Shown here: one piece after another, positions 1 through 64,000 of the stretch | Layout: every line of letters starts with the position of its first letter | How positions within the stretch are numbered: the stretch's first letter is position 1 | Assembly: GCF_055900595.2 (NCBI RefSeq) | Contig: NZ_CM148325.1 | Length of the DNA: 64,000 nt | Reading direction: 5' to 3' (one strand) | Program-made: the position numbers and the translations under genes | The notes under the pieces: model-generated | What the model was told of the DNA's origin: nothing | The model's database searches: none | Seen by the model: the letters and a program-made list of their open reading frames with translations, nothing else

Positions 1-1404
1 GTGTCACTTTCGCTTTGGCAGCAGTGTCTTGCCCGATTGCAGGATGAGTTACCAGCCACAGAATTCAGTATGTGGATACGCCCATTGCAGGCGGAACTGA
101 GCGATAACACGCTGGCCCTGTACGCGCCAAACCGTTTTGTCCTCGATTGGGTACGGGACAAGTACCTTAATAATATCAATGGACTGCTAACCAGTTTCTG
201 CGGAGCGGATGCCCCACAGCTGCGTTTTGAAGTCGGCACCAAACCGGTGACACAAACGCCACAAGCGGCAGTGACGAGCAACGTCGCGGCCCCAGCACAG
301 GTGGCGCATGCGCAGCCGCAACGTGTTGCGCCTTCTACGCGTTCCGGTTGGGATAACGTCCCGGCTCCGGCAGAACCGACCTATCGTTCTAACGTAAACG
401 TCAAACACACGTTTGATAACTTCGTTGAAGGTAAATCTAACCAACTGGCGCGCGCGGCGGCTCGTCAGGTGGCTGATAACCCTGGCGGTGCCTATAACCC
501 GTTGTTCCTTTATGGCGGCACGGGTCTGGGTAAAACTCACCTGCTGCATGCGGTGGGTAACGGCATTATGGCGCGTAAGCCGAATGCCAAAGTGGTTTAT
601 ATGCACTCCGAGCGCTTTGTTCAGGACATGGTTAAAGCCCTGCAAAACAACGCGATCGAAGAGTTTAAACGCTACTACCGTTCCGTAGATGCACTACTGA
701 TCGACGATATTCAGTTTTTTGCTAATAAAGAACGATCTCAGGAAGAGTTTTTCCACACCTTCAACGCCCTGCTGGAAGGTAACCAGCAGATCATTCTCAC
801 CTCGGATCGCTATCCGAAAGAGATCAACGGCGTTGAGGATCGTCTGAAATCCCGCTTCGGTTGGGGACTGACTGTGGCGATCGAACCGCCAGAGTTAGAA
901 ACCCGCGTGGCGATCCTGATGAAAAAGGCCGACGAAAACGACATTCGTTTGCCGGGCGAAGTGGCGTTCTTTATCGCCAAGCGTCTACGCTCTAACGTAC
1001 GTGAGCTGGAAGGGGCGTTGAACCGCGTCATTGCTAACGCCAACTTTACCGGACGGGCGATCACCATCGACTTCGTGCGTGAGGCGCTGCGCGACTTGCT
1101 GGCATTGCAGGAAAAACTGGTCACCATCGACAATATTCAGAAGACGGTGGCAGAGTACTACAAGATCAAAGTTGCGGATCTCCTTTCCAAGCGTCGATCC
1201 CGCTCGGTGGCGCGTCCGCGCCAGATGGCGATGGCGCTGGCGAAAGAGTTGACTAACCACAGTCTGCCCGAGATTGGCGATGCGTTTGGTGGTCGTGACC
1301 ACACAACGGTGCTTCATGCTTGCCGGAAGATCGAGCAGTTGCGTGAAGAGAGCCACGATATCAAAGAAGATTTTTCAAATTTAATCAGAACATTGTCATC
1401 GTAA
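1..1404 (+). CDS. dnaA: Chromosomal replication initiator DnaA (467 aa, GTG start at position 1)
   Basis: Full-length translation matches E. coli DnaA from [13 protein letters not shown] through the AAA+ Walker [10 protein letters not shown] to C-terminal DNA-binding helix; window begins at its GTG start. Confidence 0.98.
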
Positions 1405-1408
1405 ACCT

Positions 1409-2508
1409 ATGAAATTTACCGTAGAACGTGAGCATTTATTAAAACCGCTACAACAGGTGAGCGGTCCGTTAGGTGGTCGTCCTACGCTACCGATTCTCGG
1501 TAATCTGCTGTTACAGGTTGCTGACGGTACGTTGTCGCTGACCGGTACCGATCTCGAGATGGAAATGGTGGCACGTGTTGCGCTGGTTCAGCCGCACGAA
1601 CCAGGGGCGACGACCGTTCCGGCGCGCAAATTCTTTGATATCTGCCGTGGTCTGCCTGAAGGCGCGGAAATTGCCGTGCAACTGGAAGGTGAGCGGATGC
1701 TGGTGCGTTCCGGGCGTAGCCGTTTTTCGCTTTCCACCCTGCCAGCAGCAGATTTCCCGAACCTCGATGACTGGCAGAGCGAAGTCGAATTTACCCTGCC
1801 GCAGGCGACGATGAAGCGTCTGATTGAAGCGACTCAGTTTTCGATGGCGCATCAGGATGTTCGCTATTACTTAAACGGTATGCTGTTCGAAACCGAAGGT
1901 GAAGAACTGCGTACCGTGGCGACCGACGGTCACCGTCTGGCGGTCTGTTCCATGCCAATTGGTCAGTCTTTGCCAAGCCATTCGGTGATCGTGCCGCGTA
2001 AAGGTGTGATTGAACTGATGCGTATGCTCGACGGCGGCGACAATCCGCTGCGCGTGCAGATTGGCAGCAACAACATTCGCGCCCACGTTGGCGACTTTAT
2101 CTTCACCTCCAAACTGGTGGATGGTCGCTTCCCGGATTATCGCCGCGTTCTGCCGAAGAACCCGGACAAACATCTGGAAGCAGGCTGCGATCTGCTCAAG
2201 CAGGCGTTTGCCCGTGCAGCGATCCTCTCCAACGAGAAATTCCGCGGCGTGCGTCTGTATGTCAGCGAAAATCAGCTGAAAATCACCGCCAATAACCCGG
2301 AACAGGAAGAAGCGGAAGAGATCCTCGACGTTACCTATAGCGGTGCGGAGATGGAAATTGGCTTCAACGTCAGCTATGTGCTGGATGTTCTGAACGCGCT
2401 GAAATGCGAAAACGTGCGCATGATGCTGACCGATTCGGTTTCCAGTGTGCAGATTGAAGATGCCGCATCACAGTCGGCTGCCTATGTTGTCATGCCAATG
2501 AGACTGTA

Positions 2509-2509
<1 letters not shown>
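1409..2509 (+). CDS. dnaN: DNA polymerase III beta sliding clamp
   Basis: 366-aa [20 protein letters not shown]...VVMPMRL, 4 nt after dnaA stop; classic dnaA-dnaN-recF operon order. Confidence 0.98.
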
Positions 2510-6025
<3,516 letters not shown>

Positions 6026-6047
6026 TGGCGTTAACAATGCGAGCGTG

Positions 6048-6145
6048 CCTGATGCGCTACGCTTATCAGGCCTACGAGACTCCTGCAATATTTTGAATTT
6101 GCATGATTTTGTAGGCCGGATCAGACGTTAACGCCGCATTCGGCA
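6048..6145. repeat. REP/BIME element (two inverted palindromic units) downstream of gyrB
   Basis: gcctgatgcgctacgcttatcaggcctac and gtaggccggatcagacgttaacgccgcattcggca are typical E. coli REP palindromic units in opposite orientation. Confidence 0.7.
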
Positions 6146-6158
6146 AGAAGCTATAAGA

Positions 6159-6190
6159 AAAGGGCGGAGATCATCTCCGCCCTTTTTATT
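6159..6190 (+). terminator. Rho-independent terminator after gyrB
   Basis: aaaagggcggagatcatctccgccctttttatt: GC stem gggcggaga/tctccgccc followed by T-run. Confidence 0.75.
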
Positions 6191-6264
6191 TCTGCAATCC
6201 GTAATTATCATTCCGCAGAACTATACTTTTTGAGTCAACACGTAACGCTTTACAGGTGATTATC

Positions 6265-6663
6265 ATGGGACTTTTGGATGAAGTTGTCGGCGCCTTTCTG
6301 AAAGGCGATGCGGGGAAATATCAGGCTATTTTGAGTTGGGTTGAGGAGCAGGGTGGCATTCAGGTGCTGTTGGAAAAACTGCAAAGTGGCGGCTTAGGTG
6401 CCATTCTCTCAACCTGGTTGAGTAATCAACAGGGCAATCAGCCGGTGAGCGGCGAGCAACTGGAGTCGGCGCTCGGCACAAATGCGGTGTCCGATCTCGG
6501 GCAAAAACTGGGTGTAGATGCCAGTACGGCTTCCAGCTTGCTGGCAGAGCAACTGCCAAAGATTATTGATGCTCTCTCACCGCAGGGTGAAGTGTCTTCG
6601 CAAGCCAATAACGATCTGCTTTCCGCAGGCATGGAACTGCTGAAAGGGAAACTCTTCCGCTAA
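6265..6663 (+). CDS. yidB: Conserved small protein YidB (DUF937-like)
   Basis: ORF MGLLDEVVGAFLKGDAGKYQAILSWVEEQGG...; start chosen at ATG giving 132 aa as in K-12 (ORF track begins 9 nt upstream). Confidence 0.85.
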   Translation: MGLLDEVVGAFLKGDAGKYQAILSWVEEQGGIQVLLEKLQSGGLGAILSTWLSNQQGNQPVSGEQLESALGTNAVSDLGQKLGVDASTASSLLAEQLPKIIDALSPQGEVSSQANNDLLSAGMELLKGKLFR

Positions 6664-6777
6664 GCAAAAGGGGAGCATGCAACGCGCGTTGCATCCCCCT
6701 TTTCCCTCGGGTGTTGTACTGATTTTTGAGCGGAATCGCGTTAGCATGGGTCAGGAACCAATCTACCTGGGGAACTC

Positions 6778-7590
6778 ATGGCTATCAAACTCATTGCTAT
6801 CGATATGGATGGCACCCTTCTGCTGCCCGATCACACCATTTCACCCGCTGTTAAAAACGCGATTGCCGCAGCTCGCGCCCGTGGCGTGAATGTCGTGCTA
6901 ACGACGGGTCGCCCTTATGCAGGTGTTCACAACTACCTGAAAGAGCTGCATATGGAACAGCCGGGCGATTACTGCATTACTTATAACGGCGCGCTGGTAC
7001 AGAAGGCCGCCGATGGTAGCACCGTGGCGCAAACCGCTCTGAGCTATGAAGACTACCGTTTCCTGGAAAAACTCTCTCGCGAAGTCGGTTCTCATTTCCA
7101 CGCCCTGGACCGCACCACGCTGTACACCGCCAACCGTGATATCAGCTACTACACGGTGCATGAATCTTTCGTTGCCACTATTCCGCTGGTGTTCTGCGAA
7201 GCGGAGAAAATGGACCCCAATACCCAGTTCCTGAAAGTGATGATGATTGATGAACCCGCCATCCTCGACCAGGCTATCGCGCGTATTCCGCAGGAAGTGA
7301 AAGAGAAATATACCGTGCTGAAAAGTGCGCCGTACTTCCTCGAAATCCTCGATAAACGCGTTAACAAAGGTACGGGTGTGAAATCACTGGCCGATGTGCT
7401 GGGCATTAAGCCGGAAGAAATCATGGCGATTGGCGATCAGGAAAACGACATCGCAATGATTGAATATGCAGGTGTTGGTGTGGCAATGGATAACGCTATT
7501 CCTTCGGTGAAAGAAGTGGCGAACTTTGTCACCAAATCCAACCTGGAAGATGGCGTGGCGTTTGCTATTGAGAAGTATGTGCTGAATTAA
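6778..7590 (+). CDS. yidA: HAD-family sugar phosphatase YidA
   Basis: 270-aa ORF starting MAIKLIAIDMDGTLL (HAD motif I DxDGT) and containing GDQENDIAM (motif IV). Confidence 0.93.
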   Translation: MAIKLIAIDMDGTLLLPDHTISPAVKNAIAAARARGVNVVLTTGRPYAGVHNYLKELHMEQPGDYCITYNGALVQKAADGSTVAQTALSYEDYRFLEKLSREVGSHFHALDRTTLYTANRDISYYTVHESFVATIPLVFCEAEKMDPNTQFLKVMMIDEPAILDQAIARIPQEVKEKYTVLKSAPYFLEILDKRVNKGTGVKSLADVLGIKPEEIMAIGDQENDIAMIEYAGVGVAMDNAIPSVKEVANFVTKSNLEDGVAFAIEKYVLN

Positions 7591-7633
7591 TCAGTGGGAG
7601 GGCAAACTGCATAAATGCGTTTGCCCGCAGCGA

Positions 7634-8290
7634 TTAACAATTTCTGGTCGTGCATAAAATCAGGAACTGGAGTGGTGACGTTACTATATCCAGCGTAAGA
7701 GTGACTGGTAGCAGTGCATTAGCGAGGCCGCGCGGAACGCCATCAGTTGCTTTGTACTTATAAAATCCCACCGTAAAGGGTTGATGGAAAACCATCACGT
7801 TTGAGTAATCCGCTTTTTTATTTTTCTGGTGGATAGAGCCTTTCAGGCCGTCAAGTGCCCAGGTACAACGCTGGGTATTACAAATAAAACCATATTGTGT
7901 CGCCAGTGCTTTATCTTCCTCATTATCCCAGTCGTAATAGAGCGTTATTGAACCAGAAAAATTAGTATCACTGCTGCTTAAAATAAATTTCGCGTTATCG
8001 GAAACGGTGATTCTTTCGCCATGAATTGCCGGATCGTTCAGCATTTTAACCACCTCGCCGCCGCCCGTGGTCAACAGATAGTCCAACGATTCACCAACAA
8101 AAACATAGCCTTTCGTACCGTTACTATCCTCTGCCAGCGATAACCCCTTAATCGAGTCTGACCGCCATTGCTCGGCATGTGGAGGACTTGCGGTATTGAA
8201 AAGCAGTCCTGCGGTTAGACATCCGGTCAACGCAAATGCCAAAGAACACAAACCGGCAGCCTTAAAAAATCCCTTAAAATTCAACTTCAT
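7634..8290 (-). CDS. yidX: Predicted lipoprotein YidX
   Basis: Minus-strand ORF; internal ATG at 8290 gives MKLNFKGFFKAAGLCSLAFALTGC (signal peptide with lipobox LTGC). ORF track extends to 8407 but that N-terminal extension lacks signal features. Confidence 0.8.
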   Translation of the reverse strand: MKLNFKGFFKAAGLCSLAFALTGCLTAGLLFNTASPPHAEQWRSDSIKGLSLAEDSNGTKGYVFVGESLDYLLTTGGGEVVKMLNDPAIHGERITVSDNAKFILSSSDTNFSGSITLYYDWDNEEDKALATQYGFICNTQRCTWALDGLKGSIHQKNKKADYSNVMVFHQPFTVGFYKYKATDGVPRGLANALLPVTLTLDIVTSPLQFLILCTTRNC

Positions 8291-8425
8291 GACTAATCCT
8301 TTAAACGAGTAGCTAAGCCGTTGAAAGCATACTCTTCTTTCCCTCCTGTTTAGCGCCTGATATCCCTTTTCAGATTTCTGCCCGACGCATGTCATTTTTT
8401 TATGCATTGTTCTTTTTGTGATCTA

Positions 8426-8503
8426 AATTGTAGTACAACAATATTGGTTTGTACTACATTACACGCACGGCAAACGCGAACGTCATCACGCTGGTACTAC
8501 AAA
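8426..8503. promoter_or_regulatory. dgo promoter/operator region with three GTACTACA/TGTAGTAC motifs (putative DgoR operators)
   Basis: aattgtagtacaacaatattggtttgtactacatt (inverted repeat) and ggtactacaaaa 35-65 nt upstream of dgoR start; GntR/FadR-type repressors bind such t-GT-N-AC-a palindromes. Confidence 0.55.
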
Positions 8504-8567
8504 ATTGCCGCGTTATGCATCGATCGGGGTAAAGTAGAGAAGTACATACAGAGCACAAGGACTCTCC

Positions 8568-9257
8568 ATGACTCTCAATAAAACCGATCGCATCGTCATT
8601 ACGCTGGGTAAACAGATCGTTCACGGCAAATACGTGCCAGGCTCGCCGCTTCCGGCCGAAGCGGAACTTTGTGAGGAGTTTGCAACCTCGCGCAACATCA
8701 TCCGTGAGGTGTTTCGTTCGCTGATGGCGAAGCGGCTGATTGAAATGAAACGTTATCGCGGGGCGTTTGTGGCACCGCGTAATCAGTGGAATTACCTCGA
8801 TACTGACGTGCTGCAATGGGTGCTGGAAAACGACTACGACCCACGGCTTATCAGTGCAATGAGCGAAGTGCGAAATCTGGTGGAACCGGCGATTGCCCGT
8901 TGGGCGGCAGAGCGCGCGACTTCCAGCGATCTGGCGCAGATTGAATCAGCGCTGAACGAGATGATCGCCAACAATCAGGACCGCGAAGCGTTTAACGAAG
9001 CGGATATTCGCTATCACGAGGCGGTACTGCAATCAGTGCATAACCCGGTGTTACAGCAACTTAGCATTGCGATTAGTTCATTACAGCGGGCGGTTTTTGA
9101 ACGAACCTGGATGGGCGATGAGGCCAACATGCCGCAAACGCTCCAGGAACATAAGGCGCTGTTTGATGCGATACGGCATCAGGACGGCGATGCGGCAGAG
9201 CAGGCGGCGCTTACCATGATCGCCAGCTCGACACGAAGGTTAAAGGAAATCACATGA
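8568..9257 (+). CDS. dgoR: Galactonate operon repressor DgoR (GntR/FadR family)
   Basis: 229-aa ORF MTLNKTDRIVITLGKQIVHGKYVPGSPLPAEAELCEEFATSRNIIREVFRSL with N-terminal GntR HTH; first gene of dgoRKADT. Confidence 0.93.
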   Translation: MTLNKTDRIVITLGKQIVHGKYVPGSPLPAEAELCEEFATSRNIIREVFRSLMAKRLIEMKRYRGAFVAPRNQWNYLDTDVLQWVLENDYDPRLISAMSEVRNLVEPAIARWAAERATSSDLAQIESALNEMIANNQDREAFNEADIRYHEAVLQSVHNPVLQQLSIAISSLQRAVFERTWMGDEANMPQTLQEHKALFDAIRHQDGDAAEQAALTMIASSTRRLKEIT

Positions 9258-10132
9258 CAGCTCGCTACATCGCAATTGACTGGGGATCGACCAATCTGCG
9301 CGCCTGGCTTTATCAGGGCGACCACTGCCTGGACAGCAGGCAATCAGAAGCAGGCGTTACGCGTCTGAACGGAAAATCTCCGGCTGCGGTGTTAGCAGAA
9401 GTGACGACCGACTGGCGTGAAGAGAATACGCCAGTGGTGATGGCAGGAATGGTCGGCAGCAATGTCGGCTGGAAAGTTGCGCCGTATTTATCTGTTCCTG
9501 CCCGTTTTTCATCTATTGGCGAACAATTAACGTCTGTTGGCGACAATATCTGGATTATTCCCGGATTATGCGTTTCTCATGATGATAACCACAATGTGAT
9601 GCGCGGCGAAGAAACACAATTGATCGGCGCGCGTACTTTGGCTCCTTCCTCTCTTTATGTCATGCCCGGTACGCATTGCAAATGGGTGCAGGCCGATAGC
9701 CAGCAAATCAACGATTTTCGCACCGTAATGACCGGTGAGTTACATCATTTACTGTTAAATCACTCATTGATTGGCGCAGGTTTACCGCGGCAGGAAAACT
9801 CTGCCGATGCCTTCGCGGCTGGCCTTGAGCGCGGCCTTAATGCGCCCGCAATATTGCCGCAGCTTTTTGAAGTTCGTGCCTCGCATGTGCTAGGAACACT
9901 TCCCCGTGTACAGGTCAGCGAATTTCTCTCTGGTTTGTTGATTGGCGCAGAGGTCGCCAGTATGCGCGACTACGTGGCCCATCAACACGCCATCACCCTT
10001 GTCGCCGGAACATCGCTGACTGCACGCTACCAGCAAGCCTTTCAGGCGATGGGTTGCGAGGTGACGGCGGTGGCGGGCGACACGGCATTTCAGGCTGGTA
10101 TAAGGAGCATCGCTCATGCAGTGGCAAACTAA
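9254..10132 (+). CDS. dgoK: 2-dehydro-3-deoxygalactonokinase
   Basis: 292-aa ORF MTARYIAIDWGSTNLRAWLYQ...; overlaps dgoR stop by 4 nt (translational coupling). Confidence 0.93.
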   Translation: MTARYIAIDWGSTNLRAWLYQGDHCLDSRQSEAGVTRLNGKSPAAVLAEVTTDWREENTPVVMAGMVGSNVGWKVAPYLSVPARFSSIGEQLTSVGDNIWIIPGLCVSHDDNHNVMRGEETQLIGARTLAPSSLYVMPGTHCKWVQADSQQINDFRTVMTGELHHLLLNHSLIGAGLPRQENSADAFAAGLERGLNAPAILPQLFEVRASHVLGTLPRVQVSEFLSGLLIGAEVASMRDYVAHQHAITLVAGTSLTARYQQAFQAMGCEVTAVAGDTAFQAGIRSIAHAVAN

Positions 10133-10733
10133 ACTCCCGCTGATCGCCATTTTGCGCGGCATTACGCCCGACGAGGCGCTGGCGCATGTTGGCGCGGTGA
10201 TTGACGCTGGGTTCGACGCGGTAGAAATCCCGCTGAACTCTCCACTATGGGAACAAAGCATTCCCGCCATCGTTGATGCGTATGGCGATAAAGCGTTGAT
10301 TGGCGCAGGTACGGTACTGAAACCTGAACAGGTCGATGCGCTCGCCAGGATGGGCTGTCAGCTCATCGTTACGCCCAATATCCATAGTGAAGTGATCCGC
10401 CGCGCGGTGGGCTATGGCATGACCGTTTGCCCCGGCTGCGCGACGGCGACTGAAGCCTTTACCGCGATCGACGCGGGCGCTCAGGCGCTGAAAATATTCC
10501 CGTCATCGGCTTTTGGGCCGCAATACATCAAAGCGTTAAAAGCGGTATTACCGCAGGACATCCCGGTCTTTGCCGTAGGCGGTGTGACGCCAGAAAACCT
10601 GGCGCAGTGGATAGACGCAGGTTGTGCAGGGGCGGGCTTAGGCAGCGATCTCTATCGCGCCGGGCAGTCCGTAGAACGCACCGCGCAGCAGGCAGCAGCA
10701 TTTGTTAAGGCGTATCGAGAGGCAGTGCAATGA
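10116..10733 (+). CDS. dgoA: 2-dehydro-3-deoxy-6-phosphogalactonate aldolase
   Basis: 205-aa [24 protein letters not shown]... (KDPG-aldolase fold signature), overlapping dgoK end. Confidence 0.93.
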
Positions 10734-11878
10734 AAATCACCAACATTACTACGTATCGTTTACCTCCCCGCTGGATGTTCCTGAAAATTGAAACTGATGA
10801 AGGCGTGGTCGGTTGGGGCGAGCCCGTGATCGAAGGCCGCGCCCGCACGGTGGAAGCGGCAGTTCACGAGCTGGGTGACTATTTGATTGGTCAGGCTCCA
10901 TCGCGCATCAATGACTTATGGCAAGTGATGTATCGCGCCGGATTTTATCGTGGCGGTCCGATTCTGATGAGCGCCATCGCCGGGATCGACCAGGCGTTAT
11001 GGGATATCAAAGGTAAAGTGCTGAATGCGCCGGTCTGGCAATTGATGGGTGGCCTGGTTCGCGACAAAATTAAAGCCTACAGTTGGGTCGGTGGCGATCG
11101 TCCGGCGGATGTTATCGACGGCATTAAAACGCTACGCGAAATCGGCTTCGATACCTTCAAACTGAACGGTTGTGAAGAGCTGGGATTGATTGATAACTCC
11201 CGCGCGGTAGATGCGGCGGTCAACACCGTGGCACAAATTCGTGAAGCTTTTGGCAATCAGATTGAGTTTGGTCTTGATTTCCACGGTCGCGTCAGCGCGC
11301 CGATGGCGAAAGTGCTGATTAAAGAACTGGAACCGTATCGCCCTCTGTTTATTGAAGAGCCGGTGCTGGCGGAACAAGCCGAATACTACCCGAAACTGGC
11401 GGCACAAACGCATATTCCACTGGCGGCGGGTGAGCGCATGTTCTCACGCTTCGATTTTAAACGCGTGCTGGAAGCTGGCGGTATTTCGATTCTGCAACCG
11501 GATCTCTCCCACGCAGGCGGTATTACCGAATGCTACAAAATTGCCGGAATGGCGGAAGCCTATGACGTGACCCTTGCGCCGCACTGTCCGCTCGGCCCGA
11601 TTGCACTGGCGGCTTGCCTGCATATCGACTTTGTTTCCTATAACGCGGTACTTCAGGAACAAAGTATGGGCATTCATTACAACAAAGGCGCGGAGTTACT
11701 CGACTTTGTGAAAAATAAAGAAGACTTCAGCATGGTCGGCGGCTTCTTTAAACCGTTAATGAAACCGGGCTTAGGCGTGGAAATCGACGAAGCCAAAGTC
11801 ATTGAGTTCAGTAAAAATGCCCCGGACTGGCGTAATCCGCTCTGGCGTCATGAAGATAACAGCGTAGCAGAGTGGTAA
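10730..11878 (+). CDS. dgoD: D-galactonate dehydratase (enolase superfamily)
   Basis: 382-aa [35 protein letters not shown]...; overlaps dgoA stop by 4 nt. Confidence 0.95.
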
Positions 11879-11997
11879 TTCCTGCCACGTAAGCCCCTCA
11901 TCGGGCACTAAAACAGCAATACAAAAATATAACCCTCTGTACATTACAGGGCATGGTGAGCGGCTTCGCTATGCCCAAAATCTGGAGAAAGCTCGCT

Positions 11998-13290
11998 ATG
12001 GATATTCCCGTTAATGCAGCAAAACCGGGGCGTCGGCGTTATCTGACGCTGGTGATGATCTTTATTACGGTGGTCATTTGTTATGTTGACCGCGCTAACC
12101 TGGCCGTGGCTTCCGCCCATATTCAGGAAGAGTTCGGCATTACCAAAGCGGAAATGGGCTATGTATTTTCGGCCTTCGCCTGGCTATATACCTTATGCCA
12201 GATCCCCGGCGGTTGGTTTTTAGATCGCGTAGGTTCTCGCGTGACTTATTTTATTGCGATATTTGGCTGGTCAGTGGCGACGTTATTCCAGGGCTTTGCC
12301 ACGGGCTTAATGTCATTAATTGGTCTGCGCGCGATAACCGGTATTTTCGAAGCGCCCGCGTTCCCGACCAATAACCGGATGGTGACCAGCTGGTTCCCGG
12401 AACATGAACGCGCTTCCGCCGTGGGTTTTTATACGTCTGGTCAGTTTGTCGGTCTGGCGTTTCTGACTCCGCTGCTGATCTGGATTCAGGAAATGTTGAG
12501 CTGGCACTGGGTGTTCATTGTCACCGGCGGTATCGGCATTATCTGGTCGCTGATTTGGTTTAAGGTTTATCAGCCGCCGCGCCTGACCAAAGGCATTAGC
12601 AAAGCTGAACTGGATTACATTCGTGACGGCGGCGGTCTGGTGGATGGCGATGCGCCAGTGAAAAAAGAGTCGCGTCAGCCGCTAACAGCCAAAGACTGGA
12701 AACTGGTGTTCCATCGTAAACTGATCGGCGTCTATCTTGGGCAATTTGCGGTGGCTTCTACACTGTGGTTCTTCTTAACCTGGTTCCCGAACTATTTAAC
12801 CCAGGAAAAAGGAATCACAGCGCTGAAAGCGGGCTTTATGACCACGGTGCCATTCCTTGCGGCGTTTGTTGGCGTCCTGCTCTCAGGCTGGGTCGCGGAT
12901 CTGCTGGTACGTAAGGGCTTTTCACTGGGCTTTGCGCGTAAAACGCCGATTATCTGCGGTTTGCTGATCTCCACCTGCATTATGGGCGCTAACTACACCA
13001 ACGATCCGATGATGATTATGTGCCTGATGGCGCTGGCATTCTTCGGCAACGGTTTTGCTTCGATTACCTGGTCGTTAGTCTCTTCTCTGGCACCGATGCG
13101 GCTGATTGGTTTAACCGGCGGCGTGTTTAACTTCGCCGGTGGTCTGGGCGGCATCACCGTTCCGCTGGTGGTGGGGTACCTGGCGCAGGGTTACGGTTTC
13201 GCGCCTGCACTGGTTTATATCTCCGCCGTCGCGTTGATTGGCGCGCTCTCTTACATCCTGCTGGTGGGCGATGTGAAGCGCGTTGGATAA
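11998..13290 (+). CDS. dgoT: D-galactonate:H+ symporter (MFS)
   Basis: ORF with start taken at [35 protein letters not shown] (430 aa); ORF track extends 45 nt upstream to 11953. Confidence 0.9.
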
Positions 13291-14351
13291 TCTTTAAACT
13301 GTGGAATATGCGCCACACCACTGCGCATAATCCATTTTCTTAAAGCCGGTGCGGTCAGGCATCGGCTTTTTACTATTTTGCCGAAGAGTTTTAAACGCAG
13401 TTTGCGGGTGGCGCGCCAGTAAGCGGCGTTGCTCTTCTCCGGCTGCTTCAGTAACACCGAACGCAGAATCTCTGCACTATCCAGCGCATAGCTAATCCCC
13501 TCCAGCGAGCTGGCGCTGATAAATCCCGCCGCTTCACCAATCAGAAAGGCATTGTCCTTACCGCAGACAAAATCCTGCCAGCGTGAGGGAAACAGCACCG
13601 TGCATTTTTCGCTTTTTACCGCCTTACCAAACTGGAACTGAAAGGCGCTCATTTTCTCTTTTAGCGCCGTGAAGCGCGCCTGGCCGTCTTTCATTGGATA
13701 GGCACCGCCAAAGATAAAATAACCGTCTTTGCTGATACTCCATGAATAACAGTCAGTTATCGCATTATCAAAGATGCAGGAGTAGAACGGCACCGGATGT
13801 TTCTCTGCGAACCACTGCTGGATAGCGACATATTTACGAATTTGATGGTTCGGGTAGAGATGTCGCCGCACCATCGAGTTGGCACCATCGGAACCGACCA
13901 GATAGCGGGCGGTAATGTGTTGCTCCCAGCCGTCTGCGCGAAAAATGACATGCCATTTATCATCCTCGCGCCAGATTTTCCGGCACAGGCTGTCGTGGTA
14001 AACCTCAACGCTGGTGGGAATGAGCGATTTCATCCATAAGTCGAAAGCATGGCGATTAATATTGATATAGCTTCGCTGGTAGTTACGTGTAAGCGATGCG
14101 GCTACGTCGACGGTTTTGACGCTGAAAATCTGCGGATTGGCGATCACATCGACAGGCAGCGTCAGTCCATCGCGAATAAAAGATCGCTGCGCGTCCGGTG
14201 CCAGCAGACCGCCACAAGGCTTGCTGAAACCTTCAGTACCATGCTGGTGCTTTTTATCCAGCGCGATCACCTGCATTTTGCTGGCTAACTTTCGCGCCAA
14301 CGCCGAACCTGCCGGGCCGAGGCCAATAATCGCCACGTCGAAATGTTCCAT
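13251..14351 (-). CDS. cbrA: FAD-dependent oxidoreductase CbrA (YidS)
   Basis: Minus-strand [26 protein letters not shown] (GxGxxG FAD-binding motif at N-terminus); start codon uncertain (ATG at 14351 or 14369; alternative GTG at 14372). 3' end overlaps dgoT by 40 nt (convergent). Confidence 0.82.
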
Positions 14352-14415
14352 CTTTTCACTCACATTCATCACGATGGCAAAAGACTATTGTCTGAAAGTG
14401 AAGTCCTTGTGAAGT

Positions 14416-15666
14416 ATGATGGCGGGAACCGTTTTGTATCAGGACCGCGCCATGAAACAGATAACCTTTGCTCCCCGTAATCACCTGCTCACCAATACCA
14501 ATACCTGGACGCCCGACAGCCAGTGGCTGGTATTTGACGTGCGTCCTTCTGGGGCGTCGTTTACCGGTGAGACCATTGAGCGCGTGAATATCCATACCGG
14601 CGAGGTCGAGGTTATCTACCGTGCGTCACAGGGCGCACACGTCGGCGTGGTGACCGTTCATCCGAAGTCAGAGAAATATGTCTTTATTCACGGCCCTGAA
14701 AATCCTGATGAAACATGGCATTACGACTTCCATCATCGACGCGGCGTGATTGCTGAAAGCGGCAAGGTGAGCAATCTCGATGCAATGGATATTACCGCGC
14801 CGTATACGCCAGGAGCGCTGCGTGGCGGCAGCCATGTACATGTCTTTAGCCCGAACGGTGAAATGGTGAGCTTTACCTATAACGACCATGTAATGCATGA
14901 ACGCGATCCGGCGCTGGATTTGCGCAACGTCGGTGTTGCGGTACCGTTTGGCCCGGTCAACGTACAAAAGCAGCATCCGCGTGAATACAGCGGCAGCCAC
15001 TGGTGCGTGTTGGTGAGTAACACCACGCCCACGCCGCAGCCTGGCAGTGATGAAATCAATCGTGCTTATGAAGAAGGATGGGTAGGAAACCACGCGCTGG
15101 CGTTTATTGGCGACACATTTTCGCCAAAGGGCGAGAAAGTGCCGGAGCTGTTTATCGTTGAGTTACCGCAAGATGAAGCTGGCTGGAAAGCGGCAGGTGA
15201 TGTGCCGTTAAGTGGAACGGAAACAACCCTGCCTGCGCCACCGCGTGGCGTCGTGCAGCGACGTTTAACCTTTACCCATCAGCGGGCTTATCCGGGGTTA
15301 GTCAACGTTCCGCGCCACTGGGTGCGCTGTAATCCGCAGGGTACGCAAATCGCGTTTTTAATGCGTGATGATAACGGCATTGTGCAATTGTGGCTTATCT
15401 CACCACAGGGCGGCGAGCCGCGCCAGTTAACCCATAACAAAACGGATATTCAGTCTGCATTTAACTGGCATCCGTCAGGAGAATGGTTGGGCTTTGTGCT
15501 GGATAATCGGATTGCTTGCGCCCATGCGCAAAGCGGCGAGGTTGAGTATTTAACCGAAAACCACGCCAATCCACCTTCTGCGGACGCCGTGGTCTTCTCG
15601 CCGGATGGTCGATGGCTGGCGTGGATGGAAGGCGGCCAGCTGTGGATCACCGAAACTGATCGCTAA
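14416..15666 (+). CDS. yidR: Conserved protein YidR (DUF3748)
   Basis: 416-aa ORF ...ITFAPRNHLLTNTNTWTPDSQWLVFDVRP...; start ambiguous among ATG 14416, 14419 and 14452 (the last has the best RBS, agga). Confidence 0.85.
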   Translation: MMAGTVLYQDRAMKQITFAPRNHLLTNTNTWTPDSQWLVFDVRPSGASFTGETIERVNIHTGEVEVIYRASQGAHVGVVTVHPKSEKYVFIHGPENPDETWHYDFHHRRGVIAESGKVSNLDAMDITAPYTPGALRGGSHVHVFSPNGEMVSFTYNDHVMHERDPALDLRNVGVAVPFGPVNVQKQHPREYSGSHWCVLVSNTTPTPQPGSDEINRAYEEGWVGNHALAFIGDTFSPKGEKVPELFIVELPQDEAGWKAAGDVPLSGTETTLPAPPRGVVQRRLTFTHQRAYPGLVNVPRHWVRCNPQGTQIAFLMRDDNGIVQLWLISPQGGEPRQLTHNKTDIQSAFNWHPSGEWLGFVLDNRIACAHAQSGEVEYLTENHANPPSADAVVFSPDGRWLAWMEGGQLWITETDR

Positions 15667-15667
15667 A

Positions 15668-16000
15668 TCAGTTATCAGGCATTCTGGCGGGTGGAATAAC
15701 CGCATTGGTGGCTTGCGCGTTGGCTTCGCTTTTTTCAACGCGTGAGCGCACCGAGCTGTCTTTGCGGAATACATCCCACGGCAGTAAAAGCGTATCCATC
15801 ACAGCGGTAAACGGCATATCGAGAATCGCTAGCGACTTAGTGCCCCAGTTGGTTTCATCGTCGCCAATCATGGTGGCGCTGGCGCGGGTGCCGGGATATG
15901 TTCCTTCTTTCCCCCCGGTATGGGACATCACGCTGGAGCATCCTCCGAGTAATGTCATTCCGCTGCATATCATGAACGCTAACAACACATTTCTTATCAT
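15668..16000 (-). CDS. yidQ: Small lipoprotein YidQ (DUF1375)
   Basis: Internal ATG at 16000 gives MIRNVLLAFMICSGMTLLGGC (lipobox LGGC), 110 aa; ORF track shows a longer frame to 16075. Confidence 0.85.
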   Translation of the reverse strand: MIRNVLLAFMICSGMTLLGGCSSVMSHTGGKEGTYPGTRASATMIGDDETNWGTKSLAILDMPFTAVMDTLLLPWDVFRKDSSVRSRVEKSEANAQATNAVIPPARMPDN

Positions 16001-16174
16001 AATAAATTCATCTGTTGATCGTGGGTGTTGGCCTGATGAGTTATAGCGATCCCTTGCTGAAAATAACATCATCATTACGTCGCACTGTGGCGGCTATCGC
16101 ACTTTAACGTTTCGTGCTGCCCCCTCAGTCTATGCAATAGACCATAAACTGCAAAAAAAAGTCCGCTGATAAGG

Positions 16175-16204
16175 CTTGAAAAGTTCATTTCCAGACCCAT
16201 TTTT
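16175..16204 (+). promoter_or_regulatory. Sigma-32 heat-shock promoter of ibpAB
   Basis: cttgaaa (16175-16181) then 14 nt then cccattttt (16196-16204), matching the sigma-32 consensus TTGAAA-N13-14-CCCCATnT; leaves an about 100-nt 5' UTR consistent with the known ibpA RNA thermometer. Confidence 0.75.
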
Positions 16205-16305
16205 ACATCGTAGCCGATGAGGACGCGCCTGATGGGTGTTCTGGCTACCTGACCTGTCCATTGTGGAAGGTCTTACATTCTCGCTGATTTCAGGAGCTAT
16301 TGATT

Positions 16306-16719
16306 ATGCGTAACTTTGATTTATCCCCGCTTTACCGTTCTGCTATTGGATTTGACCGTTTGTTTAACCACTTAGAAAACAACCAGAGCCAGAGTAATGG
16401 CGGCTACCCTCCGTATAACGTTGAACTGGTAGACGAAAACCATTACCGCATTGCTATCGCTGTGGCTGGTTTTGCTGAGAGCGAACTGGAGATTACCGCC
16501 CAGGATAATCTGTTGGTGGTGAAAGGTGCTCATGCCGACGAACAAAAAGAGCGCACCTATCTGTACCAGGGCATCGCTGAACGCAACTTTGAACGCAAAT
16601 TCCAGTTAGCTGAGAACATTCATGTTCGTGGTGCTAACCTGGTAAATGGTTTGCTGTATATCGATCTCGAACGTGTGATTCCGGAAGCGAAAAAACCGCG
16701 CCGTATCGAAATCAACTAA
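16306..16719 (+). CDS. ibpA: Small heat shock protein IbpA (alpha-crystallin family)
   Basis: 137-aa protein [25 protein letters not shown]...RRIEIN. Confidence 0.97.
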
Positions 16720-16830
16720 TTCCCTAAGGCCGCCTGGCGCGGCCTGATATCTCCATGCTCGCCGTCAGGGAGCATATGCGAATCTTCGGATTTGCAGGTA
16801 CTTACTCGCTTCTTAGAAGGAGAAATGACT

Positions 16831-17259
16831 ATGCGTAACTTCGATTTATCCCCACTGATGCGTCAATGGATCGGTTTTGACAAACTGGCCAACGCACTGC
16901 AAAACGCCGGTGAAAGCCAAAGCTTCCCACCGTACAACATTGAAAAAAGCGACGATAACCACTACCGCATTACCCTCGCGCTGGCAGGTTTTCGTCAGGA
17001 AGATTTAGAGATTCAACTGGAAGGTACGCGCCTGAGCGTAAAAGGCACGCCGGAGCAGCCAAAAGAAGAGAAGAAATGGCTGCATCAAGGGCTTATGAAT
17101 CAGCCGTTTAGCCTGAGTTTTACGCTGGCTGAAAATATGGAAGTCTCTGGCGCAACCTTCGTAAACGGTTTACTGCATATTGATTTAATTCGTAATGAGC
17201 CTGAACCCATCGCAGCGCAGCGTATCGCTATCAGCGAACGTCCCGCGTTAAATAGCTAA
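16831..17259 (+). CDS. ibpB: Small heat shock protein IbpB
   Basis: 142-aa paralogue [25 protein letters not shown]... directly downstream of ibpA. Confidence 0.97.
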
Positions 17260-17274
17260 CTAGCTATTCTCTTT

Positions 17275-17302
17275 GCCCCACCATTCTGGTGGGGCTTTTT
17301 TT
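17275..17302 (+). terminator. Rho-independent terminator after ibpB
   Basis: gccccaccattctggtggggc hairpin followed by ttttttt. Confidence 0.8.
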
Positions 17303-17454
17303 GTCTTTCTTCTTCAACAATGCGTTAATTTTCGCCTGTTTAAGATATTTCGGCACGTTCTTTCCCGTGATAATGTGCGCTATAAGGCAAATCTGCTTCA
17401 CCGATTCAGCCATAATCCGTAGCAATTAAAATGTTATCTCAAGAGAAATGGACG

Positions 17455-19116
17455 ATGAGTGATATAGCATTAACGGTCAGTATTCTGGCTTTGGTGGCAG
17501 TCGTCGGTTTGTTTATCGGCAACGTCAAATTTCGCGGCATAGGATTAGGTATTGGCGGCGTGCTGTTTGGTGGGATCATCGTCGGCCATTTTGTTTCTCA
17601 GGCGGGGATGACATTAAGTAGCGATATGCTGCATGTTATTCAGGAATTTGGCCTGATCCTGTTCGTTTATACCATCGGTATTCAGGTGGGGCCGGGCTTC
17701 TTTGCTTCATTGCGCGTCTCCGGATTACGCCTCAACTTGTTTGCTGTTCTGATTGTCATCATCGGTGGTCTGGTTACCGCCATCCTGCATAAGCTGTTTG
17801 ATATTCCACTGCCGGTCGTGCTGGGGATTTTCTCCGGTGCGGTAACCAATACGCCAGCGCTGGGGGCGGGGCAGCAGATCTTGCGCGACCTGGGTACACC
17901 AATGGAAATGGTCGATCAGATGGGGATGAGCTACGCGATGGCGTATCCATTTGGCATTTGCGGGATCTTGTTCACCATGTGGATGTTGCGGGTTATTTTC
18001 CGCGTCAATGTCGAGACAGAAGCCCAGCAGCACGAGTCTTCACGCACCAATGGCGGCGCGCTGATCAAGACTATCAATATTCGCGTTGAGAACCCTAACC
18101 TGCATGATTTAGCCATTAAAGATGTACCGATTCTCAACGGGGACAAAATTATCTGTTCGCGTCTGAAACGAGAAGAAACCCTAAAAGTACCTTCGCCTGA
18201 TACCATTATCCAACTGGGCGATTTGCTGCATCTGGTGGGGCAGCCAGCGGATTTACATAATGCGCAACTGGTGATTGGTCAGGAGGTCGATACCTCGCTG
18301 TCCACGAAAGGCACTGATTTACGCGTCGAGCGTGTGGTGGTCACCAATGAAAACGTGCTTGGTAAGCGTATTCGCGATCTGCACTTTAAAGAACGCTATG
18401 ACGTTGTTATTTCGCGTCTGAACCGTGCTGGGGTCGAACTGGTCGCCAGTGGTGATATCAGCCTGCAGTTCGGCGATATCCTCAACCTGGTGGGGCGTCC
18501 GTCCGCAATTGATGCCGTTGCCAATGTGCTGGGGAATGCGCAGCAGAAACTGCAACAGGTTCAGATGCTGCCGGTGTTTATTGGTATCGGGCTTGGCGTA
18601 TTGTTAGGTTCTATTCCCGTCTTTGTGCCGGGATTCCCGGCGGCGTTGAAACTGGGACTGGCGGGCGGTCCGCTGATTATGGCGTTGATCCTCGGGCGTA
18701 TCGGCAGTATCGGTAAGCTGTACTGGTTTATGCCGCCAAGCGCCAACCTCGCGCTGCGGGAGCTGGGGATCGTACTGTTCCTCTCGGTAGTGGGGCTGAA
18801 ATCTGGTGGGGATTTTGTAAATACCCTGGTCAATGGCGAAGGGCTAAGCTGGATTGGATATGGTGCCCTGATCACCGCCGTTCCGCTGATTACTGTTGGT
18901 ATTCTGGCGCGGATGTTAGCCAAAATGAATTACCTGACCATGTGCGGAATGCTGGCTGGCTCCATGACCGATCCTCCGGCGCTGGCGTTTGCTAATAATC
19001 TTCATCCAACGAGCGGTGCGGCGGCGCTCTCTTACGCCACTGTTTATCCGTTAGTGATGTTCCTGCGCATTATCACCCCCCAATTACTGGCGGTGCTCTT
19101 CTGGAGTATCGGTTAA
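17455..19116 (+). CDS. yidE: Putative transporter YidE (AAE family, duplicated membrane domains with central TrkA-C/RCK domains)
   Basis: 553-aa protein [23 protein letters not shown]...; hydrophobic N- and C-terminal halves flank a soluble middle segment. Confidence 0.9.
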
Positions 19117-19829
19117 CTCTTTTCCGGGTGGAGTCGCCGTAAATGGTACTCCACCTGGTATTCGTTGGCATTTCTGAACATTACTGAATAATTCAAAAAC
19201 TCCCCGCTCTCGCTATATGACAACGAGGTGATCCGCAGCAGTGGTGTGTGTTCCGCTACCTTCATTTGCCGCGCCAGTAGTCTATCGGCGAGCACCGGCG
19301 TCAGGCTTTCATAATTACCGCCAATCAGAATCCCGCACTCTTGTTCAATATATTCAAACTTCGACCCTTCCAGATGTTGCAGCGATAGGTTGCGGAACAG
19401 TTTTACCGGCATATAGCTGTCTTCCAGCATCAGCGGTTTCCCTTCCACAAAACGAACGCGACGGGAGAAGTAGATCTGCTCGTTGATTTGAATCCGTAAC
19501 TGGCTGGCAATGGCCGGAGGCGCAGGCATGATTTCAAATATTAGCACCTGGCTGGTGACCGTTTTTCCCTGGCGTTTTAACACCTCCACCAGCCCGGTAA
19601 GGCTGGCAGTTTGATGCAGTACATCTTTGCGCACCAGATAAGTACCGCTGCCGTGGCGGCGGACCACCAACCCCCACGCCACCAGCAGGTCAATGGCTTT
19701 ACGGATGGTCATCCGTGATACCGCAAATTCTTCCGCCAGCTTTTTTTCACCGGGAAGAAGACTGTTTAGCGTGAAATCCGCGGAGTTAAGTCGAATTCTT
19801 AACCGCTCCGCAATGCTTTTGTAGATCAT
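19113..19829 (-). CDS. yidP: GntR-family transcriptional regulator YidP (UTRA effector domain)
   Basis: Internal ATG at 19829 gives [55 protein letters not shown] (GntR HTH), 238 aa; convergent 4-nt overlap with yidE. Confidence 0.85.
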
Positions 19830-20124
19830 CTCTAGATCTCTTTTTTGCCTGCAAGCCCGGGTAAAGCGCCCACAAATTTCGATTAATCCGTTGAAAAAGC
19901 ATCTTTTTTTTAGTGATGTGTTCGATGCTGTGTACCCGTGTTCACAGATGTCTACTTTTTCGCGAAAACGTAGATCTCTACCGCTCAACGAAAAGCATGA
20001 AAGCGATCACGAATCCCACTGGGTCGTCATGTTCTGCCGATAGCATCTTCCTATCCTCGCTCCAGGCCTGCCGCATAACCAATCAGGCTTCCTACTTACA
20101 GAATTGAGAAAAGAGGATGTGGAA

Positions 20125-23953
<3,829 letters not shown>

Positions 23954-24119
23954 TTTAATATCCCTCCGGCGAATTATGCTCACAACCTGAACTTAACAGA
24001 AAACAATCCGTTCAGGGATACGACGTTTGTATTTTAAGAATCTGACTGCCTGACCCGACGCATTTTACCTCTCCCTATATTCATGCGTCCGGGACATAAA
24101 CATAAATAAGGGCTATGAG

Positions 24120-25835
24120 ATGAATTCGTTACAAATCTTGAGTTTTGTCGGTTTTACGCTGCTGGTGGCGGTCATCACCTGGTGGAAGGTCCGCAAAACA
24201 GATACCGGATCGCAACAAGGCTATTTTCTTGCCGGACGTTCACTAAAAGCGCCGGTTATTGCCGCTTCGTTAATGTTAACCAACCTTTCCACGGAACAAC
24301 TGGTTGGACTTTCCGGGCAGGCCTACAAAAGCGGCATGTCGGTGATGGGCTGGGAAGTCACTTCTGCGGTGACGCTGATCTTCCTCGCGCTAATCTTTTT
24401 ACCGCGCTATCTGAAGCGTGGCATTGCCACCATCCCCGATTTCCTGGAGGAACGTTATGATAAAACGACGCGTATTATCATCGACTTCTGCTTCCTCATT
24501 GCCACCGGTGTCTGCTTTCTGCCGATTGTTCTCTACTCCGGCGCGTTGGCGCTCAACAGCCTGTTTCACGTCGGGGAATCGTTACAAATTTCCCACGGCG
24601 CAGCGATCTGGCTACTGGTTATTTTGCTTGGCCTGGCGGGAATTTTGTATGCGGTGATCGGCGGACTGCGCGCAATGGCAGTGGCGGACTCCATTAACGG
24701 TATTGGGCTGGTTATTGGCGGGTTGATGGTGCCGATATTTGGCCTGATCGCGATGGGCAAGGGCAGCTTTATGCAGGGCATTGAGCAACTCACCACCGTT
24801 CACGCCGAGAAATTAAACTCAGTCGGTGGCCCGACCGATCCCTTGCCGATTGGCGCGGCATTTACCGGTTTGATTCTGGTGAACACCTTTTACTGGTGTA
24901 CAAATCAGGGCATCGTGCAACGCACGCTGGCGTCAAAAAGCCTGGCGGAAGGGCAAAAGGGGGCGCTGTTAACGGCGGTGCTGAAAATGCTCGACCCGCT
25001 GGTACTGGTGCTGCCAGGGTTGATTGCGTTTCATCTGTATCAGGATTTACCTAAAGCCGACATGGCCTACCCGACGCTGGTCAATAACGTTCTGCCAGTG
25101 CCACTGGTGGGTTTCTTCGGCGCGGTGTTATTTGGTGCGGTGATCAGTACCTTCAACGGCTTTCTGAATAGCGCCAGTACGTTGTTCAGTATGGGTATTT
25201 ACCGGCGCATCATTAACCAGAATGCCGAGCCGCAACAGCTGGTCACCGTTGGGCGCAAATTTGGTTTCTTTATCGCCATCGTTTCGGTGCTGGTCGCGCC
25301 GTGGATCGCCAACGCGCCGCAGGGGCTGTATAGCTGGATGAAACAGCTCAACGGTATTTACAACGTGCCGCTGGTTACCATCATCATTATGGGCTTTTTC
25401 TTCCCGCGCATTCCGGCGCTGGCGGCAAAAGTGGCGATGGGGATTGGCATAATCAGCTACATCACCATCAACTATCTGGTGAAGTTCGACTTCCATTTCC
25501 TCTATGTGCTGGCCTGTACGTTCTGTATCAACGTGGTAGTGATGCTGGTGATCGGTTTTATCAAACCGCGCGCCACGCCGTTCACCTTCAAAGATGCGTT
25601 TGCGGTGGACATGAAACCGTGGAAAAACGTCAAGATCGCGTCAATTGGTATCCTGTTCGCGATGATTGGCGTCTATGCCGGGCTGGCTGAATTCGGCGGC
25701 TACGGTACGCGCTGGTTAGCGATGATCAGTTATTTCATCGCTGCCGTAGTGATTGTCTACCTGATTTTGGACAGCTGGCGGCATCGTCACGACCCAGCCG
25801 TAACCTTTACTCCCGACGCGAAGGATAGCCTATGA
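24120..25835 (+). CDS. yidK: Sodium:solute symporter family transporter YidK
   Basis: 571-aa polytopic membrane protein MNSLQILSFVGFTLLVAVITWW...; SSF-type topology. Confidence 0.9.
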   Translation: MNSLQILSFVGFTLLVAVITWWKVRKTDTGSQQGYFLAGRSLKAPVIAASLMLTNLSTEQLVGLSGQAYKSGMSVMGWEVTSAVTLIFLALIFLPRYLKRGIATIPDFLEERYDKTTRIIIDFCFLIATGVCFLPIVLYSGALALNSLFHVGESLQISHGAAIWLLVILLGLAGILYAVIGGLRAMAVADSINGIGLVIGGLMVPIFGLIAMGKGSFMQGIEQLTTVHAEKLNSVGGPTDPLPIGAAFTGLILVNTFYWCTNQGIVQRTLASKSLAEGQKGALLTAVLKMLDPLVLVLPGLIAFHLYQDLPKADMAYPTLVNNVLPVPLVGFFGAVLFGAVISTFNGFLNSASTLFSMGIYRRIINQNAEPQQLVTVGRKFGFFIAIVSVLVAPWIANAPQGLYSWMKQLNGIYNVPLVTIIIMGFFFPRIPALAAKVAMGIGIISYITINYLVKFDFHFLYVLACTFCINVVVMLVIGFIKPRATPFTFKDAFAVDMKPWKNVKIASIGILFAMIGVYAGLAEFGGYGTRWLAMISYFIAAVVIVYLILDSWRHRHDPAVTFTPDAKDSL

Positions 25836-27325
25836 AACGCCCCAATTTTCTGTTCATCATGACCGATACCCAGGCCACCAATATGGTCGGTTGCTATAGC
25901 GGTAAGCCGCTGAATACGAAAAATATTGATAGTCTGGCGGCGGAAAGTATTCGCTTTAATTCCGCCTATACCTGTTCACCGGTTTGTACACCAGCGCGCG
26001 CCGGGCTGTTTACCGGTATCTACGCTAACCAGTCCGGCCCGTGGACCAATAACGTCGCGCCGGGCAAAAACATCTCCACTATGGGACGCTACTTTAAGGA
26101 TGCGGGCTATCACACCTGTTACATTGGCAAATGGCATCTCGACGGTCATGACTATTTCGGCACTGGCGAGTGTCCGCCGGAGTGGGACGCTGATTACTGG
26201 TTCGATGGGGCGAACTACCTTAGCGAACTGACGGAAAAAGAGATCAGCCTGTGGCGCAATGGCCTAAACAGTGTTGAGGATTTACAGGCGAACCAGATCG
26301 ACGAAACCTTCACCTGGGCGCACCGCATCAGCAATCGGGCGGTAGATTTTCTGCAACAGCCCGCGCGCGCCGAGGAACCCTTCCTGATGGTGGTTTCGTA
26401 TGATGAGCCGCATCACCCGTTCACTTGTCCGGTTGAGTATTTAGAGAAATACGCTGATTTTTACTACGAACTTGGCGAGAAATCACAGGATGACCTGGCG
26501 AACAAACCGGAACATCACCGCTTATGGGCGCAGGCAATGCCATCGCCAGTCGGTGATGACGGGCTTTATCACCATCCGCTCTATTTTGCCTGCAATGACT
26601 TTGTTGATGACCAAATTGGACGGGTCATCAACGCATTAACGCCAGAGCAGCGTGAAAGTACGTGGGTCATTTATACCTCCGATCACGGCGAAATGATGGG
26701 CGCACATAAGCTGATCAGTAAAGGAGCCGCGATGTATGACGACATCACCCGTATTCCGCTGATCATCCGTTCGCCGCAAGGGGAGCGGCGGCAGGTCGAT
26801 ACACCTGTCAGTCATATCGATTTACTGCCGACAATGATGGCGCTGGCAGATATTGAAAAACCAGACATTCTGCCAGGGGAAAATATCCTTACTGTGAAAG
26901 AGCCGCGTGGCGTGATGGTGGAATTTAACCGTTATGAGATTGAGCATGACAGCTTTGGCGGTTTTATTCCGGTGCGTTGCTGGGTGACGGATGATTTTAA
27001 ACTGGTGCTAAACCTCTTCACCAGTGATGAACTTTACGATCGCCGTAACGACCCAAATGAAATGCATAACCTGATCGATGATATCCGTTTTGCCGACGTT
27101 CGCAGCAAAATGCATGACGCCTTGCTGGATTACATGGACAAAATTCGCGATCCGTTCCGCAGTTACCAATGGAGTCTGCGTCCGTGGCGTAAAGATGCGC
27201 AACCGCGCTGGATGGGGGCGTTCCGTCCACGCCCACAGGATGGCTATTCGCCGGTAGTACGCGATTATGACACCGGCCTGCCAACACAAGGGGTGAAGGT
27301 GGAAGAGAAAAAACAGAAGTTTTGA
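25832..27325 (+). CDS. yidJ: Sulfatase YidJ
   Basis: 497-aa ORF with sulfatase signature CSPVCTPARAGLFTG (C-x-P-x-R formylglycine motif); overlaps yidK stop by 4 nt. Confidence 0.92.
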   Translation: MKRPNFLFIMTDTQATNMVGCYSGKPLNTKNIDSLAAESIRFNSAYTCSPVCTPARAGLFTGIYANQSGPWTNNVAPGKNISTMGRYFKDAGYHTCYIGKWHLDGHDYFGTGECPPEWDADYWFDGANYLSELTEKEISLWRNGLNSVEDLQANQIDETFTWAHRISNRAVDFLQQPARAEEPFLMVVSYDEPHHPFTCPVEYLEKYADFYYELGEKSQDDLANKPEHHRLWAQAMPSPVGDDGLYHHPLYFACNDFVDDQIGRVINALTPEQRESTWVIYTSDHGEMMGAHKLISKGAAMYDDITRIPLIIRSPQGERRQVDTPVSHIDLLPTMMALADIEKPDILPGENILTVKEPRGVMVEFNRYEIEHDSFGGFIPVRCWVTDDFKLVLNLFTSDELYDRRNDPNEMHNLIDDIRFADVRSKMHDALLDYMDKIRDPFRSYQWSLRPWRKDAQPRWMGAFRPRPQDGYSPVVRDYDTGLPTQGVKVEEKKQKF

Positions 27326-27371
27326 CGATAATGCCCGCTGATGATCACCCGGCGGGCATTATTCAGGCTGC

Positions 27372-27821
27372 TTAAACCAGCGAACCGCCGGTCAGGAAGG
27401 AAAAGATAAGGAATATCAGCAAAATGCTGCACACGATGCCGATACCAAAAAGCAAGGTATGGAAAGCCAGCGTCCCGCCGCCAAAAACCAGAGCGCCGCG
27501 AATGCCCCAGCGATTTTCCTTACGCATACCGCCAATAAATGCGCAAAGTAGCGCGGCAATGGCCAGTGCGATTCCACCTTGATCGAGGATTTTATCGACA
27601 TCTACATCCTCTTTTTTCTCCACGGTGGTAATTTTTTCGCCTTTTATTCCGGCGAGAAGACCTCTTTTAATTTCAGCCGTTTTGTCCGCCACGATGCTTT
27701 CAAGCGTTGGCGGTGGTGCGGAAAAAGGGCCGAATGAAAAGTGGATAATCCCCATTATTAAAGCGATGGCACCGAACAGCATGCCCAATGAACTGATTTT
27801 ATTTTGCGCTATGATACCCAT
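27372..27821 (-). CDS. yidI: Inner membrane protein YidI
   Basis: Start at ATG 27821 giving MGIIAQNKISSLGMLFGAIALIMG..., 149 aa, three predicted TM segments. Confidence 0.85.
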   Translation of the reverse strand: MGIIAQNKISSLGMLFGAIALIMGIIHFSFGPFSAPPPTLESIVADKTAEIKRGLLAGIKGEKITTVEKKEDVDVDKILDQGGIALAIAALLCAFIGGMRKENRWGIRGALVFGGGTLAFHTLLFGIGIVCSILLIFLIFSFLTGGSLV

Positions 27822-27928
27822 CTGACCTCCTTGTAGCGGATGGCAAAAGCATATCAGGAAACGGGTGGACGAAATTCTTAAAAAAACCGCTAAAGGTAGA
27901 GCGTTAGTGAAATTGCAAAGGAGCAACA

Positions 27929-28276
27929 ATGAAAATTTCCCGCCTCGGAGAAGCGCCCGATTACCGCTTCTCGCTGGCTAATGAGCGTACTTTTTTGGCG
28001 TGGATCCGTACTGCACTAGGATTTCTGGCGGCGGGGGTTGGGCTTGATCAACTTGCGCCAGATTTCGCCACGCCCGTCATTCGCGAACTGCTGGCGTTGT
28101 TGTTGTGTCTGTTTTCCGGCGGGTTAGCGATGTATGGCTACTTGCGCTGGTTACGCAATGAAAAAGCGATGCGTCTGAAAGAGGACCTGCCCTATACCAA
28201 CAGCTTATTAATCATCAGCTTAATATTGATGGTCGTGGCGGTGATCGTTATGGGACTGGTGTTGTATGCCGGATAG
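27929..28276 (+). CDS. yidH: Inner membrane protein YidH (DUF202)
   Basis: 115-aa ORF MKISRLGEAPDYRFSLANERTFLAWIRTALGFLAAG. Confidence 0.88.
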   Translation: MKISRLGEAPDYRFSLANERTFLAWIRTALGFLAAGVGLDQLAPDFATPVIRELLALLLCLFSGGLAMYGYLRWLRNEKAMRLKEDLPYTNSLLIISLILMVVAVIVMGLVLYAG

Positions 28277-28628
28277 CCGCAAAGCCAGACGCATTGCCGA
28301 CCCAGGGCTGCAGCCGGAGCGTACATCACTGGCGTGGTTTCGTACCATGCTGGGCTACGGCGCGTTGATGGCGTTGGCTATCAAACACAACTGGCACCAG
28401 GCGGGCATGTTATTCTGGATTTCGATTGGCATCCTCGCCATCGTAGCGCTGATCCTCTGGCACTACACCCGTAATCGCAATTTAATGGATGTCACGAATA
28501 GCGATTTTTCCCAATTTCACGTAGTCCGTGACAAATTTTTGATCTCCCTCGCGGTGTTATCTCTCGCAATACTGTTTGCTGTAACGCATATACATCAACT
28601 TATCGTATTTATTGAGAGAGTCGCATGA
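28266..28628 (+). CDS. yidG: Inner membrane protein YidG
   Basis: 120-aa ORF overlapping yidH end; PERTSLAWFRT motif paralogous to YidH N-terminus. Confidence 0.88.
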   Translation: MPDSRKARRIADPGLQPERTSLAWFRTMLGYGALMALAIKHNWHQAGMLFWISIGILAIVALILWHYTRNRNLMDVTNSDFSQFHVVRDKFLISLAVLSLAILFAVTHIHQLIVFIERVA

Positions 28629-29122
28629 CAGGAAGTCAGGTCATTGATGCTGAAGAGGACAGGCATAAACTGGTTGTAGAGTATAAGGATGCTCTGCAAC
28701 CTGCCGATTTTTATTACAATTTCAAACAGCGGGGCATCCGCTCCGTACAGCTTATTCCCCATCTTGAATTTGATGACCGGGGCGATCTGACGGCCGCTTC
28801 GGTGACAGCAGAGCTGTGGGGGAAATTTTTAATTGCCCTGTTCGAGTGTTGGGTACGGGCAGATATCAGTCGTATCTCGATTGAGCTTTTTGACGCCACC
28901 CTACAAAAATGGTGTGGCAGCGAAAACCCGCAACCGCGCCGTGGCTGCCAGGCGTGCGACTGGCATCGGCTGTGCCCGCACGCTCGGGAGGAGACGCCAG
29001 ACAACGTGCTTTGTGCGGGCTATCAGGCGTTTTATTCTTACTCCGCGCCGCATATGCGGGTGATGCGTGATCTGATAAAGCAGCATCGTTCTCCCATGGA
29101 GCTGATGACGATGCTGCGGTGA
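28625..29122 (+). CDS. yidF: Cys-rich protein YidF
   Basis: 165-aa ORF overlapping yidG end; contains CxxC-like cysteine cluster (GCQACDWHRLCPH). Confidence 0.85.
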   Translation: MTGSQVIDAEEDRHKLVVEYKDALQPADFYYNFKQRGIRSVQLIPHLEFDDRGDLTAASVTAELWGKFLIALFECWVRADISRISIELFDATLQKWCGSENPQPRRGCQACDWHRLCPHAREETPDNVLCAGYQAFYSYSAPHMRVMRDLIKQHRSPMELMTMLR

Positions 29123-29129
29123 CGTGAGC

Positions 29130-38995: not shown

Positions 38996-40315
38996 ATGTT
39001 GCCGTTTCTGAAAGCGCCAGCTGACGCGCCGTTGATTAGCGATAAACATGAAATTGATGCCCGCTATCGCTACTGGCGTCGGCATATTCTGCTGACCATC
39101 TGGCTGGGTTACGCGCTGTTTTACTTCACGCGGAAAAGTTTTAACGCCGCCGTACCAGAAATCCTTGCTAATGGCGTGCTCAGCCGTAGCGATATCGGCC
39201 TGTTAGCGACCCTGTTTTACATTACCTACGGCGTGTCGAAGTTTGTCTCCGGCATTGTCAGCGACCGCTCAAATGCCCGTTATTTTATGGGGATAGGGCT
39301 TATCGCCACGGGCATCATCAACATTCTGTTTGGCTTCTCGACGTCGCTATGGGCGTTTGCCATGCTATGGGGGCTGAACGCCTTTTTCCAGGGCTGGGGT
39401 TCACCGGTGTGTGCGCGTCTGTTAACCACCTGGTATTCACGTACTGAGCGCGGGGGGTGGTGGGCATTATGGAACACGGCGCATAACGTCGGCGGCGCAC
39501 TCATTCCCATTGTGATGGCAGCGAGCGCGCTGCATTACGGCTGGCGTGCCGGGATGATGATTGCCGGTTGTATGGCGATAGTCGTGGGGATTATTCTCTG
39601 CTGGCGGCTGCGCGATCGCCCGCAGGCGTTAGGTTTACCAGCGGTCGGCGAATGGCGACACGACGCGCTGGAAATCGCTCAACAACAAGAAGGGGCAGGG
39701 CTGACACGTAAAGAGATCCTCACCAAATATGTGTTGCTGAATCCGTATATCTGGCTGCTTTCGTTTTGCTATGTGCTGGTCTATGTGGTCCGGGCGGCGA
39801 TCAACGACTGGGGCAATTTGTATATGTCCGAGACGCTGGGCGTCGATCTGGTCACGGCGAATACGGCAGTGACAATGTTTGAACTGGGCGGATTTATCGG
39901 TGCGCTGGTAGCGGGTTGGGGCTCGGACAAACTCTTTAACGGCAACCGCGGGCCGATGAATTTAATTTTCGCCGCCGGGATTTTGCTGTCCGTCGGCTCG
40001 CTATGGCTGATGCCATTTGCCAGCTACGTGATGCAGGCAAGCTGCTTCTTCACCATTGGTTTTTTTGTCTTTGGCCCGCAGATGTTAATCGGCATGGCGG
40101 CAGCAGAGTGTTCCCACAAGGAGGCGGCAGGGGCGGCAACGGGGTTTGTCGGCTTGTTTGCTTATCTGGGGGCGTCGCTTGCTGGTTGGCCGCTGGCGAA
40201 AGTACTCGATACCTGGCACTGGAGCGGTTTTTTTGTGGTTATCGCCATTGCCGCCGGGATTTCCGCACTGCTGTTACTGCCCTTTTTGAATGCCCAGACA
40301 CCGCGCGAAGCGTGA
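38996..40315 (+). CDS. uhpC: Glucose-6-phosphate sensor UhpC (MFS, organophosphate:Pi antiporter family)
   Basis: 439-aa ORF MLPFLKAPADAPLISDKHEIDARYRYWRRHILLTIWLGYALFYFTRKSF. Confidence 0.95.
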   Translation: MLPFLKAPADAPLISDKHEIDARYRYWRRHILLTIWLGYALFYFTRKSFNAAVPEILANGVLSRSDIGLLATLFYITYGVSKFVSGIVSDRSNARYFMGIGLIATGIINILFGFSTSLWAFAMLWGLNAFFQGWGSPVCARLLTTWYSRTERGGWWALWNTAHNVGGALIPIVMAASALHYGWRAGMMIAGCMAIVVGIILCWRLRDRPQALGLPAVGEWRHDALEIAQQQEGAGLTRKEILTKYVLLNPYIWLLSFCYVLVYVVRAAINDWGNLYMSETLGVDLVTANTAVTMFELGGFIGALVAGWGSDKLFNGNRGPMNLIFAAGILLSVGSLWLMPFASYVMQASCFFTIGFFVFGPQMLIGMAAAECSHKEAAGAATGFVGLFAYLGASLAGWPLAKVLDTWHWSGFFVVIAIAAGISALLLLPFLNAQTPREA

Positions 40316-40452
40316 TGCATCTCACTTTTTCACTTCATATCCGGCAAAACTAAGAAATTTTCCAGGTTTTGCCTGGACGCTATCTCAGGCCTGATTTGCT
40401 GCTGATTTTTACAATGCATACCTCACGCAGGTATTCATTTCAGGAGTAACCC

Positions 40453-41844
40453 ATGCTGGCTTTCTTAAACCAGGTTCGCAAGCCGACCCTGGATCTTCCG
40501 CTCGAAGTGCGGCGCAAAATGTGGTTCAAACCGTTCATGCAATCCTACCTGGTGGTCTTTATCGGCTACCTGACGATGTACCTGATTCGCAAGAACTTTA
40601 ACATCGCGCAGAACGACATGATCTCGACCTACGGCTTGAGCATGACGCAGCTGGGGATGATCGGCCTGGGCTTCTCCATCACTTATGGTGTGGGTAAAAC
40701 ACTGGTTTCCTATTACGCCGACGGCAAAAACACCAAACAATTCCTGCCGTTCATGCTGATCTTGTCTGCCATTTGTATGTTGGGCTTCAGTGCCAGTATG
40801 GGCAGCGGCTCGGTTAGTCTGTTCCTGATGATTGCCTTCTACGCCTTAAGCGGCTTTTTCCAGAGTACCGGGGGATCGTGCAGTTACTCCACCATCACCA
40901 AATGGACGCCGCGTCGTAAGCGCGGGACGTTCCTCGGTTTCTGGAATATTTCTCACAATCTTGGCGGTGCGGGCGCGGCAGGTGTGGCGCTGTTCGGCGC
41001 AAATTACCTGTTTGACGGCCATGTGATCGGCATGTTTATCTTCCCGTCCATCATCGCGTTGATTGTCGGTTTTATCGGCCTGCGTTACGGCAGCGACTCC
41101 CCGGAATCTTATGGCCTCGGCAAAGCTGAAGAACTGTTCGGCGAAGAGATCAGCGAAGAGGACAAAGAGACAGAATCTACCGATATGACCAAGTGGCAGA
41201 TCTTTGTTGAGTATGTGCTGAAAAACAAAGTGATCTGGCTGCTGTGCTTCGCCAACATTTTCCTCTATGTGGTGCGTATTGGTATCGACCAGTGGTCAAC
41301 CGTGTATGCGTTCCAGGAACTGAAACTCTCTAAAGCGGTGGCGATTCAGGGCTTTACGCTGTTTGAAGCTGGTGCGCTGGTGGGTACGCTGTTGTGGGGC
41401 TGGCTCTCTGACCTGGCGAACGGTCGCCGTGGCCTGGTGGCCTGCATCGCGCTGGCGCTGATTATCGCCACGCTCGGTGTGTATCAACATGCCAGCAACG
41501 AATATATCTACCTGGCTTCTCTCTTTGCGTTAGGTTTCCTGGTCTTTGGCCCGCAATTGTTGATTGGTGTGGCTGCTGTTGGCTTTGTACCTAAAAAAGC
41601 CATTGGCGCTGCCGATGGTATTAAAGGCACCTTCGCTTACCTGATTGGTGACAGCTTTGCCAAGTTAGGGCTGGGGATGATTGCCGATGGGACGCCGGTA
41701 TTCGGCCTTACCGGCTGGGCAGGCACCTTTGCCGCACTGGATATCGCCGCGATTGGTTGTATCTGCCTGATGGCGATAGTGGCGGTGATGGAAGAACGCA
41801 AAATCCGCCGCGAGAAAAAAATTCAGCAGTTGACAGTGGCATAA
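40453..41844 (+). CDS. uhpT: Hexose-6-phosphate:phosphate antiporter UhpT
   Basis: 463-aa [52 protein letters not shown]. Confidence 0.97.
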
Positions 41845-41862
41845 ACGTAACTGGTGACTTTT

Positions 41863-41889
41863 GCCCGGCATGACGCCGGGCTTTTTTTT
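41863..41889. terminator. Bidirectional terminator between convergent uhpT and ade
   Basis: gcccggcatgacgccgggc hairpin followed by tttttttt (and preceded by A/T on the other strand). Confidence 0.8.
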
Positions 41890-41890
41890 A

Positions 41891-43657
41891 TTATTCCGTG
41901 ACTTCCAGCGTGGTGAAGGCAAACTTCTCGCCATCAAACAGCCCCTGACTGGTTAGTTTCAGCGCGGGGATCACTGGCAGGGAAAGAAACGCCATCTGAA
42001 TAAACGGCTCATCCGGTAACGGACCACATTCACGGGCGGCGGCTTTCAAGGCGTCAATTTGCTCCGCCAGTGACTGCGCCGTGTCGGTGCTCATTAGCCC
42101 GGCAATGGGCAACGGCAGATGACTTTGTACCTGGCCGTTACGTACTACGCATAGTCCGCCGCCATCCTGAATCACCTGATTGACCGCCAGCGCCATCTCT
42201 TCGGCACTACGACCGATCACCACAATATTATGGCTGTCATGGCTGACCGTCGCAGCCAGCGCGCCTTCATTCAGGCCAAAACCGCCGAGCAAACCACAGG
42301 CTGGAGCCAGTCTTTTCCCGTAACGCTCAAGTACGGCAATAAAGCACACATCATCGCGATCAAAACCATTTTCGCTGTAGACGCTAGAGCGGGAGTGCGT
42401 AATCAATTCGTTATGGATGACGTCAATGACCCGATAGCGTTTTCCAGGCGTAAATTGCAGGGCAAAGTCGCTGGCGGAAACTGGCTGGCGGGCAATGGTA
42501 TTGCCATACGGCGGAGCGGATTGTGCCAGTCTCGCTGACTCTTCCGCTTGTAAGGTTTGTGCATCAATCGGTTCGCCTTTCACCAGTACCTGCTGCACCG
42601 TGACCTTACGCGCATCGCTCAACAGGACGATATCCGCCTGCTTGCCGGGTGCCAGTAAGCCGAGATGATTCAGACCAAAATGGCGTGCTGTCGACCAGCT
42701 GGCGACGCGATATGCCACATGCAGCGGCACATTGTGTTGTTCGATCAGGCGACGAATTAAGGCATCGATATGTCCTTCATGGGCGATCTCCCACGGGTTA
42801 CGGTCATCGGTGCAGAGCATACATTGCGGGCTGTTAAATTCGTTGATCAACGGTGCCAGCGCGTTGAGATTGCGGGCAGCGGACCCTTCGCGGATCATCA
42901 ACGACATGCCGAGTTGTAACTTCCGGCGACCTTCTTCCAGCAGATAACTTTCGTGGCAGTTTTCAATACCCGCAGCAATATAGGCATTAAGTTCTTTACC
43001 GCCCAAACCCGGGCAGTGACCGTCCAGCGTCAGGTGGCGAAATGCGTCCAGTTTATCGAGCAGCGCATTCTGTCCGCTAATTACGCCAGGGTAATCCATC
43101 ATTTCAGCAAGGCCGGTAACCTGCGGATGGTCACGCCAGGCGAGCATCTGTTCAAGTGTAAAACTGGCACCGTTAACATCGCAGCCTTCCAGGGCAGGTA
43201 CGCAAGAACTGACCTGCAAATACTGGTTTTGCCTTGCCTGTTCGGCACAGCGGGCAAACCAGGCGAATCCGGCTTCGCCCATCACGTTGACGATTTCATG
43301 GGGGTCGCAAATAACGGTCGTCAGGCCGCGCGGCAGGGTGGCGGTTTCAAAAGTAACCGGCGTCATCATGCTGGATTCAATATGCAGGTGAGCATCAATA
43401 AACCCTGGCACCGCCGTTGCGCCGCGCGCATCAATCCGCTGCAAAGCCGGAGCGTCAGCATATTCTGCGCCAACACCGGCAATGTAACGTCCTTTAATCA
43501 CAATTGGTCCGGAAATTTCTCCGCCATTGATCAGATCGAGAATAGAGACATTATCAATAATATAATCGGCAACAGCGTCGCCACGGGAAACGGCTAACAA
43601 TTCCTGGTATTCAACCCGGCTAATGTGATGAAATTTATGGTTAATGGAATTATTCAT
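41891..43657 (-). CDS. ade: Adenine deaminase (amidohydrolase superfamily)
   Basis: 588-aa minus-strand [44 protein letters not shown]...[11 protein letters not shown] (metal-binding HxH). Confidence 0.95.
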
Positions 43658-43831
43658 ATTTTTCTCATTTTGATTTTATCAATTTGATTATTATTTATCA
43701 TAAAGAAACGTCGCGAGATTATTAAAGAATATCCATTAATGTGCAATTGAAATGTGATAATTATCACTGAACCGTTGTTGTCATTTGTTTTACAAAAGCA
43801 AGGGATTAAATCTCCTCCAATGGACAAAAAA

Positions 43832-45166
43832 ATGAATAATGACAATACCGATTACGTGAGTAATGAATCAGGGACGCTTTCGCGATTATTTAAACTACCT
43901 CAGCATGGGACCACCGTCCGCACAGAATTGATTGCGGGGATGACCACTTTTTTAACCATGGTGTACATCGTTTTTGTGAACCCGCAAATCCTCGGCGCGG
44001 CACAAATGGACCCGAAAGTGGTGTTTGTTACCACCTGTTTGATTGCCGGTATCGGCAGTATTGCGATGGGGATATTTGCTAACTTACCCGTGGCGCTGGC
44101 TCCGGCAATGGGACTGAACGCCTTCTTTGCGTTCGTGGTCGTGGGGGCGATGGGTATCTCCTGGCAGACCGGGATGGGCGCAATATTCTGGGGCGCAATT
44201 GGGCTATTTTTGCTCACGCTGTTTCGCATCCGGTACTGGATGATCTCCAACATTCCATTAAGTTTACGTATTGGTATCACTAGCGGAATCGGATTATTTA
44301 TCGCCTTAATGGGGTTAAAAAATACTGGTGTTATTGTCGCCAATAAAGACACCCTGGTGATGATTGGTGATTTAAGTTCTCACGGTGTGTTGTTAGGTAT
44401 ATTAGGGTTTTTTATTATAACCGTGTTGTCATCTCGTCATTTTCATGCCGCGGTGCTGGTCTCTATTGTGGTGACGTCTTGCTGTGGATTATTTTTCGGT
44501 GATGTTCATTTTAGCGGCGTCTATTCCATTCCGCCTGATATTAGCGGCGTCATTGGTGAAGTGGATTTGAGTGGCGCATTATCACTTGAACTCGCCGGTA
44601 TCATTTTCTCCTTTATGCTGATCAACCTATTTGATTCATCAGGAACATTAATCGGTGTGACTGATAAAGCTGGCTTAATAGATAGTAACGGTAAATTCCC
44701 TAATATGAATAAGGCGCTGTATGTTGATAGCGTCAGTTCGGTGGCGGGCGCGTTTATCGGCACCTCGTCTGTTACCGCCTATATTGAAAGTACTTCTGGT
44801 GTGGCAGTTGGTGGTCGAACGGGGCTGACTGCGGTCGTGGTCGGCATTATGTTTCTGTTGGTTATGTTTTTCTCGCCGCTGGTGGCAATGGTCCCTCCTT
44901 ACGCCACCGCCGGAGCGTTAATCTTTGTTGGCGTGCTGATGACCTCAAGCCTGGCGCGCGTTAACTGGGATGATTTTACCGAATCAGTACCTGCATTTAT
45001 TACTACGGTGATGATGCCCTTTACTTTCTCGATCACCGAAGGGATTGCGCTTGGCTTTATGTCGTACTGCATCATGAAGGTGTGCACCGGGCGCTGGCGC
45101 GATCTGAACCTGTGTGTGGTGGTGGTTGCAGCTCTGTTTGCTCTGAAGATTATTTTGGTGGATTAG
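43832..45166 (+). CDS. adeQ: Adenine permease AdeQ (YicO; NCS2/AzgA family)
   Basis: 444-aa protein from ATG 43832 MNNDNTDYVSNESGTLSRLFKLPQHGTTVRTELIAGMTTFLTMVYIVFVNP; divergent from ade. Confidence 0.92.
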   Translation: MNNDNTDYVSNESGTLSRLFKLPQHGTTVRTELIAGMTTFLTMVYIVFVNPQILGAAQMDPKVVFVTTCLIAGIGSIAMGIFANLPVALAPAMGLNAFFAFVVVGAMGISWQTGMGAIFWGAIGLFLLTLFRIRYWMISNIPLSLRIGITSGIGLFIALMGLKNTGVIVANKDTLVMIGDLSSHGVLLGILGFFIITVLSSRHFHAAVLVSIVVTSCCGLFFGDVHFSGVYSIPPDISGVIGEVDLSGALSLELAGIIFSFMLINLFDSSGTLIGVTDKAGLIDSNGKFPNMNKALYVDSVSSVAGAFIGTSSVTAYIESTSGVAVGGRTGLTAVVVGIMFLLVMFFSPLVAMVPPYATAGALIFVGVLMTSSLARVNWDDFTESVPAFITTVMMPFTFSITEGIALGFMSYCIMKVCTGRWRDLNLCVVVVAALFALKIILVD

Positions 45167-45218
45167 TAACTGGCGAGGGTTTCCAGATATCATGAGTTCT
45201 GATTACGCAGGAGAACTC

Positions 45219-45671
45219 ATGATCTGGATAATGCTCGCTACGCTGGCGGTGGTGTTTGTAATTGGTTTTCGGGTGCTGACATCCGGGGCCAGAAAGGCGA
45301 TTCGCCGTCTCAGCGATCGGCTGAATATTGATGTCGTACCCGTGGAGTCGATGGTTGATCAAATGGGAAAGTCAGCCGGTGAGGAATTTTTACGTTATTT
45401 GCATCGCCCGGATGAGTCGCACCTGCAAAACGCCGCGCAGGTGTTGCTCATCTGGCAAATTGTCATTGTCGATGGAAGCGAACAGAACCTGCTGCAATGG
45501 CATCGGATTTTACAAAAAGCCCGTCTTGCCGCGCCGATTACCGATGCTCAGGTCAGGCTGGCGCTGGGTTTTCTGCGCGAAACCGAACCTGAAATGCAGG
45601 ATATTAATGCTTTTCAGATGCGCTATAACGCATTCTTTCAGCCTGCTGAGGGCGTTCACTGGCTGCATTAA
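45219..45671 (+). CDS. yicN: Conserved protein YicN (DUF1198)
   Basis: 150-aa ORF MIWIMLATLAVVFVIGFRVLTSGARKAIRRL... with single N-terminal TM segment. Confidence 0.88.
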   Translation: MIWIMLATLAVVFVIGFRVLTSGARKAIRRLSDRLNIDVVPVESMVDQMGKSAGEEFLRYLHRPDESHLQNAAQVLLIWQIVIVDGSEQNLLQWHRILQKARLAAPITDAQVRLALGFLRETEPEMQDINAFQMRYNAFFQPAEGVHWLH

Positions 45672-45690
45672 AACCGTTTCGTCTTATTAG

Positions 45691-45762
45691 CCTACAGACC
45701 GCGCCTGAGCTGGTGGGTGGATAAGGCGTGCACGCCGCATCCGGCATCGGAACTGACAGTAG
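45691..45762. repeat. REP element
   Basis: ggataaggcgtgcacgccgcatccggcatcgg matches the E. coli REP consensus core (GCCGGATGCGGCGT...). Confidence 0.65.
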
Positions 45763-45786
45763 GTGAACGCATTATCTACGTTCTAT

Positions 45787-46110
45787 TTACAGCAGCACCT
45801 CCAGCCCGTGTTTTTGCACAATGCTGAGCAGTTTTAATGAAATGCCATTGGGGCGTTTAGCGCCACTTTCCCATTTTTGTACAGTTGAAACGCTGGTATT
45901 GAGATAGTGAGCGAAGACGGGCTGACTCACTTTTAATTTTTCCCGCAGTGCTTTTATCTCAACAGGTTGTAAGTCTTGCACGCTGGTCAGGCAGGCTTTG
46001 TCAAAAGTACGCATCGTTTCGGCAGAAATAGCATCGACGCTGGACAATCCAGCAGCTGCGCTGTGAATAGCCTCAAATGCAGGACTTTTAAATTTAGTTT
46101 TTGCAGTCAT
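45787..46110 (-). CDS. Putative antitoxin, XRE-family HTH protein (107 aa)
   Basis: Minus-strand ORF with C-terminal helix-turn-helix (LREKLKVSQPVFAHYLNTSVSTVQKWESGAKRPNGISLKLL); its start overlaps the upstream ORF by 17 nt. Confidence 0.7.
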   Translation of the reverse strand: MTAKTKFKSPAFEAIHSAAAGLSSVDAISAETMRTFDKACLTSVQDLQPVEIKALREKLKVSQPVFAHYLNTSVSTVQKWESGAKRPNGISLKLLSIVQKHGLEVLL

Positions 46111-46453
46111 AGCAGATCTCTGTCAGTTCTTTAGTGTTAATCATTGCTGTTAGTTGGGCTTTCGTCAGGAAGGCATAATGCTTTGCAAGTTCACGAAACC
46201 CAGCCAGTTCCTGACTATTGATGTTCGACATATCCTGTTTTGCATATAAAAACGTGTAAAACCAATTGCTTCCCCCTTTTGCCAGAATAATTGCACGCTC
46301 ACGATTTTGGTGAAGGCGCTTTTTAAAAACGCCACCACCAAGTGCATCAGCTTTACCTTGCTCCGTTTCTAAAATGGCCCGGCACAACTCTTCATCTGTT
46401 ATTGCATGAGACCTGGCTTCCCTTGCAAACCATTTGGTTTTAAACACGCGCAT
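46094..46453 (-). CDS. Putative type II toxin, RelE/HigB-like (119 aa)
   Basis: Small basic ORF MRVFKTKWFAREARSHAITDEEL... upstream of and overlapping the HTH ORF; toxin-first order as in HigBA-type modules. Family assignment from architecture, not from a search. Confidence 0.6.
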   Translation of the reverse strand: MRVFKTKWFAREARSHAITDEELCRAILETEQGKADALGGGVFKKRLHQNRERAIILAKGGSNWFYTFLYAKQDMSNINSQELAGFRELAKHYAFLTKAQLTAMINTKELTEICYDCKN

Positions 46454-46680
46454 ATCGTTGAGGTCCTGTTATTAAAGTATATCACCAAGTGCAATACTTT
46501 ATCTCTTATTCCCAACCCAATCGCGAAAATGCATATCAGCTTGCCCTATGATTTTTATTTCTTCGAGCAGCCTCGAACTTTTCCCACAACACCGTAAAAG
46601 TTGCAAAAACGTTAAATGTGTCACACATTTCAATGTTAAAGTGGTCAGCTTTTCCTCTGAAACATGCCACGGGTAACACC

Positions 46681-47865
46681 ATGAGTGAATTTATTGCCGA
46701 AAACCGCGGCGCGGATGCCATCATCCGACCGAACTGGTCCGCCGTTTTCTCGGTAGCGTTTTGCGTCGCCTGCCTGATTATCGTTGAGTTTTTGCCCGTC
46801 AGTTTGTTGACGCCAATGGCCCAGGATTTAGGTATTTCGGAAGGGGTTGCCGGGCAATCGGTGACCGTGACCGCCTTTGTGGCAATGTTTGCCAGTTTGT
46901 TTATTACCCAGACAATTCAGGCCACTGACCGCCGCTACGTTGTTATTTTGTTTGCCGTTTTGCTGACGCTCTCCTGCTTGCTGGTTTCCTTTGCCAACTC
47001 ATTCAGTTTGCTTTTAATCGGTCGTGCCTGTCTGGGGTTGGCACTCGGCGGGTTCTGGGCGATGTCGGCGTCGCTGACCATGCGTCTGGTACCAGCGCGT
47101 ACGGTGCCGAAGGCGCTGTCGGTGATTTTCGGCGCGGTTTCTATTGCGCTGGTGATAGCCGCGCCGTTGGGTAGCTTTTTAGGTGAGCTTATCGGTTGGC
47201 GCAATGTCTTTAATGCGGCGGCGGTGATGGGCGTGCTGTGTATTATCTGGATTATCAAATCATTGCCTTCGCTGCCTGGCGAACCCTCGCATCAGAAGCA
47301 AAATACTTTCCGCTTATTACAGCGTCCGGGCGTGATGGCCGGGATGATCGCCATCTTCATGTCTTTCGCCGGGCAGTTTGCTTTCTTCACGTATATTCGT
47401 CCAGTGTATATGAATCTCGCAGGATTCGGCGTGGATGGCTTAACGCTGGTGCTGTTGAGTTTTGGTATCGCCAGCTTTATCGGCACGTCGCTTTCGTCGT
47501 TCATTCTTAAACATTCGGTAAAACTGGCCTTAGCAGGTGCGCCGTTAATACTGGCTCTGAGTGCGTTGGTGCTGACGTTGTGGGGAAGCGATAAAATCGT
47601 GGCGACCGGCGTTGCGATTATCTGGGGGCTGACTTTTGCTTTAATTCCCGTTGGCTGGTCAACGTGGATCACTCGCTCACTGGCCGATCAGGCAGAAAAG
47701 GCTGGGTCTATTCAGGTGGCCGTTATTCAGCTTGCCAATACCTGCGGTGCGGCAATCGGCGGTTATGCGTTGGATAACATTGGTCTGACTTCGCCGCTGA
47801 TGTTGTCCGGCACATTGATGTTGCTTACCGCGCTGTTAGTCACCGCAAAGGTGAAAATGAAGTAA
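46681..47865 (+). CDS. nepI: Purine ribonucleoside efflux pump NepI (MFS)
   Basis: ORF from ATG 46681 [55 protein letters not shown]...; ORF track starts 63 nt upstream. Confidence 0.92.
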
Positions 47866-48066
47866 CGTATTTACAGGAGGGGTTACTGCTGTGGTGGGAA
47901 CACTCTCCTGTTCTTCCCCTGATAACCATTGATCAGGCATTGTTCTTATCTTGTTGTTATTTCCATTCTTCCGCCTGTATTCATCATTTGCTAATCATGA
48001 ATCATCATTTTCCCTCATGTTAAAGAAAGGTCATTTAATCTGAACGCATAGCGGCAGGGATGACAA

Positions 48067-51000
48067 ATGACAGGGAAAGCGCATGGGAACGGTAATCGTT
48101 GGGGCGATAACAGCGTATGTGGATTGGGGGATCGTTTACGTCGTCTGACCGCCGGTCTTTGCCTGATAACGCAAACTATTTTCCCTGTTATAGCTGCTGC
48201 TCCTACGCATGTTAACCCTGCGCATTCGGATACTGCCGCGTCACTGATCCTGTCGAACGTTAAAACTATTCCATACACCTTGGGGGCGTTGGAATCGCCA
48301 CCAACGGTCGCGGCACGCTTTGGTATTACCGTTGATGAATTACGTCGCCTGAATCAGTTCCGTACATTTGCGCGGGGCTTTGACAATGTGCGTCAGGGCG
48401 ATGAGATAGATGTACCACTCATCAACAGTAACAGCCCTGAAGCGCGCACTCTGAAAGCAATGCAGATGGAGCGCGACGGTAAAGATCCACAAATGCAGGT
48501 CGCGGAAGTGGCGCAACAAAGTGGGACACTTTTAGCGCGCGATATGGACAGCGAACAGGCTGCGAGTATGGCGCGTGGCTGGGTGGCTTCTTCTGTGTCT
48601 GCGCAGGCGACAGACTGGCTCAGCCGCTGGGGAACTGCCCGGGTATCTCTGGGTGTTGATGAAGATTTCAGCCTTAAAAGCTCTTCATTTGAATTTCTCC
48701 ATCCCTGGTACGAAACGCCAGATAACCTGGTCTTCAGCCAGCATGCACTCCACCGTACGGATGATCGCACTCAAACGAACCACGGTATCGGCTGGCGTTA
48801 TTTCACATCGAGCTGGATGTCGGGCATAAACCTGTTTATCGATCATGACCTGAGCCGCTATCACACCCGAACCGGGATGGGCGTTGAATACTGGCGCGAT
48901 TACCTGAAACTGAGCGGCAACGGTTATCTGCGCCTCAGTAACTGGCGTAGTGCACCGGAACTCGACAATGACTATGAAGCACGTCCGGCGAACGGGTGGG
49001 ATCTTCGCGCCGAAGGCTGGTTACCGGCCTGGCCGCAGCTGGGCGGCAAGTTGGTCTATGAACAATATTATGGCGATGAAGTGGCGCTGTTTGGTAAAGA
49101 CGAGCGACAAAATGATCCTCACGCGATTACCGCAGGTTTGAGTTACACCCCCGTTCCCCTGATCTCCTTTAGTGCCGAGCAACGGCAGGGCAAACAGGGA
49201 GAAAACGACACCCGAATTGGTATGGAGTTGACGTTGCAACCCGGTCATTCACTGCAAAAACAGCTCGATCCGGCTGAAGTTGCAGCACGACGCAGCCTTG
49301 CGGGCAGTCGCTATGACCTGGTCGATCGTAATAACAATATTGTCCTCGAATATCGCAAGAAAGAGCTGGTGCGGTTGACGCTGACCGATCCGCTGAAAGG
49401 CAAGCCGGGGGAGGTTAAATCGCTGGTTTCTTCCTTACAAACCAAATACGCGCTGAAAGGTTATGACATCGAAGCCGCTTCCTTGCAATCTGCGGGCGGG
49501 AAAGTTGCTGTTTCCGGCAAGGATATTCAGGTCACTATTCCACCCTACCGATTTACGGTAATGCCTGAAACCGACAACACTTACCCAATAACAGTTATAG
49601 CGGAAGATTCGAAAGGGAATTTCTCCCGGCGTGAAGAAAGTATGGTGGTTGTAGAAAAACCCACACTAAGCCTCGCTGATTCAACGCTTTCTGTCGATCT
49701 ACAAATTCTGCTTGCGGATGGAAAATCAATCTCAACGCTGACCTATACCGCGCGAGATTCCAGCGGCAAGCCTATCCCGGGTATGACATTAAAAACCCAT
49801 GCGAAAGGTTTGCAAGATTTCGCCCTAAGCGAATGGAAAGACAACGGTAACGGAACCTATACCCAGTTAGTTACCTCCGGGAAGACGTCAGGCGCGTTGT
49901 CGCTGATGCCACAATTTAACGGCGACGATGTTGCTAAAACACCAGCGCTGATTGCCATTGTGGCTAATATGGCATCCCGAGCGGACTCCATGATTGAAAC
50001 AGACCAGAATAATTACGTCGCGGGTAAGCCGATAGGCGTAAAAGTGACCCTGAAAGATGAGAATGGCAACGGGGTTACCGGAAGAAAAGAACTTCTTAAA
50101 CAGGCTGTTAAAGTAGACAACACGAAGACTGATGCTGTTAGTGCCTGGACGGAAGAAAGTGAGGGAGTTTACAAAGCAAACTATACGGCCCATCTCATTG
50201 GCGACAAATTAACGGCCCAGCTGACGATGCCCGGCTGGCAAACCAAGCATTCGGATGCGTTCAGTATTGCGGGTGATAAAGATACCGCCAAAATCGCTGC
50301 GATGCAGATCACCGCGAATAACGCAGTCGCCAGACGCGATCACAATACCGTCGCTGTGACGGTCAGGGACGTGCATCAAAATTTACTGCAGGGACAAAAT
50401 GTTACCTTCACGGTCGTGAATGGTGCGGCGGTTTTTGCCGATCCAAATGGCGGTATTGTGACGACAGATAAAGACGGGATTGCCAGCGTTAACCTTGCCA
50501 GTGACCAGGCGGTAAACAGTCTTATCAAGGCCGAGATCAATGGCAGTAGTCAGTCTGTGGAAGTGAGCTTTATCACTGGCGATATCTCGCAGCTAACCTC
50601 CACCATCAAGACGGACGATGTGTCATACACCGCGGGTGGCAAGATAAAAGTGACAGTCACCCTTATGGATGAGCAGAAAAACCGGGTGACAGGGATGGCT
50701 TCGCTGCTGGCAGGTAGCGGCGTGGTCGAGGTGAGCGGTACAGATACAAATGAAACGGGTAACTGGAGCGAAGAGTCTGATGGCGTTTACACCACCACCC
50801 GAACCGCGAAGATTGCTGGCAATAGCCATTACGCCACGCTGAAACTATCGACATGGAGTAGCGTGCAGCAATCCGATGCGTATGTCATCCGCGAAAGCGG
50901 AGCTGTGCTGGCTTATTCCTCTATCGTTACCGACAAAACGACCTATACCGCAGGCGGTGCGATTAAAGTTACGGTAACGCTCAAGGATAGCTATGAAAAC

Positions 51001-64000: not shown

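Follow-up and report, generated by a model that had tools for sequence, protein, structure and literature searches.

The three motifs that cluster ahead of the D-galactonate (dgo) operon of Escherichia coli are repressor sites for DgoR, two of which (O1 and O2) are experimentally established and one of which (O3) is predicted. In the reading that we favour for this control region, and to which we assign a probability of about 0.8, DgoR bound at O1 and O2 represses the promoter P1, and O3 is a third, imperfect operator near the basal promoter P2. The sites themselves are already known, O1 and O2 as characterised DgoR operators and O3 as a published computational prediction, and an earlier note drawn up from the sequence alone had recovered a real, experimentally characterised regulatory region.

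The window, by which we mean the whole 64,000-nucleotide stretch that was analysed, belongs to an E. coli chromosome and carries gyrB-yidB-yidA-yidX followed by the divergent dgoRKADT operon. E. coli strain Z0117EC0005 matched positions 8250-8600 with 100% identity, and among 5,426 complete genomes of E. coli the region was found in 5,424. The RefSeq order in the matching record is recF, gyrB, yidB, yidA, hypothetical protein, dgoR, dgoK, dgoA, dgoD, dgoT and cbrA, the hypothetical protein being encoded on the minus strand at the position of yidX, the name it has in other records. The dgoR open reading frame (8568..9257, plus strand) encodes a GntR/FadR-family repressor of 229 amino acids; it begins at 8568, in agreement with the earlier placing of the motifs directly upstream of dgoRKADT. 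Its product matched PDB 7c7e (E. coli DgoR) over the full length (E = 3.7e-149), and in the record with 100% identity across 8250-8600 RefSeq names the frame at position 8568 dgoR, with WP_000174305.1 as its product. NCBIfam holds no DgoR-specific model, and the best matches there (NanR, LldR and GlcC) all fell under their own cut-offs, so DgoR is identified by its match to PDB 7c7e and by the RefSeq annotation.

The regulated structural genes are dgoK (9254-10132), dgoA (10116-10733), dgoD (10730-11878) and dgoT (11953-13290), all on the plus strand and all present in the open reading frame list and the RefSeq annotation of the matching record; the products of the last three also scored above the curated NCBIfam cut-offs. 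Stop and start codons overlap at dgoR/dgoK, dgoK/dgoA and dgoA/dgoD, which suggests translational coupling. At the far end of the operon, the convergent 3' ends of dgoT (plus strand, ending at 13290) and cbrA (minus strand, ending at 13251) overlap by 40 bp (window positions 13251-13290). A ribosome-binding site for dgoR, AAGGA, can be seen in the sequence at 8557..8561 (plus strand), and CACAAGGACTCTCCATG at this site was conserved in a comparison of ten sequences from Escherichia and its relatives. On the opposite side of the control region, the mechanically listed yidX frame (7634-8407, minus strand) is 257 amino acids long, with a start at 8407 that would reach the dgo control region. The RefSeq YidX has 218 amino acids and ends at 8290, and the longer 257-aa frame is probably not used. 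A role of O1-O3 in serving the divergent yidX found no support, the sequence upstream of 8412 being poorly conserved and gapped across species.

The strings quoted in the earlier note were all present at the coordinates it gave, namely aattgtagtacaaca at 8426-8440, tttgtactacatt at 8448-8460 and ggtactacaaaa at 8493-8504. A search of both strands of the whole 64-kb window for TTGTASTACAA, tolerating up to one mismatch, returned exactly three matches, all of them before dgoR: 8428-8438 (no mismatches), 8449-8459 (one mismatch) and 8492-8502 (one mismatch). Relative to the dgoR ATG these correspond to -140..-130 (O1), -119..-109 (O2) and -76..-66 (O3). For the 7-bp core GTASTAC, 2.6 occurrences were expected in the window and seven were found, three of them in the dgo control region. 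That the three motifs cluster by chance is exceedingly improbable: the motif is short and A/T-rich, which is all that speaks for coincidence, whereas shuffled sequence yielded a mean of 0.70 such matches per 64-kb window, the chance of three inside 75 bp is ~2e-7 by a Poisson estimate, the positions are conserved in about 78 species, and O1 and O2 have been tested by experiment.

Each copy is a full 5-N-5 inverted repeat, TTGTA-S-TACAA, and the description of the copies as half-sites in the earlier note was wrong. The palindromic pattern that it saw in copies 1 and 2 does exist, but is a trivial outcome of the copies being self-complementary. Likewise, its two operators overlapping promoter elements are in fact three whole inverted repeats rather than two operators built from three half-sites, and only copies 1 and 2 overlap the inducible promoter P1, copy 3 lying just ahead of a second promoter. 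The degenerate DgoR consensus of Singh et al. 2019 is reportedly 5'-TTGTA(G/C)TACA(A/T)-3'; O1 fits it at 11/11 positions, O2 exactly and O3 at 10/11, with T2 replaced by G. The family signature GT-N3-AC is intact in the O3 of the window, GT and AC placed 3 nt apart being the mark of the operator class to which DgoR is assigned (PMC4494728). Each 11-bp inverted repeat is sized for one DgoR dimer, and one dimer per inverted repeat has been described (PMC11705089). Centre-to-centre distances are 21 bp for O1-O2, 43 bp for O2-O3 and 64 bp for O1-O3, or about 2, 4.1 and 6.1 helical turns. These values are close to whole turns, so the three sites lie on one face of the DNA.

O1 (8428..8438) is the published IR1, a perfect 11-bp inverted repeat (TTGTAGTACAA) lying over the -35 region of P1, and O2 (8449..8459) is the published IR2 (TTGTACTACAT, one mismatch), which overlaps the P1 -10 hexamer. 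The two inverted repeats have been described as such (PMC11705089; PMC12288454 supplement, Fig. S1), IR2 with its one mismatch (PMC11705089). The earlier note had proposed a comparison with published operators, and the IR1 sequence CTAAATTGTAGTACAACAATAT proved to be identical to window positions 8423-8444 (PMC11705089). In Sort-Seq, a repressor-type (positive) expression shift was seen at -140..-110 and was gone both in a dgoR deletion and in galactonate, and DgoR was enriched by affinity chromatography on DNA covering -145..-110 (PMC6003448). An electrophoretic mobility shift assay (EMSA) with a 55-nt IR1+IR2 probe gave an apparent KD of about 0.5 micromolar for DgoR (PMC11705089). The interpretation of the motifs as autoregulatory DgoR operators thus fits the Sort-Seq data, the affinity capture and the identity of the IR1 probe (PMC6003448, PMC11705089). 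Compared with IR1 and IR2 of E. coli K-12 (Singh et al. 2019, J Bacteriol 201:e00281-18; Belliveau et al. 2018, PNAS, PMC6003448), O1 and O2 of the window are the same sites, and the -140..-110 interval, TACATT and TGTGA are alike (PMC6003448, PMC11705089); across the dgo promoter as a whole, the only departures of the window strain from K-12 are in the spacers, at 8446-8447, 8504 and 8544.

P1 is the galactonate-inducible, CRP-dependent promoter. Its -10 hexamer TACATT (8455..8460, plus strand) lies inside O2 and is the wild-type -10 of the Sort-Seq study (-120..-100), in which it was judged a non-optimal hexamer (PMC6003448). The CRP site spans 8414..8435, with its left half, TGTGA, at 8417-8421 and its right half overlapping the left half of O1; from the Sort-Seq data, TGTGA at -160..-140 was assigned to class II activation by CRP (PMC6003448). 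From the -10 hexamer and a CRP centre placed at -41.5, we infer that transcription from P1 starts near 8466-8467. The CRP centre (8424.5) lies 30.5 bp before the first base of TACATT (8455), which agrees with -41.5 given an estimated start at ~8466. At 8413-8424, the CRP half-site TTTTTGTGATCT carried 1.76 bits per column in 79 sequences, and a CRP site TTTTGTGATCTAAATTGTA has been predicted in Salmonella (PMC7708049). A generic scan of 8200-8700 for sigma-70 promoters and terminators returned nothing at threshold; this fits weak or activator-dependent promoters and gives no independent support for the P1 and P2 hexamers.

A Dam GATC site (8420..8423) falls inside the CRP site, 4 bp before O1. 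In Salmonella, dgoR is expressed in a bistable, Dam-dependent manner, and a hemimethylated GATC has been reported upstream of it (PMC7708049); A8421 of the window GATC, at -147 from the dgoR ATG, occupies the same position as that hemimethylated GATC (PMC7708049). A second GATC (8522-8525), in the spacer of P2, was moderately conserved among the species compared.

The mechanism at P1 is known from the literature. DgoR at O1 and O2 lies over the -35 region and the -10 hexamer TACATT as well as the right half of the CRP site, and in that position it excludes RNA polymerase and probably CRP too. D-galactonate frees P1 of DgoR. As the operon begins with dgoR, the circuit is autoregulatory.

The predicted third operator, O3 (8492..8502; TGGTACTACAA), has one mismatch, at position 2, and by the estimated transcription starts its centre lies at about +31 relative to P1 and about -45 relative to P2. 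Suvorova et al. 2015 give three DgoR sites for E. coli b4479 in their S1 file, the last of which, CACGCTGGTACTACAAAGTTG, is O3, and likewise three apiece for E. fergusonii, Enterobacter 638, Cronobacter, Klebsiella, Shigella, Serratia and Salmonella (PMC4494728). The same three E. coli sites were thus reported by Suvorova, Korostelev and Gelfand as a prediction only, with no analysis of position and function (PMC4494728); what is added here is the fixed distance between O3 and P2, the finding that O3 is never perfect, and a wider sample of 79 sequences.

Sort-Seq placed an RNA polymerase site, active in glucose, at -70..-30 from the ATG (PMC6003448). We infer from it a basal promoter, P2, active in glucose, and take TAAAGT (8530..8535, plus strand), which lies within this polymerase site inside the box GGTAAAGTA (8528-8536), as its -10 hexamer; the start of P2 is accordingly predicted near 8542. 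The candidate -35 hexamer TTGCCG (8505..8510, plus strand), separated from it by a 19-bp spacer, is a weak and putative assignment; it falls inside the -70..-30 polymerase site, and its TG at 8506-8507 is conserved. The GGTAAAGTA box was nearly invariant (1.81 bits per column, 79 sequences), beyond what a -10 hexamer needs. The two G upstream of TAAAGT are also conserved, yet they form no TGn extended -10 motif.

Conservation was assessed in 80 species loci obtained by genome scan (L001-L080), of which 78 had enough upstream sequence; with the window these made 79 sequences. The earlier note had staked its reading on conservation in other enterobacterial dgo promoters, and all three copies were indeed kept, at fixed positions, in about 78 species of Enterobacteriaceae and Erwiniaceae. 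O1 was perfect in 73 of the 79 sequences (1.94 bits per column), and an unconstrained scan found O1 and O2 to be 21 bp apart in every sequence. O2, located for the per-site counts with this 21-bp spacing imposed, carried 1.76 bits per column (79 sequences). O3 was present with at most two mismatches in 77/79 and, at 1.62 bits per column, stood out as an island from its flanks, which had 0.46 (31 bp upstream) and 0.93, the spacers between islands having 0.46-0.49 bits per column. One contig, labelled 'Chryseobacterium sp. 18061' (L056), has a dgoR locus of enterobacterial type (90% protein identity), its O1 and O2 in the usual places, and is probably a contamination or a mislabelled assembly.

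A perfect O3 was found in none of the 79 sequences, 77 having one or two mismatches and two having more; these sequences are phylogenetically related, so that only a few independent events stand behind the imperfection. Positions 2 and 8 are the variable ones, and almost every sequence departed from the consensus at exactly one of them. The Escherichia/Salmonella/Klebsiella/Citrobacter group has A or G at position 2 and the consensus A at position 8, and most other species have T at position 2 and G or T at position 8. Counted as (position 2, position 8), the pairs were (T,G) in 42 sequences, (T,T) in 19, (A,A) in 12, (G,A) in 4, (C,G) in 1 and (G,G) in 1, and the pair (T,A) was never seen in the 79 sequences. 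Switching between the two main states would require either a perfect site or an intermediate with two mismatches. As far as such a pattern can tell, the permanent imperfection of O3 suggests selection for intermediate affinity.

Spacing was less uniform on the upstream side of O3 than on its downstream side. O2 and O3 were 43 bp apart in 70/79 sequences, 42 bp in six and 44 bp in three, and the distance from O3 to TAAAGT was 38 bp in 76/79, even where the O2-O3 distance differed. The position of O3 is thus bound more closely to that of P2 than to those of O1 and O2. The same constancy, set against the 42-44 bp drift of O2-O3, is what might be expected if O3 were conserved as an upstream or UP-like element of P2 beside its -35 region, its likeness to the DgoR motif being a relic devoid of repressor function. 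This explanation, which we consider unlikely though still to be reckoned with, also draws on the Sort-Seq polymerase footprint, which at -70..-30 reaches the right half of O3 and its CAAAA stretch (PMC6003448), on the fact that no repressor-type shift has been reported at O3, and on O3 never being perfect. It does not account for the left half of O3, where GTA (8494-8496) lies outside the polymerase footprint and is nonetheless 97-100% conserved, nor for the conserved positions (T1, G3, T4, A5 / T7, C9, A10, A11), which exactly match the symmetry of the DgoR palindrome. Moreover, the Affinibrenneria locus (L079) keeps the P2 box although its O3 is degenerate, with four mismatches, from which it follows that P2 alone does not need O3. 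An operator placed over the upstream contacts of a promoter is the usual geometry of a repressor, and a contribution of O3 to P2 is in that respect compatible with a third operator.

About equally improbable, in our estimation, is that O3 serves P1 as an auxiliary downstream operator, either through a short loop with O1 and O2 or as a roadblock at ~+31, in the manner of lac O2 and gal OI. The helically phased spacings of 21, 43 and 64 bp, with the 43-bp distance conserved in most sequences, would suit such an arrangement, as would the tetrameric binding to DNA of the GntR-family protein Atu1419 (cited in PMC11705089). DgoR, however, has been reported as dimers only (PMC11705089; RegulonDB note, PMC10767902), and to form a loop of 43-64 bp costs much energy. 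A change of +/-1 bp between O2 and O3 is tolerated in nine species, whereas the distance from O3 to P2 is fixed, and neither Reg-Seq nor Sort-Seq reported a repressor signal at O3.

O3 also lies inside the leader of the P1 transcript as placed here (a 5' untranslated region of roughly 100 nt), where it might act as an RNA element, either a structure or a small-RNA target. RNAalifold did pair the UACU of O3 with the AGUA of the GGTAAAGTA box, but the consensus for 16 species amounted to only -0.66 kcal/mol, and as a candidate leader element it was rejected. The four O3-box pairs were invariant bar one single-sided change, so there was no covariation, and the single-sequence fold (z-score +0.62) was no better than shuffled sequence. 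The palindrome itself, 11 nt of the form 5-N-5, cannot form a hairpin, since the loop would be 1 nt. A search of Rfam at a permissive E-value gave only a spurious lncRNA match (E = 0.25). We regard a leader-RNA function as very improbable.

Returning to O3 as an operator, it is most likely a weaker DgoR site acting on the basal promoter P2, on the main promoter P1, or on both, to judge from its sequence and placement. Several observations weigh against it. The Sort-Seq text mentions a repressor-type shift only at -140..-110 and none for -76..-66 (PMC6003448), and the Reg-Seq text calls no extra dgoR sites in a -115..+45 construct that includes O3 if centred on P1. P2, in addition, is visibly active in wild-type cells on glucose. 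Finally, position 8 is G or T in most species, a change that breaks the AC of GT-N3-AC, and the affinity of O3 may accordingly be low. A full-text literature search for DgoR with 'IR3' or a third operator found no relevant paper, and among the papers examined no experiment was found that shows DgoR on O3. The papers of the Chaba laboratory up to 2025 that were examined keep to a two-operator model of dgo throughout, and the EMSA probes that they describe were either 55 nt with IR1+IR2 only or an undissected 250-bp promoter fragment (PMC11705089 for the 55-nt probe).

If DgoR does bind O3, it would be a steric obstacle to the contacts that polymerase makes at the -35 region of P2 and further upstream. 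Occupancy of the site would then cap the basal synthesis of DgoR, a form of negative feedback, and O3, at about 4 and 6 helical turns from O2 and O1, may also reinforce the repression of P1. Taken further, the conservation pattern could describe a two-promoter, three-operator switch in which a functional O3, held at sub-maximal affinity, sets the steady-state level of DgoR; we put this forward tentatively, as somewhat more doubtful than probable. Were it true, O3 would set the induction threshold of dgo, via steady-state DgoR, independently of O1 and O2.

The dgo arrangement may be compared with other systems. The operators of FadR, PdhR, LldR, GlcC and ExuR/UxuR (TKGT/ACMA boxes) are similar A/T-rich palindromes that bind one dimer each. 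Unlike these and other FadR-subfamily operators, the TTGTA half-site is specific to DgoR, and three operators are spread over two promoters in place of a single one. With lac O1/O2/O3 and gal OE/OI the dgo region shares a strong promoter operator accompanied by a weaker, helically phased leader site, this site being the predicted O3. LacI and GalR, in contrast, assemble into tetramers or higher-order loops spanning 92-401 bp, and DgoR has been reported as a dimer, with sites here 43-64 bp apart.

Regulation of dgo is under selection in the mammalian gut, and dgoR mutations have been reported in gut-adapted E. coli. Knowledge of what O3 does to the basal repressor level would for this reason refine models of enteric sugar-acid use, an incremental rather than a conceptual advance. 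Natural variants of O1 were also encountered. In E. coli clone D i14 (L081:680-690) O1 reads TTGTAGTGCAA, with a base of the AC signature altered, and the 35-bp context of this O1 was matched exactly by only one record in the complete-genome collection, its own. Strain YZ22PE165 (L084:194-204) has TCGTAGTACAG at O1, and TTGTAGCGCAA is listed as the O1 of Shigella flexneri in the table of Suvorova et al. (PMC4494728). Such O1 variants in natural isolates may partly derepress the dgo operon, which would agree with the selection on dgo regulation that has been reported within hosts.

Follow-up and report, generated by a model that had tools for sequence, protein, structure and literature searches.

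The analysed window is a stretch of 64,000 nucleotides of an Escherichia coli chromosome which carries the genes in the order dgoR-dgoK-dgoA-dgoD-dgoT, cbrA, yidR, yidQ and ibpAB. A 2.6-kb query around the junction of dgoT and cbrA found matches in 5,422 of the 5,426 complete E. coli genomes, and strain Z0117EC0005 was 100% identical to it. The junction comprises the following features:

11953..13290, plus strand: dgoT, D-galactonate:H+ symporter, last gene of dgoRKADT (open reading frame, annotation, TIGR00893, MFS_1)
13251..14351, minus strand: cbrA, long allele, 366 aa, colicin M resistance lipid reductase (FAD, geranylgeranyl-reductase-like; open reading frame, annotation, NF008519)
13251..13290, unstranded: convergent coding overlap of 40 nt, read directly from the sequence

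The 3' end of dgoT reads ...GTG AAG CGC GTT GGA TAA, with the stop codon TAA at 13288-13290. The stop codon of cbrA, TAA at 13251-13253 on the minus strand, lies opposite the DgoT Ser-Tyr codons TCT TAC. The 40-nt convergent overlap reported in the earlier note is exact (13251-13290), and RefSeq/PGAP annotates the same overlap in Z0117EC0005, where dgoT ends at locus position 4391 and cbrA (366 aa) occupies 4352-5452. The two frames overlap in phase 123:213 (notation after PMC2174442), that is, the third codon positions of dgoT and cbrA face each other.

Both dgoT and cbrA are genuine protein-coding genes on opposite strands. CbrA matched the equivalog model NF008519 with 681 bits (cut-off 303) over residues 1-354, and DgoT matched TIGR00893, the D-galactonate transporter subfamily, with 494 bits (cut-off 395). 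These matches and the RefSeq annotations bear out that the overlap joins the 3' ends of two genuine coding genes. The program-made list of open reading frames started cbrA at GTG 14372 (373 aa), the annotation at ATG 14351; NF008519 aligns from residue 1 of the ATG 14351 version. For dgoT, PGAP places the start at ATG 11953 (445 aa), and the K-12 protein (b3691, 430 aa) starts 15 codons later, at 11998 (MDIPVN). The alignment of DgoT with the TIGR00893 model begins only at residue 38.

A silent base in dgoT and the length of CbrA

The difference in length between the CbrA proteins of E. coli strains maps to one base and to the codons that follow it in cbrA:

13287, unstranded: polymorphic base setting CbrA length (junction alignment and 34-mer haplotype counts)
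13254..13289, minus strand: 12-codon C-terminal extension of CbrA, antisense to the C-terminal residues of DgoT

Base 13287 is an A in the window, where the triplets read GGA (Gly) in dgoT and TAT (Tyr) in cbrA. In K-12 and most E. coli it is a C, which gives GGC (Gly) in dgoT and the stop codon TAG in cbrA. In the junction alignment, dgoT ends with GGC TAA in K-12 and strain 144 versus GGA TAA in the window, and the cbrA triplet is TAG in K-12, strain 144, Escherichia sp. E1V33 and O157 versus TAT in the window, a single C/A difference. The change from C to A is synonymous for dgoT, whose last codon before the stop encodes Gly either way (GGC to GGA). In cbrA it turns TAG into TAT, and CbrA therefore reads 12 codons further, to the TAA at 13251-13253. 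The short cbrA of K-12 and strain 144 encodes 354 aa; its TAG lies 36 nt earlier and overlaps the dgoT stop by 4 nt.

In the usual arrangement, the stop codon TAA of dgoT and the stop codon of cbrA share four nucleotides (C/T-T-A-A), and dgoT and cbrA have a third codon position in common, that of the final dgoT Gly codon (GGN, four-fold degenerate) and of the cbrA stop. GGC and GGT provide a cbrA stop (TAG and TAA, respectively) and a protein of 354 aa, and GGA and GGG a tyrosine codon (TAT and TAC). With A at 13287, the cbrA frame runs antisense through the last 12 codons of dgoT, which yields the CbrA of 366 aa together with the 40-nt overlap. Since the third codon positions face each other, the degenerate Gly codon of dgoT acts as the switch for the length of CbrA.

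Frequency of the alleles in E. coli

The site was typed in the 5,426 complete E. coli genomes with 34-mers in which every 28-base seed word covers 13287. The haplotypes, given as the bases at 13278 and 13287, were distributed as follows:

G, A (window haplotype; includes Nissle 1917, NU14 and ATCC 11775): 1,305 genomes
A, A: 151 genomes
G, C: 3,443 genomes
A, C: 133 genomes
O157-type variant with C at 13287: 307 genomes
GGT variant (T at 13287): 1 genome

The long allele (A) thus amounts to 1,456 (1,305 + 151) of the ~5,340 typed genomes (~27%), and the short allele (C) to 3,883 genomes (3,443 + 133 + 307; ~72% of 5,426). The 40-nt overlap is part of the RefSeq annotation of Nissle 1917, 118UI and Z0117EC0005. 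Nissle 1917, NU14 and others among the carriers of the long allele belong to phylogroup B2.

The earlier note had proposed an alignment with orthologues as a check, and had considered that the true cbrA stop might lie upstream, with the frame in this strain extended by a mutation. The alignment indeed places the stop of the reference allele (K-12) 36 nt upstream and traces the extension to one base. The extension is, however, no strain lesion, the long form being common in complete E. coli genomes (~27%) and present in other species.

The haplotypes which carry the long allele differ by ~4.5% across cbrA, and A at 13287 occurs together with either base at 13278, a distance of 9 nt. Because the allele is found on haplotypes so diverged and with both neighboring states, the sequence comparison points to its spread by recurrence or recombination.

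The GGG variant 34-mer matched only a few transporter copies, mostly on plasmids. In these few E. coli genomes, large plasmids (e.g. NZ_AP022088.1 and NZ_CP128940.1) carry an MFS transporter gene that resembles dgoT and has an almost identical 3' end (GGG variant).

The junction in other species

In a scan that covered a single genome for each species, 39 enterobacterial cbrA loci were found. Among the loci with a full dgoT convergent to cbrA, the commonest state across genera was the 4-nt overlap: the interlock TTAA/TTAG was present at nine loci of Citrobacter, Enterobacter and Phytobacter, in which the last Gly codon of dgoT is GGT or GGC. The 40-nt overlap with the same tail was found in E. 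whittamii (GGG, TAC) and Pseudocitrobacter vendiensis (GGA, TAT). E. albertii (GGA) also encodes a CbrA of 366 aa with a 40-nt overlap, Escherichia sp. E1V33 a CbrA of 354 aa, and in Buttiauxella a spacer of 62 nt separates dgoT from cbrA. All four Gly codons occur across the species, each with the predicted effect on cbrA. In many genera of the 39-locus scan cbrA has no adjacent dgoT. The comparison does not fix the ancestral state in Escherichia, with E. albertii and E. whittamii carrying the long form, E1V33 the short form and most outgroup genera the 4-nt overlap.

Most of dgoT and the whole of dgoRKAD are missing from E. coli O157:H7, Escherichia sp. E1V33 and E. albertii. A 3' end of dgoT of ~110 nt still abuts cbrA in all three, and the deletion junctions are almost the same, at about 8405/8427 to 13176/13180 of the window (loci L055:3993-4106, L004, L006 and L016). 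The O157-type 34-mer at the dgoT end, present in 307 E. coli genomes, was taken to mark this dgo-deleted allele. Citrobacter sp. MGH106 independently kept the last ~84 nt of dgoT. A function of the retained 3' remnant as cbrA 3' UTR or terminator is one possibility. Two further loci deviate in cbrA itself: in E. coli E69 (L007, CP089930.1) dgoT is absent and the C-terminus of CbrA is replaced by an unrelated tail (...HISQMNCAGHYSESRVLYPK), and in Escherichia sp. MOD1-EC7003 (L047) cbrA is interrupted after ~40 codons and probably represents a pseudogene.

Comparison with known convergent overlaps

Mutation of a stop codon is the accepted and usual origin of convergent overlaps, the modal length of which is 4 nt (Lillo & Krakauer 2007, PMC2174442); earlier work on such overlaps in Mycoplasma is cited therein. 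In E. coli, 58 convergent overlaps were counted, and phase 123:213 is the less common one among those longer than 4 nt, with 18% overall and 22% in E. coli (PMC2174442). The overlap of dgoT and cbrA resembles these cases in several respects: two real genes lie on opposite strands, the 4-nt interlock of the stops exists as the alternative state, and a single base change in one stop leads to read-through to the next antisense stop. The length also fits the geometric expectation. Antisense stops in the cbrA phase of dgoT occur at 0.040 per codon with a median gap of 15 codons, and the probability of meeting no stop in 11 codons is 0.64. An overlap of 40 nt is what chance read-through gives once the upstream stop is lost. 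Nothing essential sets this pair apart from overlaps formed by stop-codon mutation; a particular detail is that one species harbors both cbrA states in large numbers, owing to the position of the switch base at a four-fold degenerate third codon site of dgoT.

Another close counterpart is the pair cbrA (b3690) and dgoT (b3691) of K-12 MG1655, which has the same genes in the same order, convergent and without a spacer, and the same hairpin within cbrA (see below). The K-12 pair differs in carrying TAG at the equivalent of 13287-13289, with a CbrA of 354 aa and an overlap of 4 nt, whereas the window has TAT, 366 aa and 40 nt.

The polymorphism is ordinary, already annotated and of a known kind. 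Very probably, we are dealing with a common and near-neutral stop-codon polymorphism in a convergent pair whose stops are normally interlocked, most likely devoid of functional consequence. It provides a clean illustration of how interlocked convergent stops let a silent change in one gene set the protein length of its neighbor. The gene ends of the K-12 reference are not universal, with about a quarter of the E. coli genomes encoding a CbrA that is 12 residues longer, and length variants of this type should not be flagged as errors or pseudogenes in annotation and pangenome work.

Transcription termination and regulation at the junction

The earlier note had also stated that the overlap leaves no room for terminators and may cause transcriptional interference. 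The statement on terminators is true of intergenic space only, of which there is none, and terminators of convergent overlapping genes must sit in the coding sequence of the partner (PMC2174442). A strong terminator-like hairpin for dgoT is present within cbrA at 13342-13369:

13342..13379, plus strand: candidate intrinsic terminator of the dgo operon, inside cbrA codons (hairpin scan and fold)

The lack of space is not an effect of the 40-nt overlap, the 4-nt allele being equally without intergenic DNA.

The hairpin is G+C-rich, has a stem of 11 bp (13342-13369) followed by TTTTTACTATTTT with a T-run on the dgoT strand, and is located 52 nt past the dgoT stop. On the plus strand its folding energy was -18.4 kcal/mol (z -3.47), with none of 200 shuffled sequences as stable. 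On the minus strand, that of cbrA, an A.C mismatch replaces a G.U pair, which lowers the stability (-13.5), and a U-run is lacking. From its sequence it is the obvious candidate for the terminator of the dgo operon, transcription of which probably ends there, ~50-90 nt inside cbrA. The same hairpin is present in K-12 and hence in both alleles.

As a dgo terminator conserved across genera, the hairpin finds weak support in the comparison. Escherichia, P. vendiensis and Enterobacter ENT03 retain it, one of its pairs varying between G.U, G-C and A-U; Citrobacter species with adjacent dgoT do not. Over the 13 loci with full dgoT, 58.7% of the cells were paired, a value reached by 49 of 500 shuffles. 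The hairpin also persists in dgo-less Escherichia, where the sequence encodes conserved CbrA residues. Covariation support was not obtained across genera, and the hairpin tracks the CbrA peptide, not the adjacency of dgoT.

For cbrA, no intrinsic terminator within dgoT emerged from the scan of the minus strand; folding of 13120-13250 on this strand gave a z of -1.4. Termination of cbrA may be Rho-dependent, which is a guess. The available part of the supplementary tables of an E. coli 3'-end map holds no entry for the 3' ends of dgoT or cbrA (eLife 2021, PMC7815308), and a literature search for a dgoT terminator returned nothing relevant. Among known RNA families, only StyR-143 was hit in 12500-14600, far below threshold (19 bits versus a gathering score of 176).

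The spacer between the divergent genes cbrA and yidR contains a putative regulatory site for cbrA:

14398..14413, minus strand: cre-tag-like direct repeat TTCACaaggacTTCAC (exact cre-tag consensus TTCACnnnnnnTTCAC), by sequence match

A distance of 47 nt separates it from the cbrA ATG downstream, and it is the sole exact match in the 64-kb window. We take it to be tied to the control of cbrA by CreBC. Its presence is consistent with cbrA being CreBC-regulated and controlled independently of dgo.

Transcriptional interference between dgo and cbrA is plausible. It would be independent of the position of the cbrA stop and would apply equally to the K-12 arrangement: because the dgo and cbrA transcripts, provided that both coding sequences are transcribed to their ends, must overlap in both alleles, the 40-nt coding overlap would add nothing to transcriptional cross-talk. 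ExcludonFinder, applied to RNA-seq coverage, lists cbrA-dgoT as one of the 165 convergent excludons that recur in 50% or more of 58 MG1655 transcriptomes (PMC12288877). The pair yidQ-yidR, in the window convergent with a gap of 1 nt (yidR on the plus and yidQ on the minus strand, 15666/15668), is also listed there as an MG1655 convergent excludon (PMC12288877).

The listing of cbrA-dgoT itself raises the alternative of a functional convergent excludon, in which the two transcripts would repress each other through collision of RNA polymerases or cleavage of the duplex by RNase III. Galactonate catabolism, under DgoR, and lipid modification by CbrA, under CreBC, would then be mutually exclusive, and the longer coding overlap could tune this relation. 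The compact layout agrees with such a function: no intergenic space exists, the candidate dgo terminator lies within cbrA, no intrinsic cbrA terminator was found inside dgoT, and the regulatory signals are separate, with the cre-tag for cbrA and the DgoR operon layout for dgo. By definition, however, an excludon requires overlapping transcripts together with reciprocal regulation, and the present analysis covers the sequence. Where coding sequences overlap, the coverage criterion makes an excludon call nearly automatic, and the literature yielded no reciprocal-expression or RNase III results for cbrA-dgoT. Moreover, the 4-nt and 40-nt alleles do not differ in transcript overlap, cbrA is kept in strains that lost the dgo operon, and many genera have cbrA without dgoT alongside. 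On balance we consider a functional excludon unlikely. If cbrA-dgoT truly acted as one, a carbon source of the gut, galactonate, would be linked to bacteriocin resistance.

The C-terminal extension of CbrA

Published work on CbrA presumably used the K-12 allele. CbrA saturates the alpha-isoprene unit of C55-P-linked precursors, which leads to protection from colicin M (review PMC8469651); the published work as summarised in the available text of this review is silent on allele length.

Beyond the conserved ...AHIP (around residue 349), CbrA orthologues carry unrelated tails, the proteins ranging from 353 to 386 aa, and the NF008519 model ends at residue 354, so that the 12-residue extension falls outside it. 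An AlphaFold2 model built on a 40-sequence alignment, of good confidence as a whole (mean pLDDT 83, pTM 0.83), ends its last helix at residue 344 and gives residues 354-366 a pLDDT below 50. A sequence search for a solved structure of CbrA retrieved only a distant flavoprotein (E = 2.6e-4). The end of conservation, the family model, the AlphaFold2 model and the chance-like length of the read-through together suggest that the 12 extra residues are a disordered appendage with little or no effect.

E. coli shares one and the same tail sequence with E. albertii, E. whittamii and P. vendiensis. Its conservation was examined as a sign of function and proved uninformative. In phase 123:213 the silent sites coincide in both frames, therefore the constraint on DgoT and a conservation of the tail cannot be separated, and the former alone explains the identical tails.

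A functional tail, contributing to membrane association, stability or activity of CbrA and with both lengths selected in different lineages, appears highly improbable to us. The high frequency of both alleles (27% and 72%) and the occurrence of the long one in several species and on diverged haplotypes would suit such a selection, but a recurrent neutral change is expected at a switch that is a four-fold degenerate site. The tail is moreover outside the family model and predicted to be disordered, the tails of other genera are unrelated in sequence and length, and its own sequence is dictated by the conserved C-terminus of DgoT on the other strand. There is equally little reason to expect the combination of a functional length polymorphism with an active excludon by which the use of D-galactonate would be tied to colicin M resistance. 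If it were true, the extension could alter the activity of CbrA or the protection of the antisense-paired 3' end by ribosomes, and lineages would differ in colicin M sensitivity during growth on galactonate.

Finally, an artefact of sequencing or annotation, with the stop really present or cbrA a pseudogene, has a negligible probability: the difference from K-12 is the sole point in its favor, but the same base is shared by 1,456 complete genomes, all independent, and by three further species, which rules out a private mutation or sequencing error, and the cbrA open reading frame is intact and full-length with respect to NF008519.

Divergence of the surrounding region

Over the dgo-cbrA-yidR stretch (9500-15750), the window differs by 3-6% from K-12, strain 144 and Nissle 1917, and only 11 of the 5,426 genomes reach at least 99% identity over 11900-14500. 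In CbrA, a Leu-to-Phe replacement at residue 352 (QFKD versus QLKD) is specific to the window. Escherichia genomes differ to an unusual degree in the segment 7400-8630, which comprises yidX and its spacer to dgoR: here the window shares 74.5% identity with O157:H7, 81.7% with K-12, 76% with Escherichia sp. E1V33 and 95% with E. albertii. This pattern of sequence identity suggests two deep haplotypes common to several species.

Follow-up and report, generated by a model that had tools for sequence, protein, structure and literature searches.

Our analysis shows that positions 16175–16305 of the 64,000-nt stretch of DNA studied here (the window; contig NZ_CM148325.1 of NCBI RefSeq assembly GCF_055900595.2) are almost certainly the native control region of the Escherichia coli ibpAB small heat-shock operon, comprising a sigma-32 promoter and a ROSE leader for control at the levels of transcription and translation. 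Identity to the E. coli K-12 sequence, membership of an RNA family, the geometry of the promoter and conserved or covarying hairpins in the leader were all observed directly. The coding sequence of ibpA occupies 16306–16719 on the plus strand and encodes a small heat-shock protein of 137 aa (open reading frame list, RefSeq annotation and a Pfam HSP20 match of 85.6 bits), with its ATG at 16306–16308. According to the RefSeq annotation, ibpB follows downstream of ibpA at 16831–17259, and yidQ lies upstream of ibpA on the minus strand at 15668–16000. The IbpA protein of the window is identical to K-12 IbpA, and R93, R97, K98 and the C-terminal IEI motif are all kept.

Comparison with E. coli K-12 MG1655 showed that 16128–16319 is 100% identical, with promoter and leader agreeing base for base. 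Of 5417 complete E. coli genomes, 5346 carry the 171-bp stretch of promoter plus leader (16150–16320) at an identity of at least 99%. A wider region of 1.5 kb (15900–17400) is matched in 5419 of 5426 complete E. coli genomes, with the annotation yidQ, ibpA, ibpB, but reaches at least 99% identity in only 105 of those 5419, which means that the control region is more conserved than its flanks. The window represents an E. coli strain other than K-12. Its flanking sequence differs by 1–5% from most genomes, while 16128–16319 carries no difference from K-12, and the strain divergence therefore sits in the flanking genes and not in the control region. Several assemblies align with the window at identical coordinates (NZ_CM128605.1, for instance, at 15900–17400), which suggests that the window is the opening 64 kb of an E. 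coli chromosome rotated in a similar way.

The −35 element, CTTGAAA, is found at 16175–16181 on the plus strand, where it was read directly and is supported by pattern match, conservation and agreement with the consensus CTTGAA (PMC3669281). It is followed by a spacer at 16182–16194 (14 nt, 16182–16195, if counted from CTTGAAA to CCC), which in 80 orthologues has a fixed length and a variable sequence, and by the −10 element aCCCATTT at 16195–16204 (CCCATTTTT, 16196–16204), assigned through conservation and consensus match. The end of the −10 element at 16204 lies 101 nt upstream of the ibpA ATG. Set against the published sigma-32 consensus, NNCTTGAA-N13-18-CNCCATAT (PMC3669281), the site reads ggCTTGAA-N14-aCCCATtT, with CTTGAA at 16175–16180, a 14-nt gap, and aCCCATtT at 16195–16202. 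Of the seven positions that CNCCATAT specifies, the site matches six, and 16175–16202 accordingly holds CTTGAA and a CNCCATAT-like −10 element within the 13–18 nt separation of a sigma-32 promoter.

A single copy of CTTGAAA-N12-16-CCCATNT is present in the 64-kb window, where dinucleotide-preserving shuffles lead one to expect 0.01. A looser pattern, TTGAAA-N12-15-CCCAT, likewise finds only the ibpA site, but would be expected 0.34 times per window, and conservation therefore weighs more than the count alone. This looser expectation is also what lends some room to the view that the match is fortuitous and that ibpA is transcribed from a promoter of another type, for example a sigma-70 promoter, or by read-through. 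To place the site in a comparative context, we aligned the upstream regions of 80 Enterobacteriaceae loci, one genome per species, whose IbpA proteins are 91–100% identical. Positions C-T-T-G-A at 16175–16179 and A16181 are invariant in this set, whose A16180 is present in 77 sequences and replaced by T in the other three. The spacer between CTTGAAA and CCC measures 14 nt in 79 of the 80 orthologues while its bases vary freely. In the −10 element, A16199 and T16202 are invariant and C16196–C16198 are kept in 66–72 of the 80 sequences, and the segment between the −10 element and the first leader hairpin is variable. An invariant −35 element, a fixed spacing and a conserved −10 element are what a promoter of two elements held at a set distance should leave behind, and their conservation in 80 species, amid a spacer and flanks that vary, argues against a fortuitous match, as does the 0.01 expectation for the full pattern.

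Genome-wide binding data for K-12 point the same way. The SigH ChIP region SigH_380 (3864946–3866182 in U00096.2) covers the ibpA promoter at 3865547–3865576 (PMC3923258 supplement), and an RpoH holoenzyme SELEX-chip peak at 3865668 falls in the ibpA–yidQ spacer, in a data set that also marks ibpA as an RpoH target listed by RegulonDB (PMC5493296); these ChIP and SELEX regions are of low resolution, being hundreds of bases wide. SigD, SigE and SigS ChIP peaks also overlap the ibpA promoter region (PMC3923258 supplement), which would fit another promoter type, but the SigE peak is explained by a divergent yidQ promoter, and our scan of both strands of 15900–17500 returned no sigma-70-like site. 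Taken with the conservation, these data leave transcription of ibpA from another promoter type or by read-through very improbable. The sequence-only reading had placed near-consensus sigma-32 elements some 100 nt ahead of the start codon of ibpA, and CTTGAAA-N14-CCCATTTTT is confirmed as such, unique in the window and conserved in 80 species. Sigma-32 (RpoH) RNA polymerase would recognise this site and start transcription at or near G16210.

Upstream of the promoter, we observed a perfect palindrome, GTCTATGCAATAGAC (16128–16142), and a tract of eight A residues (16153–16160). Both are strongly conserved in genera ranging from Escherichia to Klebsiella and Enterobacter. The minus strand of 16128–16164 contains GGACTT-N17-TCTAT, which would drive yidQ. 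This arrangement resembles the sigma-E consensus, GAACTT-N16-TCTGA. We considered the A tract as a possible UP element of ibpA; it is more simply read as belonging to the spacer between the two elements of a divergent, sigma-E-like promoter of yidQ. Both yidQ and yidR have been listed as sigma-E regulon genes (PMC2685091), and the SigE ChIP peak corresponds to 16084–16484 of the window (PMC3923258 supplement).

The position of the transcription start was approached through the published leader. The 5′ UTR given for E. coli ibpA in Table S1 of PMC10474464 begins with gtagcc, which corresponds to 16210 on the plus strand of the window; two bases of the window are absent from the machine-read table, apparently through a reading error. 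All 80 orthologues have a purine in column 16210, and seven nucleotides (16203–16209) separate G16210 from T16202, the end of the −10 core. The supplements of PMC3923258, PMC4782308 and PMC3415461 contain no usable entry of primary start-site data for ibpA. From the published 5′ UTR and the purine column we infer that G16210 is the transcription start, which gives a leader of 96 nt (16210–16305).

Within this leader, the Rfam family ROSE_2 (RF01832) matches 16240–16312 on the plus strand over the whole of its 73-position model (1–73), scoring 100.4 bits where the gathering score is 65 (E = 3.2e-23). A ROSE feature with the same coordinates, 16240–16312, is annotated by RefSeq in the genome matching the window. 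The match ends at 16312, in codon 3 of ibpA, and therefore runs slightly past 16305. Its location, in the 5′ UTR of an Hsp20-type gene (by the Pfam HSP20 score and the ibpA annotation), is that of a ROSE_2 element. Only ROSE_2 scored above its own threshold: nothing matched classical ROSE (RF00435) at E ≤ 1, and ROSE_3 (RF02523) reached 20.8 bits on the leader, below its gathering score of 43. The earlier suggestion that the leader is long enough for a ROSE-like thermometer is thus borne out by its length, by its three hairpins and by the ROSE_2 score, and the alignment with the characterised K-12 leader is 100% identical.

The leader folds into three hairpins on the plus strand. Hairpin I (16210–16248) is stable and belongs to the minimum-energy structure at every temperature tested, with a two-state melting temperature of ~86 °C and covariation in its inner stem. 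Hairpin II (16251–16272), taken from the Rfam ROSE_2 consensus structure, is likewise stable (~79 °C) and has a nearly invariant stem, CCUGUCC/GGAAGG. Hairpin III (16276–16302), taken from the Rfam ROSE_2 alignment, is the thermosensing element, with its core at 16280–16296; it comprises the ROSE motif UCGCU (16281–16285) with G16283 bulged, the loop AUUU (16287–16290) and the Shine–Dalgarno (SD) sequence AGGAG (16292–16296). The Rfam structure line places the SD sequence opposite UCGCU in a core of 6 bp and leaves the AUG at 16306–16308 unpaired, as found in ROSE elements, and the start codon lies outside the hairpin. The motif conforms to the published definition U(U/C)GCU (PMC3669281). A leader lacking any hairpin that sequesters the SD region would have spoken against a thermometer; here, AGGAG sits opposite UCGCU in hairpin III.

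Stabilities calculated by a nearest-neighbour, two-state treatment rank the hairpins in the order I, II, III, the last melting at 55 °C as a whole and at 67 °C if its core is taken by itself. With a free energy of −4.1 kcal/mol at 37 °C for this core, hairpin III is the weakest of the three and much weaker than hairpins I and II. This predicted ranking agrees with the published description of "stable and unstable elements". Three hairpins in 96 nt, of which the 5′ ones are stable and the one holding the SD sequence is labile, correspond to the ROSE_2 architecture, and ROSE-type elements have been described with two to four hairpins and leaders of 60 to more than 100 nt (PMC10474464).

Comparative data from the 80 orthologues support the three-hairpin structure. 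In the alignment, 87.7% of cells are paired, compared with 32–52% when the pairing partners are slid by one to three columns, and 185 cells are doubly changed, compared with 69 ± 10 in shuffles. The inner stem of hairpin I shows compensatory changes in seven of nine pairs, with 92% of cells paired, and hairpin II is paired in 94.7% of cells, with two covarying pairs (A-U in 35 sequences, G-C in 34) and no variation in the rest. In hairpin III, 99.8% of the core cells are paired over the 80 species, with no covariation, and the basal 2 bp are paired in 62% only. Since the core is invariant, covariation neither supports nor refutes hairpin III; the constraint on the core is one of sequence. The ROSE motif and its bulged G are preserved across the 80 species, the sole change within the motif being a C to U in one species (locus L047), which fits the U(U/C)GCU degeneracy.

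Because the stem of hairpin II (16253–16259 with 16265–16270) is almost invariant while hairpin I changes compensatorily at the same depth, hairpin II is perhaps recognised by its sequence. We tentatively suggest, as a possibility that we think improbable, that this stem may be read by sequence and shape together, for example as a specific docking site for the IbpA oligomers that act in autorepression.

To examine the response of the leader to temperature, we folded the E. coli sequence with ViennaRNA at 10–80 °C. Hairpin III was not part of the minimum-energy fold below 42 °C; its predicted pair probability was 0.17–0.32 at 25–37 °C and increased with temperature, and the predicted accessibility of the SD sequence fell, rather than rose, with temperature. 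In its place, the minimum-energy and centroid structures of 16210–16320 at 20–37 °C contain an alternative 3′ fold, in which CGC at 16282–16284 pairs with GCG at 16308–16310 and UCAG at 16290–16293 pairs with UUGA at 16300–16303, masking part of the SD sequence and the start codon. The outer 3-bp helix of this fold can form in 80 of 80 orthologues; both of its strands, however, are invariant for other reasons, one belonging to the ROSE motif and the other to the Met-Arg codons. Only 64% of cells are paired in the inner helix, whose C-G pair is present in 24 of the 80 sequences and which shows no covariation, and no measure of the fold exceeds shuffles. Most orthologues are instead predicted to form the ROSE hairpin: at 37 °C the SD sequence pairs with the ROSE motif with a mean probability of 0.73, compared with 0.06 for partners further downstream, and from the former value we conclude that the alternative fold is idiosyncratic to E. 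coli. That the alternative fold is the functional one is thus hardly credible.

A third candidate, a long-range anti-SD interaction, was rejected. It joins UGGCU-A-CCUGA (16241–16251) to UCAGGAGCUA (16290–16299) through 10 bp with one bulge, and was seen only in folds that omit hairpin I, the base of which it needs to be open. It is not conserved, since pairing of the SD sequence upstream of hairpin II has a mean probability of 0.07 in the orthologues.

Across the orthologues, the SD sequence is predicted to be ~87% paired at 10–50 °C, with a flat mean accessibility of 0.12–0.14, and no melting between 10 and 50 °C occurs in nearest-neighbour models. The folding energy of the whole leader is not unusual (z-score −1.64). 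The sequence-only reading had proposed comparing predicted folds at 30 and 42 °C; having run this comparison, we find that an SD-sequestering hairpin exists, but that its melting is not reproduced and that the comparison does not discriminate. ROSE hairpins depend on competition with the ribosome and on non-canonical pairs next to the bulged G that such energy models miss. The ibpA leader shows that nearest-neighbour folding at 30 versus 42 °C is an invalid test for thermometers of the ROSE type. The case for thermosensing comes from published experiments and not from the models, and the melting mechanism is one that we infer.

Those experiments were performed on the K-12 sequence, which is identical to that of the window, and by this analogy sigma-32 dependence, thermal induction and autorepression by IbpA would carry over to the region described here. 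When fused to bgaB behind a temperature-independent promoter, the E. coli ibpA thermometer gave 14 Miller units at 25 °C and was induced 4-fold at 42 °C (PMC3669281). Work on the leader has described three stem-loops, of which SL1 and SL2 support SL3, and SL3 masks the SD sequence; strengthening SL3 abolishes expression (bioRxiv 10.1101/2020.04.20.050740). In the mechanism that we propose, hairpins I and II would stay stable, and the weak 6-bp hairpin III would block 30S binding at low temperature. Heat shock would open hairpin III and so increase translation, by ~4-fold between 25 and 42 °C if published reporters are a guide.

A further published layer acts on the same leader: IbpA oligomers associate with it and keep translation repressed for as long as protein aggregates do not titrate them away (bioRxiv 10.1101/2020.04.20.050740). 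Residues R93, R97 and K98 of IbpA are needed for this repression (PMC10410725, PMC10474464). The thermometer reading of the leader is supported, with IbpA autorepression as an added layer that the sequence-only reading did not contain.

Taken further, these observations could mean that the leader is mainly a docking platform for negative feedback by IbpA, sensing aggregation, together with a determinant of mRNA stability, and that melting of hairpin III is minor in vivo. Reporters carrying the 5′ UTR are repressed by IbpA in cells as well as in the PURE cell-free system. This repression is relieved when any one of the three stem-loops is weakened, and protein aggregation at 37 °C can induce expression with no heat applied (PMC10410725; bioRxiv 10.1101/2020.04.20.050740). 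The thermometer has also been described as partly open already at 37 °C (PMC10410725), and the lack of melting in the physiological range by nearest-neighbour models is in keeping with a docking platform. The nearly invariant stem of hairpin II, next to a freely covarying hairpin I, would fit sequence-specific recognition. Against a minor part for melting, however, an E. coli ibpA leader fusion transcribed from a temperature-independent promoter was induced 4-fold between 25 and 42 °C, and ROSE-type leaders from Pseudomonas control ribosome binding in vitro without IbpA (PMC3669281). The signature of thermosensing, ROSE motif and bulged G, is moreover kept across the 80 species. On balance we consider a leader that works mainly as a docking platform unlikely; this view overlaps with our preferred reading, a sigma-32 promoter followed by a ROSE thermometer, and does not exclude it.

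The region can be placed among known systems. With the E. coli K-12 ibpA promoter and thermometer (RF01832) it shares an identical promoter, leader and coding sequence, a match to the full model and the same three-hairpin architecture. Classical rhizobial ROSE elements (RF00435), such as ROSE1 upstream of hspA in Bradyrhizobium japonicum, follow the same principle in the 5′ UTR of a small heat-shock gene. There, too, the 3′-proximal hairpin pairs the SD sequence with U(U/C)GCU and upstream hairpins are stabilising (PMC3669281). Classical elements have three to four hairpins (PMC3669281), compared with three in the ibpA leader, in which RF00435 is unmatched at E ≤ 1. Short ROSE-like ibpA thermometers of Pseudomonas share the sigma-32 promoter, a last hairpin that pairs the SD sequence with U(U/C)GCU, an unpaired AUG and a G+C-rich first hairpin that does not melt (PMC3669281). 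Their leaders measure 61–62 nt and contain two hairpins, whereas that of the window measures 96 nt and contains three, and ROSE_3 falls below threshold here. Rhizobial ROSE genes have a different promoter type.

Additional elements were noticed along the rest of the operon. The ibpA–ibpB intergenic region (16720–16830) contains a second ROSE-like hairpin, CUCGCUUCUUAGAAGGAG, at 16805–16823, in which the ibpB SD sequence pairs with UCGCU around a bulged G, and three more hairpins lie upstream of it (16727–16745, 16755–16775 and 16777–16796). Compared with the ibpA leader, this one is situated inside the operon rather than behind a promoter, has other upstream hairpins and has no Rfam match, no family having been found at E ≤ 1. 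An RNA thermometer of ibpB that is also repressed by IbpA has been described (PMC10410725; bioRxiv 10.1101/2020.04.20.050740).

Inside the 3′ end of ibpA, TGGTAAATGGTTTGCT at 16640–16655 on the plus strand resembles the sigma-54 pattern TGGCAC-N5-TTGCA with three mismatches, ~190 nt upstream of ibpB, and is the only such site nearby. The window contains 179 such matches against 220 expected, which is below chance, and we rejected this candidate, as a match alone is meaningless. A sigma-54 promoter has been reported for ibpB. Downstream of ibpB, a terminator-like hairpin, GCCCCACCATTCTGGTGGGGC, occupies 17275–17295 and is followed by a run of T residues (to 17302). Sub-threshold Rfam matches to small RNAs at 17231–17303 (Hrs1, anti-hemB, ncS54, PrrF, SdsR and rli32) all fall on GCCCCACCATTCTGGTGGGGC and the T-run, and were dismissed as generic resemblance to a terminator.

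The ibpA promoter and ROSE leader are already known in every respect that we tested. K-12, the strain in which all three layers of control were worked out, carries a sequence identical to that of the window. As a textbook example of heat-shock control in layers, the region combines a sigma-32 promoter, a ROSE thermometer and autorepression by the chaperone, and it holds little new biology.

Follow-up and report, generated by a model that had tools for sequence, protein, structure and literature searches.

A probable PF06296-family type II toxin-antitoxin operon in the chromosomal nepI-yicN interval of Escherichia coli

The closest described systems of the gene pair that is analysed in this work are found in Vibrio cholerae, Coxiella burnetii, and Salmonella Typhimurium. 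HigB2 of V. cholerae has been reported to be a ribosome-dependent mRNase whose activity requires R51, R64, Y82, and K84 (Hadzi et al., PMC5416850). ToxP of C. burnetii has been reported to be toxic, to block translation in a cell-free system, and to be neutralised by AntitoxP, where the K79E substitution abolished the toxicity (PMC10098735). RelE3ST (SL3743) of Salmonella has been listed and tested as part of a toxin-antitoxin (TA) pair. Its expression lowered cultivability, RelB3ST did not neutralise it in the co-expression assay, and the Salmonella antitoxin protein was detected by mass spectrometry (PMC4366850). Gerdes (2025) placed HigB-2 in the PF06296 family and described two-gene relE-yiaG modules, one of them from E. 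coli (PMC11980606).

In the window, which is the whole stretch of 64,000 nucleotides that was analysed, the pair occupies the interval that is bounded by the end of yicN at 45671 and the start of nepI at 46681. The original prediction had described two minus-strand ORFs of 119 aa and 107 aa in toxin-first order with a 17-nt overlap, and the ORF list gives exactly these lengths, this strand, this overlap, and this order. The position between yicN and nepI with a REP element alongside was also confirmed, and the REP element is located on the downstream side of the antitoxin gene. The coordinates of all features are shown in Table 1. Both proteins are basic, with a pI of 9.2 for the toxin, as had been claimed for the 119-aa protein, and 9.6 for the antitoxin. 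The REP stretch matches the REP-derived naRNA4 model of Rfam at 45715-45780, which is a sub-threshold match of 33.9 bits against the gathering score of 59.5.

The RefSeq coding sequence of the toxin starts at GTG 46447, which is two codons past ATG 46453. The homologues across genera begin with MR[VI]FKT, which agrees with a toxin start at the ATG. The 17-nt overlap suggests a single operon with coupled translation. The dN/dS values against the copy in the window are 0.04-0.2 for the toxin and antitoxin genes alike, within Escherichia as well as across genera, and judged by these ratios both genes are under purifying selection. These ratios and the recurrence of the pair in hundreds of genomes argue that the two ORFs are real genes rather than chance ORFs.

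Table 1. Coordinates of the toxin-antitoxin pair and the surrounding features in the window.
Feature	Coordinates	Strand	Description	Basis or remark
Toxin gene	46094..46453	minus	119 aa, ATG start	RelE/ParE superfamily, Pfam PF06296 (HigB2/ToxP family)
Antitoxin gene	45787..46110	minus	107 aa, ATG start	Xre-type HTH
Toxin/antitoxin gene overlap	46094..46110	minus	17 nt	Toxin 3' end and antitoxin 5' start
Extra segment relative to E. coli K-12	45745..46586		842 bp	blastn against the K-12 yicN-nepI interval
REP element downstream of yicN	45690..45744 (about)		Left edge of the variable segment	Common to K-12
Imperfect palindrome	46473..46501		13-nt arms, 3-nt spacer	Inverted-repeat scan; candidate operator for the antitoxin dimer
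Palindrome core	46480-46494		Minus-strand letters TTGCACTTGGTGATA	Matches family motif TAGCAC-N3-GTGCTA
Candidate extended -10 TGaTATACT	46476..46484	minus	TG 46484-46483, hexamer TATACT 46481-46476	
Shine-Dalgarno-like AGGA	46464..46467	minus	10 nt upstream of the toxin ATG	Read from sequence

The toxin matches the Pfam family PF06296 ("RelE toxin of RelE/RelB system") with an E-value of 9.8e-42 and 142 bits, where residues 1-113 are aligned to model positions 1-120 of 120. The toxin-family homology that had been anticipated for the 119-aa ORF was thus found across its full length by HMM search. PF06296 is also present in 120 of 120 toxin homologues among the matches listed. The scans against NCBIfam and PADLOC-DB gave zero toxin matches. 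The classical HigB families, which are those of Rts1 HigB (PF05015) and of E. coli K-12 HigB/YgjN and Salmonella SehA (PF09907), were rejected since the toxin matches only PF06296 in the Pfam scan, and the term "HigBA-like" therefore denotes the gene order and not the family membership. Salmonella SehAB was also rejected as the nearest characterised relative since SehA, which shares 40% identity with HigB of E. coli K-12, belongs to a different family.

The AF2 model of the toxin, whose input was an alignment of 23 homologues, has a pLDDT of 86 and a pTM of 0.80. The model predicts a RelE-type fold where N-terminal helices lie against an antiparallel beta-sheet. The best PDB fold matches that were identified for this model using Foldseek are the structures of V. 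cholerae HigB2 (5ja9, 8a0x, and 5mje; probability ~1.0, TM 0.5-0.6, ~20% identity), and the next matches are M. tuberculosis HigB1, YoeB, RelK, and YafQ. The model also exhibits an extra C-terminal helix and strand (residues ~98-115), both of which are absent in HigB2. HigB2 itself, represented by a sequence that is 100% identical to PDB 5ja9_C, matches PF06296 with an E-value of 3e-8 over model positions 8-96 of 120 and is, by this sequence match, a short and divergent member of the family of the toxin. The PDB sequence searches with the single toxin protein and with a 23-sequence profile gave no matches and did not reach HigB2, so the link to HigB2 is based on the Pfam and fold comparisons. 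A RelE-type fold alone is no proof of mRNA cleavage because SehA is a RelE-superfamily toxin that is not an RNase (PMC12817084).

The active-site residues of HigB2 have counterparts in the toxin. K44, R46, Y70, and K72 of the toxin are aligned to K49, R51, Y82, and K84 of HigB2, and the stretch YAKQDMSNIN of the toxin is aligned to YGKNEMSDLN of HigB2. The hhalign alignment of the toxin profile with HigB2 is weak (E 0.014) and conflicts with the secondary structure of the model in strand 3. Owing to this disagreement, R53 of the toxin is given as the putative counterpart of HigB2 R64, where both residues open strand 3. In the alignment of 32 diverse homologues, K44, R46, R53, and K72 are invariant. 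Position 70, which is equivalent to HigB2 Y82, is Tyr in the window and Phe in many relatives.

The HTH that had been noted in the 107-aa protein corresponds to Pfam HTH_3 (E 1e-7, residues 52-96), and a second Pfam match is the C-terminal part of MqsA (E 1e-5). Membership of the MqsRA family was rejected since only the C-terminal HTH part of MqsA is matched (model positions 53-123), TIGR03830 reaches 41 bits against a cut-off of 61.8, and the antitoxin has a single Cys and no CxxC. The closest solved relative by sequence is V. cholerae HigA-2 (5jaa, E 8e-10, residues 46-102). The YiaG model NF007481 gives a sub-threshold match (E 9e-7). The N-terminal 45 residues are highly conserved in the 32-homologue alignment. 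A fusion in which a Gly-Ser linker of 30 residues joins the toxin to the antitoxin was modelled with AF2, and the paired input alignment comprised 32 loci. Antitoxin residues ~10-24 and 30-40 are predicted to be helical in this model with pLDDT of ~90-95, as read from pLDDT and secondary structure, and these two N-terminal helices resemble those described for YiaG-type antitoxins.

The toxin and antitoxin genes are consistently found together. When a single genome from each GTDB species was scanned, 492 loci were found to encode a relative. In each of the 82 loci that were examined (2 cut by the contig end), the toxin gene is immediately followed by a gene for an antitoxin homologue. Most of the 72 parsed loci exhibit the 17-nt overlap, and the rest exhibit overlaps of 11, 14, 20, 23, or 29 nt. 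The toxin gene is truncated at four loci, with the antitoxin intact at three of those four; a truncated toxin with an intact antitoxin is the typical decay pattern.

The 15-bp palindrome TAGCAC-N3-GTGCTA is common to the orthologous upstream regions. When up to two mismatches were allowed in the 120 nt that precede the toxin start, the motif was found in 72 of 72 loci (50 of them perfect), and at the same tolerance it had 0 matches in 415 kb of flanking sequence. The core in the window, TTGCACTTGGTGATA, has 2 mismatches against the family consensus, and the 64-kb window contains a single further site at no more than two mismatches, at 30792. The Coxiella toxP promoter, which was bound by AntitoxP in EMSA (PMC10098735), contains GTTCACTTAGTGATA. 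The motif is a sharply defined candidate operator that extends from Enterobacterales to Alpha- and Betaproteobacteria and to the Coxiella plasmid system. The operator of Salmonella, TATCACCTGGTGCTA, includes the Dcm site CCTGG, and an unmethylated CCWGG has been reported upstream of nepI/STM3777 in Salmonella (preprint, bioRxiv 10.64898/2026.01.27.702048), which would fit protein occupancy of the operator in vivo.

The candidate extended -10 overlaps the right half of the palindrome. The strict two-hexamer scan for sigma-70 promoters and the terminator scan found none at the locus, so the extended -10 is proposed by eye. The arrangement TG-n-TATA(c/g)T recurs in the orthologous upstream regions, and the Shine-Dalgarno-like element is kept as ACAGGA in the orthologous loci.

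The pair probably represents a chromosomal type II TA operon of the PF06296 family (HigBA-2, ToxP/AntitoxP, 'relE-yiaG'), where the free toxin would be a ribosome-dependent mRNase and the antitoxin would neutralise the toxin and autorepress the operon. A toxin-first HigBA/RelE-type module with an Xre-HTH antitoxin had been predicted, and this prediction is supported by the PF06296 match and the predicted RelE/HigB2 fold of the toxin, by HigA2 as the nearest relative of the antitoxin, by the homology to Coxiella ToxP/AntitoxP, by the constant pairing, and by the promoter palindrome. The family membership, the predicted fold, the conserved active-site residues, the obligate pairing, the purifying selection, and the conserved promoter palindrome were computed in this work. 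The ribosome-dependent mRNA cleavage, the neutralisation by the N-terminal segment, and the autorepression are proposed by analogy with the homologues.

One promoter located just upstream of the toxin gene probably gives rise to a transcript of both genes. The free 119-aa RelE-fold toxin would, most likely and as its homologues suggest, enter the ribosomal A site and cleave the translated mRNA, and protein synthesis would halt. The 107-aa antitoxin probably dimerises via its C-terminal Xre HTH. Its conserved N-terminal helices would probably bind and neutralise the toxin, as expected from related antitoxins. The antitoxin, alone or with the toxin, would probably occupy the palindrome over the -10 element and repress the operon, by analogy with the described systems.

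Several points against this reading were also noted. They are the ~20% identity to HigB2, the Phe in place of Tyr in relatives, the C-terminal extension, and the failure of RelB3ST to neutralise its toxin, as well as the empty strict promoter scan and the two mismatches of the E. coli palindrome core from the consensus.

The taxonomic distribution of the segment was examined in 5426 complete E. coli genomes. The 842-bp segment is present in 1716 of these genomes (32%), where it is always single-copy and chromosomal, and the K-12-type short interval is present in 3668. The carriers include O157:H7 and ST131 strains. K-12 has no resident copy of the module and is thus a natural host for toxicity assays. 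The carrier copies are 95-100% identical, except for HS-02 (78%), which was rejected as a divergent allele since the assembly looks corrupted by homopolymer errors. Comparing K-12 to the window, 43 unrelated-looking bases replace the 842, and the flanks are 94-96% identical, ending at 45744 and resuming at 46587. An IS3-flanked inversion was also set aside because it is a property of the reference strain NZ_CP098223.1 only and not of the window.

The pair is also located between nepI and yicN in Citrobacter koseri, C. amalonaticus, and several Klebsiella including K. pneumoniae ATCC 13883. The Salmonella pair adjoins nepI, and sugar-PTS genes occupy the place that yicN has in E. coli. The identity to Citrobacter, Klebsiella, and Salmonella is 80-85% for the antitoxin, 83-88% for NepI and YicN, and 70-72% for the toxin. 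Other Enterobacterales (Pectobacterium, Erwinia, Serratia, and Yersinia) have the module at other chromosomal sites, and 183 plasmid records, the majority of which come from Rhizobiales, Coxiella, Legionella, and Pseudomonas, also contain relatives. These other chromosomal sites and plasmid relatives indicate that the family as a whole is mobile. At this site, loss in K-12-like strains is likelier than gain because Citrobacter, Klebsiella, and Salmonella have the pair at the same nepI/yicN position. The pair thus looks ancestral, i.e. a long-standing occupant of this interval in the Enterobacteriaceae that has been lost from about two-thirds of the sequenced E. coli. The pair had been described earlier as inserted, which is probably the wrong direction since the nepI-side location is common to these three genera.

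The 43-bp filler of K-12 exhibits a collinear match of 16 out of 19 to toxin codons (p ~0.02 by shuffling), with IETEQGKD against ILETEQGKAD of the toxin. This match is suggestive of a deletion scar of the toxin gene and goes no further than that. An intermediate-length remnant of the segment was not found. In one soil isolate, the start of nepI is missing owing to another deletion. The interval is a clear example of a TA pair that is apparently vertically inherited and repeatedly deleted, not newly inserted.

A recent horizontal insertion at a REP-associated hotspot, where the pair would not be ancestral, is an unlikely explanation for this distribution. Such an event would agree with the carriage by only a third of E. 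coli, with the REP element that abuts the left boundary, and with the homologues that are plasmid-borne in Rhizobiales, Coxiella, Legionella, and Pseudomonas and located at other chromosomal sites in Pectobacterium, Erwinia, Serratia, and Yersinia. However, Citrobacter and Klebsiella share the nepI-yicN position, Salmonella has the pair next to nepI, and the antitoxin identity to these genera (80-85%) is near that of NepI and YicN (83-88%). Direct repeats, integrase, and transposase are all absent at the segment boundaries, and both the 16/19 collinear toxin match in the K-12 filler (p ~0.02) and the separate deletion that reaches into nepI in another strain hint at loss.

With the ancestral TA pair as the preferred reading, two other explanations concern what the toxin does. 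It is improbable that the pair is a genuine TA system whose toxin acts on a target other than ribosome-bound mRNA, e.g. by protein inhibition as SehA does on RNase III, or that the toxin is attenuated in E. coli. SehA has a RelE/HigB fold without RNase activity and acts via an extra C-terminal helix (PMC12817084), and the toxin also has a C-terminal helix and strand that HigB2 does not have; the HigB2 Y82 equivalent is Phe in many relatives, and the ATG start is lost in O157:H7, where ATA is found instead. SehA, with 40% identity to E. coli HigB, falls in another family, however, whereas the toxin matches PF06296 only, and the basic residues K44, R46, R53, and K72 are invariant. Moreover, ToxP, which has the same C-terminal extension, inhibits cell-free translation and loses its toxicity on change of the Lys that is equivalent to K72 (PMC10098735), and the purifying selection on the toxin is strong. 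A main role in anti-phage abortive infection, by which the pair would count among the defence systems and not among the housekeeping or addiction TA modules, is very unlikely. RelE/ParE-superfamily toxins have been discussed as defence toxins (PMC11980606), the presence of the pair varies among strains (32% of E. coli), and the antitoxin has weak PADLOC matches to RmrA (E 6e-6) and HTH_VI (E 9e-5). These antitoxin matches are nevertheless confined to the generic HTH, and the toxin has no PADLOC match. The pair is flanked by core genes at one position in four genera and lies outside mobile elements and defence islands, each E. coli carrier has exactly one copy, on the chromosome, and the sole match in the collection of phages is to a contig of 515 kb from a Salmonella genome. 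The Abi-type or other small defence pair that had been named as an alternative thus receives no support, with 0 PADLOC families for the toxin and weak HTH-level matches for the antitoxin.

The YiaG-like antitoxin or transcription from the TA promoter could also influence the expression of nepI, which encodes the purine-nucleoside efflux pump NepI, and we regard the chance of this as slim. The idea comes from the divergent placement of the pair from nepI, which is kept in Escherichia, Citrobacter, Klebsiella, and Salmonella. If true, this influence would tie toxin activation to nucleoside export, and the module would be more than a selfish TA pair. A side observation that hints at it is the unmethylated CCWGG upstream of nepI/STM3777, as CCTGG is located inside the Salmonella operator TATCACCTGGTGCTA.

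The module is already known. It is annotated, it belongs to a described family, and its Salmonella orthologue has been studied, so the novelty of the locus is low. The RefSeq name of the toxin is already "type II toxin-antitoxin system RelE/ParE family toxin". The literature search for the E. coli pair by protein accession, yicN, and nepI found no experiment. The pair is one more RelE-superfamily TA module among the variable genes of E. coli lineages including O157:H7 and ST131, with little significance beyond the annotation.

The pair next to nepI in Salmonella appears to be STM3777/STM3778, which is SL3743/SL3744 (relBE3ST) of Salmonella Typhimurium. This identity is based on the listing of STM3777 beside nepI as sharing its upstream region (bioRxiv 10.64898/2026.01.27.702048), on the constant offset between the SL and STM gene numbers, and on the mass of RelB3ST, which was reported as 11,754 Da and is close to the value of 11,765 Da that was calculated for the antitoxin of Salmonella. 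STM3777/STM3778 is the positional orthologue of the pair in the window, with proteins of 119 and 107 aa, a 17-nt overlap, and the location beside nepI. The toxins are 70% identical and the antitoxins are 80% identical.

The relE-yiaG modules (PMC11980606) also consist of a PF06296 toxin gene that is followed by a gene for a YiaG-like antitoxin, which has an Xre HTH and two helices at the N-terminus. However, the toxins of the relE-yiaG subfamily have extended disordered N-termini (PMC11980606), whereas the toxin in the window starts with MRVFKT and has no extension.

The V. cholerae HigB2/HigA2 pair (VCA0468/0469; PDB 5ja8, 5jaa, and 8a0x) has the toxin family PF06296 and the gene order in common with the pair in the window (PMC5416850). 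The toxin model resembles HigB2 more closely than any other solved structure, and HigA2 is the best PDB sequence match to the antitoxin HTH. HigA2 combines a neutralising segment at the N-terminus with an HTH at the C-terminus, and the basic active-site residues of HigB2 are conserved in the toxin. Comparing the two toxins, HigB2 has 110 aa, is ~20% identical, and is without the C-terminal helix and strand. HigB2/HigA2 is located in a superintegron, whereas the pair in the window is located between core genes.

The ToxP/AntitoxP pair of the C. burnetii plasmid QpH1 (CBUA0028/CBUA0027) likewise has overlapping genes in toxin-first order. ToxP is 31% identical to the toxin (E 1e-18) from end to end, so that the C-terminal helix and strand are also covered, with K79 of ToxP aligned to K72, and AntitoxP is 55% identical to the antitoxin (E 7e-37) over the full length including the N-terminal segment. 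The palindrome upstream of toxP, GTTCAC-TTA-GTGATA, is similar to the candidate operator in the window. The two toxins nevertheless exhibit considerable divergence, and ToxP/AntitoxP is plasmid-borne and plasmid-stabilising, whereas the pair in the window is present as a single chromosomal copy with core genes on both sides.

The interval between yicN and nepI exhibits a third state in the soil isolate E. coli SC434. The 3' flank of yicN is joined directly to an N-terminally truncated nepI by deletion in that isolate (about 3001-3036 of L090, a comparison stretch numbered in its own coordinates, as are the other L-numbered stretches). The yicN-nepI interval is therefore prone to deletion. The contig NZ_JFHN01000045.1 of Erwinia mallotivora carries two copies of the toxin-antitoxin pair that are about 13 kb apart (L029 and L039), which shows that the module is able to duplicate or to be gained more than once per genome.

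The only copy of the pair with 78% identity was identified in E. coli HS-02 (NZ_CP172818.1; L002, 3001-3831). Across both genes, this copy consists of T, G, and C runs, and the annotation marks its toxin gene as frameshifted. The copy looks like a local failure of assembly or base calling rather than a divergent allele.

The ATG start codon of the toxin gene (window 46451-46453) is replaced by ATA in E. coli O157:H7 strain PA20 (L091, about 3252-3254). The toxin CDS of PA20 in RefSeq encodes 117 aa and starts from a GTG that is located two codons downstream of the ATA. The spacing between this GTG and the AGGA ribosome-binding site is poor, so the toxin may be translated less in this lineage.

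Only one further site in the 64 kb has two or fewer mismatches to the operator consensus TAGCAC-N3-GTGCTA, which is TAACACAGTGTGCTC at 30792-30806. This operator-like site is probably a chance match.

The closest complete genome is NZ_CP098223.1 (L093 and L001), whose identity to the window is 99.98-100% up to and including nepI. Past nepI (from about 48042 of the window onward), NZ_CP098223.1 has a pair of identical, oppositely oriented IS3 copies, and the yicS-nlpA-yicL-setC block is inverted between them. The gene iatC is truncated in that genome, and a CbtA-family toxin gene is located 208 bp from one of the IS3 copies. The window has neither these IS3 copies nor the yicS-nlpA-yicL-setC inversion. 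The large ORF that follows nepI in the window and its internal repeats are listed in the table.

Features of the window beyond nepI
Feature	Coordinates	Strand	Description
3225-aa ORF	48067-57744	+	Directly downstream of nepI
Tandem array inside the 3225-aa ORF	51571-55578		291-bp repeat, 13.8 copies

The stretch of NZ_CP098223.1 that is 100% identical carries the annotation of inverse autotransporter adhesin IatC. In K-12, the position of the 3225-aa ORF is occupied by yicS.
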